Positions 1 to 64,000 of a stretch of DNA of 64,000 nucleotides are shown here, one piece after another (positions within the stretch are counted from its first letter, which is position 1; the number at the start of each line of letters is the position of its first letter). The stretch is from the NCBI RefSeq assembly GCF_030625865.1, contig NZ_DAOUQB010000010.1, positions 966 through 64,965 on the forward strand. Direction: 5' to 3'. Made by a program: the position numbers and the translations under genes. A model generated the notes under the pieces. The model was not told the origin of the DNA, ran no database searches, and worked only from the letters and a program-made list of their open reading frames with translations. Source of the DNA: Anaerotignum sp. GTDB taxonomy: Bacteria; Bacillota; Clostridia; Lachnospirales; Anaerotignaceae.

Positions 1-300
1 ATCTACACGAAACCTTGAACCCCCAACCCCAACAGGATCGATAATAACGGGATGATTTAACTCGTTGCTTCTTCTGCCCGCAGTAATCATTGCATCATTA
101 TCGCTTACCGTTCCCATATTTAGAACCAACGCATTTGTTTTACTTGTAATATCTGCAACCTCACGAAAATCATAAGCCATAGTTGGTGATCCGCCGCAGG
201 CAAGTATTATATTGGCGCAATCATTAACTGTCACAAAATTTGTAATGCAATGAACAATCGGGTTTATACGATTTATGTTTTGAAATACTTTATCTAACAT
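1..300 (-). CDS. thiM: hydroxyethylthiazole kinase, N-terminal part (gene runs off the left edge)
   Basis: Reverse translation from ATG 300-298 gives MLDKVFQNINRINPIVHCITNFVTVNDCANIILACGGSPTMA..., a ThiM-type N-terminus. It overlaps the thiW stop by 7 nt and lies downstream of a TPP riboswitch. Confidence 0.8.
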   Translation of the reverse strand, partial: MLDKVFQNINRINPIVHCITNFVTVNDCANIILACGGSPTMAYDFREVADITSKTNALVLNMGTVSDNDAMITAGRRSNELNHPVIIDPVGVGGSRFRVD

Positions 301-815
301 GACTGACTCCTTTCGCTTTCTAACGATTGTTTCATTTTTTGTAAATTTCCTGTCTTCTCCAATGATTTAATAAGTACATAGCCTATGACTGCCCCCATTA
401 GCGAAGATGGAATAAAAAACGGTACATATGTAAACATTGAAGTGGGTGGCAGTCCATAGAAATGAACCATAAACGGATAAGATACAATTGCACTAATAAT
501 ACCTGTCCCAATTACCTCACCCACAACTGCCATGTACAACTTCTGGGTTTTCTTATAACATAGTCCGGAAAGGTATGCACCAATTACTGCACCAATAACC
601 GCAAGTATGGTATTACCGTTAAGTATCATCCGCAAAGTTCCAATTAATAAAGCGCATACAAAACCAAGGGTTGGGCCAAGGATAACTGCCGCAATCACAT
701 TAATCATGTGCTGAAAAGGAGCCATCCTTGGGAAATACACAAAGGTGTTGAGCACGTAGCCTAGTGCCACTAACATTGCAAGGGTTGTTTGTTTTTTTAG
801 GTTTATTTTTTTCAT
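294..815 (-). CDS. thiW: ECF transporter S component ThiW (thiazole precursor uptake)
   Basis: 173-aa polytopic membrane protein with ...FQHMINVIAAVILGP... typical of ThiW. Preceded by a THI-box and followed by thiM. Confidence 0.75.
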   Translation of the reverse strand: MKKINLKKQTTLAMLVALGYVLNTFVYFPRMAPFQHMINVIAAVILGPTLGFVCALLIGTLRMILNGNTILAVIGAVIGAYLSGLCYKKTQKLYMAVVGEVIGTGIISAIVSYPFMVHFYGLPPTSMFTYVPFFIPSSLMGAVIGYVLIKSLEKTGNLQKMKQSLESERSQSC

Positions 816-855
816 TTTACACTCTCTTTCCTATATGATTTTTTTGATGTATAAT

Positions 856-1100
856 AAAAAGGCATAGAAAGGAATACACCCGCGGTGGTGCACCCCTTTT
901 TATGCCTTATCAATTTTAAACATAAAAGTTACGTAATTCATATTTAATTTTTTTTGATTATATAATTGCAATAAAAAAGCCTTATCCTAGGGATAAGACA
1001 TCAAATACTTGACTGATTACACTCCCTACGACAGTATTAACTGACAGGTTCTAAGGGTCAGGTTTTATCCTTCTCAACTAAAATAGTTCCCCCGGTTATA
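856..1100 (-). promoter_or_regulatory. TPP (THI-box) riboswitch with terminator expression platform
   Basis: The minus strand of 1017-1097 reads GGGGGAAC..TTGAGA..ACCCTTAGAACCTGTCAGTTAATACTGTCGTAGGGA, which matches the THI element core. A 14-bp hairpin (856-908, AAGGCATAAAAAGG/CCTTTCTATGCCTT) followed by a T-run lies just upstream of the thiW RBS. Confidence 0.85.
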
Positions 1101-1183
1101 AATTTGTATTTAATTTTCATTCATTATAACACTTTTGGAAAATTCCGTCAATATATTACTAAATCTATATATACAGTTTGTAG

Positions 1184-1303
1184 TATCAGATATTCAAATT
1201 AGACTGGGTAATGCTTAGTGTTATTATCCTTGCACTTATGGCTGCTTTAATGTATGAAGGCATTGCTTTTTTAGAAAAAAAATGTCTTAAATGGCAACAA
1301 TAA
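1184..1303 (+). pseudogene. relic of the C-terminus of an ABC-transporter permease (NitT/TauT/ThiX-like)
   Basis: An open frame after a stop codon reads ...IFKLDWVMLSVIILALMAALMYEGIAFLEKKCLKWQQ*. This looks like the last TM helix and the LE+K..L+W tail of this permease family. There is no upstream coding continuation. Confidence 0.3.
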
Positions 1304-1365
1304 AAAATCTCCTTTGTTTGTTATGACTTTTTCTCGTCAAACATGCAAAGGAGTTTTATTTTTAT
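1303..1365. terminator. bidirectional intrinsic terminator
   Basis: Arms TCTCCTTTG(TTTG)...(CAAAC)ATGCAAAGGAG are flanked by an A-run and a T-run, downstream of the aspartate kinase stop. Confidence 0.6.
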
Positions 1366-1382
1366 CATTATTTGTAATAACA

Positions 1383-2690
1383 TCAAACAAATTCTTCATA
1401 TATTACACGAATTGCATCTGCCATCTCATCCTCTACAACACCAACCCATGTACTTAGCTCCCCACTTCCTTGGTTAATCATCACGACCCCAATACTTTGT
1501 CTTTGCAATACTTGAAAAATACGATTCACTGTTTCACGGTTGTGGACTATTCCATATCCAGCCAACACAATGCCTGCAATTCCGTGCTGTGTCGTAAGAG
1601 AATAAGAGATATTCCATTTCTCAATTTCTTCCTTAAACTTGTCTTGTACGCTATCAAATCGTTGGGCGTCCACCATCAAACAAACACAATTGATGCCAGA
1701 TGGAAGGTATTGAAAAGACAAATCACAATTTTGGGCAGCTTGCAATACCCCTTTTACAAATGTTTTATCACGACTTGCCTGTTCTTTCTCCACAACCAAT
1801 AGACTAAATCCTTTTTTGCCTGCAATACCAGCAAAAATAGCATAATCTTCACGCTGCACTGCATTGCAGGTAATCATGGTACCTGGGTGTTCAGGCAAAT
1901 TAGTGTTACGGATATTGGTAGGAATACCTGCACGACTTACAGGAAAAACACTATCCTCATGGAGTACCGTAGCTCCCGCACAGCACAATTCATGCATTTC
2001 ATGATATGTAATATGCTTGATTGGCTTAGGGTTACAAACGATGCGAGGATCTGCCATCAAGAAACCGGAAACATCTGTCCAATTTTCATATATCTCCGCC
2101 TGGGCAGCACGAGCCGCAATGGCACCTGTAACATCACTTCCACCACGGGAAAAAACACAAATATTCCCATCAGGAGTGCTTCCATAAAAACCTGGAACCA
2201 CAACATTTTTATGGGTTTCCATTTTTTTTTGCAATTCAAAATTTGTTTTCTCAGCATCAAAAGTGCCTTTTTCGTCGAAAAAAATAACTTCTGCAGCATC
2301 TAAAAATTCAAATTTTAAATAATTTGCCAGTAATAAACCATTTAAAAATTCTCCGCGACTGGCGCAATAATCTGCCGAAGCACCGAATGCCATTTTTTCA
2401 TTAATTTCATCCAAGGATGCTTCAATATTTAGGGACAACTTTAGCTCAAATGCAATATCCAAATATCTCTGACGAATTTTGTCAAAGGTGGACTGAAAAC
2501 ATTGTCCACTTATCTGCTCATGATAACAACGATATAAAAGATCTGTTACTTTCTCATCTTCGTCAAAACGTTTGCCCGGTGCACTGGGAACGATGATTGT
2601 CCGGCGGTCATCTGCCAGAATAATATCACGTACTTTTTGAAACTGTGCCGCATTTGCCAACGAACTTCCACCAAATTTTGCTACAATCAT
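1383..2690 (-). CDS. aspartate kinase
   Basis: 435 aa. The N-terminal MIVAKFGGSSLANA... amino-acid kinase signature and a C-terminal ACT-like region are present. It is the last gene of the polyamine cluster and would supply the aspartate semialdehyde branch. Confidence 0.85.
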   Translation of the reverse strand: MIVAKFGGSSLANAAQFQKVRDIILADDRRTIIVPSAPGKRFDEDEKVTDLLYRCYHEQISGQCFQSTFDKIRQRYLDIAFELKLSLNIEASLDEINEKMAFGASADYCASRGEFLNGLLLANYLKFEFLDAAEVIFFDEKGTFDAEKTNFELQKKMETHKNVVVPGFYGSTPDGNICVFSRGGSDVTGAIAARAAQAEIYENWTDVSGFLMADPRIVCNPKPIKHITYHEMHELCCAGATVLHEDSVFPVSRAGIPTNIRNTNLPEHPGTMITCNAVQREDYAIFAGIAGKKGFSLLVVEKEQASRDKTFVKGVLQAAQNCDLSFQYLPSGINCVCLMVDAQRFDSVQDKFKEEIEKWNISYSLTTQHGIAGIVLAGYGIVHNRETVNRIFQVLQRQSIGVVMINQGSGELSTWVGVVEDEMADAIRVIYEEFV

Positions 2691-2839
2691 CTTAATTCCC
2701 CCTCACCAAGCCACAGAACGGTTAGATTTCCCTCCCGTCCTTATATATAAAAAGATTTTTTATTACGTAAAGAAGTATGTGATATCAAAACATTATTTTA
2801 ATACTTCGTTAAAAATTATCACAAAAACTCATAAGAATT

Positions 2840-3970
2840 TTATGAAAGTCGTTCTTTAAAATCATGATAACCAAAAGTTTTAATGATTTTTATATTCTCA
2901 TCTTCTTGAAGAAGAGCAATGGAAGGTAGACACATGCCGTTAAAGGTATTATTCTTCACCATAGAATAAATTGCCATATCTTCAAAAATCAACTTGTCAC
3001 CTACAGAAAGAGGATGGCAGAAAGAATAATCTCCAATTACATCTCCAGCCAGGCAGGTGGCGCCTGTCAAACGGTAGGTATACGGTTTTTCCTTTGGCTC
3101 ACCACTCTGATAAAGGGGCGGACGATAAGGCATTTCAATGACATCAGGCATATGGCAGGCAGCGGATGCATCCAAAAGGGCAATGTCCATACCGTTATGC
3201 ACAATATCCAACACCGAAGTTACCAAATAGCCTGCATTGAGTGCCACTGCCTCCCCTGGTTCCAAATAAACTTCCACGTTGTATTTTTCTTTGAACCGTA
3301 AAATGCAGTCTACTAAAGCGTCCCTATCGTAGTCGGCACGGGTGATATGATGGCCACCGCCAAAATTCACCCACTTCATCTGTGGCAAAAATTCGCCAAA
3401 CTTTTCTTCCACGGCAGATAATGTTTCGATGAGGGCATCGCTGTTTTGTTCACATAAAGTATGAAAATGCAATCCCTCAATGCCATCCAACAATTCAGGC
3501 TTAAAATTTTCTCTGGTTACTCCTAGACGAGACCCTTCTGCGCAGGGATCATAAATACCATGCTCTTGCGTGGAATGTTGGGGATTGATGCGAATACCAC
3601 AACTTTTCCCTGTGGCAAGGGCTTTACCCCCATATTTTTCCCACTGTGCAAAGGAATTAAAGGAAATATGATCGCAAATTTTTACAACCTCGTCAAACTC
3701 CTTTTCCATATATGCCGCAGAAAAAACATGGTTTTCCTTACCCATTTCCTCAAATCCAAGCTTTGCTTCAAATAAGCCGCTGGCAGTTGTCCCGTCAAGA
3801 TAACGTCCAATTAAGGGATACACCGTAAACATGGAAAATGCTTTTTGTGCCAGCAAAATTTTACAGCCGGCACGTTCAGCAATATCCCTCAAAATAATGA
3901 GATTCTGAATCAAACGTTTTTCATCAACAACATAGCAGGGCGTTTCCACAGAATATAACACCTTATCCAT
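2840..3970 (-). CDS. nspC: carboxynorspermidine/carboxyspermidine decarboxylase
   Basis: 376 aa, alanine-racemase-fold decarboxylase resembling NspC (..CYVVDE..LLAQKAF..GGGHH..EPGEA..). The start overlaps the CANSDH stop (TAATG). Confidence 0.8.
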   Translation of the reverse strand: MDKVLYSVETPCYVVDEKRLIQNLIILRDIAERAGCKILLAQKAFSMFTVYPLIGRYLDGTTASGLFEAKLGFEEMGKENHVFSAAYMEKEFDEVVKICDHISFNSFAQWEKYGGKALATGKSCGIRINPQHSTQEHGIYDPCAEGSRLGVTRENFKPELLDGIEGLHFHTLCEQNSDALIETLSAVEEKFGEFLPQMKWVNFGGGHHITRADYDRDALVDCILRFKEKYNVEVYLEPGEAVALNAGYLVTSVLDIVHNGMDIALLDASAACHMPDVIEMPYRPPLYQSGEPKEKPYTYRLTGATCLAGDVIGDYSFCHPLSVGDKLIFEDMAIYSMVKNNTFNGMCLPSIALLQEDENIKIIKTFGYHDFKERLS

Positions 3971-5172
3971 TAGTCTACCAACTCGGGATTAAAATCTTCA
4001 ACCCAAGGCAATCCCCATTTATTCAATGCCTCCATGAAAGGATCGGGATCAAACTCTTCCATATTCCAAACACCTGGTTGATTCCATTTGCCATTCATCA
4101 CAAGCATTGCGCCAATCATAGCAGGCACACCAGTAGTATAGGAGATCGCCTGACTACCTACTTCTTTATAGCACTCCTGATGGTCACAAATATTATACAA
4201 GTAATAAGTTTTTTCCTTGCCATCCTTTACGCCCTGGAAGATACATCCGATATTTGTCTTCCCTACAGTACGAGGACCAAGGCTTGCAGGATCAGGCAAT
4301 ACAGCTTTCAAAAATTGCAAAGGCACAATCTGCTTACCTTCAAATTCAATAGGTTCAATGGATGTCATACCTACGTTTTCTAAACATTTGAGATGTGTCA
4401 AATAGCTCTGTCCAAATGTCATGAAGAAACGAATACGTTTAATTCCCTTTATATTTAAGCCCAAACTTTCCAGCTCTTCATGGTGTAGCAAATACATATC
4501 CTTCTTACCAACCTCTGCAAAGTCATACTCACGCTTGATTTCCATGGGTTCCGTTTCTACCCATTCGCCATTTTCCCAATAACTGCCGTTGGCTGTTACT
4601 TCTCTGATATTAATTTCTGGGTTAAAGTTGGTTGCAAAAGGATAGCCATGATCACCACCGTTGCAGTCAAGAATATCGATATAATTGATTTCATCAAACT
4701 GATGCTTCATGGCATAAGCAGAGAAAACACCTGTAACACCGGGGTCAAAACCACTGCCCAACAATGCACAGATACCCGCTTCCTTGAATTTTTCACGGTA
4801 TGCCCACTGCCATTTATATTCAAATTTTGCAGTATCCAAGGGTTCATAGTTTGCAGTGTCCACATAATGTGTTTTTGTAGCTAGGCAGGCATCCATAATA
4901 GTCAAATCCTGATAAGGTAAAGCAAGGTTCAAAACCACGTCGGGCTGAAATTCATTGATTAATGCAACCAACTCCTCCACATTGTCCGCATCCACCTCGG
5001 CTGTTTGAATCTTTGTTTTCGTTGTACCCTCAAGCTTTACTTTCAACGCATCACATTTGGATTTGGTGCGGCTGGCAATCATAATTTCCTCAAAAACCTC
5101 ACTGTTTTGGCAACATTTGTGGATTGCAACACTGGCAACACCGCCACAACCGATAATCATACATTTTCCCAT
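3970..5172 (-). CDS. carboxynorspermidine/carboxyspermidine dehydrogenase (saccharopine dehydrogenase family)
   Basis: Starts MGKCMIIGCGGVASVAIHKC (Rossmann GxGxxA) with RBS AAGGAG. The upstream extension in the ORF track (to 5295) would overlap speB, so I place the start at 5172. Confidence 0.8.
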   Translation of the reverse strand: MGKCMIIGCGGVASVAIHKCCQNSEVFEEIMIASRTKSKCDALKVKLEGTTKTKIQTAEVDADNVEELVALINEFQPDVVLNLALPYQDLTIMDACLATKTHYVDTANYEPLDTAKFEYKWQWAYREKFKEAGICALLGSGFDPGVTGVFSAYAMKHQFDEINYIDILDCNGGDHGYPFATNFNPEINIREVTANGSYWENGEWVETEPMEIKREYDFAEVGKKDMYLLHHEELESLGLNIKGIKRIRFFMTFGQSYLTHLKCLENVGMTSIEPIEFEGKQIVPLQFLKAVLPDPASLGPRTVGKTNIGCIFQGVKDGKEKTYYLYNICDHQECYKEVGSQAISYTTGVPAMIGAMLVMNGKWNQPGVWNMEEFDPDPFMEALNKWGLPWVEDFNPELVD

Positions 5173-5185
5173 TTTTCTGTCTCCT

Positions 5186-6034
5186 TTACTTTGTAATTTG
5201 CAATAAGATCTCTCGTGTAATTTTACAAGCAACGGCAGTGGAACTACCGCTTTGATCATAGTGGGGGGAAAGCTCATTAATATCACAGCCCACAATATTT
5301 AATTGGTTCAACTGCAAAACGGCTTCCATTAACTCTTTAAAAGGGATCCCTCCTGCTTCGGGTGTACCTGTACCACAAAATATGGAGGGGTCTAAAACAT
5401 CTAAATCTAGTGTAAAATATACCGGCTTGCCCTTCAGTTTGGCAACGGTTTCAGAAAACCCGGTAAGATCGAATTTGTGCATAAAGGTATGCTTTTTGGC
5501 AAAATCAAATTCATATTTTTCCCCACTACGGATACCAAACTGATGGATTCTACCATCACCCACAAGGTTCCATACCTGTTTGATTACCGTAGAATGAGAA
5601 AGGGTCTCTCCCAAATAATCTGTACGCAGGTCTGTGTGGGCATCAAAATGGATGATATGCACATCAGGATACCGCTCCACCACGGCACGTACTGCTCCAA
5701 GTGTAATGAGATGCTCTCCTCCTAGCATAACAAAGCGTTTGTCATCCCCGAGAATTTGTGCGGCATAGTTTTGGGTCATTTCCAGTACCCTTTCGGTGTT
5801 TCCAAAGGGAAGTTCCAAATCCCCTCCGTCAAAAATTTCATAATCCGCAACATCACGATCACAGTAAGGGGAATAGGTTTCAAGCCCAAAGGATTCATTG
5901 CGGATAGCCGAAGGGCCAAAACGTGTGCCCGGTCGAAAGGAAGTCGTCCCGTCAAAGGGCACACCAAACAATACAACTTCCGCTTCCTCATACCCAGCGT
6001 CACACCCTAAAAAAGTTTGTATGTTTTTATTCAT
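5186..6034 (-). CDS. speB: agmatinase / ureohydrolase family
   Basis: 282 aa with arginase-fold motifs (GGEH, DAHTD, DLDVLDP). 8-nt overlap with speE. Confidence 0.85.
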   Translation of the reverse strand: MNKNIQTFLGCDAGYEEAEVVLFGVPFDGTTSFRPGTRFGPSAIRNESFGLETYSPYCDRDVADYEIFDGGDLELPFGNTERVLEMTQNYAAQILGDDKRFVMLGGEHLITLGAVRAVVERYPDVHIIHFDAHTDLRTDYLGETLSHSTVIKQVWNLVGDGRIHQFGIRSGEKYEFDFAKKHTFMHKFDLTGFSETVAKLKGKPVYFTLDLDVLDPSIFCGTGTPEAGGIPFKELMEAVLQLNQLNIVGCDINELSPHYDQSGSSTAVACKITREILLQITK

Positions 6035-6878
6035 CCTTTAGCATCTCCTTTACATAAGTGGGTAAGCCAAAAGCACCAGCATGCAGTTCAGTATTATAGT
6101 ACTTGGTTTTGATACCCAAAGCATTCCATTCTTCTGTTTTTAAGTCACTCATTGGATGTAGCGTTTTTGAAGCAAACCCAAACAGCCAGTGCCCCGAAGG
6201 GTATGTTGGGATATGAGCCTGATATACATAACCCATAGGAAATACGTGGGATATGCGCTTATGGGCAGATTTCATGGCCTTTGCATCCTCTTCATAAAAC
6301 GGGCTTTCATGCTGATTGATGAGAATCCCTTGTTCCGTAAGGGCACGACAGCAATTTCCGTAAAACTCTTTGGTAAAAAGCACTTCACCGGGGCCAAACG
6401 GATCTGTAGAATCCACTATAATAAGGTCATATGCTTTGTCTGTATGTCGCACAAATTTCAGCCCATCCTGAAAATGCAACTGTACTCTAGCATCCTCAAA
6501 GCCACAAGCTGTTTGGGGCAAAAATTCCTTGCAAACCGCTACCACACGTTCATCAATTTCCACAACGTCAATATGCTCTATTTGACTGTACTTTCCAAGC
6601 TCTCGCACCACTCCGCCATCTCCTGCGCCAATAACCAAAACATTTTTCATATTCGGATTAATCGCCATGGCAGGATGGGTAATCATTTCGTGATATATAA
6701 ATTCATCACGCTCCGTGAGCATCATAATCCCATCCAAGGTTAAAAAACGGCCAAATTCAGGAGATTCAAACACCGATATTTTCTGATATTTGCTTTCTTC
6801 GTAGTGAATCTGACGAAAAACCTTCACAGAGAACCTCACATTTGGCGTATGATATTCGCTGTACCATAAATCATCCAT
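6027..6878 (-). CDS. speE: spermidine synthase (aminopropyltransferase)
   Basis: 283 aa with ..VLVIGAGDGGVVRE..DVVEID..IIVDSTDP.. motifs. Confidence 0.9.
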   Translation of the reverse strand: MDDLWYSEYHTPNVRFSVKVFRQIHYEESKYQKISVFESPEFGRFLTLDGIMMLTERDEFIYHEMITHPAMAINPNMKNVLVIGAGDGGVVRELGKYSQIEHIDVVEIDERVVAVCKEFLPQTACGFEDARVQLHFQDGLKFVRHTDKAYDLIIVDSTDPFGPGEVLFTKEFYGNCCRALTEQGILINQHESPFYEEDAKAMKSAHKRISHVFPMGYVYQAHIPTYPSGHWLFGFASKTLHPMSDLKTEEWNALGIKTKYYNTELHAGAFGLPTYVKEMLKDE

Positions 6879-8328
6879 TTTCTTCTCCTTTCCATACGTT
6901 CAGTCGACTGATATCCATGCTTTCCGGCCCCGTAACCACGCATCCTTTTTCCTTTGCATATTGGATGTATTCAATGATTTCCCGGGTAATACGTTCCCCC
7001 GGCGCAAGGATGGGAATACCCGGCGGATAGCACATAACAAACTCTGTGCAAACTCTGCCATCACATTTGTCCAAAGGAAGGCTTACTTTATCTGCATAAA
7101 ACGCTTCCTGCGGTGAAATAACAACGACAGGACTGATGTATTCCGTATCCAACATATCTTTATTGTCTTTTTTATAAATTCGTCTTATTTCTGAGAGGGC
7201 ACTAATAAGCCGCTCAATATTTTTATTTTTATCCCCTACAGAAATGTAAGCGAGAATGTTTCCTAAATCACCAAACTCAATTTGAATACCATATTCATCA
7301 CGAAGCAAATCGTAAACCTCAATCCCTGCAAGTCCCAATTTCAAAGTATTCACAGAAAGCTTTGTGGTATCATAGTCAAACACACTATCCCCATTGATCA
7401 ACTCTTTGGAATAGGCATAATAATCGCCAATGGCATTGATTTCATCCCTAGCATACTGGGCAAAATTCTTTACTTTTTCAAAGGTTTCTTCTCCCCACAG
7501 TGCTAAGTTCCTTCTCGATATATCTAAGCTGGAAAGCAAAAGATAGGAACCACTGGTGGTTTGAGTGAGATTAATAATTTTCCTGACGTAGTTGGCATTT
7601 GTCTCTTCACCGCAAAGTAATAAAGAACTTTGGGTAAGAGACCCACCGGATTTGTGCATACTTACCGCTGCCATATCCGCTCCCGCCGCCATGGCAGAAA
7701 TGGGCATATCTTTACCGAAGTAAAAATGGGTGCCATGGGCCTCGTCCACAAGGACATGCAACCCATTTTCATGAGCAATTTGGGTAATTTGCTTTAAATC
7801 AGAGCAAATACCGTAGTATGTTGGATTATTTACCAAAATAGCTTTGGCATTAGGATGCTCCAGAATTGTCTGTTTTACATCATCGAGAGACATTCCCAGT
7901 GCAATTCCCAGCTTTTTGTTCATTTGAGGATTAATGTAAACAGGAACCGCACCGCAAAGCACCAAAGCATTAATCACACTTTGGTGAACATTTCTGGGTA
8001 AAATGATTTCCTCCCCACTTTTTACACTGGCAAGTATCATAGTCTGCACCGCAGAAGTTGTGCCTCCCACCATAAAAAATGCATGAGCTGCACCAAAAGC
8101 TTCAGCCGCAAGTTCCTCCGCCTCTTTAATTACGCTAACAGGATGGCAAAGATTATCTAGAGGCTTCATTGAATTTACATCTACAGACAGACATTTCTCG
8201 CCCAAAAAATCTGTCAATTGTGGATTTCCTTTCCCGTGCTTATGCCCCGGTACATCAAAGGGTACCAGACGATCATGGCGCATCCTTTCCAGCGCTTCCA
8301 TAAGTGGCATTTTACTCTGATCCTTCAA
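6871..8328 (-). CDS. speA: arginine decarboxylase (Orn/Lys/Arg decarboxylase, PLP fold-I, Bacillus SpeA type)
   Basis: 485 aa with the ..[13 protein letters not shown].. PLP-lysine motif, in an operon with speB/speE. Substrate is inferred from context. Confidence 0.75.
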
Positions 8329-9104
8329 AGCTTCACCCCCTGATAAATGTTGGAACCACTAAATATTTCAATCATTTCCTGACGCAATGCGTTTGTAATA
8401 TCCAAACGGATTTTGGGCGGGATTTCATATACATCCGAATTAAACAAATAATTTTGCAACACCAAATCCTTGATGAGCATTTTCGTGTGAAAAATATTGG
8501 ATTGATAAATATTTACATCAATGGCATCATACTTTTGGAGAATATCATTGTGAATATAATCCTGAATGGAGGTAATATTGTGGTCTATAAACAGCTTTTG
8601 TCCCTCCAAATCACGGGTAAACCCTCGAACACGATAATCCATGGTAATAATGTCAGAATCGAAGCTCCCAATCAGAAAATCCAAAGTGGAAAGGGGTGTA
8701 ATTTCACCACACGTTGCCACATCAATATCCACACGAAAGGTTGCAATAGAAGTTTCCGGGTGATATTCAGGATAAGTGTGCACGGTAACATGGCTTTTAT
8801 CCAAATGAGCCACAACGGTTTCGCCGCTGCGGGCTTTTGCCATATTCACCTCCGCAATCAGAAACGTTACACTTGCGCCTTGTGGTTCGTAATCTTGCTT
8901 CGAGATATTTAAAACCGTTGCCCCAATCATTTCCGTAAGCTTCGTTAAAATTGCAGTCAACCGCTCCGAATTATACTGCTCATTGATATACTTGATATAA
9001 TCTTGCTGCTCTCTTGCCGTCTTGGCATAGCAGATATCGTAAATATTAAAACTTAAAGATTTTGTAAGATTATTAAAACCATACAATTTCATTTTATCTA
9101 CCAT
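8325..9104 (-). CDS. speD: S-adenosylmethionine decarboxylase proenzyme (E. coli SpeD type)
   Basis: ..[35 protein letters not shown].. closely follows the SpeD pattern. The start is placed at MVDKMKLYG (RBS GGGGGA). The longer ORF-track start would include the leader terminator. Confidence 0.85.
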
Positions 9105-9117
9105 TTTGAAATCCCCC

Positions 9118-9157
9118 AAACAAAAAAGATGCACCACAGTTATACTATGGCACATCT
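9118..9157 (-). terminator. intrinsic terminator inside the polyamine-operon leader (attenuator)
   Basis: Minus strand reads AGATGTGCCA-tagtataac-TGTGGTGCATC followed by TTTTTTGTTT, ending ~15 nt before the speD RBS. Confidence 0.6.
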
Positions 9158-9505
9158 TATAAATCGCTCAATTCAAATGGGTTTCAAGCCAAAAACCTAC
9201 ACCTCTACCATTGCAATAGAGCGCTTTCGCCTGTTACCTAAATATTTTCAGAGTCTATATAGTAAGAACTACTTTTACTACTCTTATTATTGACCGTTTC
9301 ACAAGTGTGTACCCTAGTACACTTGGTTATGAAGTAACCAACTGGCAATTGAGTTGCCAACTTATAAAAGTTGCGCTCTTAACGCAATCAATAATGTGAA
9401 GAAATGCTTCACAATCGGCAGTTGACCCGGCTGTCCGTATGGCCTTAAGCTTCAAAAAGAAACTGGTCAAAAGTGTTCTCGCTATATGCGAACTAAAACA
9501 GGGTT

Positions 9506-9535
9506 ATTTTAAAGCATAACAAATGGTTTTGTCAA
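9506..9535 (-). promoter_or_regulatory. sigma-A type promoter of the polyamine operon
   Basis: Minus strand has TTGACA (9535-9530), an 18-nt spacer and TAAAAT (9511-9506). This implies a ~390-nt leader. Confidence 0.5.
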
Positions 9536-9885
9536 GTTTTTTTACAAAAAAAAATATTTTTCTACAATGGAAATGATATCCAATCCAACTTCATTAAATT
9601 ATACTAAGGCACGAACTGCTGCGACCAGGCTCATTTTTTCACTCAAAAATATGATTCCCTTTAAATTTTTAAGTATGTAAGAAATCTCGTCGTTTTGAAA
9701 TTAAGTTGAACCATGTACTCTGACATGAAATTTTATTCTTTTCAAAAAGTGCAAAGCTCATCAACTAAAATGCAATGACTTTTTATGTATTACAAATTAT
9801 CTCTCCGCTGGTTTACATCGTTTTTTTGTGCTATAATAAATCATATTAAGCGAATTTATGATGGAATACTTAAAGGGGATTCAAT

Positions 9886-10827
9886 ATGCAATTTAAAGCA
9901 TTGGAATACTTGGAAGCAATCTATAAATATAAAAATTTCACAAAAGCAGCCGAAGCTCTTTTCGTCTCTCAACCTGCTATTTCTGCGGCAATTCGCAAGC
10001 TGGAAGCAGAGTTTAATGTAAGGCTTATCATAAGAACCCCGAAAAAAGTTCTATTTACGCCCGAAGGGGAAGCTTTTATTGCCAAAATCAGCCCCATTCT
10101 GGAAGAATTGCGCTCCATTGAAGCAGATATGCTGGCAAAGAATCACAGCCAAAAAAGAACCCTTCGTCTGGGACTTTCTCCCACTGCTCCTCCCGATATT
10201 GTTCATGGCATATATCAGGATTTTTTGCCATCATTGGCTGAAAACGAAGAAGTCTTTTTTGATGAAGGGGGTGCCTATTACCACCTTGCAAAAATCGCAA
10301 GTGGTGAAGTCGACGTTGCAATTAACGTAATTCCCGAGGATATTTCAAAATTCCCCGTTGCATCTATCCCTTTATTCCGACAGGAAATTTGCCTTTTAAT
10401 ACGGGAAGACAGCAAACTGGCTGAATATGACAAAATCCCGATACAGTTGCTAAGCTCCACCCCAATTACCAGCCTGGGCGCCTCATCCTATTTGCCAAAA
10501 CGATTGGAAATGGAAGCCGCAAAAAGAAATATTCATTTGAAAGTCGCCTCGAAACATCTACATCAGACAAGCTATATCGAAGAGATCCTTTTAGGCGGCA
10601 GTTCCGGTATTATTAACGTGGATAGTAACCATATACCTCGCGCCCTATATGCTCATAAAACATTGGTGACTAGACCATTTCAAGACCCGATGTTTCTTGA
10701 TATTGGCATTTTGTATCAAAAAAAAGGGCATTTGCAACCCTTAACGCAAAGAGTTCTTACTTTTATTCAGGAAACAGCAAAGCTTTCCATACAAGCAGAT
10801 CATAATGAAGATACCCCTCCGAAATAA
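9886..10827 (+). CDS. LysR-family transcriptional regulator
   Basis: N-terminal HTH ..FTKAAEALFVSQPAISAAIRKLE.. and 313 aa length typical of LTTRs. Confidence 0.85.
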   Translation: MQFKALEYLEAIYKYKNFTKAAEALFVSQPAISAAIRKLEAEFNVRLIIRTPKKVLFTPEGEAFIAKISPILEELRSIEADMLAKNHSQKRTLRLGLSPTAPPDIVHGIYQDFLPSLAENEEVFFDEGGAYYHLAKIASGEVDVAINVIPEDISKFPVASIPLFRQEICLLIREDSKLAEYDKIPIQLLSSTPITSLGASSYLPKRLEMEAAKRNIHLKVASKHLHQTSYIEEILLGGSSGIINVDSNHIPRALYAHKTLVTRPFQDPMFLDIGILYQKKGHLQPLTQRVLTFIQETAKLSIQADHNEDTPPK

Positions 10828-10846
10828 TTTTTTTCGGAGGTTTTTT
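10815..10846 (+). terminator. intrinsic terminator
   Basis: CCTCCGAAA-taattt-TTTCGGAGG followed by TTTTTT. Confidence 0.8.
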
Positions 10847-10984
10847 GTATTACACAAATTAATAATAAATAAAATTTATGATATAAAAATATTTATGTAT
10901 TGTACAATTCCACATACACCTTTTAAAATAAAAGAAAAGTGATTTGTTATTTTATCTAATTTTTTTTACAAAGGAGGAAAAATA

Positions 10985-12019
10985 ATGACCCAAATGATGA
11001 AATGTGTTATTAAAGAAAAACCTGAAGCTGGCGCATTGGTGCTAACCGAAAGACCAATTCCCTCATATGGTGCGAATGATATCCTTGTAAAGGTGAAAGC
11101 CACCGCTGTTTGCGGAACCGATGTGCACATTATGGAATGGAATGAATGGTCTCAAAAACGACTGACTCCCCCTACTATTATTGGACATGAGTTTGCAGGA
11201 GAAGTGGTTGCAGTCGGCGACAATGTTTCCACAATTAAAATCGGTGATTTAATTTCAGCTGAAACCCATATCGTTTGCAACTCCTGCGCCCTTTGCCACA
11301 ATGGATACGAGCATGTTTGCCCAAACACCAAAACAATTGGTGTGGCACGGGATGGCTGCTTCGCTGAATATATTGCAATTCCTGCTGAAAATGCAGTAGT
11401 ATATAACCCATCTACACCTGTGGAAATCGTGTCTATTATGGAACCCTTCGGCGTAGCCGTTCACGCTGCAATGGAATTCCCCGTTGCCGGTAAAATTGTT
11501 ATGGTAAATGGATGTGGCCCTATTGGTGTTATGGCAGTCGCTGTTGCAAAAAAATGTGGTGCAGCAAAAGTATTTGCTGTTGAACTCAATAAACAGCGTG
11601 CAGAATTGGCATTAAAAATGGGGGCAGATGAAGTTTTAAACCCTATGGAAATAGATGTAGTAAAGGCGATCAAAGAAAAAACACCTTATGGCGTTGATGT
11701 TGTAATTGAATTCACAGGAAATATCCGAGCAATCAAAACCGCTATTGAATGTATGGCTCCCGAAGGAAAAATGGCGGCAGCCGGCCTGCCCGATGGTTCT
11801 GTTGATTTTAACTTCTCAGAATTTGTTTACAGTGGCAAAGTCATCAAAGGCATTGCCGGAAGATTGATGTATAAAACATGGGAAGACGCCAAAGGCCTTA
11901 TTGCAGGAGGATTGGATCTCTCCCCTATTATCACACACACACTTCCCTTGGAAGAATTCCAAGAGGGGCTACGCTTGATGAAAAGCGGTGAATGCTGCAA
12001 AACGATTTTAATCCCTTAA
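10985..12019 (+). CDS. tdh: L-threonine 3-dehydrogenase (Zn-dependent MDR family)
   Basis: ..AVCGTDVHIMEWNEWSQKRLTPPTIIGHEFAGEVV.. parallels E. coli Tdh (AICGTDVHIYNWDEWSQK...GHEYVGEVV). RBS is AAAGGAGGA. Confidence 0.75.
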   Translation: MTQMMKCVIKEKPEAGALVLTERPIPSYGANDILVKVKATAVCGTDVHIMEWNEWSQKRLTPPTIIGHEFAGEVVAVGDNVSTIKIGDLISAETHIVCNSCALCHNGYEHVCPNTKTIGVARDGCFAEYIAIPAENAVVYNPSTPVEIVSIMEPFGVAVHAAMEFPVAGKIVMVNGCGPIGVMAVAVAKKCGAAKVFAVELNKQRAELALKMGADEVLNPMEIDVVKAIKEKTPYGVDVVIEFTGNIRAIKTAIECMAPEGKMAAAGLPDGSVDFNFSEFVYSGKVIKGIAGRLMYKTWEDAKGLIAGGLDLSPIITHTLPLEEFQEGLRLMKSGECCKTILIP

Positions 12020-12079
12020 ATTATAAAGTACTTTCCCTTACCGTTCAGATAAAATCTTTAATTTACAAAAGAAAACTTT

Positions 12080-12130
12080 AATGCAGAAACTAAGAGTGCC
12101 GACAAAGTCGACACTCTTAGTTTCTGCATT
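12080..12130. terminator. long perfect hairpin between convergent genes
   Basis: 19-bp perfect arms AATGCAGAAACTAAGAGTG / CACTCTTAGTTTCTGCATT. Confidence 0.7.
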
Positions 12131-12243
12131 ATTAAATTGAAACCCAAAGGACAAACACTAAAGTTATGGAAACGCCCAATTTGCTACAAAAGGCTTATAA
12201 CCTCTCCAAATAAAGCACCTTTTCCCTTGGGTTTAAAAAACAA

Positions 12244-14481
12244 TTACAACGTTTCTTCTTCACCCTCATTCACAAACAGTTCCTCATTGTCCTCCCAAAG
12301 GGGCATACTAACAATTGCCTTAAACAAATCGCCATCCACCTTAACGCCAAAGGTACCTCCTTGGGCTTCTACCAAGCTTTGGGCAATAGAAAGCCCCAGT
12401 CCGGAGCCTTCCGTGGTTCTAGAAGCATCTCCTCGAACAAATCTGTCTGTTAATCTTGTTTCATCAAAATCAATGGGGGCTGCAGAAATATTTTTCATAA
12501 CCAAAATCCCACGTCCCTCAGCCTGAAATATATCAATATATACCCGGGAATTAGGTAGAGAATATTTCACTGCATTGGAAACCAGATTCTCCAATATCCT
12601 CCATAGGTGTCTGCCATCAGCTAAGATATACAAAGGTTCTGGGCAACTTACTTTCATTTCCAACCCTGCTGCCTCTATTTTTTCTTCCAATTCACCGATG
12701 GCCTGCAACATGATCTGGCGATAATCCACACGCATTGCTTCAACGGTAATATTTCCGCTGGAAACCTTGCTTGCTTCAATTAAATCTTCAATCAGCTGCT
12801 TCAAGCGATAAGATTTTTCATATAATATCTCAACATACGCCGATGCCGATTGATTTTCCAACTTAAGGTTTCGCAGCAAATCAACATAAGAAATAATGGA
12901 GGTAAGAGGCGTTTTTAAATCATGAGAAACATTTGTAATTAATTCTGTTTTCATCCTTTCCCCTTTTACAGCATCCTCCACGGAGTTTTTCAAGCCGTCC
13001 TGAATGTTTGCTATATCTTTTGCAAAATTGATAAAAGAAGGTGAAATTTCCTCCAAATTTAATTTATATTGCAAATTACCTTTTGAGGTTTCTCTGGCTG
13101 AAATCATAATTCTTTTCAAGGAACGCAGTGCCCTTAGAAAGAAAAACATGCAAACACCATTAAACACAAATAAACCGATCATACACAAAAAACAAATAAT
13201 AAAATATTCCATTTGTGCACTAAAAATAACCATGCCCATAATTGCACAGTTCCCCAGCCCGTAGCAAAGCATAACAAATATCAACCATCCACGGAAGGTT
13301 TTCCCTGTAAATAATTCAGATAAACGGCGAATGGTTACAGATATCCATGTATTTCGTAAAAATATTTTCCCTTTCATTTGTCTTGCTACAGACGTAACAT
13401 AGGAAGTTATTAATGCGATATTGCAAAAATAAATCACACCTAATATCGTGGTAAAGATATACGCCCAAAAAATAGCTGTTTCATTTAGAATGCTTGACAA
13501 GAGAGCAAGCCCCAAGAAAAAGGAAATCATCATCAGCCCACATACGAATAAGAAGTGAATTTCATTGTATATTTTATCTACCACCAGATAGGTGATTTTT
13601 CCTCCCTTTTCATTTTGTCCCGCAACACGAACCAAATAGACGAAACAAAAAATAAAGAGCAGCGTTGATCCCGTAAACACACCAAACAATATGGGTAATC
13701 CCGATTTGGCAAAAACGTATTCCTGCCCCAAATTATAAAACGCATCTCCAACGACAAAAGGATCACGGATTCCTGCATAAATTTTATAATCGCTATCTTC
13801 CATAAATGAATTGTTTTGGATATAGGGCGTAACTCCAATGTTGTCACTGCTAAAGCCTGAAGAAAGAACAACAGTACGTTCAATATTACTCATTTCACCT
13901 CGGGTAGTATTACCTGATATCACGTTACCTTGACTATCTTCTACATAATATAAAAAATTGACAATACCATTAAAATAACGCACACTTCTCTTATATTCAT
14001 CCACCTGATTTTGAATATACATTTTTCGATATAAAGGCAACCGACTTTCCACTAGCTCTTTGTACTCATTAAAATTATTTTCCAAAGAACTGGGAATACT
14101 GCCATGAATAATTAATCCATCAAAGTTTTCGTTAATAGATGTATTTCCGGTAATAATGCCATCTTTAATACCATAATATCGTTTAAAATCTTGAATTAAC
14201 TCTTCTTTATCAATCAAGGCACCACTTAAAATGCGGTTCTCATTGCGATAATAAACATCCGCTTTTATAACCTCATCCAATGCCTCTGCAAACTGGCTTT
14301 TAAACTCATATGTATCATATATGGATTTTGCCTCAATAATACTTCTATCCCAATGATTGGAAATGTTTGCCGCTACAATACCACAAAAAAAGTTGGCCAT
14401 AGCACAAATAAATAATAATACAACAATGGCTACCTTACATTTTGTTTGATAACATCTAAATTTTTTCGATTTTGTATCCAA
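12244..14481 (-). CDS. sensor histidine kinase with large N-terminal sensor/multi-TM region
   Basis: The C-terminus has an H-box (..NVSHDLKTPLTSI..) and HATPase motifs (..NAVKYS.., ..GSGLGLSIA..). The N-terminal ~450 aa contain an extracytoplasmic segment and several TM helices. Confidence 0.85.
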   Translation of the reverse strand: MDTKSKKFRCYQTKCKVAIVVLLFICAMANFFCGIVAANISNHWDRSIIEAKSIYDTYEFKSQFAEALDEVIKADVYYRNENRILSGALIDKEELIQDFKRYYGIKDGIITGNTSINENFDGLIIHGSIPSSLENNFNEYKELVESRLPLYRKMYIQNQVDEYKRSVRYFNGIVNFLYYVEDSQGNVISGNTTRGEMSNIERTVVLSSGFSSDNIGVTPYIQNNSFMEDSDYKIYAGIRDPFVVGDAFYNLGQEYVFAKSGLPILFGVFTGSTLLFIFCFVYLVRVAGQNEKGGKITYLVVDKIYNEIHFLFVCGLMMISFFLGLALLSSILNETAIFWAYIFTTILGVIYFCNIALITSYVTSVARQMKGKIFLRNTWISVTIRRLSELFTGKTFRGWLIFVMLCYGLGNCAIMGMVIFSAQMEYFIICFLCMIGLFVFNGVCMFFFLRALRSLKRIMISARETSKGNLQYKLNLEEISPSFINFAKDIANIQDGLKNSVEDAVKGERMKTELITNVSHDLKTPLTSIISYVDLLRNLKLENQSASAYVEILYEKSYRLKQLIEDLIEASKVSSGNITVEAMRVDYRQIMLQAIGELEEKIEAAGLEMKVSCPEPLYILADGRHLWRILENLVSNAVKYSLPNSRVYIDIFQAEGRGILVMKNISAAPIDFDETRLTDRFVRGDASRTTEGSGLGLSIAQSLVEAQGGTFGVKVDGDLFKAIVSMPLWEDNEELFVNEGEEETL

Positions 14482-15151
14482 TACCCCACACCACCTTTAG
14501 ATATCTGGGCTCTTTTGGGTTAATTTCAATTTTTTCTCTAATACGGCGGATATGTACCGAAACAGTATTTTCAGGAGCAAAAGAAAGTTCATTCCAAACT
14601 TTTTCATAAATTTGATCAATGGAAAAAACCTTGCCTGCATTTTCCATCAACAGCTGAAGAATTCCGTATTCCGTAGCTGTAAGCTTAACCGGTTCACCAT
14701 GGACACGAACTTCTTTTGCATCCTTATCCAGCTCAAGCTCCCCGATTTTTATCACATTGCTTTTTTCCGCAATACTACCAAGGGCTGTGTAGCGACGCAT
14801 CTGGCTTTTTACCCGCGCCAAAAGCTCCAGTGGATTAAACGGCTTCGTGATATAATCATCGGCACCAAAATTTAACCCCAAAATTTTATCTGTATCTTCA
14901 GATTTTGCTGAAAGAATAATAATAGGTATATTTAACGTTTCCCTTATTTTAACCGTTGTATTTAAGCCATCTAATTTGGGCATCATAATATCCAGTAAAA
15001 TTAAGTGTATTTCATTTTCCTCCAAAATCTTTAAAGCCTCCAGTCCGTTATAGGCTTTAATCACATGATAACCTTCTTGCTTTAAATAAATTTCAATTGC
15101 GTCAACAATTGATTTATCATCATCACAAACCAAAATATTGAATTTTTCCAT
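14456..15151 (-). CDS. OmpR/PhoB-family response regulator
   Basis: MEKFNILVCDDD.. receiver domain plus a winged-helix C-terminus (..VWGIGYKIEK). The start is chosen at the ATG with a GGGGG RBS. Confidence 0.9.
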   Translation of the reverse strand: MEKFNILVCDDDKSIVDAIEIYLKQEGYHVIKAYNGLEALKILEENEIHLILLDIMMPKLDGLNTTVKIRETLNIPIIILSAKSEDTDKILGLNFGADDYITKPFNPLELLARVKSQMRRYTALGSIAEKSNVIKIGELELDKDAKEVRVHGEPVKLTATEYGILQLLMENAGKVFSIDQIYEKVWNELSFAPENTVSVHIRRIREKIEINPKEPRYLKVVWGIGYKIEKI

Positions 15152-15302
15152 CAGAAGTACCCCCATTTCCCAAAACTAGTCTATTTTATCATAGCAGGAT
15201 TCTTTTACAAAATAATACATACTTCCTTAAATAATTCTTAATTTCTTTTCATTCTAGCCTAAACTGACAGGAAAAGAAAGATAAACTTTTTAAAAATAAT
15301 TA

Positions 15303-15331
15303 TTGACAATTTTTACTTTTTCTTATATACT
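15303..15331 (+). promoter_or_regulatory. sigma-A promoter for tRNA-Lys
   Basis: TTGACA (15303-15308), 17 nt, TATACT (15326-15331). Confidence 0.6.
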
Positions 15332-15343
15332 AAAACACGTTGC

Positions 15344-15416
15344 GGGTCACTAGCTCAGTTGGTAGAGCACTGGACTTTTAATCCAGGTGTCTCGGGTTCG
15401 AGCCCCGAGTGACTCA
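15344..15416 (+). tRNA. tRNA-Lys (anticodon UUU)
   Basis: Cloverleaf by hand: acceptor GGGTCAC/GTGACTC, D-arm GCTC-AGTTGGTA-GAGC, anticodon arm CTGGA-CTTTTAA-TCCAG, T-arm TCGGG-TTCGAGC-CCCGA, discriminator A. CCA is not encoded. Confidence 0.9.
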
Positions 15417-15493
15417 TTTTTTATTGCAGAAAATATTTAAATCACAATTTTACACTTTTTTAAGTATTTTCCTCAGTCTATAGAATTATTCTC

Positions 15494-15538
15494 AAAAAAC
15501 TGGTGTTACAAAAATCCCTTTGTAATACCAGTTTTTTT
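15494..15538 (+). terminator. intrinsic terminator after tRNA-Lys
   Basis: CTGGTGTTACAAA-aatccc-TTTGTAATACCAG followed by TTTTTTT, and preceded by an A-run. Confidence 0.8.
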
Positions 15539-15784
15539 AACATTACAATTCAACAATATCCTTTACAAAATATCTGTTTTCTAAAATATTTTGCCGTAAA
15601 ATGATTTCTAAAAGCAAAACTGCTACCTCAAAGTTTAATTTTTAAGAAAAACATTGCCGTAAGAAGGCTTGATGGTTATAATATTGGAGAGAATACTATG
15701 CTCTTTTCTCAAGGTTTACCTTAATCCACATCTTCTGCAATGCGTTGCAGCTTTCGATTCACTTTACTTCAGGAGGAAAACAAA

Positions 15785-17017
15785 TTGATACGAAAAATAC
15801 TGGGAGAGTACAAAGAAATCCTTTTGTATTCTCTGATCGCTTTATTGGTAGGCATTATTATTGGCGGAATAGATGCCGTCTTTGGAGAGGTACTAATTAA
15901 GATTACAGAAATACGCAGTGAACATGTTATAAAGTTGGTCCCCTTTTTACCCATTGCCGGGGTTCTCATTATACTTATATATGGCTATTTCAGTAAAGAA
16001 AGCTTAAAAGGAATGACCCTGATATTTGAAACCGGGCATGGCAATAATGCGCATATTCCAAAAATGCTTGTACCCTTAATTATCGTAACCACTTGGATTA
16101 CACACCTTTTTGGCGGAAGTGCCGGACGAGAAGGCGTTGCTGTGCAGCTGGGGGCCACCGTAGCCCATACAATTGCAAGAAATCTAAAATTTTTAAACAA
16201 TTCCCGTGTTCTTTTGGTAATCGGTATGGCTGCCGGTTTTGCCGGTCTGTTTCAGACACCTCTTGCCGCGACATTTTTTGCTTTGGAGGTTCTTGTGTCA
16301 GGGGTATTTTTATATGAAGTCTTGTTACCCGCTTTGGTAGCCTCTTTTGCCGCAAGCACCACCTCCCACTTGCTGGGATTGGAAAAGTTCTCAGTGAACA
16401 TTCAAAATACCATATCCCTTTCCCCTGAAAATTTCCTTAAGCTTATCCTCGTGGGGATTATTTTTGGAATCGTGGGGGGCATCTTTGCTTATTTTTTGAG
16501 TTTCAGTAAAAAAAAGCTTGCTTCGTTTATTGTAAGCCCCATCAAGCGCATATTCGTTACAGGCTGTATTCTGACTTTCTTGCTTCTTTTATTACATGCG
16601 GGGAGATACTGCGGATTAGGTACAAATCTTATTCACATAAGTTTTACAGATGGGATAATTTTTAATTATGATTGGCTTTTAAAGCTTTTTCTAACCATTT
16701 TAACTCTAGCCGCCGGTTTTCAGGGAGGCGAAGTTACCCCCCTGTTTTCTATTGGAGCAAGCCTTGGAATTGTTCTTGGAAGCTTATTGGGTCTACCAAC
16801 TATGCTCATTGCCGCACTGGGTTATGCCGCTGTTTTCGGAAGTGCAACCAATACATTGTTAGCACCGATTTTGATTGGTGCAGAAGTATTCGGTCCTCAA
16901 AACACGATTTATTTTGCAATCGTATGTTCCTTAGCATTTATATTTAATGGTAACAAGACAATTTATACAGCGCAGAAAAGATTCAACTTCTTCTCCCATG
17001 AAAATATTCAACTTTAA
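15785..17017 (+). CDS. CLC-family antiporter, CLC-F (fluoride/proton) subtype
   Basis: GHGNNAHIP, GGSAGREGVAVQLG and GGEVTPLFSIG replace the canonical GSGIP/GKEGP/Tyr motifs, as I recall for the fluoride-specific (Met-Val) clade. A TTG start at 15785 sits 7 nt after AGGAGGA; the ORF-track start at 15740 lacks an RBS. Confidence 0.7.
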   Translation: MIRKILGEYKEILLYSLIALLVGIIIGGIDAVFGEVLIKITEIRSEHVIKLVPFLPIAGVLIILIYGYFSKESLKGMTLIFETGHGNNAHIPKMLVPLIIVTTWITHLFGGSAGREGVAVQLGATVAHTIARNLKFLNNSRVLLVIGMAAGFAGLFQTPLAATFFALEVLVSGVFLYEVLLPALVASFAASTTSHLLGLEKFSVNIQNTISLSPENFLKLILVGIIFGIVGGIFAYFLSFSKKKLASFIVSPIKRIFVTGCILTFLLLLLHAGRYCGLGTNLIHISFTDGIIFNYDWLLKLFLTILTLAAGFQGGEVTPLFSIGASLGIVLGSLLGLPTMLIAALGYAAVFGSATNTLLAPILIGAEVFGPQNTIYFAIVCSLAFIFNGNKTIYTAQKRFNFFSHENIQL

Positions 17018-17248
17018 GTTTTCTCAATACTGTAATTCTCACTTTATTTTTACTTTTGAGAACTGCAATCATTAAACTTGCTGTTCATACTTTGATGTCC
17101 TTTTCCTATAAGAAACACATATCTTTTTTCATAAAAAGTATGACTGATCAACTTCTTAGCACTCTATTTAGGGTAAACAATGCTTTGTACTTGAAATAGT
17201 TCATATTTTTTGGTATATTGTAACTTAGAATATTTTTGGAGGTGTACC

Positions 17249-17911
17249 ATGGAAAGTCCAGTCTTTTCATTATCAGAGCGAGATAGAGCTATTTTATATT
17301 CTCATATAAATATGGCAGATGGTGTAGCGGAATTCTTAGGAGATTTTTGCGAAGTGGTGATACATAATTTGGAAAACATGGATCACTCTGTTATGCACAT
17401 TGTTAATGGGAATCTCTCAGGCAGACAAATTGGCGCCTCTATTTCAGAAGTAACCCTTTCTTTTTTAAACCGAATGTTGGCAGAGCCAAACCTAAAACAT
17501 CTTTATTATTTTGCAAAGAACAAACGCGGTGAAACCTTTAAATCCTCGATTACGGCCATTATGGGTGAAAAGGGAAATATTATTGGGCTGTTTTGTATCA
17601 ATATGTACCTTGCGGCACCCATTTCCTCTTTGGTAAATTTTATGTGTCAGGGGGAAAGTGCAAAGCAAGAAAATATTTCTGAAACATTTGTTGAAAACAC
17701 AGAGGAGCTTATGCTTCATGCCTTGGAAGAAGCAAAGAAAGCAGTTTACAGTAATCTTGCCATTTCCTCTTCCAATAAAAATAAAGAAATTGTATCTATT
17801 CTGTATCAAAAAGGAATCTTTAATCTCAAAGATTCTGTTATTACCATTGCTGAACACTTGGGGATTTCCAAAAACACCGTATATATGCATATTCGAAATA
17901 TGAACAAGTAA
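17249..17911 (+). CDS. YheO-like PAS-domain / HTH transcriptional regulator
   Basis: ..ADGVAEFLGDFCEVVIHNLENMDHSVMHIVNG..SGR.. plus a C-terminal HTH (..IAEHLGISKNTVYMHIRN). The start is placed at the ATG after GGAGGTG. Confidence 0.7.
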   Translation: MESPVFSLSERDRAILYSHINMADGVAEFLGDFCEVVIHNLENMDHSVMHIVNGNLSGRQIGASISEVTLSFLNRMLAEPNLKHLYYFAKNKRGETFKSSITAIMGEKGNIIGLFCINMYLAAPISSLVNFMCQGESAKQENISETFVENTEELMLHALEEAKKAVYSNLAISSSNKNKEIVSILYQKGIFNLKDSVITIAEHLGISKNTVYMHIRNMNK

Positions 17912-18084
17912 AAATCTTATATAATTAAATCATAGTAAACAGCCACGTGTCAAACGCGTGGTTTTCTTTTCCACAGAAAGGCTACAGTCCGTTTCTAAAT
18001 TGTGACCTTAATCCATATTTTATGTATTTATAATTTCTACGATATCATTATCTACCCTCTCATTTGAGATATTAAGTTTTTTTA

Positions 18085-18176
18085 ACAGAGCATATACCTT
18101 ATGCCTAAATTAGCATAAGTCGTTGTTTTGCCAACGCTGCCTTTTTGTTAGCGATAGCTATAATATTTGCATTCAA
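18085..18176 (-). pseudogene. relic of a ParA/Soj-type ATPase N-terminus (frameshifted, truncated)
   Basis: After RBS AAGGAGGA the frame reads (M)NANIIAIANKK. A -1 shift in the A5 run then restores GSVGKTTTYANLGI (deviant Walker A), and the frame hits a stop about 6 codons later. Confidence 0.35.
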
Positions 18177-18412
18177 TTTTGTTCCTCCTTTCAATTTAGA
18201 GTACAAAAAAGGAGCTAGCTCTATATAAACTAACTCCTCCTTATTCTGTATTTTGTTGTGTTTTAAATATTACTTATTGCCTATTCCAAATTCATTAAGA
18301 ATTTCTGACATCAGCTTCATTGATTTAGAAAACACTACATTAATTGCGTCCAAATTAGACTTCTTTTTGTAACGTCCGTTAAATGCTTCAAGCAGCAGAT
18401 ACCTTTTTACAT

Positions 18413-19474
18413 TTAATTTTTCAGCCTGACAGTGAAAGTGCTCCCGTTTCCTTTTTCACTTCTAACCGAAATCTGACCTCCTACTAGATCTACAACCCGC
18501 TTCACAAGTGAAAGGCCTAATCCATTCCCCTCAACCAAATGCGATGTATCTCCCTGATAAAACCGATCAAATATTCGTTTAAATGTGCTATCATCTATTC
18601 CACATCCGGTATCTGCAATTGTAACTACTGCTGTCTCATTATCCTGTTTTAACTGTACCTTAACCCTTCCACCAGGCTCTGTATATTTGATTGCATTCGT
18701 TAAAAGATTATTCCACACAATTTCTAAGAGACTATCATCAGAATTAATTACGACTTCATCTATATCTATCTCTAGATCTATGTTTTTTTCTTCAAATTTT
18801 TCATCCAGAGAAAGAATACAAAGACGTAGTTGTTCAGCCAAAGAAAAAGATTCAATCTGGATAATTTCCTGATTCTCCAGCTTTGTTAATCGCAGAACAT
18901 TACTCACAAGGTCTGACAGTTTATTTGTTGCCTCAAGAACGGTTTGTATATAATTTTCTTTATCTTCCTTTGAAATTTCCTCTTTGCGCAGCAACGTAGT
19001 ATAGCTTTGTATAATTGCCAAAGGAGTCTTTATTTCATGGGATATATTTGCAATAAAATCTCCCTTTAGTGTTTCTATGGTCGCCAATTCCTCTACCATT
19101 TTATTAAAGTCATCAATAAGCACCTCAAATTCATCTTTCAGTCCATCCTTCCTTTTGGGACGGATCCGTACCGTAAAATCTCCACCTGCAACTTTTCTTG
19201 CAGCTTGTCCAACCTCTGCTAATGGTTTCAAATATCCCGTATTCATAATATAGTGGATAGAAAGACTAATAAGCAGACAAACCAAAAATACATAACTGCT
19301 TATATCCATTGCAATAACCCAAGGACTCATTTCTCTGCGTATAAATTCAATGTATAGTAAAATAGTACCGGCACAGCATATTAATACAATACCGAGCACA
19401 ATAAGATACTCTTTTAAAAACGATTTTTTTACTGTAATTCTAGAATCCTTCGGATCTTTGTATTGTACAATCAA
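18413..19474 (-). CDS. sensor histidine kinase (2 TM, HAMP, HisKA, HATPase)
   Basis: ..NISHEIKTPLAII.. H-box, ..NAIKYT.., ..GNGLGLSLV.., 353 aa. Confidence 0.9.
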   Translation of the reverse strand: MIVQYKDPKDSRITVKKSFLKEYLIVLGIVLICCAGTILLYIEFIRREMSPWVIAMDISSYVFLVCLLISLSIHYIMNTGYLKPLAEVGQAARKVAGGDFTVRIRPKRKDGLKDEFEVLIDDFNKMVEELATIETLKGDFIANISHEIKTPLAIIQSYTTLLRKEEISKEDKENYIQTVLEATNKLSDLVSNVLRLTKLENQEIIQIESFSLAEQLRLCILSLDEKFEEKNIDLEIDIDEVVINSDDSLLEIVWNNLLTNAIKYTEPGGRVKVQLKQDNETAVVTIADTGCGIDDSTFKRIFDRFYQGDTSHLVEGNGLGLSLVKRVVDLVGGQISVRSEKGNGSTFTVRLKN

Positions 19475-20145
19475 GATTTAATCACCGCCTTGTACCCCAA
19501 CCCACGCACTGTAACAATTTCCACTTCTTGGCAATCCGAAATTTTATCCCTTAACTTCGTAATGGAGACATCAACTGTCCTTGGATTACTCTCGCTTTCA
19601 AAACCCCAGAACTCATCCATTAACTGCATTCTGGTAAATGTTCTTTTGGGATAAGATAAAAGCTTAAATAAAATCTGGAACTCTCTGACTGTGAGTGGAA
19701 CCTCTTCTCCATGAATGTATGCCGTTGTCTCTAACTCATTTAATAACATAGAACCAGCAGTCAATTTTTTTTCGTTAAAAATATTTGCTCTTCGAAGCAA
19801 TGCTGATATTCTTAATAACAACTCATCCATCTCGATAGGTTTAACCATATAATCATCAATCCCAATATCATATCCTTTTTGCTTTGCAGGCATGTCATCT
19901 CTGGCTGTCATAAACATAATTGGGATCTGCTTGTCCTGCTTTCGGATATTGGCAGCAAATTCAAATCCATCCATTTCCGGCATCATAATATCAGAAATCA
20001 CCATATGTATGGATTCGTTCATTAATTTTTCAAACGCCTCTGAAGTATTTTTGCAACTAATTGCATAATAACCATTTTCGTTTAAAAATGAACATACAAC
20101 GTAATTTAATCTTTGATCGTCTTCTACTACTAAAATATTAATCAT
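19471..20145 (-). CDS. OmpR-family response regulator
   Basis: MINILVVEDD.. receiver domain with a winged-helix C-terminus (..TVRGLGYKAV). 4-nt overlap with the kinase gene. Confidence 0.9.
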   Translation of the reverse strand: MINILVVEDDQRLNYVVCSFLNENGYYAISCKNTSEAFEKLMNESIHMVISDIMMPEMDGFEFAANIRKQDKQIPIMFMTARDDMPAKQKGYDIGIDDYMVKPIEMDELLLRISALLRRANIFNEKKLTAGSMLLNELETTAYIHGEEVPLTVREFQILFKLLSYPKRTFTRMQLMDEFWGFESESNPRTVDVSITKLRDKISDCQEVEIVTVRGLGYKAVIKS

Positions 20146-20218
20146 CCTTCATACCTCCACATACTACTTATTTTATCACATTTGAAAATGAAATAAAATT
20201 AGCTTTATATGTTAGTCT

Positions 20219-20731
20219 CTAATGAAGCTGTTCCGCCTTTTTGCATAAATAATATATCACATCATAATGCCTGTTTATTTCCAGTATGATTCTCTTGTTC
20301 ATTTTACGAATATATTTATGGAATATGAAGTATACAATACCTAATTCTGTACAGCCAAAAATTAAAAAAACAGCACTAAGGAACAAGAAGTTTAAAAAAT
20401 AAGTAATCAAAGCACCAGCAAAAAATAGAATAATGATTATACTAGTAATCCAAGCCATTCGTTTTGATTTTAAACTTTGCAATTTGAGCAATCTCTCAAG
20501 TTCCATAAGTACATCTTCACATTCACGCTGTAACTTACATAATTCAACTCTATTCTTAATTTTTTTACTTCTTTCCAACCTTAGTTTGACAGAAATAAGA
20601 CCTGAATTTGTACTTATCGTCTTCCATCCCAACGCATGATAACAATCGTTACACAATTGGACTAGCTTATGATTTACGATCACATCAATATATTCATTTT
20701 CAATGGTACTGCAATCTCTGTTCTCTCTCAT
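20219..20731 (-). CDS. hypothetical membrane protein (soluble N-domain plus 2 TM helices)
   Basis: Start placed at MRENRD.. after GAGGGGA. Two hydrophobic helices (WITSIIIILFFAGALITYFLNFLFLSAVFLIFGC). I recognise no family with confidence. Confidence 0.55.
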   Translation of the reverse strand: MRENRDCSTIENEYIDVIVNHKLVQLCNDCYHALGWKTISTNSGLISVKLRLERSKKIKNRVELCKLQRECEDVLMELERLLKLQSLKSKRMAWITSIIIILFFAGALITYFLNFLFLSAVFLIFGCTELGIVYFIFHKYIRKMNKRIILEINRHYDVIYYLCKKAEQLH

Positions 20732-20954
20732 TTTTTCCCCTCTATTCCCATAAATAGCATGAAACAATCCAATAATATAAAACCTTTCATTCTATATAAA
20801 CTATTTATTTTTCTTAAGTGGATTAATACCAGATGCCAAAGACCTCCATCACATAAAGTATCTACTCCTGTCAAAAGTGAAATACTTGGACTAGCAAACA
20901 AATTATTGTTTCAATTCCTTAACCAATCCAAGTATCCTTTTACTTAAATATTTC

Positions 20955-23948
20955 TTATATTTTTTCACCTTTAATAATCAGATAAAATGGCGGCATTAAA
21001 AACATTGCTAATAAAGTTGAAGTGCAGAGACCACCAATAATAACATATCCCATACCTTGCATCATTGCCATCCCACTGTTACCCGAAATAACCATAGGTA
21101 GCATAGAAAGCACTGTAGTTAACGTTGTCATAAGGATAGGACGTAGTCTTGTTAATCCCGCCTGCACCAAAGCATCCTCCAAGGGCATTGTTTCCCTCAA
21201 TTGATTCGTAGAATCCACCAACAAAATACCATTATTAACAACCATACCTATCAGCATCAAAAATCCCATCATTGCCATCATACTTAAAGGGGAACCGCTT
21301 AAAAACATAAGCCCAAAAGAGCCTACCAAACTAAACGGAATACAAAGCATAACCATAACCGAAAGACGTACAGATTCGAATTGAACAGCCATAACAAGAA
21401 AAACTAAAAATACAGCTGTCATAATTGCTACGCCCATATTCCCCATTTCTTCCTTGAGGCTTTTGTCTACGGCGCTTTCTGCCTGCCACACTCCGTCAGG
21501 AAATTGAATATCTCCAACTGCCTTATTTATTGCCGAAGCAATTTCATATTTCCCCTCGCTTGCAGTTGTAGCAGTAACAGTAGTAGTGAACTTCTTATCC
21601 TGCCTATTAATGGTATTTAAAATATTTGTATATTCAACATTCGCAACATCACTCAATGCAATATGGCTTCCGTCCCCCGCTGTAATTGTTTTGTCCATAA
21701 GATTTGCTGTATAGTCATATTTCCCTTCAGGATATTTTAATTTAACATCATATTCCTCATCATCCTGTTCAATCGTAGTTGCTGTAACACCATTAAGAAT
21801 ATAATAGATCTGTGAAGCAACCGTTGCAGGTAATAGACCTGCATTCATAGCCTTTTGTTGATCAATCATAATTCTTATATTTGTTTCGTTTTGTGAAAAA
21901 TCATTTTTTATATTAAGAACACCCGGAATCTGAGTCAGGGTATCTTCTACCATAGAAGCACCTTTTTTTAGTATATCTATATCATCTCCGACCAATGTTA
22001 TGGACACATTATTACCAGTACTCATTAACGATGCCAAACCCGAAGTCACACCTGTTGGTGTAACAGCAATATCCATATTGGTTATATCTTTGAACAACTC
22101 CGTATAGTATTCCACTGCTTCTTCACTATCCCGTTTACATTCATCTGAACTATAGGCAGTGATATTGGCTACATTTCCACTGATTTCCAAGTCAACCGAT
22201 TCAAAGTTCTCATCTTTTAACAATTCTTGTTCAATAGATTGTATACTTTCATCCATCACTTCAAGCTTAGTACCCGATCGAAAGGTAGCTTCAACTTGAA
22301 TACTTCCATCAAAATTACTTGGAAACATATCAAAATTAAGCTGTGTAGCAAGCCCCAATGAAAAAACAACCAATAGTACCGCTACCATTACTGTACGCTT
22401 TGGTCTGTGAAGCAACTTAGTAATAATTTTCTTATAGCCCTTCCCTAACCTTGCAAGAATACGATTTATGAATAGGTCCTTCTTTTCAACAGGTTTGACA
22501 AGTGTAAAAAACAAAGGAACTACCGTAACAGCGCTTAAAAGAGATGCCAGCATTGTAAATATTACCGAAAAACATAATGATTGATTCATCTGTCCAGATA
22601 ATCCTGATGTTATACTAATCGGCGCATAAACAACGATTGTTGTTATTGTTGAAGCAAGGATAGACAACAGCATAACTCTTACACCCTGTATTGCTGCTGT
22701 CTTAAAGTCAGATTCCTTTTCTTTCATTCTAAAACAACTTTCAAGCACTACAATAGAGTTGTCAACAATCATACCGATTGCAATAATCATGCCTGTCCCT
22801 GTCATCAAATCAAAAGAAACACCCATAAAACTGAGTAGTGTCATTGCCATCATAATTGATAGCGGCATACTGCTGCCAACAATAAGACTTGCACGTACAT
22901 CACCAAAAAATAAGAATAAAACAAGCATTGTAAAAAGTACGCCTATCAGTAAGGTTTTAAGCACTTCTATGAGTGTATCCACTATATCATCTGCCGTAGA
23001 ATGAATTACTTTAAATTCAATGCCGTCAGTTTTTAGCTCTTTCAGAGTCTCCTTAACTTTATTACAAACAGAAACCGTACCGCTAGAGCTTTTCTTTGAC
23101 ACATCTATAAGCATGCTCTCGCTTCCATTAAAACGACTTATACTATCAGCTTCGGTCTCAGATAAATTCATAAAATCGGCAATATCACTTAAATGAATTA
23201 ATTTTCCTGAACCAGTTTCAATTGCTATTCTCTGCAAATCTGTCTGCCAATCAATGTCGGTATGTGCCGAAACACCTATTTCCTGGCTTCCTATATCCAT
23301 ATTACCTATGGGAAGTTCGAAATCTGCACCTGCTATACAGCTTGCAACACTGGTAATGGATAAATTATACTGCTCCATTTTTTCTTCATTTAATACTATT
23401 TTAAGATATTTTTCCTGTGCACCTGAAACATCTACCTGTGCAACGCCGTTTAAGCTTTCAAGCTTAGGTACGATTGTATCATTTACATAATCCTGTATGT
23501 CATTTCCGCCTGTAGATTCTGCAGCAATGGATATCGTAGCATCAGAGCTCAAACTAAGCTCCATAATCATAGGTGTATTACAGCTATCAGGCAAATCATC
23601 TACAATATTATCCAACGCCTGCTTTAATTCCATATAAGCGTCATCTAAGTCCGTACCATACTCGTATGTAAACTGAATTGTTGCATAATTTTCATAGGAA
23701 CTAGATGTAATACTATTAATGCCTGTAAGTGTTTCTCCAATATCCTCTATGGGCTCAGTTACCAGTTTTTCTATACTGTCTGCGTCAGCACCGGGATAAG
23801 TTACATATACTAATTCCATAGGCATTTCAATATCCGGAAAATACTCCATCTGAATATTGAATAACGAAGAAATACCAAACACAATGATAGCTATAATAAT
23901 TAAAATTGCAGAAACCGGTCGATTTAATACCGTTTTTAAATACTTCAT
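20955..23948 (-). CDS. RND efflux transporter permease (AcrB/AcrD/AcrF family)
   Basis: 997 aa with N-terminus MKYLKTVLNRPVSAILIIIAIIVFG..FPDIEMP.. and the 12-TM/two-large-loop layout typical of HAE-RND pumps. Confidence 0.9.
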   Translation of the reverse strand: MKYLKTVLNRPVSAILIIIAIIVFGISSLFNIQMEYFPDIEMPMELVYVTYPGADADSIEKLVTEPIEDIGETLTGINSITSSSYENYATIQFTYEYGTDLDDAYMELKQALDNIVDDLPDSCNTPMIMELSLSSDATISIAAESTGGNDIQDYVNDTIVPKLESLNGVAQVDVSGAQEKYLKIVLNEEKMEQYNLSITSVASCIAGADFELPIGNMDIGSQEIGVSAHTDIDWQTDLQRIAIETGSGKLIHLSDIADFMNLSETEADSISRFNGSESMLIDVSKKSSSGTVSVCNKVKETLKELKTDGIEFKVIHSTADDIVDTLIEVLKTLLIGVLFTMLVLFLFFGDVRASLIVGSSMPLSIMMAMTLLSFMGVSFDLMTGTGMIIAIGMIVDNSIVVLESCFRMKEKESDFKTAAIQGVRVMLLSILASTITTIVVYAPISITSGLSGQMNQSLCFSVIFTMLASLLSAVTVVPLFFTLVKPVEKKDLFINRILARLGKGYKKIITKLLHRPKRTVMVAVLLVVFSLGLATQLNFDMFPSNFDGSIQVEATFRSGTKLEVMDESIQSIEQELLKDENFESVDLEISGNVANITAYSSDECKRDSEEAVEYYTELFKDITNMDIAVTPTGVTSGLASLMSTGNNVSITLVGDDIDILKKGASMVEDTLTQIPGVLNIKNDFSQNETNIRIMIDQQKAMNAGLLPATVASQIYYILNGVTATTIEQDDEEYDVKLKYPEGKYDYTANLMDKTITAGDGSHIALSDVANVEYTNILNTINRQDKKFTTTVTATTASEGKYEIASAINKAVGDIQFPDGVWQAESAVDKSLKEEMGNMGVAIMTAVFLVFLVMAVQFESVRLSVMVMLCIPFSLVGSFGLMFLSGSPLSMMAMMGFLMLIGMVVNNGILLVDSTNQLRETMPLEDALVQAGLTRLRPILMTTLTTVLSMLPMVISGNSGMAMMQGMGYVIIGGLCTSTLLAMFLMPPFYLIIKGEKI

Positions 23949-23975
23949 TTTTATTCACCTTCTTTTTCTAATCAA

Positions 23976-25250
23976 TTATTCTTCGCCTTGTGTAGAATCA
24001 TTGTCAATATTTTCGTCTATGCCTGCTATTTTAATGACTGCCCCATCCTTTAAACTTGCTGACCAACCTGTAATAATCTCTTGTCCTTCATGCAAACCAC
24101 TTTCAACCACAATAACATCCTTATCGTAAAGGGAAACTGAAATCTCAGTTTTTACCGCCTTACCATCTTCTGCAACAAAAATATAAGCATCACCATTATC
24201 AAAATACACTGCATCACAAGGTACTAAAATTGAATCTTTTGCCGCATAAGAGATTGTTTGCAATTCTACATCAATACCATTTGGCAAGTCCATTGCATTT
24301 TCAATTGTTGCTTTGACTTTAAATAACCCTGTTGACACATCCACAGCAATACCAATCTCACTTATTGAACCAATATAATTTTTACTTCCGTTTGTTACTG
24401 TAACACTCTGTCCATTCTGTAATACCGGCAAAACTGTATCTGTCACATAAAAAGTAACTGTTTTTGTCTGGGAATTTGAAATAATAAACGCATCATTTCC
24501 AGCTGCAAATGAATTGTTGGCTGTTACATTTACTGCTTCCACTGTTCCTGAAATTGGTGATGTAACACTATAAAGGCTAAGTTGATATTCAGCAGAATCA
24601 ATACTGTTTTTTGCTGCCTGAACGCTAGCTTCGGCTGATTCAATTCCAGCTTCGGCTGATTTTATATTGGCTTGTACCGAAATTAAATTGTTATAAGCGT
24701 CATCTACCTCCGATTGTGATGCCGCACCTATGTCAAAGAGAGTTTTCATATCGTTATAATTATCCTCTGCTAAACGCAACTGATCCTCCAAGAGTGTATT
24801 TGTTTTCGTCTTGCTTGAATCTGGATTGGCAGTAGTGTTTCCCTCACCTGATTGACTATACTTTGCTGTTGCACTGCTATACCCAGCTAATGCACTGCTA
24901 TAGCTTGACTGTGCATTTGAGACATTAAACCTGGCACTGGTATCATCAAATTTACAAAGCAGTTCTCCAGAGGTAACCGTATCCCCAACAGAAACATAAA
25001 CATTTTCTACTTTACCCGATACTTGGGGAACTACTACTACTGTTTCTGCATCTGAAATCGTTCCTACATATGTACCACTTAATTCAAGTGTACCTGTTTC
25101 AGCAGCCTGTGTATCTACAGTAACCGTTGTATTCATTGTGGCTGTTGCTTCTTTTGCGCATCCTGTCAGTCCAAGCAACGTTATACAAATGCCTATGCAT
25201 AAAAAAGTCTTAACTCGTTTATTACTAACAATCATCTTTCCATTATTCAT
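23976..25250 (-). CDS. RND/HlyD-family membrane fusion (periplasmic adaptor) lipoprotein
   Basis: Signal peptide with lipobox LTGC, biotinyl-lipoyl-like and coiled-coil (Ala/Ser-rich) segments, and a beta-barrel C-terminus. Start placed at MNNGK after GGAGGAG. Confidence 0.8.
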   Translation of the reverse strand: MNNGKMIVSNKRVKTFLCIGICITLLGLTGCAKEATATMNTTVTVDTQAAETGTLELSGTYVGTISDAETVVVVPQVSGKVENVYVSVGDTVTSGELLCKFDDTSARFNVSNAQSSYSSALAGYSSATAKYSQSGEGNTTANPDSSKTKTNTLLEDQLRLAEDNYNDMKTLFDIGAASQSEVDDAYNNLISVQANIKSAEAGIESAEASVQAAKNSIDSAEYQLSLYSVTSPISGTVEAVNVTANNSFAAGNDAFIISNSQTKTVTFYVTDTVLPVLQNGQSVTVTNGSKNYIGSISEIGIAVDVSTGLFKVKATIENAMDLPNGIDVELQTISYAAKDSILVPCDAVYFDNGDAYIFVAEDGKAVKTEISVSLYDKDVIVVESGLHEGQEIITGWSASLKDGAVIKIAGIDENIDNDSTQGEE

Positions 25251-25309
25251 TGAAAACTCCTCCATCTGTTACACTAAAATACTACCTAACTTAAATTTCA
25301 TTGCATAAA

Positions 25310-26107
25310 TTAATGCTCGGAAGCAATCATTATCCTATTTATCATGTTCATAGCAAAAAATGAGTTTATTCTATATAATACATTCATGGCATTACAATCT
25401 TTCCCTATATAAGAGCGAAGTCTATTCTTTTCCATCGCTTTTATCACTAACTTCGCAGCCACAACAGGAGAGAGTAGCATATTAGATTTACTACTATCAG
25501 CGGATACATTATGCGATACGCTTGAATTTATTTTAATCCCTGTTTCGATACCGCCTGGAATTACAACTGATACCTTGACATTTGATCCTTTAAGCTCAGA
25601 AGACAACCCTTCAGACAAAAGTTTTACTGCGGCCTTTGAAGCTCCATAAACACTTTGTCCTGGTACGGGTAAAAATCCACCCATACTTGAAACATTTACA
25701 ATATGTGCCTCCGGACGTGTCAGTAATTGCGGTAAAAATGCTTTTATCATATAAAGAGTTCCGTAGAAATTAATATCCATTACTTTGTCAATACGATCCA
25801 GCTCTAGTTCATTTATAGGAATAAAGGGCTGAATAATCCCTGCATTATTAATAATCCCATCCACTTTTCCATGTTCTTTAATCACTTTTTTCGCAAATGC
25901 AAAAACCTCTTCTCTGTTTGATATATCTACGACATAGGTAAATAATCGTTTACTGCTCCCCGATAATTTCGCAGTTTCATTCAGTGCTTCTTCACTGATA
26001 TCAACCACAAAAACGGTTGCTCCCTTTTCTAGAAGCTGCAAAGTCAGTTCTCTGCCTACTCCATTCCCTCCACCTGTCACTACAATATGTTTTCCTTGTG
26101 CCTTCAT
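25310..26107 (-). CDS. short-chain dehydrogenase/reductase (SDR)
   Basis: TGGGNGVGRE cofactor motif and the YGASKAA catalytic YxxxK. Confidence 0.85.
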   Translation of the reverse strand: MKAQGKHIVVTGGGNGVGRELTLQLLEKGATVFVVDISEEALNETAKLSGSSKRLFTYVVDISNREEVFAFAKKVIKEHGKVDGIINNAGIIQPFIPINELELDRIDKVMDINFYGTLYMIKAFLPQLLTRPEAHIVNVSSMGGFLPVPGQSVYGASKAAVKLLSEGLSSELKGSNVKVSVVIPGGIETGIKINSSVSHNVSADSSKSNMLLSPVVAAKLVIKAMEKNRLRSYIGKDCNAMNVLYRINSFFAMNMINRIMIASEH

Positions 26108-26310
26108 AAACTTATCTCCTTACCCATAACAATTTTAATCTGCGTCTGTGTTTGCTAAATCTTATTAAATTTAGAATTTATTTGATATTTAAATATTACT
26201 TTGAAAATATTCTAATAAGTTAATGTTTTGTTAATATATTGTTAAACATAAGGCACGAGGGATTTTTTTATTTGAAATATAAGGTCATATTTGAAACATA
26301 ATTTTCTCCT

Positions 26311-26340
26311 AACGAACAAAACCCGCTCAAAAGAGCGGGT
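26311..26340 (-). terminator. intrinsic terminator
   Basis: Minus strand reads ACCCGCTC-tttt-GAGCGGGT followed by TTTGTTCGTT, downstream of the GGDEF/HD-GYP gene. Confidence 0.65.
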
Positions 26341-26452
26341 AATTATAAAATATGGAGTACCTTTCTTTATTTGATGGTGCATGTGCTTCTCATGAAACAT
26401 TCTAAGTCTACCTAGATAACCGCCATCTTGCTTGCAACAAACAATTCTAATT

Positions 26453-29041
26453 TTAAGGTTGTTTTTTCAAAATATCTACAAATACTTTCGTAATGCTTGG
26501 GTCAAATTGCTTTCCTGAGCACCGCATCAACTCATTTATTACTTCTTCTCTTCTCAACGCTCTTCCATAAGCAGTATCTCTTGTCATCATTTCATAGGCA
26601 CCTGCAATTAAAATAATTCTTGAAACAAGGGGGATTTCGTGGCCCCTTAAACCTCTGGGATAACCCGATCCGTCCCAATGCTCATGATGCGCCAAAACAT
26701 ATTCCGACAAATTTGAATAAGTGTCAACAGATTTTAGAATATGATACCCTGTTTCTGCATGCCTTTTGATTATTTCGAATTCCGAAAGGGTCAATTTGCC
26801 TGGTTTATCAAGTAGCATGACATCAATGGCAATTTTCCCGATATCGTGCCAAGTTCCCGCCATCTCAACCTCTTGGAGAAGTTCCTGATCAAGTTTCAAC
26901 GCCTCACCTATTGCTTTACTTATTTTTCTTACATTTTCCGAGTGAATCTTTTCTTTTTGGTTGGTTTCGTGTAATTTTTTAATAATCATCTGCATTGTTT
27001 TCTTTTTCATATTCTGACTTTCCATAAGCTTTTTGCGATACATATGCTCTTCCGCTTTTGCATAGACCTTCATAATATCTTCTTCAAAAGAAGTCTTTGT
27101 CGCCCAACCGATGGAAACTGAAATGATCATATTATTATAAGTTAAATTCGCAATTTCAAGATTAATCCACTCCACAATTCTTTCCGCATCTTTTTTATCG
27201 GTTTTCGGTAACAACAATATGAATTCGTCTCCACCGATACGGCACACCAAGTCATTTTTTCTACATGATGTTTTAAGCGTGTTTGCCACAATTTGTAATA
27301 ACCTATCTCCCATTTGATGTCCAAAGGCATCGTTAGTTAATTTTAATCCATTCACATCAATTAAAGCCAAGGATAAGGGCAGATATCGCTCATTTTCCAA
27401 AATTTTTAATTCTCTATCAAAAAAATGTCTGTTTTTCAAACCTGTTAATTGATCATGGAAGCTTAGATAGGATATCTCAGCCTGTTTTTCCCTTTTTACA
27501 GTACAATCTCGAAAAATAATAACCACCCCAGTGATATTCCCCGAATCATCCAAAATAGGAGCAGCACAATCTTCAATCAAGATTTTTTCTCCGTTTTTCT
27601 TGACTAATATGATATTTTCATCCATTTCTTCTTTGTTGTTATTTTCAAAAACTCTTCTGGATAGGCTCAAAGCATTTTCTTTGTTGTTTTCATCGATGAT
27701 ATGAAATACCAATTCAAAAGGCAATCCATAGGCATCCTGACTCTTCCACCCAGTTAATTTTTCTGCGACATCATTCATTATTTGAATTTTCCCGTTTTGA
27801 TCTGTAGATATTACGCCGTCACCAAGGGAACGAAGGGTTGTCTCAAATCGCAGTCGTTCTTTATTAATGGTTTCTTTTGCATCATATAACTCGCGATTTT
27901 TCTCTTCCAACTTTAAAATATAATTTGAGATTTCATCTATCATATAATAAAAACCCTTTGCTAACGTACCAATTTCATCCTGGCGAACCAAAATTTCTTG
28001 TGGCAATTGAATCGACCTATCATTGGTGTAATTTTCCATGTTTTCACAAATCGTAATTAAAGGAGCGGAAAATAATTTTCTCAAAACATATAGGCCGATC
28101 ATTAATAATGCAATAATCAAAAGCAAAATCAGTAAATTTATCACTAAAAATTCATTAATAGGTGTTAATATATTTGATCTTGAAATTTCATTGTATACAA
28201 TAATGTTTGTATCCTTCACCGGAAAATATGCAAAATACTTTTCCTGCCCCTCTTTCGTATATTGTATTATTCCTTCTTTTCCCGAAAGTACTTTTTTCGC
28301 TAACTCTTCATCGAACACTTGCTGTATGTAGCCATTCCCTATTTCCGTTGAGTCTTTAGAAACTGGGCTATATAGAATAAGACCGGTATCATATAACAAG
28401 CCAACATTTGCATCTATTTCAGAATTAAAACGATCCATAATCTTGTTCATATCTTCAATCAAAATATCCAAGCCAAATGCCCCGTAAACCACATTGTGAT
28501 CCATTAAAGGCGCAGCAATCGTAATTGCTGTTTTATTTGTAATCAAATCCACATAAGGGGCTGTTATGGTTATTTTATTTTGTTTGATGGTATTAACATA
28601 CCATTCTCTCTTCGTCAAATCATAACTTGGTTCCATATCGAAATCATATAAATTTGTAATTAAATCATCAGCATTTCCCAGTGCGATATATGCTTGTGCA
28701 ATGTTTTCATCCAAACTTCGTATATTCGCAAGCTGAGCACTGACTTTAACATAAGCAGGATTTTTTCTTTTTAAGTCACGATTATCAATTTCTTTAGCAA
28801 TATTTATAAACTCCTGATTCTGTTTCGCTTGCTCAACAATAATTGTATATTTTTGCAAAAAGCCTTCAATTTGGGCAGAAAGATTTTCCGATTCACTCCT
28901 TAGTTGTTCCTTTCCTTGTTCTTCCAAATAAGTCTTAATTTGAACATTCAGGAAATTATAATAGAGAAGAAAAATAAATAGTACAAATAAAAAAATTGTA
29001 AATCCTATTTTTTTTACAACACTATTTTTTAAATGAAACAT
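26453..29041 (-). CDS. Cache-sensor / HAMP / PAS / GGDEF / HD-GYP c-di-GMP signalling protein
   Basis: 862 aa with an N-terminal TM, an extracytoplasmic sensor and a second TM. It carries RIGGDEF (diguanylate cyclase) and HDIGK...HHEHWDGSGYPRGL (HD-GYP phosphodiesterase). Confidence 0.85.
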   Translation of the reverse strand: MFHLKNSVVKKIGFTIFLFVLFIFLLYYNFLNVQIKTYLEEQGKEQLRSESENLSAQIEGFLQKYTIIVEQAKQNQEFINIAKEIDNRDLKRKNPAYVKVSAQLANIRSLDENIAQAYIALGNADDLITNLYDFDMEPSYDLTKREWYVNTIKQNKITITAPYVDLITNKTAITIAAPLMDHNVVYGAFGLDILIEDMNKIMDRFNSEIDANVGLLYDTGLILYSPVSKDSTEIGNGYIQQVFDEELAKKVLSGKEGIIQYTKEGQEKYFAYFPVKDTNIIVYNEISRSNILTPINEFLVINLLILLLIIALLMIGLYVLRKLFSAPLITICENMENYTNDRSIQLPQEILVRQDEIGTLAKGFYYMIDEISNYILKLEEKNRELYDAKETINKERLRFETTLRSLGDGVISTDQNGKIQIMNDVAEKLTGWKSQDAYGLPFELVFHIIDENNKENALSLSRRVFENNNKEEMDENIILVKKNGEKILIEDCAAPILDDSGNITGVVIIFRDCTVKREKQAEISYLSFHDQLTGLKNRHFFDRELKILENERYLPLSLALIDVNGLKLTNDAFGHQMGDRLLQIVANTLKTSCRKNDLVCRIGGDEFILLLPKTDKKDAERIVEWINLEIANLTYNNMIISVSIGWATKTSFEEDIMKVYAKAEEHMYRKKLMESQNMKKKTMQMIIKKLHETNQKEKIHSENVRKISKAIGEALKLDQELLQEVEMAGTWHDIGKIAIDVMLLDKPGKLTLSEFEIIKRHAETGYHILKSVDTYSNLSEYVLAHHEHWDGSGYPRGLRGHEIPLVSRIILIAGAYEMMTRDTAYGRALRREEVINELMRCSGKQFDPSITKVFVDILKKQP

Positions 29042-29564
29042 AGTTTCCCCCTTCCTAAATGCAACATAAAAGCTTTCTAAACAAAAGTTATAGAAAATTT
29101 ACATTTGCAAAATTCCTTAAATCGTGAAATAGGTTATATTATGATTATATCAAAAATATGTTGAAAAGGAAGAATTTTTAAAAATATAGAATTTTTTTAC
29201 ATTAATATGTCAAGATGTTAACTTTTCTCGCAGACTAACTTAAGAAACTAACTTTCCAACATGATGAAATGAAAATCGAAGCCAAGAAAAATTAAGTTGA
29301 ATACAAAATTGTATATAAAAAAACATTATTTTGCTATTCCGAATTTTTAAAAAATGTATGAATAAATGGTTACAAATTACCTCTTCCAAAAAATAATTTT
29401 TATATACATTTTGGTATTATTGGTTTATAATGATATTTATGGCAAGTTTCTTGCGCATTACCATCATTAAACATTTTTGTTTTAATGATACCAGCAAACA
29501 GTTATTTCAAACAATTTAAGCAAGGTAACTGAATAAGCACTTGCAATAACAGGAGGTCGCATTA

Positions 29565-31268
29565 ATGAAAAGCATCAAAAGCAAACTGATTTTTACAATC
29601 CTTATTTTAGTGATTTTTTCCTCATCCATTACCGGGTTCATCGGACTATACGAAAGCTTTAAAGACACTGGAAAAATCATGAATACTCTCATTGAAGATA
29701 GACTAACAAGTTCTAACAATATGCTTAATACATATCTTGAGGAACAATTTGGCTCCCTCCGATTAAATTCCACAGGAGATTTAATTGATAGCGAAAATCA
29801 TCTCATTGATGGAAACTTTGCTTATATTGATCAATTTTCAAAAGATATGGGGGTTGTTGCAACTGTATTTGCAAAAAAGGGCAACAGCTTTACAAGAATA
29901 ATAACCACAATTACAGATGAAACTAACCAGAGAGTAATTGGTACAAACTTAGATGAAAACGGGCAAGCTTATCAAGAACTCTCAAATGGTAATACGTTTA
30001 CAGGGGAAGCAGATATTCTGGGTGAAAAATATATGACCAATTACTGCCCCATCTATGATGCAAATAATCAAATAATAGGTGCTTACTTTGTTGGCATACC
30101 TATTGAGACTGTACATAGCATTCTAAATGATGGCTTACTCTCTACAATCAGAATCGTCGTATTATTAACTGCAATTCTTTTACTGGTTGTAGCTGTAATT
30201 ACTTATTTTATTAGTGGGGGAATAGCCAAACCAATTAAGAAGGTTACCACCGCTGCGGAGCAAATTGCAGATGGCCATTTTAATGTTGAACTTTCACTGC
30301 ATTCAAACGATGAAATCGGACACCTGGCAACGGCTTTTCGCCTAACCATTGAACAATTGCAAAATTATCAAGGTTATATTGATGAGACTGCAGAAGCTCT
30401 GCGTGAAATTTCTCAAGGAAACTTAAAAGTAGAGCTACATAGAGAATATTCTGGTCAGTTTAAAAAATTAAAAGACACCTTACATATTTTGCTTTCAGAT
30501 TTGAGCGGAACCTTATCGCAAATCAATCAATCTGCGGAGCAGGTACATTGTGGGGCAGAGCAAGTTGCAAATGGCTCTCAATCCCTTTCACAAGGTGCCA
30601 CAGAACAGGCCAGCTCCATCGAAGAATTATCTGCGTCCATTGCAGACGTTGCCGAACAAATACAGCAAAATGCAGATCATACAACCACAGCACGTGAAAA
30701 AGCCGAATGTGCAGGACAAGAAATGAATATAAGTAATGGAAAAATGGAAGAAATGACAAAAGCCATGGATGAAATTTCTTTGAGATCTTCCGAAATTTCG
30801 AAGATTATCAAAATAATTAATGATATTGCATTCCAAACAAATATCCTTGCCTTAAATGCTGCTGTGGAGGCCGCTCGTGCCGGAGAAGCAGGAAAAGGAT
30901 TTGCTGTCGTTGCAGATGAAGTAAGAAATCTTGCTGGAAAATCGGCAGAAGCAGCAAAAAACACAACGGTTTTAATTGAGCAGACCATCAATGCAGTAAA
31001 CAATGGCACGCAAATCGCAGAAAAAACTGCAGTTTCTTTGGACGTAAGTGCAACAGCAACAAAAGAAGCTATTTCTTTAATTGAACAAATTGCCCAAGCT
31101 TCTCAGGCTCAAGCGACCGCAATTATTCAAATAAACCAGGGCATTGAACAGATCTCATCCGTAATCCAAACAAATGCCGCCACCGCAGAGGAAAGTGCTG
31201 CTGCAAGCGAAGAATTATCCGGTCAATCCAATATGCTTAAAGATCTTATTACCAAATTTAATTTATAA
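29565..31268 (+). CDS. methyl-accepting chemotaxis protein
   Basis: Extracytoplasmic sensor domain between two TMs, a HAMP domain, and the conserved signalling hairpin ..[37 protein letters not shown].. Confidence 0.9.
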
Positions 31269-31394
31269 AATTTTGACCAAACTGTTAATCTCGAAACAAG
31301 TTATGTCGATTAACTTTATTGAAGGCGAAGTTTATCAGAATAAGAAACTATTTGGAATATTATTTTCTTGCAATGTCTTTTCGTAAAACAATTT

Positions 31395-31440
31395 GAAAAG
31401 CTGTAAATACCTATTTGTATTTGCAGCTTTTCATATTCTT
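31395..31440 (+). terminator. intrinsic terminator after the MCP gene
   Basis: GAAAAGCTGTAAATAC-ctattt-GTATTTGCAGCTTTTC. It lies inside the ORF-track N-terminal extension of the next gene, which argues for the downstream start. Confidence 0.6.
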
Positions 31441-31498
31441 GATTAATACGAAGAAAAGATATATAAAGAAATCCTATTTCCGAAGGAGGATTGACTTT

Positions 31499-33820
31499 AT
31501 GGTAAATCAAACAAAGAAATTATTCCCCCTGTATTCTCTGCTTTTCTTCTTTGTTTTTTATTTTATCAGTTTTTTATTGCAGAATGACTTATGGGGAAAT
31601 ATCTTTTCTCCTATTGTTGCTTTTCTGTCTTCTATCCTGATCTTTATTTCAATAAAAGATCTAAAAAACTACAAAAGTAATGCAATTCTATTATTTTTAA
31701 GTTGCTTAATTTGGGGAACGGCAGATTTATTGTGGTTAATTTTTGATGAATTCTTGTTCATAAATCCTGAAAAAATTCCTTTTATTAATGTCCTCTATGT
31801 ACTACCAAATATTTTTTTTGCCATACTTTTAACTTTATATATTTATAAGAACCATGAAAATTGGAATACATATCAACTATTTATCGATATTTTCGCTTTC
31901 TGCGCCTTAGGCGCTGTTTTGCTTTGGTCTTTTATTTTTTCCGAAACAAATCATACTTTTGTTTTGGATTTCGACTATATTCTTACCATGTTCTATATAT
32001 TTCTGGACTTCTATGTCATGGTTGAAATTGGTTTAATCTTTTTTTCTAAAAATTTTCACATTGGAAAAAACTTTTTGCTGATATTTTGGGGAATATTTAT
32101 GTATGCCATAACTGATTTTTACTATGCATATCTAACTCTAAACAATGCTTATAAGGCAAATTCTTTCGTTGACATAATTTATATGCTGTGTAATGTGCTT
32201 TTTTCATTGGGTATTCTATATGAAGTTTCTCACCCCTCCGCTTGTACACAAAAACCAGTTGATGAACTCTGTGAGAACTTAAAAAAACCAAAAAAGTTAG
32301 TCTTTTTAATTATTATTATCTTTTATCTTTTATTCTATTTTGATGTTTTCGACTTTACCACATTAATAAATGCTATTGTCATTTGCATTTTCTATTGGGT
32401 TTTATCCATGAATATCAGAACAAATATGCTTGACCGTCTTATGCTAAAAACAGAAAAAGAGATGAATGAACAACTTGAGAAACTCATTAACGAAAGAACG
32501 AAAGAACTAAACCTTGCAAACCAGCATTTAGAAGAAATATCGAATACCGATGCATTAACAGGTTTGTTTAACCGCCGATATTTTATTCAACATCTGGAAA
32601 CATTGATTCATTCTGATAAAGTGAATACATTTGCACTGCTTTACATAGATACCAATAGATTTAAACCCATTAACGATTCCTACGGACACGAAATCGGTGA
32701 TAAAGTTCTGCAAGAATTAGGGTTACGCTTTTCGGCATACAATCTTTCCGAATTAACATGTTTTCGTATCGGCGGAGACGAATTTGCGGTTATTATTGAA
32801 AATTGCTCCGATGTATCTGAGATAACAAATATCGCCCATAAAATATTTGAAATGCTACAACATTCCATTTCTGTCCCCCCCTATTCTTTTACCTTAACTG
32901 CAAGTATTGGTATTGCACGTTACCCCTTGGATGCGGAAGATAAGGATATCTTGATCCGTTATGCAGATATTGCCATGTATGAAGTGAAATCTAAAAGCTA
33001 CAAAAATAATTACATGTTTTTTGACAAGTTATTTATCGAAAAAATTAACAAAAAATATGAAATAGAAGTGCTCTTGCAAAATGCTGACTATGATAACGAA
33101 TTTATGTTATATTATCAACCGCAATACAGCACCGATACCCAAGCCCTCATCGGGATGGAGGCATTGATTCGATGGAAACAGCCGCAAAATGGGCTCATTT
33201 CTCCTTCTGAATTTATCCCTATTGCAGAAGAAACAGGGTTGATTATTCAAATTGGTGAATGGGTAGTGGAAAAAGCGTTTTCTCAGATTAAAAAATGGAA
33301 TGAACTGAATTCCATGGATTTAAAAATGAGTATTAACATCTCTCCCATACAAATCAAAAATACTGATTTTGCAAACTGGTTATGGAAAAAAATGCAAAAT
33401 GAAAAAATTAAGCCAGAATGGATTGATTTGGAAATAACCGAAAGTGTTGCCATGATTTCCACCTCTTCCATTGAAAAAGCTTTTGATTTTTTGAATGAAA
33501 TTGGCGTAAGTATTTCCATTGATGACTTTGGCACGGGATACTCCTCCCTCAGCTATATCCGAAAGTATAATATTGACCGTCTGAAAATAGCAAAGGAATT
33601 AATTGATCATATTGCCTATGATGAAAATGCTTTGCTTATTGTACAAACCATAATCATGATGTCAAGAGGTATGAACCTAAAAACTATTTCCGAAGGTGTA
33701 GAGGATATGGAGCAGCTGGAAATTCTTAAAGAACTGGGATGTGATGAAATTCAAGGTTACATTTTTGGGAAACCCATTCCCAGCTTAGAATTTGAAAAAC
33801 TCCATTTAAATAAAAACTAA
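31499..33820 (+). CDS. multi-TM sensor / GGDEF / EAL c-di-GMP protein
   Basis: Start at MVNQTKK after GAAGGAGGA. About 10 TM helices, RIGGDEF, and EAL-domain motifs (LEITES, DDFGTGYSSLSY, QGYIFGKP). Confidence 0.85.
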   Translation: MVNQTKKLFPLYSLLFFFVFYFISFLLQNDLWGNIFSPIVAFLSSILIFISIKDLKNYKSNAILLFLSCLIWGTADLLWLIFDEFLFINPEKIPFINVLYVLPNIFFAILLTLYIYKNHENWNTYQLFIDIFAFCALGAVLLWSFIFSETNHTFVLDFDYILTMFYIFLDFYVMVEIGLIFFSKNFHIGKNFLLIFWGIFMYAITDFYYAYLTLNNAYKANSFVDIIYMLCNVLFSLGILYEVSHPSACTQKPVDELCENLKKPKKLVFLIIIIFYLLFYFDVFDFTTLINAIVICIFYWVLSMNIRTNMLDRLMLKTEKEMNEQLEKLINERTKELNLANQHLEEISNTDALTGLFNRRYFIQHLETLIHSDKVNTFALLYIDTNRFKPINDSYGHEIGDKVLQELGLRFSAYNLSELTCFRIGGDEFAVIIENCSDVSEITNIAHKIFEMLQHSISVPPYSFTLTASIGIARYPLDAEDKDILIRYADIAMYEVKSKSYKNNYMFFDKLFIEKINKKYEIEVLLQNADYDNEFMLYYQPQYSTDTQALIGMEALIRWKQPQNGLISPSEFIPIAEETGLIIQIGEWVVEKAFSQIKKWNELNSMDLKMSINISPIQIKNTDFANWLWKKMQNEKIKPEWIDLEITESVAMISTSSIEKAFDFLNEIGVSISIDDFGTGYSSLSYIRKYNIDRLKIAKELIDHIAYDENALLIVQTIIMMSRGMNLKTISEGVEDMEQLEILKELGCDEIQGYIFGKPIPSLEFEKLHLNKN

Positions 33821-33828
33821 TCTTTTTA

Positions 33829-33856
33829 AGCCACAGCACTCTGTGGCTATTTTTTT
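33829..33856 (+). terminator. intrinsic terminator
   Basis: AGCCACAG-cact-CTGTGGCT followed by ATTTTTTT. Confidence 0.75.
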
Positions 33857-34050
33857 ACTTGCCATAGATTTATTAAAAATACTATTTTTCTATAACACTT
33901 TTTTCTGAATAATAGGGCTGAATCATTCACAAAAAGGTAAACGATTCAGCCCTATTATCATGTTGTTACTCCTCTGCCTGTAAAATGAACGGTTTTTACA
34001 TGAACAGAAGGTGATCACTTTTTAAACATTTCTTATAAAAGCCTTGATAT

Positions 34051-34689
34051 TTAACCTCTTGCCTCGATAACAATATCCGCAGCTTTACGGCAAATAGATG
34101 TGATTTCTTCCCATGCTTTGCCGTTAATCAATTTATCCGTTACCATAAAAGATCCTCCAACGGCACAAATGCTCTTAAAAGAGAGATATTCCTTTAAATT
34201 ATCTAAATTCACACCACCTGTAGGCATAAACTTAAACTGGTGATAAGGGCTTGACAATGCCTTAATGGTAGCCAAACCACCATACTGCTGTGCCGGGAAA
34301 AATTTAAATGTAGTTAAACCCAAATCGTGTGCTGCTTCAATTTCTGTGGGTGTCACACATCCGGGGAAAATGGGCACATTCTTTTCAATGCAATAAGCCG
34401 CAATTTTAGGATTAAACCCAGGAGATACAATAAACTGTGCCCCTGCCGCTAATGCTCTGTCAACCTGTTCTTTATACAAAACCGTACCCGCGCCAACAAT
34501 CATATCAGGATAGTTTTCACGCATCAGCTTAATTGCTTTATCTGCCCCTTCTGCACGGAAAGTGATTTCCGCAACGGGCAAACCACCCTCTGAAAGTGCC
34601 TTTGCCAGTGGCAATGCATCTTCTTCAGGACGTTCCAATTTAATGACTGGTACTACACCAATTTTAGAAATTTTTTCTGCAATCGTCAT
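34051..34689 (-). CDS. eda: 2-dehydro-3-deoxyphosphogluconate (KDPG) / KHG aldolase
   Basis: 212 aa with ..VVPVIKL..EITFR..GAGTV..FIVSPG..KFFPA..PTGGV.. typical of Eda. Confidence 0.9.
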   Translation of the reverse strand: MTIAEKISKIGVVPVIKLERPEEDALPLAKALSEGGLPVAEITFRAEGADKAIKLMRENYPDMIVGAGTVLYKEQVDRALAAGAQFIVSPGFNPKIAAYCIEKNVPIFPGCVTPTEIEAAHDLGLTTFKFFPAQQYGGLATIKALSSPYHQFKFMPTGGVNLDNLKEYLSFKSICAVGGSFMVTDKLINGKAWEEITSICRKAADIVIEARG

Positions 34690-34701
34690 TTTTTCTCCTC
34701 C

Positions 34702-35796
34702 TTAACGCTGCACTCTGGCTCCTGCGCCACCCATCAATGCTTCTACTTCCTTACGGCTTGCCATGCTTGTATCTCCAGCCGTTGTCATCGCCAATGCACC
34801 ATGAGCCGCACCGTAATTTACCGCAACCTCTGGGTCTCCTGACTCCATCAAACCAAAAATCAAACCGGAAGCAAAACTGTCACCGCCGCCAACACGATCC
34901 ATGATTTCCAAACCATCATATTTCTTAGAGAAATAAATTTCGCCATTTGCCCAGCACATTGCTGCCCAATCGTTTACTGTCGCAGTTTTGACACTTCTTA
35001 AAGTAGTCGCCATTACTTTAAAATTAGGGTATGTTTCAGCGGCTTTTGCCATCATTTTTTTGTAGCCGTCTAAATTCAGCGCAACCAAGTTTTCGTCGTT
35101 TCCTTCAATTTCAAAACCAAGGCATGCTGTGAAATCTTCTTCGTTTCCAATCATAACATCAATATATTTTGCAATTTCTTTATTTACTTCCTGCGCCTTC
35201 TTCTGTCCACCAATAGATTTCCACATAGAAGGACGGTAATTCAAGTCATAGGATACGATGGTTCCGTATTTTTTTGCTGCCTTTACTGCTTCAATGGTTA
35301 CAGCAGCACTATTTTCGGACAATGCCGCAAAAATACCGCCTGTATGCAGCCAACGCACACCTAATGTTCCAAACAGATAATCAAAATCAAATTCACCAGG
35401 CTTAATTTGGGCAATGGCCGTATTGCCTCTATCGGAAACACCTACTGCCCCACGTACACCGTGACCTCTTTCTGTAAAATTCAAGCCATTGCGAACACTT
35501 CTGCCAATTCCGTCATAAGGCAGCCACTTAATAAAAGAAGTATCCACGCCACCCTGCAAAATGAAATCCTCAATCAAACGGCCAATTTCGTTGTCGGCAA
35601 AAGCCGTTAAAATGGCTGTTTTATATCCAAAGCACCGACGAAGTCCACGGGCAACGTTATATTCGCCGCCCCCTTCCCAAGCACGGAACTGTCTGGCTGT
35701 TTTGATTCTTCCCTCACCGGGATCCAATCTTAGCATTACTTCGCCTAAGGAAACCTGATCAAACATACACTCTTCTTTTGGTCTTAACTGAATCAT
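34702..35796 (-). CDS. kdgK: PfkB-family sugar kinase, 2-dehydro-3-deoxygluconokinase-like
   Basis: 364 aa with ..LGEVMLRLDP.. at the N-terminus and the ..DRVGGGDSFASG.. ATP/anion-hole motif. The TAATG overlap with uxaA supports the start. Confidence 0.75.
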   Translation of the reverse strand: MIQLRPKEECMFDQVSLGEVMLRLDPGEGRIKTARQFRAWEGGGEYNVARGLRRCFGYKTAILTAFADNEIGRLIEDFILQGGVDTSFIKWLPYDGIGRSVRNGLNFTERGHGVRGAVGVSDRGNTAIAQIKPGEFDFDYLFGTLGVRWLHTGGIFAALSENSAAVTIEAVKAAKKYGTIVSYDLNYRPSMWKSIGGQKKAQEVNKEIAKYIDVMIGNEEDFTACLGFEIEGNDENLVALNLDGYKKMMAKAAETYPNFKVMATTLRSVKTATVNDWAAMCWANGEIYFSKKYDGLEIMDRVGGGDSFASGLIFGLMESGDPEVAVNYGAAHGALAMTTAGDTSMASRKEVEALMGGAGARVQR

Positions 35797-37268
35797 TATA
35801 ATGTCACCCCATCTTTAAAAATTGCAATTTCTTTGTAATCGTTTTCTTCATTTTTAGCAAGCTTTCCACTAGCTGTATCTTTTAATAAATCCATCAGCTG
35901 TTTTGCTGCTTCTTCAAATGTCGTTCCCTCTAATATCATCCCTGCATTAAAATCAATCCAGTTTGCTTTATGCTCCGCCAGGGCAGAATTTGAGGAAATT
36001 TTCAGTGTGGGAACAACGGTACCAAAAGGTGTTCCTCTTCCTGTGGTAAAAAGAATGATATGGGCACCGGAAGCCGCAAGGTTCGTACAGGATACCATAT
36101 CATTACCAGGACCTGTTAATAAGGAAAGTCCCGGCTTTTTAACAGGCTTGGCATACTCTAAAATATCAGTAACCGTAGCCTGACCGCCTTTTTGAATACA
36201 GCCAAGGGATTTTTCCTCCAGTGTCGTTATTCCCCCTGCCTTGTTACCGGGAGAAGGATTTTCATATACAACCTGGTTATGGCTTACATAGTAGTTTTTA
36301 AACGCATTAATCATAGCTGTTGCTTCGTCAAATACTTCTTTGCTTTCACAACGGGCAAACAAGCTGTCTTCGGCACCAAACATTTCCGGCACCTCCGTCA
36401 AAATTGCCCTTCCCCCTGCGGATGTGTGTAAATCCGTTAAGCGCCCGCAAAGGGGATTTGCGGTGATTCCGGAAAATGCATCGGAGCCTCCGCACTTGAA
36501 ACCGATAATCAGCTCCCTTAAAGGAACTTTTTCTCTTTTGTCTTTTTCTGTAAGCTGGGAAAGGGCTTTTAAAAGGGCTAATCCCTTTTCCATCTCGTCC
36601 TCTTCTTCTTGTGTAATCATAAAGCGAATTCTCTCGCTGTCATACTCGCCTAGAAATGGTTGAAACACGTCGAGGTTGTTGTTTTCACAGCCCAAAGACA
36701 GAACCAAAACACCGCCGGCGTTGGGGTGTTTTACCAAAGCCGCCAAAGTCTTTTGCGTCATGGTCTGATCCTCACCCATTTGGGAACAGCCGTAGGGATG
36801 AGTCACTGCCAGAGCATGAATCCCCATTTTTTCCGCTTCTTTTACCAAGCGCTCCGCCGTTTTATTTACACAACCCACTGTAGGCACAATCCAGATTTCA
36901 TTTCTTACTCCCACAAGACCGTCTTTTCTACGGTAGCCCATAAAATATTCATCCTGCACATTCCAATCATACCCTTGGGTGCCGGAAAATTTATACTCCC
37001 CACTTTCAGCCAGATTAGTTTTCGCATTATGAACATGAACATGTTGTCCTTTTTCAATACTTTTCGTAGCATGTCCAATGGGGCTTCCGTATTTTATAAC
37101 ATTCTCCCCCGCATTAATGGGAAATAGGGCAATCTTATGACCAAAAGGAATATCATCCTTTGCAATAAGCGTAACCTCACCACACTGACAAACCTCATTT
37201 TTTTTTATATCGCAAAGAACAACGGCAACGCTGTCCTTTGGATTTACAATAATCATATTATCCTTCAT
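35796..37268 (-). CDS. uxaA: altronate dehydratase (UxaA/GarD family)
   Basis: 490 aa with an N-terminal SAF domain (..IIVNPKDSVAVVL..) and a C-terminal dehydratase domain, adjacent to uxaB. Confidence 0.8.
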   Translation of the reverse strand: MKDNMIIVNPKDSVAVVLCDIKKNEVCQCGEVTLIAKDDIPFGHKIALFPINAGENVIKYGSPIGHATKSIEKGQHVHVHNAKTNLAESGEYKFSGTQGYDWNVQDEYFMGYRRKDGLVGVRNEIWIVPTVGCVNKTAERLVKEAEKMGIHALAVTHPYGCSQMGEDQTMTQKTLAALVKHPNAGGVLVLSLGCENNNLDVFQPFLGEYDSERIRFMITQEEEDEMEKGLALLKALSQLTEKDKREKVPLRELIIGFKCGGSDAFSGITANPLCGRLTDLHTSAGGRAILTEVPEMFGAEDSLFARCESKEVFDEATAMINAFKNYYVSHNQVVYENPSPGNKAGGITTLEEKSLGCIQKGGQATVTDILEYAKPVKKPGLSLLTGPGNDMVSCTNLAASGAHIILFTTGRGTPFGTVVPTLKISSNSALAEHKANWIDFNAGMILEGTTFEEAAKQLMDLLKDTASGKLAKNEENDYKEIAIFKDGVTL

Positions 37269-37281
37269 GCTTGAACACTCC

Positions 37282-38754
37282 TTAAGCCAGAAGGGAAGCC
37301 AAAACTTCCTTTATTTCTTTTTCTTCCATCGCATTTAAATAGGAAGTAACTAATGCAGTCAAGCCATCGATGGCATTTAAATCAGTACCATTCCAAAAAG
37401 CTGTATTGGATAATACCCCTTGGGCAATGCCCAAAGCGTCCTTTTCTGCCCAAATTTTAGCAAAAAATTCCAATACCTCCATATCATCTTTAATGCTATA
37501 AACCGTACCATCAGCGCGGATTCCCGTATAATGCCCGTTATCCATTGTGCCTTTGTAGAAACGAATAAACGCCGCGAAAGAAAACGCCAAAGCCTTGGGT
37601 AACTTTCCTGTTTCCTCTACATAGCCAAGTAAACTGGGCATACATCTTGCGCACCATTTAGAGCAAGAATTCAATGAAATATCCAGCAATTTATGCTTAA
37701 TATAGGGGTTACGGAAACGGTCTTTAACATCGGAAGCAAACTGTTCCAAATCTTCCTTAGGCAAATCCAAAGTAGGAATAATTTCGTCATATAGAAGTTT
37801 ATCCAAATATTTTTCAAACAAGGGATCATTCATCATTTCCAAAACAATACTATGCCCTGACAGATATGCAGCCAAAACCGTTGCCGTATGCCCACCATTT
37901 AAAATTCTAACCTTACGTTTTTTATATGGCGTTGCATCCTCTGTCCAAATCACATTTGCATCTGTTTTATGAATGGGTAAAATATCTGCCCATTCTTTTT
38001 TCCCTTCAATGACCCAAAGGTTAAATACTTCACTGGTTACCAAACATTTATCCTCATAACCCATTTCATTATAAAAATAATCAAGTTGATCCCCAGGGTA
38101 ACCAGTCACAATACGGTCAACCATGGTAGAACAAAAATGATTGCTCTCTTTTACCCAAGTTTTGAAGTTTTCCTCTAAACCCCATTCCTCAGCATACTGT
38201 AAAACAATGCGCAATAAATTTACCCCATTGTTATCAATTAATTCCACAGGCAAAAAAAGTAATCCTTTCTCTGTTGCGCCGTGAAACACCTGATATCTTT
38301 CATATAAAAATGCACAAACCTTTGCAGGAAAGGACTGCGCCGGTCTATCAGTTAGCTGATCTCCGGCCTTATAAGCAATGCCTGCCTCCGTTGTATTGGA
38401 AATAACCACCTTTAAATCCTGGGAACGAGCCATGTTTAACAAAGCCTCATAATCCTCATAAGGATTGATACAACGAGAAACAGATGTATTCGCCTCAATC
38501 TTTTCTACGGGCTTGCCATTTTCAATTCCCCGCATAATCAATGTATACATACCATTTTGAGAATTAATTACCTCTCCCATCCCCTTTGCAATGGGCTGAC
38601 ACAAAACAATAGAACCATCAAAACAGCCCTGATTATTTGCCTTGTTAATCATCCAATCAGTAAAGGCACGAAGAAAATTTCCTTCCCCAAATTGCAATAC
38701 TTTTTCCTTCAAAGCCGGTGCTTGAGGAGCCAACACTTCATTTATCTTTTTCAT
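37282..38754 (-). CDS. uxaB: tagaturonate reductase (altronate oxidoreductase)
   Basis: Starts MKKINEVL..VLQFGEGNFLRAF (long-chain mannitol-dehydrogenase family signature) after GGAGGT. Confidence 0.8.
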   Translation of the reverse strand: MKKINEVLAPQAPALKEKVLQFGEGNFLRAFTDWMINKANNQGCFDGSIVLCQPIAKGMGEVINSQNGMYTLIMRGIENGKPVEKIEANTSVSRCINPYEDYEALLNMARSQDLKVVISNTTEAGIAYKAGDQLTDRPAQSFPAKVCAFLYERYQVFHGATEKGLLFLPVELIDNNGVNLLRIVLQYAEEWGLEENFKTWVKESNHFCSTMVDRIVTGYPGDQLDYFYNEMGYEDKCLVTSEVFNLWVIEGKKEWADILPIHKTDANVIWTEDATPYKKRKVRILNGGHTATVLAAYLSGHSIVLEMMNDPLFEKYLDKLLYDEIIPTLDLPKEDLEQFASDVKDRFRNPYIKHKLLDISLNSCSKWCARCMPSLLGYVEETGKLPKALAFSFAAFIRFYKGTMDNGHYTGIRADGTVYSIKDDMEVLEFFAKIWAEKDALGIAQGVLSNTAFWNGTDLNAIDGLTALVTSYLNAMEEKEIKEVLASLLA

Positions 38755-38807
38755 AAACCTTATACCTCCAAATTTTTGGTTTAAGATATTCACAGGAACA
38801 GTATACA

Positions 38808-38844
38808 ACATAATTTAGTCTGTTGTATACAACAAAAGCAAAAA
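38808..38844. promoter_or_regulatory. palindromic operator(s), GTATAC core, upstream of uxaB
   Basis: TGTTGTATACAACA (38831-38844) is a perfect 14-bp palindrome. The half-related AGTATACAACA lies at 38810-38820. A further ATGTATACAAT is at 38933-38943. Confidence 0.6.
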
Positions 38845-38965
38845 TATTGTATTTTTGTTTAATCAGACAATATATCACTTTGATTTTTGTGCATTTTGAA
38901 GTAATTATCCTAGGTTTTCCATTTTTATTTTAATGTATACAATCCTTATTTCATTTTTTTGCTTC

Positions 38966-39002
38966 ACAAAAAAAGATGCACCCCCGGTTACAAAGGCACA
39001 TC
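38966..39002 (-). terminator. intrinsic terminator after the GntR gene
   Basis: Minus strand reads GATGTGCC-tttgtaaccgg-GGGTGCATC followed by TTTTTTTG. Confidence 0.6.
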
Positions 39003-39082
39003 ATACTTTTATCCTTTATTTTTATTTTATTTTATATTCTGTGCATCAAAAATCATAGTAAAGCATAATTAAAATTACTTTT

Positions 39083-39739
39083 TTACATTTCTGTAGTTTT
39101 ATTACTTAACACCAAGTCAAATGTTGCATTTTTTGATGCCAACAGATGGGCTTCCATCTCCTTTGCCGCTAATTCCCAGTTATGTTTTAAACAAGCAGTC
39201 ACTATTTTTAAGTGCTCCTGATTGGTTCTTTCTAATCGCAAATCAACAAACTGCCCTGTCAAAACTCGAAACCGCAGGTTTTGATTGTGAATCCAATCAT
39301 AGGTTTTTAACAGATAAGGATTCTGGATCGCTTCAACAATGCTAACATGAAAGGTGTCATCCAATGAATAATATTCTTCCTCGCTAAAAGTATGGGCAGG
39401 GGAGGAAAAAGTATCATAATATTTATAAATTACTTCATCCTTAATTTTCGACCCATATTTCAAAAGCGCATAGGGTTCATAAAGGAGGCGAACCTCAAAT
39501 ATTAAATTAATATCATTAATCGACAAACCTGACACCTCGATGCCCTTTTTGGGCAAAATGGAAATCAATCCTTCCTGCTCCAATCGGCTGAGGGCATCAC
39601 GTATTGGTGTTCTGCTTACATGCAGCTCTTCCCTCAAGGATTCCTCGTTCAACATCGCTCCCGGTGCATATTCACAGCGAATAATTTTCTCTTTTATTGC
39701 GTAATACGCTTTTTGCTTTAAGCTTTCCTTTCCAGCCAT
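39083..39739 (-). CDS. GntR-family (FadR/FCD subfamily) transcriptional regulator
   Basis: ..LNEESLREELHVSRTPIRDALSRLEQEGLI.. winged HTH and an all-helical C-terminal domain. Confidence 0.85.
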   Translation of the reverse strand: MAGKESLKQKAYYAIKEKIIRCEYAPGAMLNEESLREELHVSRTPIRDALSRLEQEGLISILPKKGIEVSGLSINDINLIFEVRLLYEPYALLKYGSKIKDEVIYKYYDTFSSPAHTFSEEEYYSLDDTFHVSIVEAIQNPYLLKTYDWIHNQNLRFRVLTGQFVDLRLERTNQEHLKIVTACLKHNWELAAKEMEAHLLASKNATFDLVLSNKTTEM

Positions 39740-40145
39740 TCAATGTGCCTCCCCCAAAAAAGTTGGATAAAGTATACTACATAATCTTTCATTTGCAAAG
39801 GGAAAAACAAAAATTATTCAAAACTATTCTTACAAAATCCATTTACCTTATGCAAAATTAAGTTGTTTCCCCTTTTTTTCTGTTATAAAAGAACTTGCCC
39901 TTAAGCTTTTATAGCCGGTTTTTTAAATAATAAAATCAACAATAAACAACATCATTCCCTTTTTGGATACATCAATAGACAAAATTTTATCTTCCACGTA
40001 GACTTTCGAAATTACGCTTATCCTTTATTTTTCATAAATTTACTTATTCTTCAAATTTAAGCGTATTTATTTGTCTATATTGCTTAAAAATACACTATGA
40101 AAATTGTTTATACTATTGAAAATTAAGTCTGGTTTCATTTTTAAG

Positions 40146-40201
40146 TTGACACATGCCAGTGTCTGCAATTATACTCCTCTTATAGAGTGATGTATACATC
40201 A
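40146..40201 (+). promoter_or_regulatory. promoter plus palindromic operator of the dehydrogenase-TRAP operon
   Basis: TTGACA (40146-40151), 18 nt, TATACT (40170-40175). The perfect palindrome TGATGTATACATCA (40188-40201) lies just downstream. Confidence 0.6.
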
Positions 40202-40248
40202 AAAGAAGCAGTGGCATATCGCTGTTGAAAAGGAAGGTATTTTATATT

Positions 40249-41280
40249 ATGAAAGCACTTAAAATTAACTCACCGGGAAATGTTTCAATTGCCGAAATTG
40301 AAAAACCTATTCCCAAAGAAGGCGAAGCCTTATTAAAACTTCTGTATGGAGGTATATGCGGTAGTGATTTGAGCTCTTACCGTGGAGCAAATGCTTATGT
40401 TTCCTACCCTCGTATTCCTGGACACGAGTTTTCAGCAGAAATCGTTGAGGTTGGCGAAAATAAATACGGGTTAAAACCTGGCATGATAGTAACCTGCAAT
40501 CCATACTTTAACTGCGGTGAATGTTACTCCTGTCAAAAAGGAAGGGTCAATGTATGTCAGGATAATCAGACTATGGGAGTTCAGCGGGAAGGCGCATTTA
40601 GTGAATATATCACCATGCCAGTGGAAAGAATCTACGATGGAAAAGGTTTGGATGGAGAAACACTTGCTTTGATCGAACCTTTTTGCATCAGCTACCATGG
40701 TGTATCCCGGGCAGAAGTAAAACCCGGCGATAAAGTTCTGATCATGGGTGCCGGCACCATTGGTGTTTTGGCTGCCATTGCGGCAAAAGCAAAAGGTGCA
40801 GAAGTAACCATCTGCGATGTGGCAGAAGAAAAATTAAACTATGCTTATGAAACCTTTAAAATTAATCATAAGCTTTTAAACAGCTCTCCCGATGCATTTC
40901 AAAAGGGTGTAGCCGAATTAACAAATGAAAATGGCTTTGACGTAGCAATTGAAGCTGTAGGGCTGCCTGCTACGTTCCAAAACTGTATCGATGCTGCCTG
41001 TTTTGGCGGTAAGGTCGTTTTGATTGGCGTTTCAAAGAAAAACATTGACGATTTCTTCTTTACAATAATCCAGAAAAAAGAACTAAATATTTATGGTTCC
41101 CGTAATGCACTGGAAAAAGATTTTAAAGAATTGATCGACTTGGTATTACATCATGATGTAAAATTAAATAAAGTTATAACAAACCGTTATAACTGGACAG
41201 ACGGTTCTCAGGCACTTGCAGATTTTTCTGAAAATGCCAATAAAATGTTAAAGGTTGTGCTGGACTTCACCCAATCTTAA
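40249..41280 (+). CDS. Zn-dependent MDR dehydrogenase, L-galactonate 5-dehydrogenase (LgoD)-like
   Basis: ..GICGSDL..SYPRIPGHE..C..C..C.., ALIEPFCISYHGV and GSRNA..DF resemble E. coli LgoD as I recall it. Substrate is inferred from context. Confidence 0.55.
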   Translation: MKALKINSPGNVSIAEIEKPIPKEGEALLKLLYGGICGSDLSSYRGANAYVSYPRIPGHEFSAEIVEVGENKYGLKPGMIVTCNPYFNCGECYSCQKGRVNVCQDNQTMGVQREGAFSEYITMPVERIYDGKGLDGETLALIEPFCISYHGVSRAEVKPGDKVLIMGAGTIGVLAAIAAKAKGAEVTICDVAEEKLNYAYETFKINHKLLNSSPDAFQKGVAELTNENGFDVAIEAVGLPATFQNCIDAACFGGKVVLIGVSKKNIDDFFFTIIQKKELNIYGSRNALEKDFKELIDLVLHHDVKLNKVITNRYNWTDGSQALADFSENANKMLKVVLDFTQS

Positions 41281-41332
41281 GGGTGTGTTCATAAAATTAT
41301 GCAAAAAACAAGAATTGAAAGGGGAAAAGAAA

Positions 41333-42382
41333 ATGAAATTTAAAAAGTTAGTAGCTTCTATGTGTATTGCAGCAATCTCCGTTGCTTCTCTTGCAGGTTG
41401 TTCCAGTAAACCAGCAGAATCCGCTGATCAGCCTGACACAGCTACACCCACAGAAAAAGTACAATTACAGATTGGTTTTGAAAACTCCATGTCTGAACCT
41501 ATCGGGCAGGCTTTGCAGCACTGGGCAGACTTGGTAGATGAGAAATCCGGCGGCACAATGGAAATCGTTCTTTATCCTGACTCTCAGTTGGGTAACAAGA
41601 CAGACTTGATCGACTCCATGCTGTTAGGCGAAAATGTTGCAACTTTAGCTGATGGCGCTTTCTATGCTGATTACGGTGTACCCGATTTTGGCATCGTATT
41701 CGGACCTTTCTTGTTTGACAATTGGGATCAGTGCTGGACATTGATTGAATCCGATTGGTACAAAGAACAAGAAGCAAAATTGCAGGATAAAGGTTTGAAG
41801 CTTCTCGCTTCTAACTGGGCATATGGCGCTCGTCATACCTTGACAGTAAAACCTGTTAATACAGTAGAAGATTTAGCAGGTATGAAGATCCGTGTTCCAA
41901 GCAACCAGATTCAGACTTTGGGCTTTAACGCTTTAGGTGCTGCTGCAACTGGCATGAGCCTTGGTGATGTATATCAGGCATTGCAGACAAAGACAATCGA
42001 CGGTGCTGAAAACCCTCTTGCAACACTGTATGGCCGTAAGTTGCACGAAGTTGCAAAATACTTGATCTTAGATAGTCATGTTTTAAACTTCACAACATGG
42101 GTATGCTCTAACGATTGGTTCAACTCTTTAACAGAAGAACAGCAGAACATTCTTTTGGAAACAGGTAAAGAAGCAGGTATTTACAACAACCAGATTCAGC
42201 AAGAATCCGAAGCTGATTACTTGCAGAAGATGAAAGACGAAGGTGTAACCGTTGTAGAACCTTCTGAAGAAGTTATGGCTGGCTTCCGTGAAAAAGCACA
42301 AGCATTCTACGATCAGGGCGACACATTCGGTTGGTCCGAAGGTCTTTATGACACAGTTCGCGCTGCAATGGGTGCTAAATAA
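41333..42382 (+). CDS. dctP: TRAP transporter substrate-binding lipoprotein (DctP family)
   Basis: Starts MKFKKLVASMCIAAISVASLAGCSS (lipobox) after AGGGGA and is followed by DctQ/DctM genes. Confidence 0.85.
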   Translation: MKFKKLVASMCIAAISVASLAGCSSKPAESADQPDTATPTEKVQLQIGFENSMSEPIGQALQHWADLVDEKSGGTMEIVLYPDSQLGNKTDLIDSMLLGENVATLADGAFYADYGVPDFGIVFGPFLFDNWDQCWTLIESDWYKEQEAKLQDKGLKLLASNWAYGARHTLTVKPVNTVEDLAGMKIRVPSNQIQTLGFNALGAAATGMSLGDVYQALQTKTIDGAENPLATLYGRKLHEVAKYLILDSHVLNFTTWVCSNDWFNSLTEEQQNILLETGKEAGIYNNQIQQESEADYLQKMKDEGVTVVEPSEEVMAGFREKAQAFYDQGDTFGWSEGLYDTVRAAMGAK

Positions 42383-42468
42383 ATCACATCCAAAATAATA
42401 ATACTGACTACTACGGCGGCAGGAGATCCTTCCGCCGTAATTTTCAGAATAGATTCGAGGGAGCGAAT

Positions 42469-42972
42469 ATGAAGAAAAATAATAATATATTATCTATACT
42501 CGCTAATATTGACGTATTTGTTGCTGGAATAGCACTTGCAATTCTGATTATTCTTACGTTTTTAGGCGTTATTTGGCGTCGTGCCTTTGGTGCACCATTC
42601 ACTTGGTTAGAAGAGATCCAGCTTGCTTGTATGGTTTGGATTGTTTTCGCATCAGCAGGTGCAGCTTTTCGTTACGGGAATCACGTTGCCATTGAAATGA
42701 TTGTTGATTTGATGCCCAAAAAAGTTCAAAAAATGTTTACCGTTTTCATTTCAATTGTTGTTGTTGCAGTTATTTTTTACTTATTTATACAAAGTATCGG
42801 TTTTATTCAACTCTTTATAAAGAGTGGACGTTCAACGCCTATGTTAGAAATTCCTTATACATTGATTTATGGTATTGCACCTGTATCTTTTATTTTGATG
42901 ATTCTCAACTACTTCTATGCCCTAGTCAAGGGTGTAAAATCCGAAGCAAAGGAGGCGGTAGAAAGTGAATAG
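42469..42972 (+). CDS. dctQ: TRAP transporter small permease (DctQ)
   Basis: 167 aa, 4 TM helices, positioned between dctP and dctM. Confidence 0.85.
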   Translation: MKKNNNILSILANIDVFVAGIALAILIILTFLGVIWRRAFGAPFTWLEEIQLACMVWIVFASAGAAFRYGNHVAIEMIVDLMPKKVQKMFTVFISIVVVAVIFYLFIQSIGFIQLFIKSGRSTPMLEIPYTLIYGIAPVSFILMILNYFYALVKGVKSEAKEAVESE

Positions 42973-44251
42973 TGTTCTTGCTCTGTCCGCCATCGTGCTA
43001 CTGGTGCTTTTATTTTTGAAAGTTCCGGTATATTTATCCGTATTAGGTGGTTCCGCAATTTATTTTGCTCTAAATCCGACAATAAACACCATTATGTTCG
43101 CCCAAAGAGCGATTACAGGTGTTGAAAGTATATCTTTATTGGCAATTCCCTTTTTCGTTTGTGCCGGTATTTTAATGAACTATACCGGGGTAACAAAACG
43201 TATTATGGATTTTTGTTCCGTACTTACCGGGCGTATGTCCGGAGGGTTGGCACAGGTAAACGTATTGCTTTCCACATTAATGGGCGGTTTATCCGGCTCT
43301 AACTTAGCAGATGCTGCAATGCAGGCGAAAATGCTGGTTCCTGAAATGGAGGCAAAGGGATTCTCCAAAGAGTTTTCCACAGTCGTTACAGCAACCTCCT
43401 CCATGATTACACCTTTGATCCCGCCCGGCATTGCCATGATTTTATACGGTTGTATTGCAAACGTTTCCATCGGTAAACTTTTTATGTCCGGCCTGGGAAT
43501 TGGAACTTTATTGTGTGCCACAATGATGATTTTGGTACGTTTTATCTCTATAAAGCGCGGCTATCAGCCCCTTTACAAAGAAAAGGCTTCTGCAAAGCAA
43601 TATATGACTGCTGCAAAACCTGCAATTCTCCCCTTGTGCTTGCCCATCATTATCATCGGTGGTATCCGTTTAGGGGTCTTTACAGCAACAGAAGCAGGCG
43701 CCATTGCTATTCTTTACGCTATATTCCTTGGTTTACTCTACAAGGAGCTTAACTTGAAAAACACATTCCAAGGCTTAAAGGAAACGGTATGTACCACTTC
43801 ATCTATTATGTTAATTGTTGCAGCTGCCAGTGTTTTCTCCTGGATTTTAACAAAGGAACGTATTCCTCAGCAATTGACAGAATGGATTGTGGGTACAATT
43901 CATAACAAATACATCTTCTTATTGGTTGTAAATATTTTCTTGTTAATCGTTGGTATGTTTATTGAAGGCAATGCTTCCATGATTATCTTAGTTCCTCTCC
44001 TTGCACCTATTGCTGCCAGCTATGGAATTAATGAAATTCAGTTTGCTATGATTTATATCTTCAATAATGCTATCGGTGCTTTATCCCCTCCTATGGGAAC
44101 ACTGATGTTTGTAACGTGTGGGATTACCAAATGTAAAACAGCGGCTTTTATTAAAGAAGCTCTGCCCTTCTATATTCTTTTGGTAATCAACCTGCTTTTG
44201 ATTACTTATGTTCCTGTGTTTTCAACCTTTTTAGTAAACATATTATATTAA
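42965..44251 (+). CDS. dctM: TRAP transporter large permease (DctM)
   Basis: 428 aa polytopic protein. The GTG start after AAGGAGG overlaps the dctQ stop. Confidence 0.9.
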   Translation: MNSVLALSAIVLLVLLFLKVPVYLSVLGGSAIYFALNPTINTIMFAQRAITGVESISLLAIPFFVCAGILMNYTGVTKRIMDFCSVLTGRMSGGLAQVNVLLSTLMGGLSGSNLADAAMQAKMLVPEMEAKGFSKEFSTVVTATSSMITPLIPPGIAMILYGCIANVSIGKLFMSGLGIGTLLCATMMILVRFISIKRGYQPLYKEKASAKQYMTAAKPAILPLCLPIIIIGGIRLGVFTATEAGAIAILYAIFLGLLYKELNLKNTFQGLKETVCTTSSIMLIVAAASVFSWILTKERIPQQLTEWIVGTIHNKYIFLLVVNIFLLIVGMFIEGNASMIILVPLLAPIAASYGINEIQFAMIYIFNNAIGALSPPMGTLMFVTCGITKCKTAAFIKEALPFYILLVINLLLITYVPVFSTFLVNILY

Positions 44252-44428
44252 TTACGGTTTAAAATTTAAAAGACTATGCGGAAAAAATCCAAAATCAGGA
44301 TGATTCTGCTAGTCTTTTTATTTTGTCAAATTTTTTAGAATAGCTCTCCTTTTTTATACCCCTCTGATTTCTCAAAACAAGAATAATCCATTACATCTCA
44401 GAGAAAAATAACATCTGAGGTGAATACA

Positions 44429-45223
44429 ATGATTAAGCAAAAATCGGGAAATCAAGAGCCTATAAAAAAAGATATATTAAAAAATAAAAATAACGACAAA
44501 TCCCACAAAGCATTCCATGAAAACGCACATAAACAGGAAAATAATAAACAACATTTGAAACAAAAACAGCTTTACGTAGAATTGACAAAGCATTTATGCG
44601 CAGACTTTCAACCATCGACATACTTAAACCAATTGTTGTCTGGGGGAAAGCTTGACGAATATCCCTATACGATGCTAAAAATATTAGAAACAATACCCCA
44701 ATCTCCTGTCCATCATCCGGAAGGATGTGTTTGGAATCATGTTTGCCTAGTGGTAGATCATGCAGCACGGGTGCGTCAGCAAAGTCGTGATCCCCTTACC
44801 TTTATGTGGGCAGCCCTTTTGCACGATATTGGAAAATCAAAAACAACCAGAGAACGTCGTGGAAAAATTACAGCCTATGATCATGACACAGTGGGAATGC
44901 ATATGGCAGTGGAATTCCTGTCTCAGTTAACGGATGACCAAACCCTCATTAAACACGTTGGGGCCTTAGTTAAATATCATATGCATCCATTATACGTTCT
45001 CAAAGGTTTACCTTTTGGAGATATGCAAGGAATGAAAGCAGAAACTGATGTCCGAGAAATTGCATTATTAGGATTTTGCGACCGTATGGGTCGAACAGGA
45101 AGTAATGCAGGGGAGGAAAGTAAAAAAATTAAGATGTTTATGGAAAAATGCGGCATAAAAAATTCATCTTTGCATTTATCCTCCCACGGACAAAGATTGC
45201 AACACCCATCATTTCTGGGGTAG
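44429..45223 (+). CDS. HD-domain phosphohydrolase with Lys/Asn/Gln-rich N-terminal tail
   Basis: ..HHPEG..LLHDIGK..DH.. HD-superfamily motifs. The ATG at 44429 follows GAGGTG. Confidence 0.7.
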   Translation: MIKQKSGNQEPIKKDILKNKNNDKSHKAFHENAHKQENNKQHLKQKQLYVELTKHLCADFQPSTYLNQLLSGGKLDEYPYTMLKILETIPQSPVHHPEGCVWNHVCLVVDHAARVRQQSRDPLTFMWAALLHDIGKSKTTRERRGKITAYDHDTVGMHMAVEFLSQLTDDQTLIKHVGALVKYHMHPLYVLKGLPFGDMQGMKAETDVREIALLGFCDRMGRTGSNAGEESKKIKMFMEKCGIKNSSLHLSSHGQRLQHPSFLG

Positions 45224-45298
45224 CCAGCTAAGTTTCTACCAACATCAACTTTCCAAAATCAGAACCTGTTGCTCCTTTTCACATTTTCTCCAAAATTT

Positions 45299-45336
45299 AA
45301 GGCTTTCTATAATTTTCACCATAGAAAGCCTTTTTC
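45299..45336. terminator. bidirectional intrinsic terminator
   Basis: AAGGCTTTCTAT-aattttcacc-ATAGAAAGCCTT followed by TTTT, between convergent genes. Confidence 0.75.
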
Positions 45337-45405
45337 GTATTCCCTAATATAATTATTCCAATATAGGGCTTTTTGCAATGGGCTTTTAAACACCCACTAT
45401 TCGGA

Positions 45406-45558
45406 TTATCCCTTATCAGCACCCGGTTTGTGGCGAGATCCTGATTGTTTTTTCTTGTTTCGCCCTTCTCCGTCCAATGCACTTTCTGCCATAGTAGGCC
45501 CGCCATTTGCTTTTGCTTTGCGAACTTCCTTCGGATCAAGCTGACTGTCTTTTGCCAT
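45406..45558 (-). CDS. small (50 aa) highly charged hypothetical protein
   Basis: Below the ORF-track size cut-off. GAGGTGA lies 7 nt upstream of the ATG. The product is MAKDSQLDPKEVRKAKANGGPTMAESALDGEGRNKKKQSGSRHKPGADKG*, followed by the 45299-45336 terminator. Confidence 0.45.
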   Translation of the reverse strand: MAKDSQLDPKEVRKAKANGGPTMAESALDGEGRNKKKQSGSRHKPGADKG

Positions 45559-45680
45559 AAATTATCACCTCGAAACCAGTATTTGCAAAACTGATATTTC
45601 TATTCATTTTTTCCTAAAAAACACCTTTATTAGGATTGGCACACCCCATAAGTGCAGTCAATTTCTCTTTCTTCTTTGAC

Positions 45681-46790
45681 TTATACTACAGCAACGACTA
45701 ACCATAATACTCCAAGAAATAAAAGATTAATCGCTGTAAATACACAAAGATACTTGCATGTCTGAGCGCCTCTTGTAGAAGCATACGCCTTATAAGAAAT
45801 AACGCTAGCCATGGAAGCTATCAATGTCCCCAATCCTCCAAGATTGACCCCCACCAATAGTCCTGAATAATTCGCAGTAAACTTTGATAGGAGCATAGTA
45901 GCAGGAACATTACTGATTATCTGGCTAAGCAAAATAGAAACCATTAGCTCTCTTCCCCCTACCAATTCATAGAGTATGTTGCTAACAGCAGGTATATTTC
46001 TTATATTCCCGATAAAGATAAACAATAAAATAAAGGTAAGTAGCAATCCATAATCCACCCGAAGGAATATATCTCCCGCAAAAATCAAAACCCCACTCAG
46101 AACAAATATAAGTGCAATACCATAAGGAATCATACGTAAAACAGCCAATAAACATATAAAAAATAGCAAACACCACAAAACAGGTTTTTCAACTTCGCTC
46201 TTTCCCCCTTGGAAGCCCTCTCCAGACAGTTCTATCGCCTCTGGCTTAACAAAAAAAATAACTGCAAAAAGCAGTAAAAGCGAAATTGCTGACGGCATAG
46301 CCATTGTCTTTAAAAACTGCCCCATAGTCATATTCGAAATAGAATACAAATATAAGTTTTGAGGATTCCCAAGAGGTGTAAGCATGCTGCCCAGGTTTGC
46401 GGCAATCGTTTGTAAAACAATCACAGGAATCATAAGCTTTCTTTTTTCTGTCTGCGTCAGCATCATAATACTAAGGGGAACAAATGTAATTAAAGCAACG
46501 TCATTGGTGATTAACATACTACTAAAAAAACAAATTCCTACCAAAATAAAAACCAACACACGAGTATTATGTACAATCTTTAATAAACGGGTAATAATAC
46601 ACTCAAAGATGCCAGCTTTTTGAAACCCCGCTACTACCATCATCATGGAAAACAGCAGACTTAAGACACGCAAATCTAGATACTCTAAATATTTCTTTGA
46701 AGGATGGACAAATAAAGCAGAAATAATCGCAACTACAAAAGCTACAAACAAAACAGGATCACCGTAAATAAATTTTCTTAATTCTTTCAT
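45681..46790 (-). CDS. ArsB/NhaD/CitMHS-superfamily ion permease
   Basis: About 370 aa with 10-12 TM helices. Start at MKELRKF after GGGAG. It lies directly downstream of zur with no terminator in between. Confidence 0.65.
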   Translation of the reverse strand: MKELRKFIYGDPVLFVAFVVAIISALFVHPSKKYLEYLDLRVLSLLFSMMMVVAGFQKAGIFECIITRLLKIVHNTRVLVFILVGICFFSSMLITNDVALITFVPLSIMMLTQTEKRKLMIPVIVLQTIAANLGSMLTPLGNPQNLYLYSISNMTMGQFLKTMAMPSAISLLLLFAVIFFVKPEAIELSGEGFQGGKSEVEKPVLWCLLFFICLLAVLRMIPYGIALIFVLSGVLIFAGDIFLRVDYGLLLTFILLFIFIGNIRNIPAVSNILYELVGGRELMVSILLSQIISNVPATMLLSKFTANYSGLLVGVNLGGLGTLIASMASVISYKAYASTRGAQTCKYLCVFTAINLLFLGVLWLVVAVV

Positions 46791-46867
46791 TTTTCTTACT
46801 CCCAAATAACATAGCATTGCCATTGTACCGAAAATACTATTTTCTCAAAAAGATTTTAAGCATCGTT

Positions 46868-47296
46868 TTATTCTGATTTTTTTCTGCATTCAGAACAATA
46901 ACCAAAAAAAACAAGTTTATGACTTGTAATATTAAATTCCGTTTCCCTTTCAAGGGCTTTTTCATATTCCTGTATCGGGCAGTGATCTAAGGCAATTATT
47001 TTTCCGCAGGATATACAAATAATATGGTGCTTATGCCCCATTCCCAACACCTCGTATACCGCTTTGTTATTTGTGATGTTACTCTTTTGCACCAATCCTT
47101 TGGAAACAAAGACATCTAAAATTCTATAAATTGTTGAAAGGCTCATGTTTTTCTCTTTTTCCATAAGCTTCACATAGATTTCTTCTGCGGTTAAAGGCAC
47201 ATCCGAATCTGTCAGCAGTTGAAAAACCAGTTCTCTTTGTTTGGTTGCTTTAATATCATTTTTCTTAAATATCTCTTTGCAACTTTTACTTTCCAT
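46868..47296 (-). CDS. zur: Fur-family metalloregulator, probably Zur
   Basis: ..KATKQRELVFQLL..LSTIYRILD.. winged HTH, HHHIIC..C and CxxC metal sites. Encoded within a znuABC-type operon. Confidence 0.75.
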   Translation of the reverse strand: MESKSCKEIFKKNDIKATKQRELVFQLLTDSDVPLTAEEIYVKLMEKEKNMSLSTIYRILDVFVSKGLVQKSNITNNKAVYEVLGMGHKHHIICISCGKIIALDHCPIQEYEKALERETEFNITSHKLVFFGYCSECRKKSE

Positions 47297-47335
47297 CTTA
47301 ATCACACCTTCCACAAAATATTATACTAACAAGAC

Positions 47336-48157
47336 TTAATTCATTTGATTGCGAAATTTAATAGAATAAAAGATATAAACGAACAAATATCCTATAGCAG
47401 AGAGAATGACAATGGCAGCACCGGAGGCAACATTAAACACATAGGATATCCATAGCCCCACAAAACAAAATAAAGCACCTATGATTATAGATAATACCAT
47501 CCGCAATTTCAAGTTTTTAGCCAATAAACCCGCTATGGCCGTGGGTGCCGTAAATAGCGCCAAAATCAGAATAATACCCACAACACGAATTAAAACTACA
47601 ACAGACATGGCAATTAATACAAAAAGAAGATATTCCATAAATGCAGTCTTTATCCCTATAATGGATGCAAATTCCTCATCAAACATGTAGGCTTTCCAAT
47701 AATTAAATAATAACGTAATGACAAGCACAACGACGATTGTAAAAACCGCCATAAAAAACAGATCTCCTCTGGTTACCGACAGGATGCTTCCAAACAAATA
47801 AGATGATAAATCCGGTGGATACCCGGGCGTCATAGCTATAAATAAAATACCAAGAGCCATTCCCAAAGACCAGAAAAGCCCAATCACTACATCTGAACGA
47901 GTGCCTCCCCTTCTTTTGATGTATCCTATGCCCAAAGCCGCAAGTATGGAGATAAAAAGAGCACCGATAATGGGTTCAAACCCAAACAAATACCCAAGGC
48001 CTACCCCGCCGTATGAAGTATGAGCGATCCCACCACTCATCATAATCAATTTTTTTTCAACAATAATCACACCGATAATACCACACACAATGCTTGCAAG
48101 AATGCTTGCAATTACTGCATTTTGAACAAATTGATATTGGAATAAAGATAGTAGCAT
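47336..48157 (-). CDS. znuB: metal (Zn/Mn) ABC transporter permease
   Basis: Polytopic ABC-3 family pattern. Start at MLLSLFQYQF after GGAGGAA, immediately following the ATPase stop. Confidence 0.8.
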   Translation of the reverse strand: MLLSLFQYQFVQNAVIASILASIVCGIIGVIIVEKKLIMMSGGIAHTSYGGVGLGYLFGFEPIIGALFISILAALGIGYIKRRGGTRSDVVIGLFWSLGMALGILFIAMTPGYPPDLSSYLFGSILSVTRGDLFFMAVFTIVVVLVITLLFNYWKAYMFDEEFASIIGIKTAFMEYLLFVLIAMSVVVLIRVVGIILILALFTAPTAIAGLLAKNLKLRMVLSIIIGALFCFVGLWISYVFNVASGAAIVILSAIGYLFVYIFYSIKFRNQMN

Positions 48158-48158
48158 A

Positions 48159-48947
48159 TCATTGTTCCTCCTTTGCTCTAGGCTGTGCCCCATGGGCAAA
48201 AAGGTCAATTGGGTATCCGTATAAAGCCTTTGCTATTTCTTCATTCAGCTCATTTCCACCATGATAAACTAACCTTCCTTTCATGCAGGCTAAGGTTTTT
48301 ACCTGAGAAGATACGGCAAGCAAATCGTGAGTAACCATAATAATTGTCATACTCTGATTCAGCTCCTTCAGCAAGGAAAAAATTTGGTCACCGGAGCTTA
48401 CATCCACGCTTGCCGTCGGCTCATCCAAAATCAAAAGCTTTGGCTCCACCGCCAACGCCCTTGCAATCAGCATCCTTTGGAATTCCCCGCCTGATAGCTG
48501 GGAAATCATTCTGTCCTTAAGCTTGTAAATACCAACTTTATTGAGGTACGCATCGGCTTTTTCTTTATCTATTTTTGTATATTTATGAAATGGGGCGAAA
48601 GAAGGTTTCAGCATTCCTGTTAAGACCACCTCACGTACTGTGATGGGAAAAGCTTTATCCAACCCTGTAATTTGGGGCACATAGCCAATGAGTTTCCCCG
48701 TTTTACCTGGCTTTTTCCCATAAACCGTAATTTCGCCGCACGAAGGAGAAACCAAACCCAAAATTGCTTTGAGCAAAGTAGTTTTGCCCCCGCCGTTTGG
48801 GCCGATAATCCCCAAATAATCTCCTTCTTGAACGTCAAGAGAAACACCTGCAATAGCAGGTGTTTCTCTGTATTTAACCGTTAGATTGTGAATGCTGACC
48901 GCATTTTTACAATCTTGCATATCACTTACATTTGTTGCATAAATCAT
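48159..48947 (-). CDS. znuC: metal ABC transporter ATP-binding protein
   Basis: Walker A GPNGGGKTT, signature LSGGEFQR, Walker B LLILDEP. Confidence 0.9.
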   Translation of the reverse strand: MIYATNVSDMQDCKNAVSIHNLTVKYRETPAIAGVSLDVQEGDYLGIIGPNGGGKTTLLKAILGLVSPSCGEITVYGKKPGKTGKLIGYVPQITGLDKAFPITVREVVLTGMLKPSFAPFHKYTKIDKEKADAYLNKVGIYKLKDRMISQLSGGEFQRMLIARALAVEPKLLILDEPTASVDVSSGDQIFSLLKELNQSMTIIMVTHDLLAVSSQVKTLACMKGRLVYHGGNELNEEIAKALYGYPIDLFAHGAQPRAKEEQ

Positions 48948-49831
48948 TGCATAACCTCCGAAATAAGTTTAGCCATATTCTTGAGATTTTCTATATAATC
49001 GGATGCAAGAGGTTCCAGCTGAACTGTTTTACCGCCAATTTCTTCCGCAAAAGATTCCGCCTGTGCACTGGAAATTTCAGCTTGGTAAAAAATGGCCTTA
49101 ATATTCTCCTTTTTCGCCAAATCTATCATTTCCTGTAGCTTTTGGGGTGTTGCCTCTTTTCCCTCTTCCTCAAGGGCATACATCTCAAGACCATAATCAT
49201 CAGCTAGATAGCCGAATGCCGGATGGAATACGATTAACTTTCTATTCTCAACGCCCTCCAGAGCCTTTTGAATTTCCTTGTCCAAATCCTCAAGCTGTTT
49301 TATATATTCCTGAGCATTCTCATCATATTCATTTTTATTTTCGGGGTCAATTTCACCCATTTCCCGGGCAATGGACTGAACCATTACCATAGCACGTTTC
49401 GGTGAAAGCCAAATATGGGGATCCCTCTCTCCCGGAGCCAATTCCAAATCTGGATATAACTTTGATACATCATCCTGAAGGCTAATAATTCTCAAATCGT
49501 TCATTTCCCCAGCTTTTGGTAAGATGTTTGCCTCCTCAGTAGGAACTCCCATGGTAAAGTATACTTTCGCATTACTAAATTGCTCCATTTCCTTAGGCGT
49601 GGGTTCGTAATTTTCCGGGCTACTTCCCGGCGGAATCAACACAACCACATCTGCCATGTCCCCGCAGACTGCCTTAACAAAGGTTTCTTCCGGAACAATA
49701 GAAACAGCAACAATGGGTTTTTCCTCTGTTCCTGTACCAGCATTTGTATCGGCTTGTTTATTGGCACAACCGGCAAACATTAACGTAATCATAATCAATA
49801 CTAAAATATTAGAAAAACTTATTTTTTTCAT
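48944..49831 (-). CDS. znuA: metal (zinc) ABC transporter substrate-binding lipoprotein (cluster A-I)
   Basis: Lipobox MFAGC, with ..ENYEPTP.. and ..DPHIWLSP.. metal-site motifs of the ZnuA/AdcA/TroA family. Confidence 0.85.
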   Translation of the reverse strand: MKKISFSNILVLIMITLMFAGCANKQADTNAGTGTEEKPIVAVSIVPEETFVKAVCGDMADVVVLIPPGSSPENYEPTPKEMEQFSNAKVYFTMGVPTEEANILPKAGEMNDLRIISLQDDVSKLYPDLELAPGERDPHIWLSPKRAMVMVQSIAREMGEIDPENKNEYDENAQEYIKQLEDLDKEIQKALEGVENRKLIVFHPAFGYLADDYGLEMYALEEEGKEATPQKLQEMIDLAKKENIKAIFYQAEISSAQAESFAEEIGGKTVQLEPLASDYIENLKNMAKLISEVMQ

Positions 49832-49860
49832 ACCATATGCTCCTTCCCGTAGGATTGCAA

Positions 49861-49926
49861 TTGTTGCAAACGCAAATTATTCGCATTTGCAACAATGATT
49901 ATAATAAAACTACGCTATGCTGTCAA
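49861..49926 (-). promoter_or_regulatory. promoter with overlapping Zur/Fur-type box
   Basis: Minus strand has TTGACA (49926-49921), 17 nt, TATAAT (49903-49898). Immediately after comes a 17+17 near-perfect palindrome TTGTTGCAAACGCAAAT-T-ATTCGCATTTGCAACAA (49861-49895). Confidence 0.7.
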
Positions 49927-50112
49927 GTATTTTACAAGGTAATCCTTCACTTTTTTTGCCCAGCTTTCCACTTTTGTGCTTGTTTCATCCGATTTTTTGC
50001 AAAATAACCTAATCCAAAGTTTGTAATATAAAAAAAGCGCCACTATTTGCGCTCTTTTTATCCCCAATTCTTTTGCTCAGCCAGAAATACCCCAAAGTGT
50101 CCTCTATATGTA

Positions 50113-52248
50113 CTACTGCTTGCTTTTGATATACTCCATAGCCTCATCCAGAGGAATTGCCTTATTAAAAAGATATCCTTGAAAAAGTTCACATCCTAAA
50201 TCCCGTAAAAGATCCATCTGCTCTTTTGTTTCAACATACTCAGCCAGAACGGTATAATTTAGTGTCTGTCCAAGGGATATAATGGATGACACAATATTTT
50301 GACAATTTTTATTATTCAATATTTCTTTTACAAGAGAACCGTCAAGCTTAACCGTATCAAAATTATATTCTTTTAAATACATCAATGAACTATGTCCCAT
50401 GCCAAAATCATCCATAGATAGCTTAATGCCAAGGACGTTAAATGCATCAAGTAACCCTTTTATTTTTCTGTTCACCTCCAAAGCAAGTCTTTCCGTAATT
50501 TCTATTTCTAGTTCCCCCGGAGCCAGATGATACTGTTTAAGTGCTTTTCTAAGAACATCAACAAACCCCTTGTCCTCCAGCTGAGAGGTGGAAATATTAA
50601 CACAAACATAAATATTTCGAAAACCCTTTTTCTTTAGTGTATCCAAATCACGGCAAGCCGTATCGATAATCCAATCCCCAAGCTTAGTCATGATAATCGC
50701 CTCTTCCGCAAGGGCAATCATCAACGGCGGATAGATAAAACCATAACTGTTGTGTTTCCACCTTAAAAGGGCCTCCATGCAGACCACATTCCCCTGACAG
50801 TCAACAATAGGTTGATAATACAGGTTTAATTTGTTATTGCGTAAGTCATCCTCAAGGTCAGCTTCCAACGCTCTGGCAATACTCCCGACATCGTCGTATC
50901 TTGACAGAAGAGAGGACATTACACCTCGATCTTCACTTATTTTAAAAGCATCCAAAACTTTTTTTAAATTCCCATCCCTTTGTGACTGATAAGCTTTTTC
51001 CCACAGCTTAACAAAAGGAACATAACAAATTGTTCCCACACATAAGTTAAACAGCTGTAACAGGCTTCCTCTAATGGATCCCGTGGAAATATACCCGCTC
51101 AAAAAAACAGGTGTTGTCCACTCAACATGATATATTGCTAGGGGTACTAATCCAATTTTTATAATGAAAAGAGAAAATATCATCATAAACAAGGGAACAC
51201 CCAAAAAAGGAATTACAAAAATCGGGTTAAATACAATAGGAATTCCAAAGACCATTAGTTCATTAATATTGAATAAAACCGGTATAAGGGAAAATTTAGA
51301 AAGTTGCTGCTGACTTTTGTTTTTGCCCACCAATAAAATAGCAAGGACAAGGCAAAGCATGGTACCACATCCTCCCATCAAAACAAATGTATCACAGAAG
51401 GTTTTCGAAAAAATCTCACTTGGATAAATCCCCAAATTCATAAGTTCCAAATTGTTATCTAACACAGGAACAAAAATCCCCTGTGCTACAGGCTCCAACA
51501 TATTACTGCCATGTATCCCTAAAAGCCACAAAACATGGGTAAGAAGAATAAACAAAACACCTCTAAAAAAATCAGAATGGATATTCATAAAAAGTATTGA
51601 TAGCTTTCCAGAAATAAAAATTTGTAAGTCTGTAATATCAAAGAAATAAGAAAAAATTTTATTTGTGCATGCAAAAATTGCGATGGTAATTCCACTCGGT
51701 AAAAAAAGTGAGAGCGCTAAGTTAAAGCCCGGATTGGCTCCATCTGTTCCCAGCCTAATTTTGAATCTTTTTACAGAAGAAAACTCTCTAAAAAGGATAG
51801 AAGATAAAATCGCTACCATCAGTGCACTAAAAACACCGAAAACACCAAAATTGACAATCAAAAATTCAGGTTTTGTAATGCCGTATAATGCCGTAAATGA
51901 AGCCAATGATGTCATTGCTGCAATAATCGGGCTAACATAATCTCTATAATCATTCATTTCCTGTGCATATGAATAACTGATAGAAATAACGGCTATTAAT
52001 GAAAAAGAATTGTATGTACCGTCACGGATATATTCAAACACATTTTTCCAGTTTGTCCCAAACATATTCAACATAAACTGTTGATAACTCTGTATAGGCA
52101 AACTCATAATTACAAGGGCAAATGACCCAAGCAAAACAAATGGCATCATAAAAGTAAACCCGTTTCGCACGGCCCGCAGTAATGGCTTGCTAATGATTTT
52201 GTCGTTAAGCCTAGATAAGAATTCAAAAAAACCAGTAAATGATGGCAT
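50113..52248 (-). CDS. PTS EIIC-like membrane domain fused to an EAL c-di-GMP phosphodiesterase domain
   Basis: The N-terminus ..LLRAVRNGFTFMMPFVLLGSF.. and ~10 TM helices resemble lactose/cellobiose-family EIIC. The C-terminal ~250 aa carry EAL motifs (EIEITE, DDFGMGHSSL, QGYLF). Confidence 0.8.
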   Translation of the reverse strand: MPSFTGFFEFLSRLNDKIISKPLLRAVRNGFTFMMPFVLLGSFALVIMSLPIQSYQQFMLNMFGTNWKNVFEYIRDGTYNSFSLIAVISISYSYAQEMNDYRDYVSPIIAAMTSLASFTALYGITKPEFLIVNFGVFGVFSALMVAILSSILFREFSSVKRFKIRLGTDGANPGFNLALSLFLPSGITIAIFACTNKIFSYFFDITDLQIFISGKLSILFMNIHSDFFRGVLFILLTHVLWLLGIHGSNMLEPVAQGIFVPVLDNNLELMNLGIYPSEIFSKTFCDTFVLMGGCGTMLCLVLAILLVGKNKSQQQLSKFSLIPVLFNINELMVFGIPIVFNPIFVIPFLGVPLFMMIFSLFIIKIGLVPLAIYHVEWTTPVFLSGYISTGSIRGSLLQLFNLCVGTICYVPFVKLWEKAYQSQRDGNLKKVLDAFKISEDRGVMSSLLSRYDDVGSIARALEADLEDDLRNNKLNLYYQPIVDCQGNVVCMEALLRWKHNSYGFIYPPLMIALAEEAIIMTKLGDWIIDTACRDLDTLKKKGFRNIYVCVNISTSQLEDKGFVDVLRKALKQYHLAPGELEIEITERLALEVNRKIKGLLDAFNVLGIKLSMDDFGMGHSSLMYLKEYNFDTVKLDGSLVKEILNNKNCQNIVSSIISLGQTLNYTVLAEYVETKEQMDLLRDLGCELFQGYLFNKAIPLDEAMEYIKSKQ

Positions 52249-52582
52249 TTATATCTCACCCCACCTGTTTTTGTGTCACATATTTTATGAGCAACATTTT
52301 TTTATTTTTTATCAAGCTAATGAATTAAAAAATTTTTGAAATTTCTAAATTATAATGTTTCATTATATCATTCCAGTAAATTCCAAACAAGATTTTTTTA
52401 CAAAATAACCCATATTTAAAACAATATTCCTATGAAAGGTTAAAAACTTGTATGCGCATACTTCAAATATAAAAACGGCTTTCATGCTACAATACAACCT
52501 CATAAAGAAAAAGGAAAACAAGACACAAATTTTAAAAAAGCCAATTCTATGTTTTTACCTTCTTCCTATACTTCTTATCTCC

Positions 52583-52632
52583 ATAAAAAAAAACTCCCTT
52601 CTCTTATTTATTCAAGTAAAAGAAAGAAGTTT
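52583..52632 (-). terminator. probable intrinsic terminator after gap paralog 1
   Basis: Imperfect hairpin AAACTTCTTTCTT / AAGAGAAGGGAGTTT (minus strand) followed by T8. Confidence 0.45.
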
Positions 52633-52747
52633 TCATTGTCATGCTAGATTTTCAGCCGTATCCACAACTTATCATACTAATCAATGTCATAATTGGTGTT
52701 TCATATCAATAAACATAATGCTTACAAAAACTCATCAAACCCTTTTA

Positions 52748-53767
52748 TTATACGTTATCAACTGCATACATATGGGCAATTAAATCAACAACCTTATTGC
52801 TATAGCCCCATTCATTGTCATACCAAGCAATTAATTTTACAAAATTATCATCAAGCATAATACCTGCCTTTTCATCGAAAATACAAGTATTTGAATCCCC
52901 TAAAAGGTCACAAGAGACAATTTCGTCATTCATATAGCTAACAATACCTTTCATTGTTGTCTCTGAAGCTTCCTTTACTTTTGCACAAAGCTCTTCATAT
53001 GTAGTAGGTGTTTTCAAGCGAGCCGTCAAGTCCACAACAGAGACATCGTTTGTTGGTACACGAAAAGACATACCTGTCAATTTTCCTTGCAATTCAGGAA
53101 TTACAAGGCCAACAGCCTTTGCAGCACCTGTTGTAGAAGGGATAATATTACCAAATACAGAGCGTCCTGTTCTCCAATCACGGCCTGCTCTTGCATCAAC
53201 GGCTTTTTGTTTTGCTGTCGCAGAGTGAATTGTAGACATCAAGCCCTGTTCTATCCCAAAATTGTCATGTACAATTTTTACCAGAGGTGCCAAGCAGTTA
53301 GTTGTACAAGAAGCATTTGAAACAATATCATACTCACTTTTATATTCCATATGATTTACGCCCATTACAAATGTTGGCATTACATTGTCTTTGGATGGCG
53401 CAGTTAAAATTACCTTCTTTGCCCCACCAATTTTATGCAATCCAGCTTTTAAAACTGTATTGAACGCACCGGTGGATTCAATGATGTATTCAGCTCCACA
53501 CCCTGCCCAGTCAATTAACCCAGCATCACTTTCACTGAATACGTGTATTTTTTTCCCATTTACAATTAAACAGTTTTCTCCAGTTTCAATTTGTCCATTA
53601 AAACGTCCAAAAACACTATCATATTTCAACTGATAAGCCATATAGTCCAATTCAGCATTTCTTAAATTGATCCCACAAAGTTCAAACTCATCCTGTCTGT
53701 TCATTAATGCTCTAAATACCACTCGACCAATACGTCCAAAACCATTGATACCAACTTTAATTGCCAT
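52748..53767 (-). CDS. gap: glyceraldehyde-3-phosphate dehydrogenase, divergent paralog
   Basis: [15 protein letters not shown].., catalytic SNASCTTN, and C-terminal [11 protein letters not shown]. The canonical INDPF after the Rossmann strand is replaced by INLRNA. Start after GAGAGGGGA. Confidence 0.85.
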   Translation of the reverse strand: MAIKVGINGFGRIGRVVFRALMNRQDEFELCGINLRNAELDYMAYQLKYDSVFGRFNGQIETGENCLIVNGKKIHVFSESDAGLIDWAGCGAEYIIESTGAFNTVLKAGLHKIGGAKKVILTAPSKDNVMPTFVMGVNHMEYKSEYDIVSNASCTTNCLAPLVKIVHDNFGIEQGLMSTIHSATAKQKAVDARAGRDWRTGRSVFGNIIPSTTGAAKAVGLVIPELQGKLTGMSFRVPTNDVSVVDLTARLKTPTTYEELCAKVKEASETTMKGIVSYMNDEIVSCDLLGDSNTCIFDEKAGIMLDDNFVKLIAWYDNEWGYSNKVVDLIAHMYAVDNV

Positions 53768-53927
53768 AGTGTATCCCCTCTCATCGTTTGAAAAACTATT
53801 TTTCAAAGTTTATTTTAGCACAATTAGCAAAAAAAAAAGCTGAAAAACAGCAAAAAAATAATTTTCAGAACTCTAACCAGAATCATTCCCCTTTGCGTTT
53901 TTAAGTTTATGAAAACTAGATATGGAC

Positions 53928-53987
53928 GTGGGACACTTTTCGTCCAAATTCCTATTTTTGCATAAAAATGTGGGACATTTTTTGTCC
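53928..53987. promoter_or_regulatory. tandem GGGACA-N6-GTCC repeats (CggR/SorC-type operator-like)
   Basis: GTGGGACACTTTTCGTCC (53928-53945) and GTGGGACATTTTTTGTCC (53970-53987) lie 42 bp apart, upstream of gap paralog 1. Confidence 0.45.
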
Positions 53988-54274
53988 TATATTTCTGGCA
54001 GTTTTTTTTAGAAAGTACAAAGATAAATAATTTGCCATAAAAATAATAAAATCTTTGAAAAACGCTGAGAGAAAATAAATCACATTCTGTCCTTAAACAA
54101 CTCTGCTATCTCATCTAGACTCTTTCAAATTTCATATTTATTTCCTGTAATTATGGGCAAAATAGAAATATTAATCTTTTAATCATAGGAAATATAAAGC
54201 AGTATTAATTCGTAGATTTTTGTATAAAAATATGATAAAATAAAAAAATACTTGATTCAAAGGAGGGCAAGATT

Positions 54275-54625
54275 ATGGACTTGTTATATAAGCTTATGAC
54301 AACAATTACAGAAGCAGCTATTTTACTGTTTGAATTTGTCGGTGTAGCTGTTCTTATTGTGGCAGGTGTGTTTGGTATCTATAGCTATATTCGTCGGGAT
54401 CCCCATGCGCGCCTTAACCTTGCCAAGGGAATGGCTATGGCTCTTGAATTTAAACTTGGTGGGGAAATTTTACGCACCGTTATTGTACATGACTTTTCTG
54501 AACTTTTAGTGGTAGGTGGTACAATCTTGTTGCGTGCGGCTTTGGCCTTCTTGATTTATTGGGGAATTAAAAACGAAGAATCGGTAACTGAGCCAAAAGA
54601 AAAAGATTGCCAAGACACGCCCTAG
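54275..54625 (+). CDS. DUF1622-like small membrane protein
   Basis: 116 aa, 3 TM helices, with an ..ALEFKLGGEILRTV.. motif. RBS is AAAGGAGGG. Confidence 0.6.
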   Translation: MDLLYKLMTTITEAAILLFEFVGVAVLIVAGVFGIYSYIRRDPHARLNLAKGMAMALEFKLGGEILRTVIVHDFSELLVVGGTILLRAALAFLIYWGIKNEESVTEPKEKDCQDTP

Positions 54626-54862
54626 GAATTGCCAAAACTCTTAAAATAGAGTGTTTCAATAAAAATTTTCTAGTAAAACTAACCCCTCATAACTCTATTC
54701 CAATATGAAAATTGTTTTCTCTAAAATTAAGGATTCTTTTTGGTTTCCATTCTGATTACAAAATATTCTAGTACTTATATTTCTTCTAATGCTTTTCCTT
54801 TTTCTATTTATTTTTCCTTCAATTTCACACTCAATCAGCTGATTTATGTTTTAACTTTTTTC

Positions 54863-54916
54863 AAAAAAGTACCCTTTCTTCTATCAATTTCAATAAAAGA
54901 AAGGGTATCATTTTTG
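54863..54916. terminator. bidirectional intrinsic terminator
   Basis: TACCCTTTCTT-16 nt-AAGAAAGGGTA flanked by an A-run and a T-run, between convergent genes. Confidence 0.7.
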
Positions 54917-54999
54917 TTATATTTTCAAACACCTATCTGGCTAAAATAACAATAATTGGCATTTAAAACCTTAGTATATTCTAATAATAGAGACTTTTA

Positions 55000-56019
<1,020 letters not shown>

Positions 56020-56188
56020 TCATTTTTAATAGATAACTGTAAATTTTCGGCAAAACAATTATCTAAAATCAGTATACCACATTTTTCGTCTTAAAAAAAG
56101 AAAAAATGGCAAATCACGGTGGATTTTCTTCAATCGAAAAATTGAAAACCTACTTCCATTCTTCCCAACCAAGCAGAAACCATTCTCC

Positions 56189-56290
56189 TTAATATTCTTC
56201 TGAACAGAGCATATCAATAATTGATAATGTTAATAGAGCAGCAGATACGGCAAGAGAAACTGCACTCACTACCAAACGAGATACTTTCAC
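56189..56290 (-). CDS. 33-aa hydrophobic peptide with acidic C-terminus (unannotated small ORF)
   Basis: AAAGGAGGT lies 7 nt before a GTG start. The product is MKVSRLVVSAVSLAVSAALLTLSIIDMLCSEEY*. A plausible TTTACT-17-TAAAAT promoter lies upstream. Below the ORF-track cut-off. Confidence 0.4.
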   Translation of the reverse strand: MKVSRLVVSAVSLAVSAALLTLSIIDMLCSEEY

Positions 56291-56400
56291 AAAATTACCT
56301 CCTTTCGGAAAAACTTGCAAATTATATGGAAATATTTTATCATGTTACCCATAAGAAGTAAAATAAAATCATTAAATTTTTAAAAGGATGTGCTCTTTTT

Positions 56401-56766
56401 ATGATTTTTATCGGGGGTATTGCCCAAGGCCGGAAGGATTTAGGCTTTTTACAAACTTTAGTTTGTAAAAAATGCGGACGCTACAGCAGTGTTTCCGTTT
56501 ATATGGTTTACACATATTTTAGCTTTTTCTTTATACCACTATTCAAATGGGGTAAAAAATACTATGCAGTTTCAAACTGCTGTCAAACAACTTTTTCTAT
56601 TTCTGACGAAATAGGCAAAGCGATTGAACGAGGAGAATCTGTAACTTTACAGGAAGATGATTTAGAAATTATAGGTATGGCACATAATTCTTCCTACTGC
56701 CCTGACTGCGGTTTTTTATTATCTCCTGATTATACTTATTGTCCCAAGTGTGGCAGAAAATTATAA
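56401..56766 (+). CDS. zinc-ribbon domain protein with a central TM segment
   Basis: CKKCG..., CPDCG and CPKCG pairs; 121 aa. Confidence 0.6.
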   Translation: MIFIGGIAQGRKDLGFLQTLVCKKCGRYSSVSVYMVYTYFSFFFIPLFKWGKKYYAVSNCCQTTFSISDEIGKAIERGESVTLQEDDLEIIGMAHNSSYCPDCGFLLSPDYTYCPKCGRKL

Positions 56767-56783
56767 CCTTTTTTACAAAAACT

Positions 56784-56831
56784 TGGCTCATGACAGCATA
56801 ATACTATATGCAAATCATGAGCCATTTTTTA
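56784..56831 (+). terminator. intrinsic terminator
   Basis: TGGCTCATGA-21 nt-TCATGAGCCA followed by TTTTTT. Confidence 0.7.
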
Positions 56832-56953
56832 TTTAAGAATTTTTTAAAGCACACTGAATTTTTATTTGATTCACAATAACTAACACTTCTCCGTATAAAA
56901 ATTATCCTCTCCACAGGATTTTATCCTTGCATCTTAATAATACATTTTTTCCA

Positions 56954-57667
56954 TTAATCATTTGACAGCCGCTTTCGCATGCGTTCCAAAACCTTTTTTT
57001 CAATGCGTGAAACCTGAACTTGCGAAATACCCATTCGTTTTGCAACCTCCGTCTGTGTTCGATCTTCAAAATAGCGAAGGATTATGATTTGTTTTTCCTT
57101 AACCTCAAGGCTATCCAGCGCTTCCATTAAGCAAAGGCGATTAATTACCTGTTCTCCGTCTTCTTTTGATGCCAGCTTGTCCTGCACCTGCAAATCCTCC
57201 TGCTGAGAAATCGGTGCGTTTAGGCTTTCCACCTCTTTTTTTGCTTCCAAGGCCGGGACAAGTTGCTCCACTTCAACATCCAAGGCTTGAGCAAGTTCTT
57301 GTAATGTAACCTCCCGATTGGTTTCCTGTTGAAGCTTTTCCTGCATTCTTTTTGCCTTTGCTGCCAGCTCCTTTAGGCTACGGCTTATCTTTATCGTTCC
57401 GTCATCCCTAAGAAACCTGCGTATTTCCCCAATAATCATAGGTACAGCATAAGTTGAAAATTTCACTTCATAGGAAAAATCAAATTTCTCAATACATTTT
57501 AAAAGACCAATTGCTCCTATTTGATAGAGATCCTCCATTTCAACACCTCTACCCTGAAACCGTCTGGCAACACTCCAAACCAAACCGGAATTTTCTTGCA
57601 GCAATATCTCTTTTGCCTGCCGATCTCCCTCTTTTGCCTGCCGAATGAGTTCCTGTGTCCTATCCAT
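56954..57667 (-). CDS. sigF: sporulation sigma factor sigma-F
   Basis: 237-aa sigma-70 family protein (regions 2-4). It is the third gene after spoIIAA-spoIIAB. Confidence 0.85.
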   Translation of the reverse strand: MDRTQELIRQAKEGDRQAKEILLQENSGLVWSVARRFQGRGVEMEDLYQIGAIGLLKCIEKFDFSYEVKFSTYAVPMIIGEIRRFLRDDGTIKISRSLKELAAKAKRMQEKLQQETNREVTLQELAQALDVEVEQLVPALEAKKEVESLNAPISQQEDLQVQDKLASKEDGEQVINRLCLMEALDSLEVKEKQIIILRYFEDRTQTEVAKRMGISQVQVSRIEKKVLERMRKRLSND

Positions 57668-57677
57668 GGTAATCCCC

Positions 57678-58106
57678 TCATTCCGTAGTCAATGTTTTCA
57701 CCATATAAATTCTGGTACCCTCTCCCTGCCTGCTTTCAACTCTAATGCCTTCCATAAAAGTTTCCATTATGGTAAATCCCATCCCTGAGCGCTCCAGTTC
57801 CGGTTTAGATGTATACAGTGGTTCTCTGGCCTGATTAATATCTGCAATTCCCTTCCCTTGATCAGCCACCTCTATGTAAACTTGTCCATCCTTATAACCA
57901 CAAAACAGTTCAACTTCCCCTGTTTTTTCTTCATAACCATGAATAATTGCATTGGTAACCGCTTCGGAAACTGCTGTTTTTACATCCGTAATTTCAGACA
58001 ATGTAGGATCATATTGTGATAAAAATGCCGCCGTCATGATTCTTGCTAAAGCTTCATTTTGAGATTTTGCGGCGAAAAAAACGCGAAATGCATTCTGATA
58101 TTCCAT
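57678..58106 (-). CDS. spoIIAB: anti-sigma-F factor (serine kinase)
   Basis: 142 aa with ..AVSEAVTNAIIHGY.. and ..DQGKGI...ERSGMGF.. GHKL ATPase motifs. Confidence 0.9.
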   Translation of the reverse strand: MEYQNAFRVFFAAKSQNEALARIMTAAFLSQYDPTLSEITDVKTAVSEAVTNAIIHGYEEKTGEVELFCGYKDGQVYIEVADQGKGIADINQAREPLYTSKPELERSGMGFTIMETFMEGIRVESRQGEGTRIYMVKTLTTE

Positions 58107-58456
58107 TATTCCTTTCCTCCTTCCACATATTCCAAAGCCAAATCTAAATTAGGAAATGATGGAATAAGGGATTGCATCGCCGATAGCTGAAAAATCTGTT
58201 CCACCCGTTGGTTCGCTTCTGCAACTGCAATTCTGCCCCCCAGCCTTTGGATATTTTTATATCGCCCGATGATTGCACCAATACCGGAGCTGTCCATAAA
58301 CGAAACGTCCCCCATACGGAAAATAATATTTTTACCGCCCATTTTTTCAAAAGCACGATCCGTTTCTCCTCGTAGTGTCTCACAAGTATGATGGTCAATT
58401 TCTCCGTCTATTTTGATAATCAGTGTTCTGTTTCGTTTAAAAAATTTAAGTTCCAT
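58106..58456 (-). CDS. spoIIAA: anti-anti-sigma-F factor (STAS domain)
   Basis: Starts MELKFFKRNRTLIIKIDGEIDHH after GGAAGGAGGA. The ..DVSFMDSSGIG.. phosphorylatable-serine motif is present. The ORF-track upstream extension has no RBS. Confidence 0.85.
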   Translation of the reverse strand: MELKFFKRNRTLIIKIDGEIDHHTCETLRGETDRAFEKMGGKNIIFRMGDVSFMDSSGIGAIIGRYKNIQRLGGRIAVAEANQRVEQIFQLSAMQSLIPSFPNLDLALEYVEGGKE

Positions 58457-58662
58457 GAAATTCCTCCTTCCTAAATAACTATACATGATTTTTTGACCCA
58501 TGCTCTCAAAATCCATCATCAAATTCTCCCTTGTCACGACATGTCCTCGAAAAAAAGGACAAAAAATCTTTCTTTCAGACACGCACGTAAGAAAAACTTA
58601 TAACATACAATAAATCTATAACACGATTTCACTGGTTTTTTGAAAATTTTGGGGGTGAGTAT

Positions 58663-59325
58663 GTGCTAGTTTTTTTTATGGCTTTGCCATGTTTGTTTGC
58701 CTTTTCTTCTGCCGGGGCCTTTCCGAAACCATTGTCAAAAGAAGAGGAAGCCTTTTATTTAAACCTGTATCAAACAGGAAATGAAGCGGAAAAGAAAGAA
58801 GCAAAGGATAATCTGATTCTTCATAATCTTCGGCTGGTAGCCCATATCGCAAAAAAATATTCGGGCAACGCAAGAGAACCAGAAGAATTAATCTCCATCG
58901 GAATAATCGGTCTAATCAAGGCTGTCGATTCATATAACACAGAGAAAAATGTAAGACTGGTTTCTTACGCAGCCAAATGTATTCAAAATGAATTACTCAT
59001 GTGGCTAAGAAGTGGAAAAAAATTTCAAAACGATATATCTCTTCATGAACCCATTGGTACTGACAGAGATGGCAACGAAATCGTCATGCTGGATATCATA
59101 AACAGCGACAATCCTGATTTTGTAGATACCATTGATTTTTCTATTAAATCCGAAAAAATGCTAAATGCCGTAAAAACCGTTTTATCCCCTAGAGAAAGGA
59201 CAGTTATCATACTCCGATACGGTTTGATGAATCAAGATATTCTAACCCAACAAGAAATCGCTGAACGATTAGGAATATCCCGCTCTTACTCTCCTGATAT
59301 TTTAGGGCTAAACTTTTTTAAATAA
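58663..59325 (+). CDS. sigK: pro-sigma-K, 5' segment only (gene interrupted after Tyr209 in region 4.2)
   Basis: A hydrophobic pro-sequence is followed by AFPKPLSKEEE, HNLRLVAHIAKKY and ..QQEIAERLGISRSY. Homology to sigma-K (..ISRSYVSRIEKRAL..) then stops, and 11 unrelated codons (SPDILGLNFFK) run into a stop. Confidence 0.8.
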   Translation: MLVFFMALPCLFAFSSAGAFPKPLSKEEEAFYLNLYQTGNEAEKKEAKDNLILHNLRLVAHIAKKYSGNAREPEELISIGIIGLIKAVDSYNTEKNVRLVSYAAKCIQNELLMWLRSGKKFQNDISLHEPIGTDRDGNEIVMLDIINSDNPDFVDTIDFSIKSEKMLNAVKTVLSPRERTVIILRYGLMNQDILTQQEIAERLGISRSYSPDILGLNFFK

Positions 59326-59362
59326 TATGCAGGAATAACCCAATATTTTTATTCCTGCATAT
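59325..59362. terminator. perfect 14-bp hairpin between the two stop codons
   Basis: ATATGCAGGAATAA-cccaatattt-TTATTCCTGCATAT. It spans exactly from the stop of the sigK fragment to the stop of recombinase 1. Confidence 0.65.
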
Positions 59363-60930
59363 CACTTGGTAAAGACATCTTGAAAATTCCAAAGAATTTT
59401 GATTGCTCCATTTTGTTCAATGAAAATGACATCTACAAAAACGTCAACCAGTTCCCTTGTTAAGCTTGGATAAGGGAATATCTTATTTAGCCTTAACATA
59501 TCCTCCTGATTTTTGGGGAAATCGAATTGAGAATAACCTGATTTTTCCTGCTCCAGCAAAAGTGCACTTTCTATTTTCTCGTAAAGGTCTTGATATCCAT
59601 TTTTTTTCATTAAAAAATCATCTTTTCCCAGCTTGTTTTCTTTATAGGCTTCATATAACTCAATCTTAGCCAAACCTATTTTCTTTAATTTTTCTTCCTG
59701 TTGTTTTATAAGCTTTTTATTTTTTTGAATTCTTTCTTTCGATTGTCCATTAAAATATTCTTCTAACTCACCAGCATTACTGCTTACCATCAGTTTATTT
59801 AAATAAAACAATATTGCATCCTCTATGCTATGTTCCGCAATTTTTTCACCATAACAACGAACCCCATTGGTAAACACTAACTTTGGACAACGATATACTG
59901 CTACAGAACCTTTGCTCCCATTTTCCTCTGATATTTTCCGTGACATCATATAATGGCAGCCACCGCATCTTACTTTTTTCCATAAAGGATAAGGCTTTTC
60001 TTTTTTCCTTGGCTGATAATTTCTTCCTTTTGCCTGAACCTGTTCATAAATATCTCTTCCAATAATTGGTTCATGGGTATTCGGTACTATAATCCATTCT
60101 TGTTTCGGCACCTTTTTATCTTCTCTACTTCCTATTTTTTTAGGTTTTACCTTTCCATACACCGAATCCCCCGCGTATCTTTGATCATTTAGTATCCTCC
60201 CTATTGTTGCAGGGCTCCATAGGAATTGTTTGCTAACACCGGTGCAGAAAAAGGGCTCCTTTCGCATTTTACGAAGCTTCAAAGGGCTTGGTATCTCTTC
60301 AGAATTAAGATAACGGGCAATTTCAATCTGAGGGATACCCGCCAACGCCATTTTAAAAATCCTTTGCACAACAGAGGCCGCCTCTTTGTCTATCACAAGT
60401 TTCTGCTCTTTGGATTTTCCATAGCCATACGGCGCAAAAGCTGTAATAAATTTGCCTTGTTCTGCCTTTGACCGTCTTACGCTTGTAATCTTTTGAGATA
60501 AATCCTTGCTATAAAGATCATACATTAAATTTTGAAAGGATATCCCCATAAAATCACCGTTACCAAAAGCCCTACCGCTATCAAAATTATCATTGATTGA
60601 AATAAATCGAACACCCCAAAAAGGGAAAACCTGCTCAATATAGTTTCCAACTTCAATATAATTGCGGCCAAAACGAGAAAAATCCTTAACCATGATACAA
60701 AAAACCTCTCCGTTTCTGGCTTTTTGGAGCAGTTTCATTACACCTGGGCGGTTAAAGTTTGTTCCGCTATAACCGTCATCGCAAAACTCTAATATTTCAT
60801 ATGATGAAAGATCCCTATGATGAAGTATGTAATGCTGTATGAGCTCTCTTTGTCCTTTCACACTAACACTCTCTTCTGGATTTTCATCTTCATCAGAAAG
60901 GCGAAGATAAATCCCTATTTTTTGTTCCAT
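59362..60930 (-). CDS. large serine recombinase 1
   Basis: MEQKIGIYLRLSDED.. (catalytic Ser), ..DDGYSG..RPG..VKDFSRFGRNY.., a Cys-rich zinc-ribbon region, a coiled coil and a DUF4368-like C-terminus. The ATG at 60930 follows GGGGGAGGGG. Confidence 0.85.
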   Translation of the reverse strand: MEQKIGIYLRLSDEDENPEESVSVKGQRELIQHYILHHRDLSSYEILEFCDDGYSGTNFNRPGVMKLLQKARNGEVFCIMVKDFSRFGRNYIEVGNYIEQVFPFWGVRFISINDNFDSGRAFGNGDFMGISFQNLMYDLYSKDLSQKITSVRRSKAEQGKFITAFAPYGYGKSKEQKLVIDKEAASVVQRIFKMALAGIPQIEIARYLNSEEIPSPLKLRKMRKEPFFCTGVSKQFLWSPATIGRILNDQRYAGDSVYGKVKPKKIGSREDKKVPKQEWIIVPNTHEPIIGRDIYEQVQAKGRNYQPRKKEKPYPLWKKVRCGGCHYMMSRKISEENGSKGSVAVYRCPKLVFTNGVRCYGEKIAEHSIEDAILFYLNKLMVSSNAGELEEYFNGQSKERIQKNKKLIKQQEEKLKKIGLAKIELYEAYKENKLGKDDFLMKKNGYQDLYEKIESALLLEQEKSGYSQFDFPKNQEDMLRLNKIFPYPSLTRELVDVFVDVIFIEQNGAIKILWNFQDVFTK

Positions 60931-62332
60931 ATTCCCCTCCCCCATCAAGCATTTTTTCAATTTCGTCAGTTGCCTTATTATACTCAGATTGATATGGGAA
61001 GGAAATACAGCAATGATTATTTGTTACAGTAATTTTTTCTATTAATAAACGGCATTTCTCACCGTTAAATTTTTCTGCATTTTCTAAAAAAGTTTTCCCC
61101 CCGGAATCAATTAACAATAGAAGATGGCTTTTGCATATTTGTAAAACCACCTCCTGTATTTCATCTTCTCTAATAGAACGGGCGGTGCACCCTCCTTTTT
61201 TCAGATATTTTTTGGGACAATTAAAAAAATGGCCTACCAACGTACCATCCTTGCGATAATACCCTCCGTCCCGTTGTAAAGCACTACCACACGCACCGCA
61301 AAATAATAAGCCCCGAAAAACATTCTCTGTCCTCTGTCTATGTGCATATTTACTTGCGTTATTTTTTTTCTGTAATGCAGATTGTTTTAAAATATCCTGT
61401 ACTGCATAAAATATTTCCCGGGATATAATAGGAGCGTGAGTATCTTCTATGATATTCCATTCTATTGGGGGAATAACATCTTTCGTTCCCCCTTTATACA
61501 AAGCCTTTTGCGTTTTACGCTCCACAAGGCACCCCATATAACAGTGGTTTTTCAAAACATTTGTAACCGTTGAGCCGTGCCATAGGGCTGATTCTTTTCC
61601 ATCTGGAAACCCTTCCAGAAAACGAAATTTCATTTGTGTTGGTACACACATCTCGTTCAGCCTTCTGGCAATTCTTGTAGGTCCTACCCCTTCTTTGCGC
61701 CACTGAAAAATACTTCTTACAACTTCAGCTTGCTCATTCTCTATCTCCAGTTTGTATGGATCTGTTTTTGATTGAACATAACCATAGGGTGGGATTCTGT
61801 TCATAAACTTACCGTTTTTTTTCTTCACATCAATGGCAGTGCTTACTTTTCTTGAAATATCCTTTGCATAACTATCGTGTAAAATGGATTTCAGTGAAAC
61901 CATTAAGCCATCCTGATGGTCGGCTAAAAGACTATCAAAATTATCATTGACAGATATAAACCGCACACCATTTTTAGGAAATATATTTTCCAAGTAATTC
62001 CCTGTTTCTAAATAATTTCTGCCAAAACGAGATAAATCTTTGACGATAATACAATTGATCTTTCCTGTTTCCACATCTTGCATAAGCCTAAAAAATTCCG
62101 GTCTGTGGAAATTTGTACCTGTTTGTCCATTATCTATATAGGTATCAATAAAAATCAAATCTTTATGTATCTCCATGTATTTTTCTACCAGTAATATTTG
62201 GTTTTCTATGGAGGAATTATCAAGGTTTGTGTCCTCAACGGAGAGCCTTGCATAGATAGCAGAATAATATTTTTGCCTCTCTTTCTTCTCCGTTACACCC
62301 ACCTGATTTTTTTTTCTGCTTTTTCTTGCCAT
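60893..62332 (-). CDS. large serine recombinase 2
   Basis: ..AIYARLSVED..DNGQTGTNFHRPEF..VKDLSRFGRNY.., a recombinase domain and a Cys cluster. RBS is AAGGAGGA. The 3' end overlaps recombinase 1 by 38 nt. Confidence 0.85.
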   Translation of the reverse strand: MARKSRKKNQVGVTEKKERQKYYSAIYARLSVEDTNLDNSSIENQILLVEKYMEIHKDLIFIDTYIDNGQTGTNFHRPEFFRLMQDVETGKINCIIVKDLSRFGRNYLETGNYLENIFPKNGVRFISVNDNFDSLLADHQDGLMVSLKSILHDSYAKDISRKVSTAIDVKKKNGKFMNRIPPYGYVQSKTDPYKLEIENEQAEVVRSIFQWRKEGVGPTRIARRLNEMCVPTQMKFRFLEGFPDGKESALWHGSTVTNVLKNHCYMGCLVERKTQKALYKGGTKDVIPPIEWNIIEDTHAPIISREIFYAVQDILKQSALQKKNNASKYAHRQRTENVFRGLLFCGACGSALQRDGGYYRKDGTLVGHFFNCPKKYLKKGGCTARSIREDEIQEVVLQICKSHLLLLIDSGGKTFLENAEKFNGEKCRLLIEKITVTNNHCCISFPYQSEYNKATDEIEKMLDGGGEYGTKNRDLSSPF

Positions 62333-62355
62333 TTATCATTCCTCCTTAAGAAGAA

Positions 62356-63999
62356 TTAAAATGAATTTTCTTCTCTATAGACTGGGATTTCAGACTTCTG
62401 TACTTCTTTTTCAAACTCGTCTGTGTACTGCAATATTACCCTTACAGATTTTTTATCAAAAATGATAATATTTTCTATTAAAAGAACCAGTGTAGTCCTA
62501 TTTAACTCTGATACACTTTCATCCCCCAAAAACCATCTTATCCGATCATTGTTACAGTCATTTTTTCCAATGAATTTTCCTTTTAAATACAATGCATCTA
62601 TATTTTTTTGAATCTCACCACATATTTTTTCATAACAGGCTTTCATCTCCAAATACTCATCCTTTGTCAAAACACCCTCTCTGTAATCTTCATAAATAGA
62701 CATTTTTAGACCTTCATATCTTTCCAGTTCATCTTTTTTCCTATTTAGCTGCAATTCAACCTTTTGCTTTTCTTCTTGTTTTTTCGTTAATCTATCTATT
62801 TCTTTCATTTCCCCATCCATTTCACAAAAAAGACTCCTATGCTTTTTCAATAAGACAAGCAACATCTCTTCTATAAAATTTTCTCGAATTCGATGACTGC
62901 TACATGCATCTTTATCCTCTTTATTCTTTGAGCAAATATAATAGGCATAGGTTTTCCCTGGGGCCTTTACCGGTTTTCGCACCATATTGCTCCCACACCC
63001 ACCGCATTTTAGCAAGCCAGATAGCAAATAAAGTTTCTCATTTTCCGGTGAAGTTCTGGTATCGTTAAGCATTATTTTCTGTAGAATTTCAAAATTTTTC
63101 TTTGAAATGATAGCCTCATGGGTATGCTCAACCCGTACCCAATCCTCTTTTGGCGTTTTTATTCTTTTTTTGATTTTATAACTTAATGAGGTTTCCTTCC
63201 CTTGCAGCATGACCCCCGTATAGATTTCATTTTTCAAAATTCGATCCACTGTCATAGGCACCCATTTGGCTCTTGGATTTAATTTGAAAGGTGTATCATA
63301 TGGGGAATCATGTAACTTTTTATATTCCATGGGAGATGGCACTCCTAATTCATTCAAGGATTTCGCAATATATGTATTGTTATAGCCTGCCATACGCATG
63401 GCAAAGATCTCTTTTACGATTTCGGCAGCTTCTTGGTCAACAACCAGCTTATGTTTATCCTCCTGTGAACGAGAATATCCATAAACAGCAAATGCCCCCA
63501 CAAAATCTCCGCACTTTTGCCTTATTTTAAGTTGAGATCTTGACTTTATAGAAATATCTCTACTGTAAGCATCATTCATTAAATTCTTAAAAGGAATCAG
63601 TATACTATCCGTTTGTGTGGCATCCCGCCCAGTATCAATATTGTCATTGATTGCGATAAAACGAACACCAAGAAAAGGGAAGATTTGTTCAATATACCTT
63701 CCCGTTTCAATATAATTTCTGCCAAATCGAGAAAGATCTTTTACAATAATACAATTTATTGTCCCTATTTTTATCTCTTCCAAAAGTTCCTTAAGAGCCG
63801 GCCTTTCAAAAGTAACACCGCTATAGCCATCATCAATTTTTACACTGACAACTACAATATCCTTTTTATCTTTTAAATAAAACTCAATGAAATCTCTTTG
63901 ATTTTTTATACTATTACTTTCCAATTTATCCCCATCTTCCCGAGATAAACGCAAATATATTCCAGCTTTATACATTTTCGTCACATCATCCAAATACAT
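62356..63999 (-). CDS. large serine recombinase 3 (start at 63975, 63999 or beyond the window edge)
   Basis: ..GIYLRLSREDGD..DDGYSGVTFERPA..VKDLSRFGRNY.., a CGGCG zinc ribbon, a coiled coil and a DUF4368-like C-terminus. Confidence 0.8.
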   Translation of the reverse strand: MYLDDVTKMYKAGIYLRLSREDGDKLESNSIKNQRDFIEFYLKDKKDIVVVSVKIDDGYSGVTFERPALKELLEEIKIGTINCIIVKDLSRFGRNYIETGRYIEQIFPFLGVRFIAINDNIDTGRDATQTDSILIPFKNLMNDAYSRDISIKSRSQLKIRQKCGDFVGAFAVYGYSRSQEDKHKLVVDQEAAEIVKEIFAMRMAGYNNTYIAKSLNELGVPSPMEYKKLHDSPYDTPFKLNPRAKWVPMTVDRILKNEIYTGVMLQGKETSLSYKIKKRIKTPKEDWVRVEHTHEAIISKKNFEILQKIMLNDTRTSPENEKLYLLSGLLKCGGCGSNMVRKPVKAPGKTYAYYICSKNKEDKDACSSHRIRENFIEEMLLVLLKKHRSLFCEMDGEMKEIDRLTKKQEEKQKVELQLNRKKDELERYEGLKMSIYEDYREGVLTKDEYLEMKACYEKICGEIQKNIDALYLKGKFIGKNDCNNDRIRWFLGDESVSELNRTTLVLLIENIIIFDKKSVRVILQYTDEFEKEVQKSEIPVYREENSF

Positions 64000-64000
64000 A

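Follow-up and report, generated by a model that had tools for sequence, protein, structure and literature searches.

A sigK gene split inside its region 4.2 helix at the left end of a candidate excisable element with three tandem serine recombinase genes in the Anaerotignum propionicum clade

The stretch of DNA analysed here (the window, 64,000 nucleotides from Anaerotignum sp.) carries, adjoining an intact spoIIAA-spoIIAB-sigF operon, an ORF for pro-sigma-K that starts with GTG and encodes 220 amino acids (58663-59325, plus strand). Its N-terminus is of the pro-sequence type (...AGAFPKPLSKEEE), with a hydrophobic leader of about 19 residues followed by AFPKPLS. Two NCBIfam SigK profiles were matched, PRK05803 with 259 bits (ORF residues 8-210 on profile positions 16-213 of 235) and TIGR02846 with 249 bits, below its cut-off of 298.65 (residues 16-210 on positions 22-211 of 227). 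Both matches end at residue 210 and so fall short of the profile end, and the ORF as encoded in the window gives no full-length SigK match that includes region 4.2. Codons 1-209 (58663..59289, plus strand) comprise the pro-sequence and regions 1.2 to the first part of 4.2. After Tyr209 (TAC, 59287-59289) the window reads SPDILGLNFFK-stop, and the intact genes of relatives read VSRIEKKALKKLNAALED. The gene is thus cut at nt 627/684, between Tyr209 and Val210, inside the recognition helix of region 4.2. The first-pass annotation had placed the split after Tyr209, which agrees with the profile matches and with the foreign DNA starting at 59290; its estimate of 25-30 missing C-terminal codons was too high, the actual loss being 18 codons (209 of 227 present). 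Addition of the relatives' 18-residue tail to the 5' segment extended the match to 225/227 and brought a gain of 28 bits; the scores were then 288 bits against the PRK05803 cut-off of 252, and 277 bits, still below the equivalog cut-off.

The last codons of the ORF, SPDILGLNFFK and the stop (59290..59325, plus strand), are a translated inverted repeat and not part of sigK. The identical break recurs in 37 distinct proteins of the database, which derive from many independent assemblies and continue after the break with a conserved element end, S[PSC][DV]I[IL]GLN. No complete gene of a relative naturally ends in ...SRSYSPDILGLNFFK, as the first-pass annotation had required for its reading, and the SRSYSPDILGLNFFK tail corresponds to the conserved inverted-repeat end of the element. 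The source is a draft contig, the window protein mapping to a 75,327-bp NCBI contig, which could raise the suspicion that the junction is an assembly or chimera artefact. Two independent Logan assemblies of the window sequence nevertheless show the same junction, as do the complete genome CP133078.1 and dozens of further assemblies, and such an artefact is almost certainly not the explanation.

Upstream of the ORF lies a putative mother-cell-type promoter consisting of GCAC, a 17-nt spacer and CATACAATA (58583..58612, plus strand), recognized by consensus matching. The -10 consensus of sigma-E and sigma-K is CATACA-T and CATA---TA, respectively, to which we presume the -10-like element of sigK to be akin. 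Of the 8 species aligned, the 7 closest share this element, CATACAAT, without change, and the most distant one (L008) has CATAGAAT. GCAC-N17-CATACAATA and an AAGGACA box are kept in 8 species, with the sigma factor assigned by consensus alone. Further upstream we located a SpoIIID-like box, AAGGACAA (58555..58562, plus strand), with a putative regulatory function. The surrounding block, AAAGGACA, is invariant in 8 species, split and intact alike, and resembles the SpoIIID consensus TAGGACAAGC as quoted in PMC11180830. Comparison with four other split-bearing species gave a dN/dS of 0.015-0.045 for the 5' half of the gene at a dS of 1.26-2.66, values which indicate that this half is under strong purifying selection.

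From 59290 to the window end at 64000 the DNA forms the left 4.7 kb of a sigK-intervening element that continues past the window end. The TAC of Tyr209 (59287..59289, plus strand) is the crossover core, common to attL, attR and attB in the alignments, and split and rejoined copies of the gene part exactly after it. The deduced attP is a near-perfect palindrome, GGAGAGT/ACTCTCC, centred on TA, which is likely the central dinucleotide of the crossover core. A palindromic TA core would not alone set the polarity of recombination. The left-end inverted repeat TCTCCTGATATTTTAGGGCTAAA (59290..59312, plus strand), the P' arm of attL, is kept in the window and in three further sequences (L003, L005 and L091); its reverse complement corresponds to the right ends, TTTAGCCCT-N-AACAGGAGAG, of nine genomes. 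The element ends are therefore inverted repeats, (TAC)TCTCCTGnTAnnnnAGGGCTAAA, with 23-nt arms; a short common core, inverted repeats and an element-encoded recombinase beside the att site are all present. The pattern expected of an attP circle (right end, TAY, left end) had 0 matches in metagenome contigs and viral contigs. The 39-mer to the left of the window junction likewise had 0 matches in metagenome contigs, which provided no further split or joined copies of the window species. Almost the same site also serves a second, unrelated and abundant family of elements, whose cargo is ParA, Fic, type I R-M and GmrSD.

The recombinases that the first-pass annotation had noticed next to the break proved to be three large serine recombinase (LSR) genes on the minus strand, beginning 73 bp from attL. 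All three products match PF00239, PF07508 and PF13408 (Resolvase, Recombinase and Zn_ribbon_recom) and have N-terminal Y-x-R-L-S motifs. XisF was their top NCBIfam match, at 88-110 bits against a cut-off of 375. The att-proximal, "external" recombinase r1 (59362-60930, 522 aa) has the catalytic motif YLRLS; its orthologues in 4 species are 47-54% identical and its paralogues 30-38%, with a pN/pS of 0.40 at saturated pS. The middle recombinase r2 (60893-62332, 479 aa; orthologues 47-66% identical) may be dispensable, since L098 and A. propionicum have a shortened version of 318-329 aa. The internal recombinase r3 (62356-63999, 547 aa) has orthologues that are 59-65% identical. Upstream of r3, past the window end, there is a DUF6870 gene (L001 8998-9243), together with a promoter motif that is conserved. 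The ORFs of DUF6870 and of each of the three recombinase orthogroups are preserved. The DUF6870 protein has 78-87 aa, and its gene is kept upstream of LSR genes both here and in other Clostridia, which makes it a candidate directionality factor (RDF).

The sequence TAGGACAAGA sits 44 nt upstream of the DUF6870 start codon and matches the SpoIIID consensus TAGGACAAGC at 9/10 positions; across five species the box agrees with the consensus at 8-9/10 positions. The exact 9-mer of the box, of which 0.34 copies are expected per 64 kb, is absent from the window. This SpoIIID-consensus-like box before the DUF6870-recombinase operon is only a lead to sporulation control. A sigma-E-type kmATA -35 element is possible at this promoter. 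A sigma-A promoter (TTGAAT-17-TATATA) fitted three of the five species only, and forespore sigma-F/G and sigma-K spacings fitted poorly.

The missing end of sigK, VSRIEKKALKKL..., comprises 18 codons and lies outside the window. When all six frames of the window were searched for [VI]SR[IL]E[KR], sigF's own region 4.2 was the sole match. In L003 and L005 the 3' fragment was expected just past DUF6870, and it was absent within 10 kb, which argues against a short element. A genome scan anchored on the U32 peptidase gene was then made for this reason, and located the fragment. Nine related species-level genomes (L011, L016, L018, L019, L022, L024, L027, L032 and L044) carry, beside marR and the U32 peptidase gene, an orphan fragment that begins with Tyr and VSRIEKKALKKL and ends in a stop (Y-VSRIEKKALKKLN..D-stop). 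In the element-free relatives L008, L090 and L097, marR/U32 lies directly downstream of an intact sigK. The three genomes that place both gene halves, MB30-C6, ADS28 and A. propionicum DFI.7.94, have them collinear, at distances of 21,963, 22,106 and 35,423 bp, respectively, which are the lengths of the element in these relatives. On account of the collinear order in these three genomes, an inversion geometry was rejected. The first 13 residues of the fragment are invariant in the nine species despite many synonymous differences, so that the fragment is, judging from this pattern, under purifying selection. The first-pass annotation's expectation of a separate 3' fragment was thus borne out in nine relatives; the window's own fragment was not retrieved. 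Since neither that fragment nor the window attR was retrieved, the window genome could in principle lack both.

These observations bear on the idea that the truncated 220-aa protein works as the sigma factor by itself, with the exchanged tail tolerated and the distant fragment of no relevance. In its favour are an open and conserved ORF and the partial conservation of the element-derived tails (S-P/S-D/V-I-I/L-G-L-N). The conservation of the tail is explained by the inverted-repeat DNA arm, past which the tails vary in length and sequence. A protein of this kind has moreover lost the recognition helix of region 4.2, and the idea leaves the purifying selection on the orphan fragment without explanation. 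We regard it as highly improbable.

Precisely rejoined sigK genes were found in three natural assemblies (L090, L106 and L097), all in frame and joined exactly at TAC. The joined L090 (SRR8197463) and the split L092 from a sister sample (SRR8197474) are 100.000% identical over 4,318 bp and diverge exactly after TAC; in the series SRR8197461-74, SRR8197463 alone yielded an assembly of the joined form. A similar relation was observed between the joined A. propionicum MAG L106 and the split strain DFI.7.94, which are 99.57% identical. The third pair, L097 (joined) and L098 (split), shows about 89-95% nucleotide identity. These alleles indicate that precise removal of the element restores an in-frame sigK. 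They could represent element-free strains rather than mother-cell DNA. The SRR accessions of the informative samples did not turn up in the literature. A published study of recombination in A. propionicum describes inversions near a chemotaxis gene, not sigK.

Since relatives carry both the missing end and precisely rejoined copies, the sigK split can be understood as a real skin-type gene switch. The orphan 3' fragment, the collinear halves and the natural rejoined copies support, at the level of genome comparison, the skin-like reading that the first-pass annotation had put forward. The opposite interpretation is a dead gene, left split by a relic insertion in a clade that no longer completes late sporulation. 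Public records carry the truncated ORF as plain SigK, our literature search found no paper tying Anaerotignum propionicum to sigK, and the literature on A. propionicum and spores held nothing bearing on sigK, all of which would suit such a relic. Against it stand the low dN/dS of the 5' half, the orphan 18-codon fragment with synonymous change only over its first 13 residues, the conserved sigK promoter beside an intact sigF operon, and the in-frame rejoined alleles. This interpretation is very unlikely.

The cargo of the element in relatives consists of PreTA pyrimidine catabolism, acryloyl-CoA reductase/ETF or pilin-like genes. The MB30-C6 element encodes PreA/PreT, a carbamoylase, a permease, AcrC (689.6 bits against a cut-off of 640) and EtfBA, together with ammonia-lyase-like proteins, a CoA-transferase, a nitroreductase and MerR; the A. 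propionicum element encodes a giant pilin-like protein. No phage or conjugation genes (relaxase, coupling protein, T4SS) were detected in the 22-kb element of MB30-C6, judged by the genes called on all but about 1.25 kb of it, and the prophage-like gene content of a classical skin, which the first-pass annotation had not foreseen to be missing, is lacking. The GC content of the element is not distinct (0.354 against 0.371). Among 50,697 phage records the best tblastn matches of r1 reached at most 37% identity, to unannotated fragments, and DUF6870 had no match among PHROG families; for these two reasons a prophage origin was rejected. At least nine species, between which synonymous divergence is saturated, carry the element at the same sigK site, and the recombinase orthologues diverge in parallel. 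The element looks vertically inherited. Element-free lineages (P0128/P0129 and L097) are nested in the clade, which means that the element is not indispensable.

The same data were used to weigh the possibility of an ordinary integrative mobile element, with the HTH-coding part of sigK as its attB, that excises in vegetative cells stochastically or on its own cue and is under no developmental control, so that only cells having lost it sporulate. DUF6870 with triple- or single-LSR modules does occur in unrelated mobile elements of Clostridia, serine-integrase triplets are known to serve streptococcal ICEs as integration modules and to disrupt the target genes (PMC4701971), the ParA/Fic family has settled at almost the same position, and both element-free lineages and same-strain empty sites are known. 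What is hard to reconcile with such an element is the lack of conjugation, mobilisation and phage genes in the MB30-C6 element, its host-like composition, the shared site and parallel divergence across species, and the conserved SpoIIID-type box before the recombinase operon; stochastic germ-line loss, in addition, would not keep an element across species. We consider it unlikely.

We therefore favour, as the probable explanation, a non-phage sigK-intervening element that is fixed in the chromosome in the Anaerotignum propionicum clade and excised at the time of sporulation, with its attL lying in the window. In sporulating cells, DUF6870 and the three tandem LSRs would recombine attL with attR at the TA/TAC core and release the 22-35 kb element as a circle. 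The 209-codon 5' segment would thereby be joined in frame to the 18-codon 3' segment, and sigma-K with an intact -35-reading helix would be made only after excision. Timing in the mother cell is inferred, and SpoIIID or sigma-E may control the DUF6870-recombinase operon; which recombinase or recombinases would catalyse the reaction, and the role of DUF6870 as directionality factor, are likewise matters of deduction. A bolder proposal, unlikely when taken as a whole, starts from the fermentation island that the element forms in several species (uracil/pyrimidine uptake, PreTA, carbamoylase, CoA-transferase, beta-alanyl-CoA-type ammonia lyases and AcrC-EtfAB). The element would then do more than interrupt a gene passively: its excision would activate sigma-K and, along with this, delete the vegetative catabolic genes of the island from the mother cell or uncouple them there. 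As a separate matter, the three co-inherited recombinases may form a hetero-oligomeric machine with DUF6870 and so confer polarity on the palindromic TA crossover site. To our knowledge, no characterised single-LSR system needs such a polarity machine of several recombinases.

For developmental DNA excision in bacteria, the rearrangement of sigK is the textbook example. The sigK elements described so far are prophage-derived and have a single recombinase, and the window element would extend the sigK switch to the Anaerotignaceae (Lachnospirales), a group of the gut and of anaerobic digesters. It stands apart by a new target site, which lies in the -35 recognition helix, by its non-viral nature with metabolic or pilin genes as cargo, and by a DUF6870 and triple-recombinase module otherwise known from mobile elements. 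The cultivable A. propionicum DSM 1682, A. neopropionicum DSM 3847 and MB30-C6 offer a testable system for recombinase triplets and DUF6870. Since the truncated ORF is labelled SigK and a second abundant family occupies the same helix-coding site, sporulation predictions from genomes of Anaerotignaceae may be systematically misread.

Among known systems, skin and the gin element in gerE of B. cereus come closest to the window element. Skin elements (B. subtilis SpoIVCA; C. difficile CD1231 with RDF CD1234; C. tetani; PhiS63) also interrupt sigK, have an LSR beside one att site and restore the frame by precise excision. C. difficile sigma-K lacks a pro-sequence, unlike the sigma-K of the window. 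Skins are prophages or prophage-like with one recombinase, whereas the window element has metabolic or pilin-like cargo, DUF6870 and three tandem LSRs. The first-pass annotation was right that the break site differs from that of B. subtilis skin, and the published clostridial skins differ too: PhiS63 of C. perfringens inserts at sigK nt 427, skinCd and skinCt are described as lying at a similar location and skinBs elsewhere (PMC3442830), in contrast to nt 627/684 here. Sigma-E and SpoIIID are required for sigK and the recombinase gene in B. subtilis and for the RDF in C. difficile (PMC5025042); here sigK and the recombinase operon each have a SpoIIID-like box ahead of them.

The gin element in gerE of Bacillus cereus ATCC 10987 is non-prophage and encodes GirA, GirB, GirC and GirX (PMC5595907). 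Like the window element it splits a mother-cell sporulation regulator, has three serine recombinases and a small accessory protein (in the window element a candidate), and uses short-core att sites, with imperfect inverted repeats in the case of gin (PMC5595907). The three recombinases and the lack of phage genes are shared, with DUF6870 as the candidate RDF, in a comparison made by description. The two differ in target and core (gerE and 9 bp; sigK and 3 bp), in the accessory protein (42-aa GirX; the DUF6870 candidate of 78-87 aa) and in arrangement, since gin has a girAB operon with girC apart and needs only GirC and GirX, and the orthogroups of the window are kept together in tandem across species. 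The triplets of streptococcal ICEs (Tn5252/Tn1549-type; targets mutT, traG and hsdM) are tandem LSRs at an element extremity (PMC4701971). Compared by description, they resemble the window LSRs in their single orientation, their external, middle and internal clusters, their integration inside a gene and their very short core (a 2-8 bp repeat; PMC4701971). Unlike the window-type element, which targets a sporulation gene and shows no conjugation module among the called genes in MB30-C6 (about 1.25 kb excepted), they are conjugative. Timed excision from a gene of a terminal cell line, as proposed here, is also seen in SP-beta/spsM, vfbin/spoVFB, vrin/spoVR and the heterocyst elements of nifD, fdxN and hupL (XisF), which differ from the window element in their genes, hosts and recombinase numbers.

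The region's best SigK-type protein comes from an ORF of 220 aa with a GTG start (58663-59325, plus strand); its N-terminus, a hydrophobic leader and then AFPKPLSKEEE, is arranged as in pro-sigma-K. The match to SigK is excellent yet ends short of the profile end, since residues 8-210 align with positions 16-213 of 235 in NCBIfam PRK05803 (259 bits) and residues 16-210 with positions 22-211 of 227 in NCBIfam TIGR02846. Past Tyr209 (TAC, 59287-59289) the frame reads SPDILGLNFFK-stop where intact relatives read VSRIEKKALKKLNAALED, and the split point is within the region 4.2 recognition helix. The first-pass annotation had proposed an interruption of sigK at this residue by a skin-like element, with recombinases at the break and 25-30 codons missing. 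The interruption was borne out by the end of the profile match at residue 210 and by the intact relatives, and three large serine recombinase (LSR) genes adjoin the break directly downstream on the minus strand, but the missing C-terminal codons number 18. Upstream of sigK, spoIIAA, spoIIAB and sigF are all intact, and the window contains no VSRIEK-type fragment apart from sigF's own. The GTG start (58663) overlaps an out-of-frame ATG (58661; window 58661-58665), and this start and its ribosome-binding site GGGGGTGAG are kept in eight species. A double zinc-ribbon protein (Zn_ribbon_15, 121 aa, 56401-56766, plus strand) is encoded between gapA and the spoIIA operon, in synteny conserved across all related loci.

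Protein homologues assigned the window to the Anaerotignum propionicum clade. All eight of the closest 90%-cluster representatives (83-94% identity) are broken at the identical residue and share the tail S[PSC][DV]I[IL]GLN, and the SigK homologues next in line (<=80% identity) are intact. The gene order 3' of intact sigK in an element-free relative (L008) is marR, U32 peptidase, O-methyltransferase and mltG. The 10 kb 3' of split sigK in MB30-C6 (L003, complete genome) and ADS28 (L005, MAG) contained three recombinases, a DUF6870 gene and metabolic genes, and no sigK fragment was found within that distance. Using the U32 peptidase as an anchor, we scanned one genome per species and detected an orphan fragment, ...Y/VSRIEKKALKKLN..D-stop, adjoining marR/U32 in nine genomes (MB30-C6, ADS28, UBA4139, A. 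propionicum DFI.7.94, A. neopropionicum DSM 3847, Tyzzerella sp. UBA1042 and three further MAGs); the matching 3' fragment that a skin-like element calls for is present in these relatives. This fragment has no gene call in public records, and nothing in the NCBI and UniRef entries for the truncated ORF and related proteins, which read 'RNA polymerase sporulation sigma factor SigK' (or sigma-28 factor), points to a split gene. Both halves were on one replicon or contig in three genomes, 21,963 bp apart in MB30-C6, 22,106 bp in ADS28 and 35,423 bp in A. propionicum, and were collinear in all three. This is the geometry of excision, and the collinear halves rule out that of inversion.

Intact members were concealed inside the 90% clusters of split SigK proteins. 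One joined protein (P0136, locus L090, Logan SRR8197463), whose gene is followed by marR/U32, is identical over residues 1-209 to a split one (P0131, locus L092, SRR8197474; the same type also in SRR8197461, -62, -66 and -69), and the two loci are 100.000% identical over 4,318 bp and diverge exactly after TAC. A second joined allele (P0142, locus L106, A. propionicum MAG GCA_031980065.1) showed 99.57% identity over 10.6 kb to the split locus of strain DFI.7.94 (L101). Its contig stops 52 bp beyond the rejoined junction (L106 10627-10679, contig DALZFJ010000087.1), and these 52 bp are those of the A. propionicum orphan fragment; a contig would be expected to break off in this way at a branch in the assembly graph, had the sample contained both split and joined forms. 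The element-free form of a third pair is closely related to its split counterpart (P0150, L097, versus split P0146, L098; about 89-95% nucleotide identity). Recombination at the sigK site is precise and recent, and the joined alleles are compatible with either mother-cell DNA or cured lineages as their source. The skin-like interpretation is thus supported by the orphan fragments, the collinear halves and the precisely rejoined alleles, and precise excision very probably restores sigK in the A. propionicum clade.

The split gene could instead be dead, or its truncated product sufficient. Across five split-bearing species the sigK 5' segment gave dN/dS of 0.015-0.045, with dS saturated (1.26-2.66). 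The first 13 residues of the orphan 18-codon fragment are invariant across nine species in spite of many synonymous differences, and the fragment (57 nt) has no start codon of its own. Selection on it makes sense only through joining to the 5' half, which rules out both the dead gene and the sufficiency of the truncated protein.

The junctions read ...CCCGCTCTTAC/TCTCCTGATATTTTAGGGCTAAAC at attL in the window, TTTAGCCCTTTTCTAACAGGAGAGTAC/GTATCACGAATTGAAAAA at attR in MB30-C6 and ...CCCGCTCCTAC/GTTTCAAGAATAGAA at attB in an intact locus (L020). Inverted repeats with the consensus (TAC)TCTCCTGnTAnnnnAGGGCTAAA form both element ends, and the deduced attP (ends joined) is an almost perfect palindrome, GGAGAGT/ACTCTCC, with TA at its centre. 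It shares TAC, and nothing else, with attB; large serine recombinases act on a 2-3 bp core with imperfect dyad arms on either side. The three LSR genes, r1 (59362-60930), r2 (60893-62332) and r3 (62356-63999), all on the minus strand, each encode Resolvase, Recombinase and zinc-ribbon domains together with the catalytic motif Y-x-R-L-S. They form three orthogroups, with cross-species identities of 47-54% (r1), 47-66% (r2) and 59-65% (r3) and 30-38% between paralogues. The recombinases are constrained (pN/pS 0.31-0.40, pS saturated), except for r2, which is shortened in two lineages; r1 and r3 are full length everywhere. In A. propionicum (L101 12211-13200) and a sister lineage (L098 12418-13374) r2 is cut to 318-329 aa and has lost the zinc ribbon and C-terminal part, a hint that r2 is dispensable.

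The strongest candidate accessory or directionality factor is DUF6870, because its gene is directly 5' of LSR genes in unrelated Clostridia elements also, with three tandem LSRs on Vescimonas fastidiosa pMM35_01 and with one on an Oscillospiraceae plasmid. The pMM35_01 locus (L103, 655264-663452) continues with two more pieces of the recombinase family (132 and 465 aa) and then barstar and spoIIID genes, and has ImmA/IrrE-HTH pairs upstream; it may represent a further element that is nested inside a recombinase gene, near a sporulation regulator. The intergenic DNA 5' of DUF6870 is poorly conserved save for a block, G[AC]ATAGGACAAGAAnTTTTTTTATATAAATGGAG, followed by the RBS. In the window species the box TAGGACAAGA (L001 9288-9297, minus strand) lies 44 nt before the DUF6870 ATG and matches the B. 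subtilis SpoIIID consensus TAGGACAAGC (as quoted in PMC11180830) at 9 of 10 positions; across all five species the figure is 8-9. That exact 9-mer would be expected 0.34 times per 64 kb, and no copy of it occurs anywhere in the window. Upstream of sigK conservation is high, with the box AAAGGACA invariant in all eight aligned species, and a motif GCAC-N17-CATACAATA, the -10-like part of which, CATACAAT, is shared by the seven closest species. Sigma-E and SpoIIID are required for sigK and spoIVCA in B. subtilis, and for the RDF gene CD1234 in C. difficile (PMC5025042). Judged from the box, SpoIIID may control the DUF6870-recombinase operon, which would restrict it to the mother cell as in these two species. 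Excision is likely to be developmentally controlled.

The left module of the element, comprising r1, r2, r3, DUF6870, PreA (610 bits, cut-off 335), PreT, a hydantoinase/carbamoylase-family amidase and a cytosine/purine-type permease, is kept in MB30-C6, ADS28, L098 and A. propionicum; the right module varies among genomes. AcrC (acryloyl-CoA reductase; 689.6 bits, above the NCBIfam equivalog cut-off of 640) and EtfB/EtfA were found there in MB30-C6, ADS28, L024 and A. neopropionicum, with up to four 3-aminobutyryl-CoA-ammonia-lyase-like proteins, a family III CoA-transferase, a nitroreductase and a MerR regulator; this set is absent from A. propionicum and four other genomes. The right end in A. 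propionicum DFI.7.94 (L022 12103-19518) encodes a 1,932-aa pilin-like protein that combines a pilin methylation motif at the N-terminus with GLUG repeats and an M26-like region; small pseudopilin-like genes come after it. The right end of UBA4139 (L018 12415-19875) has an ORF of comparable size (1,942 aa). The MB30-C6 element (L011 12621-20415 and L003 16145-20705) encodes an apparently complete route from pyrimidines or beta-alanine to propionyl-CoA, made up of the permease, PreT/PreA and the carbamoylase, the family III CoA-transferase, four proteins resembling aminoacyl-CoA ammonia-lyases, and AcrC-EtfBA. Cargo differs by species and the ends and recombinase module are retained. The element is not phage-like: no conjugation or phage genes were seen among the called genes of the 22-kb MB30-C6 element, the recombinases showed no identity above 37% to anything in a set of 50,697 phage records, and no PHROG family corresponds to DUF6870. 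In GC content the element is equal to its host (0.354 versus 0.371). Taken together, these features fit a long period of vertical residence during which cargo turned over. Intact lineages nested among split ones indicate that the element is occasionally lost from the germ line.

A second, unrelated element family cuts sigK one codon further (GISRSYV/...) in more distant Anaerotignum-like species (P0016, P0063, P0065, P0091-P0094, P0110, P0117 and P0049/P0062/P0073/P0077/P0079/P0105; attR in L021 at ~11880 and L046 at ~11893). Its conserved end translates as ..HAYCK.. and has the inverted repeats GCTTATTGTAA / TTACAATAAGC; one cluster comprises 273 sequences. In L021, genes for ParA, Fic, type I R-M and GmrSD adjoin attR, and an intact protein (P0047) and a split one (P0049) do not differ over 209 residues. 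The sequence that codes for region 4.2 has the look of a hot spot for insertion.

Our literature search returned no paper on a split sigK in Anaerotignum or C. propionicum. The B. subtilis, C. difficile and C. tetani skin elements and PhiS63 are prophages or prophage-like with a single LSR, whereas the Anaerotignum element is non-viral with three. Counted from the two ends of sigK, the PhiS63 core lies at nt 427 (5' end) and 265 (3' end); skinCd and skinCt are described as similarly placed, and skinBs as elsewhere (PMC3442830); the Anaerotignum site, nt 627 of 684, is new among the described cases. In architecture the closest precedent is gin, found in gerE of B. cereus, a non-prophage element with three serine recombinase genes, which requires only GirC and the 42-aa GirX (PMC5595907); unlike r1-r3, the gin genes form no tandem triplet. 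Tandem LSR triplets with positional orthogroups and repeats of 2-8 bp are found in streptococcal ICEs (PMC4701971), as in the sigK element, but those ICEs are conjugative and no conjugation genes were seen in the MB30-C6 element. The site, the non-viral metabolic or pilin cargo and the DUF6870 and triple-LSR module are new relative to the known skin-type switches.

Follow-up and report, generated by a model that had tools for sequence, protein, structure and literature searches.

Developmental gene rebuilding of the skin type is a textbook case, explained by one recombinase and one directionality factor, and in Anabaena heterocysts the fdxN element is excised by a large serine recombinase (LSR), XisF, that needs the small accessory proteins XisH and XisI. 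A division of labour between CcrA and CcrB was reportedly set out by Misiura et al. in 2013. The skin element of B. subtilis is served by SpoIVCA and that of C. difficile by CD1231 with the directionality factor CD1234, which upholds the premise of the initial annotation that classical skin elements rely on one LSR, and sigmaE and SpoIIID are documented to control spoIVCA and CD1234 in the mother cell (PMC517825, PMC5025042). The gin element in gerE of B. cereus ATCC 10987 encodes girA, girB, girC and girX, of which only GirC plus GirX act (PMC5595907). Streptococcal ICEs carry terminal serine integrase triplets whose members cluster by position (Ambroset et al. 2016; PMC4701971), and CcrA/CcrB of SCCmec, a pair of LSR paralogs from a single operon, serve one att pair (PMC5397144). 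Our literature search found no functional study of tandem LSR triplets (the three gin genes are not tandem), no publication on DUF6870 and nothing relevant on sigK in Anaerotignum.

The window analysed here, a 64,000-nucleotide stretch of an Anaerotignum sp. contig, carries a cassette that represents a form of the skin switch with several recombinases in place of the classical single enzyme (Table 1). As in skin, the element splits sigK, LSR att sites mark its bounds and a recombinase gene sits at the element end, and a SpoIIID-type box with a promoter pattern lies upstream of DUF6870 as well. Unlike skin, which has one recombinase and prophage-like cargo, the Anaerotignum element encodes three paralogs plus DUF6870 and carries metabolic and type IV pilus genes; its split after Tyr209, in region 4.2, also differs from those served by SpoIVCA and CD1231. 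With gin it shares a non-phage element in a sporulation gene and three serine recombinases with a small directionality factor, for which DUF6870 is the candidate here. The gin genes comprise a girAB operon with girC apart, at 22–26% identity, whereas the Anaerotignum genes are tandem, with recM and recI each 34–37% identical to recE. The streptococcal ICE triplets are likewise three adjacent, co-oriented LSR genes at an element end, directed toward the disrupted target gene, with very short junction repeats and position-by-position grouping (E, M, I); in contrast to them, the Anaerotignum element has no conjugation module, targets a sporulation gene and is vertically inherited. CcrA/CcrB comprise two paralogs rather than three, and a hetero-complex in Anaerotignum would be a hypothetical counterpart. 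The XisF system resembles the present one as a developmentally regulated LSR excision with small accessory proteins, but has one recombinase and belongs to another phylum and another developmental programme.

Table 1. Features of the sigK junction and its recombinase cassette (window positions unless a contig is named)
Feature	Position	Strand	Length	Description
sigK 5' part (pro-sigma-K)	58663..59289	+		stops at Tyr209, inside region 4.2
attL	59265..59313	none		host half-site up to core TAC (59287-59289)
attL element arm TCTCCTGATATTTTAGGGCTAAAC	59290-59313			conserved across all split congeners
recE (rec1), external LSR	59362..60930	-	522 aa	Pfam; full domain set with coiled-coil region
recM (rec2), middle LSR	60893..62332	-	479 aa	catalytic, recombinase and zinc-ribbon domains; no coiled coil
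recI (rec3), internal LSR	62356..63999	-	547 aa	Pfam; full domain set
DUF6870 gene	contig C36, 65010-65255		81 aa	just past the window end, upstream of recI

The sigK ORF (58663–59325, +) matches NCBIfam SigK models over model positions 16–213 of 235, and homology stops just past ...ISRSY, at the TAC, where the junction was read directly. The absent end of the gene (VSRIEKKALKKLNAVLED and stop) was located near position 11940 of a different contig, C23; the 5' and 3' parts joined at the core are the same as the intact sigK of one congener (G003), and both are under purifying selection. The common core of attL and attR is 3 bp, TAC. Joining the arms of attL and of the C23 attR yields an attP that is an imperfect palindrome of about 50 bp, in which 18–21 of the 24 arm positions pair around the TA of TAC. 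Each att arm is present in a single copy in the source genome, and neither the attB junction of a rejoined sigK nor the attP junction of a circular element was found in the source assembly.

Across a sample of 12 Anaerotignum species, sigK is split at the same codon in 11, with conserved arms, an attL/attR pair and the cassette. In G003, sigK is intact, precisely rejoined and base-perfect between the same flanks, and neither an element-type recI nor dihydropyrimidinase, the one cargo gene searched for, was found. Relatives whose element lies on a single contig share the same cassette and the same cargo, with 22–38 kb to the 3' end of sigK; in the source genome the element extends over several contigs and measures at least 27 kb. 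Several further LSR genes are present in that genome, as are spoIIA, spoIIID and spoIVB.

Analysis of the ORFs and their Pfam domains confirms the three tandem, co-oriented LSR genes first noticed at this junction, which converge on sigK. The recE ORF spans 59362–60960, its likeliest start being the ATG at 60930; with this start, the previously noted 38-nt overlap between recE and recM and 23-nt gap between recM and recI are both exact, and the three genes are likely translationally coupled. Resolvase (PF00239), Recombinase (PF07508) and Zn_ribbon_recom (PF13408) occur in all three proteins, the recE zinc ribbon scoring 24.8 bits, 0.5 bit below the cut-off of 25.3. No match to DUF4368 or a TnpX-type C-terminal domain was listed by Pfam for any of them at E <= 0.001; of the families proposed for this search at the outset, DUF4368 is thus the one that was not recovered. 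A three-way alignment shows Y-x-R-L-S-x-E-D, VKD(L/F)SRFGRNY and the four zinc-ribbon cysteines to be invariant, as had been stated for the catalytic and SRFGRNY motifs. Recombinase and zinc-ribbon regions followed by long coiled coils had also been assigned to all three; the domains hold throughout, but in the alignment only recE and recI have a long insertion where the coiled coil belongs, this region having been removed from recM by an internal deletion. In five congeners recM is only 315–346 aa long and the zinc ribbon is missing. The C-terminal part of this middle enzyme, which comprises the DNA-binding and coiled-coil regions, is being lost.

Comparison with known recombinases places recI, the best conserved of the three, nearest to TndX-type single LSRs; the solved structures nearest to recE are SPbeta SprA and the catalytic domain of TnpX. 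One complete genome has a frameshift in recI. The best NCBIfam match of all three is XisF, at 88–110 bits and far under the 375-bit cut-off, and the CcrA/CcrB models match weakly, at 69–102 bits against family cut-offs of 700–900. All four cassette genes are intact in the source genome. Across species, dN/dS ranges over 0.11–0.23 for recE, 0.10–0.20 for recM and 0.08–0.28 for recI, and over 0.08–0.28 for these three and DUF6870 together; purifying selection on all three recombinases runs counter to the earlier proviso that two of them might be inactive. In most close pairs the dS of the cassette is of about the same order as that of the cargo gene preA and of sigK; in G005–G012 it is 2–3 times higher, and there the cassette could have been replaced horizontally. 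Horizontal replacement is unneeded as the reason for low identity, since the dS of the closest pairs is of similar order to that of the cargo.

A survey of 80 related Clostridia loci yielded 41 triplets. With the three genes of the source window added, a FastTree phylogeny, which contains long branches, recovers position-specific clades containing 41 of 42 I members, 41 of 42 M members and all 42 E members. The Streptococcus dysgalactiae triplet beside hsdS falls into the same clades (position 1 with I, 2 with M and 3 with E; supports 97, 96 and 99), and TndX is the sister of the I clade. The suggestion that recombinase triplets are better known from some conjugative or transposable elements of Firmicutes is borne out by Firmicutes ICEs (PMC4701971), and the tree, in which the streptococcal triplet members cluster with the source genes by position, supports membership of the source cassette in the E/M/I family. 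Judged from these sequences, the family is ancient and position-conserved, its E/M/I order being kept from Streptococcus to Clostridia; I+E pairs without M occur in other taxa. The other triplets adjoin diverse genes (ruvA, LysM-GH18, amidase, TIR-Mrr, kinase and others), these neighbours could not be shown to be split sporulation genes, and tblastn found no spoIVB fragment at the 80 related loci. Of 37 assessable triplets, 26 have DUF6870 directly 5' of I, and DUF6870 and the three recombinase genes look like a single operon. The overlap and 23-nt spacing, the position-specific clades and the DUF6870 gene upstream of I argue for one unit rather than three insertions.

Structure prediction points to recI as a candidate partner of DUF6870. 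The DUF6870–recI complex model scores 0.79, against 0.00 for the best control; among reference cases, 58 of the 80 solved complexes attain the level of 0.79, as do 2 of the 110 mismatched pairs. The prediction ran on our own alignments, and the score does not single out recI over its paralogs as the true partner. Contact agreement between runs is at least 94%, the partner pLDDT is 83–84, and the predicted DUF6870 contacts on recI map to residues 375–394 and 502–537. DUF6870 itself is modelled confidently (pLDDT 83), with no fold match in the PDB.

Upstream of DUF6870, a gAATAGGACAAGa-N-TTTTTTATATAAAT block is conserved in a spacer that is otherwise unalignable. This block fits the SpoIIID consensus TAGGACAAGC (PMC11180830) at 9 of 10 positions, and an ATA 16–17 nt from a CATA-like -10 matches the sigmaE promoter pattern (PMC3789822). 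The -10-like element, TATATAAAT, is without the leading C of CATACAAT at the genus's own sigK promoter. In addition, 14 of the 33 non-redundant modules have a GGAC(A/G) box at a distance of 51–56 nt from the start codon. Genome-wide, TAGGACAAG is not enriched (14 observed vs 21 expected), and conservation alone argues for its candidate function. From these motifs we infer a putative SpoIIID box and a sigmaE-like promoter upstream of DUF6870; SpoIIID is encoded in the source genome. At the one streptococcal triplet copy examined, neither DUF6870 nor the SpoIIID-like box was found. DUF6870 and the SpoIIID-like box are candidate elements for setting the direction and the timing of recombination by the Anaerotignum cassette.

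On balance, we lean slightly towards a one-unit E/M/I cassette that, together with DUF6870, forms the recombination module of the sigK element, with recI and recE acting jointly; excision itself, when it happens and what each of the four cassette proteins does are what we infer from the comparisons above. In this mechanism, a sigmaE-type promoter with an overlapping SpoIIID box would drive the DUF6870-triplet operon in the mother cell, much as B. subtilis spoIVCA is driven. DUF6870 would dock at the base of the recI coiled coil as a directionality-factor-like partner, and recI and recE, both full-length, would act jointly on attL x attR in the fashion of CcrA/CcrB. The recM protein may serve as an accessory subunit whose own zinc-ribbon and coiled-coil part is dispensable. 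Excision would restore sigK, and the segment would be lost from the terminal mother-cell chromosome only. More tentatively, DUF6870 plus I-M-E cassettes might be widespread sigmaE/SpoIIID-driven heteromeric mother-cell excision machines of spore-forming Clostridia that have a directionality factor built in and rebuild sporulation genes. Full domestication in Anaerotignum would then mean that mother cells cut a block of ordinary host metabolism and pilus genes from the chromosome at every sporulation.

The three-paralog cassette appears to rebuild sigK, and our search found no study of its biochemistry in any host; the same triplet family occurs in resistance-carrying streptococcal ICEs. Here a sporulation phenotype, one attL/attR pair and natural variants (shortened recM, I+E pairs) make the question of why there are three recombinases directly testable.

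A plausible though clearly less favoured explanation is that one enzyme, either recE beside attL or the TndX-like recI, rebuilds sigK, probably with DUF6870 as directionality factor, while the other two have some other use, for instance in integrating into new hosts, at secondary sites or in resolution, and are kept through inheritance as a block. Among elements with three serine recombinases, gin is the sole tested precedent: GirC with GirX is both required and enough, girAB being silent in sporulation (PMC5595907). The palindromic attP suits a homodimer, and a hetero-complex is not required, because one homodimeric LSR could bind both halves. The absence of the coiled coil from recM here, and of its whole zinc-ribbon region in the five congeners, agrees with a single active enzyme, as do the I+E pairs known in other taxa. 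Against it, all three genes, the shortened recM included, stay open at the low dN/dS given above, and there is no sign of the element moving and no second copy of an att arm. Moreover, an E/M/I order maintained from Streptococcus to Clostridia is hard to square with two idle passengers.

It is improbable that the cassette is a relic that has lost excision, leaving sigK permanently broken or sporulation lost. The shortening of recM in five species, the recI frameshift and the lack of an excised junction in the source assembly could be read in this way; they are outweighed by purifying selection on the recombinases, DUF6870 and both parts of sigK, by conservation of the promoter block upstream and of both att arms, by the presence of spoIIA, spoIIID and spoIVB, and by the base-perfect rejoined sigK of one congener.

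The cargo comprises pyrimidine catabolism, CoA-transferase and ETF/acyl-CoA dehydrogenase genes, together with regulator and type IV pilus genes. Pfam scans of the called ORFs at the two element ends of the source genome, and across nearly all of a 38-kb relative, found no phage genes and no conjugation module (relaxase, coupling protein, type IV secretion). Phage or ICE cargo was accordingly rejected for the ORFs scanned, and the earlier question of whether the cargo is phage, ICE or other is answered by the last of these, namely metabolic and type IV pilus genes. Element length varies by species, 22 kb against 36–38 kb, the longer elements containing the type IV pilus block, and no recombinase gene lies beside that block. 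The idea of independent, nested insertions that each bring att sites and a cognate recombinase of their own had been named at the outset as a possible refutation and could draw on these length differences and on the other LSR genes of the genome, but it is barely credible and close to refuted, as the genes overlap or sit 23 nt apart, leaving no space for att sites between them, one gene order and position-specific clades run through 41 triplets across families, a single conserved attL/attR pair gives one palindromic attP whose arms have no further genomic copies, and the pilus block has no recombinase. The cargo appears native to the host, indicating that skin-like elements can carry host pathways of native appearance instead of selfish genes, and its metabolic and pilus genes co-diverge with the host.

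Three large serine recombinase (LSR) genes, rec1 (recE, external), rec2 (recM, middle) and rec3 (recI, internal), adjoin a truncated sigK in this genome (2.75 Mb, 84 contigs), and all three minus-strand ORFs converge on it, as the initial annotation had described. Resolvase, Recombinase and Zn_ribbon_recom domains were detected in each protein by domain search, and a three-way alignment reveals shared YxRLSxED and VKD(L/F)SRFGRNY motifs together with four ribbon cysteines, bearing out the catalytic motifs and recombinase/zinc-ribbon regions ascribed to them. Conserved N-termini of orthologs place the rec1 start at 60930, which reproduces the tight packing reported earlier, with a 38-nt overlap and a 23-nt gap. 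The coiled-coil C-termini attributed to all three proteins hold for rec1 and rec3, but not for recM, which lacks this segment in this genome. Five congeners carry a recM of only 315–346 aa that has no zinc ribbon and is still under constraint, and I+E pairs without M occur at related loci. Additionally, recI of one complete congener genome contains a frameshift near codon 55, at an A-rich run (G009:C1 ~2239286–2240776, in locus L021), which may mark a true pseudogene or stem from misassembly. Eight more LSR-domain matches lie elsewhere in the genome under study (contigs C74, C82, C14, C10, C6 and C77), none of them a triplet, and extra full triplets occur away from sigK in congeners G004, G005 and G009.

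Features of the cassette and element on the window contig (C36, of which the window covers 966-64965) and on contig C23, which carries attR
Feature	Location	Strand	Remarks
Recombinase ORFs rec1–rec3	window 59362-63999	minus	ORFs occupy the interval fully
DUF6870 gene, 81 aa	C36, past window end		directly upstream of rec3
PreT/PreA-like dihydropyrimidine dehydrogenase gene	C36, past window end		cargo
M20 amidohydrolase gene	C36, past window end		cargo
NCS1 permease gene	C36, past window end		cargo
Dihydropyrimidinase gene	C36, past window end		cargo
MerR/GyrI regulator gene	C36, past window end		cargo
Nitroreductase gene	C36, past window end		cargo
1907-aa pilin-like protein	L002:5904-11627 (C23)	minus	N-terminal prepilin methylation motif, GLUG repeats, M26-like region

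The sigK ORF matches the SigK model just to position 213 of 235, its homology ending after ...ISRSY (TAC, 59287–59289), and the remaining 18 codons are located on contig C23. The gene is split at the same codon in 11 of 12 congeners, with the arm TCT(C/T)CTG(A/T)TATTATAGGGCTAAAC, while the congener G003 carries an intact, base-perfect sigK within the same flanks; neither dihydropyrimidinase, the one cargo gene searched, nor an element-type recI was found there. Element-type recI was likewise not found in two more distant species, G008 and G011, and sigK is uninterrupted in G008, an outgroup. When the attR and attL arms are joined as attP, 18–21 of 24 arm positions pair around the TA of a 3-bp core, TAC, which is common to attB. 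Each arm has one copy in the genome, and the excised junction is absent from its assembly. Judged from their sequences, the arms form a single canonical LSR site pair, not several. The sigK promoter region (58457–58662) is nearly invariant genus-wide.

On balance, we lean towards the DUF6870 gene and the I–M–E triplet working together as a single unit, by which the element would be cut out at attL × attR in the mother cell. Within this cassette, recombination would be carried out by recI and recE, recM would be an accessory, and DUF6870 would serve as a directionality-type partner of the recombinases. The main alternative, less likely, is that one enzyme with a small factor is enough, as demonstrated for the B. 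cereus gerE element gin (PMC5595907); the palindromic attP favours this pattern, whereas it is opposed by the selection acting on each of the three genes although the element is non-mobile. Between the closest species pairs, dN/dS is 0.11–0.23 for recE, 0.10–0.20 for recM, 0.10–0.28 for recI and 0.13–0.27 for DUF6870, compared with 0.04–0.11 for sigK and about 0.02–0.09 for preA. In most close pairs, recombinase dS is of the same order as that of sigK and preA, but it is 2–3 times higher in G005–G012. These values indicate that all four cassette genes are under purifying selection; that the cassette is a dead relic is unlikely and poorly supported. The recombinases and DUF6870 share only 42–69% identity outside the closest clade, which is therefore explained by vertical descent with faster protein evolution, with module exchange possible in some pairs.

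Scanning a rec1 alignment against 185,579 species genomes yielded 80 loci, of which 41 carry co-oriented triplets; in 26 of the 37 triplets that could be assessed, DUF6870 directly precedes the first gene. In a FastTree phylogeny of 197 LSRs, which has long branches and is not a careful search, the proteins form clades by position (I 41/42, M 41/42, E 42/42), the I clade has TndX as its sister, and the members of a Streptococcus dysgalactiae triplet beside hsdS group with I, M and E by position. The same pattern was described for streptococcal ICE triplets (Ambroset et al., PMC4701971). The three genes are thus one cassette; nested insertions, each with its own recombinase, are very improbable and poorly supported, given three positional clades across triplets and a single att pair. 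Among the loci scanned, only Anaerotignum cassettes are located at sigK. Our literature search gave no publication dealing with triplets at sigK, with DUF6870 or with the biochemistry of triplets, and the cassette represents a real variation on known sigK-splitting elements. The S. dysgalactiae locus (L115, NZ_CP044103.1, 3471–8097) was deposited as a 23-kb 'plasmid'; it lacks a DUF6870 gene, and of its three recombinase genes at least two are disrupted by frameshifts. The gene convergent with recE in one family of Lachnospiraceae cassettes (L047:11618–12933, also L048 and L050) codes for a LysM + GH18 protein, which has the architecture of spore-cortex/coat hydrolases; a 51-codon ORF separates this gene from recE.

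The predicted DUF6870 model is confident (pLDDT 83) and retrieved no PDB match in a structure search. Its modelled complex with recI scores 0.79 (best control 0.00). Of 80 solved complexes, 58 attained that mark, as did 2 of 110 mismatched pairs, counts that calibrate only roughly because custom alignments were used. Between runs, 94% or more of the contacts are the same, and the partner pLDDT is 83–84. The predicted interface comprises recI residues 375–394 and 502–537, corresponding to the helix that follows the zinc ribbon and to the C-terminal strands on either side of the coiled coil, a region at which LSR directionality factors act. The model supports DUF6870 as a candidate binding partner of recI and does not discriminate recI from its paralogs.

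The spacer upstream of DUF6870 is unalignable between species save for one block, gAATAGGACAAGa-N-TTTTTTATATAAAT. Here TAGGACAAG agrees with the B. subtilis SpoIIID consensus TAGGACAAGC at 9 of 10 positions (PMC11180830), and an ATA lies 16–17 nt from a CATA-like -10 without the leading C; in sigmaE promoters the -35 is marked by ATA, and the -10 is common to sigmaK (PMC3789822). Among 33 non-redundant cassettes from several families, 14 have a GGAC(A/G) box 51–56 nt from the start of DUF6870, counts that are not independent because the cassettes are homologous. No such box was seen at the single Streptococcus triplet inspected, where DUF6870 is missing too. The 9-mer of the SpoIIID-like box shows no genome-wide enrichment. 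SpoIIID is encoded in this genome. B. subtilis spoIVCA is sigmaE-dependent and nearly wholly SpoIIID-dependent (PMC517825), and the C. difficile directionality factor CD1234 depends on both (PMC5025042). From these motifs, we infer that the SpoIIID-like box and a sigmaE-like promoter may control the cassette. The genus-wide sigK promoter, gcAC-N17-CATACAATA, is of sigmaK/sigmaE type, and upstream of it lie AGGACA(A/T) (GGACA) boxes and inverted GGACATGTC/TTGTCA boxes, as would be expected under SpoIIID control. Other Clostridia cassettes (L051, L056, L060, L063, L067, L078, L080, L084, L087, L088 and L094) carry a second, different conserved leader ahead of DUF6870, in which a GC-rich hairpin, CCGGGGATTCCCCGG or CCGGATCTGCAATCCGG, is immediately followed by CATACCAT or CATACATA, resembling a sigmaE/sigmaK -10 element.

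Four congeners have a contig across the element; in these, 22–38 kb separate the 3' end of sigK from its 5' part, and the interval contains the same cassette and cargo, together with family III CoA-transferase, ETF and acyl-CoA dehydrogenase genes. A Pfam scan of called element ORFs, covering the two ends in this genome and nearly all of a 38-kb relative, revealed neither phage nor conjugation genes. On the C23 side, type IV pilus genes extend up to attR; the 1907-aa protein gene, at the end of this cluster inside the element, is present in the 36–38 kb versions and missing from the 22-kb ones. Cargo proteins are 80–95% identical between species, close to sigK (83–93%), and the catabolic cargo genes co-diverge with the host. 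The presumed excisable segment (L001:6047–15827 on C36, contig C76, and L019/L020 of G005) seems to encode one coherent catabolic route. Its genes cover the reduction of pyrimidines and the opening of the ring to give beta-alanine (PreT/PreA-like protein, dihydropyrimidinase, M20 carbamoylase and NCS1 permease), and the set further includes the family III CoA-transferase, ETF and acyl-CoA dehydrogenase. In G008, most of the catabolic genes, PreT/PreA excepted, lie ~15 kb from gap genes and 230 kb from sigK.
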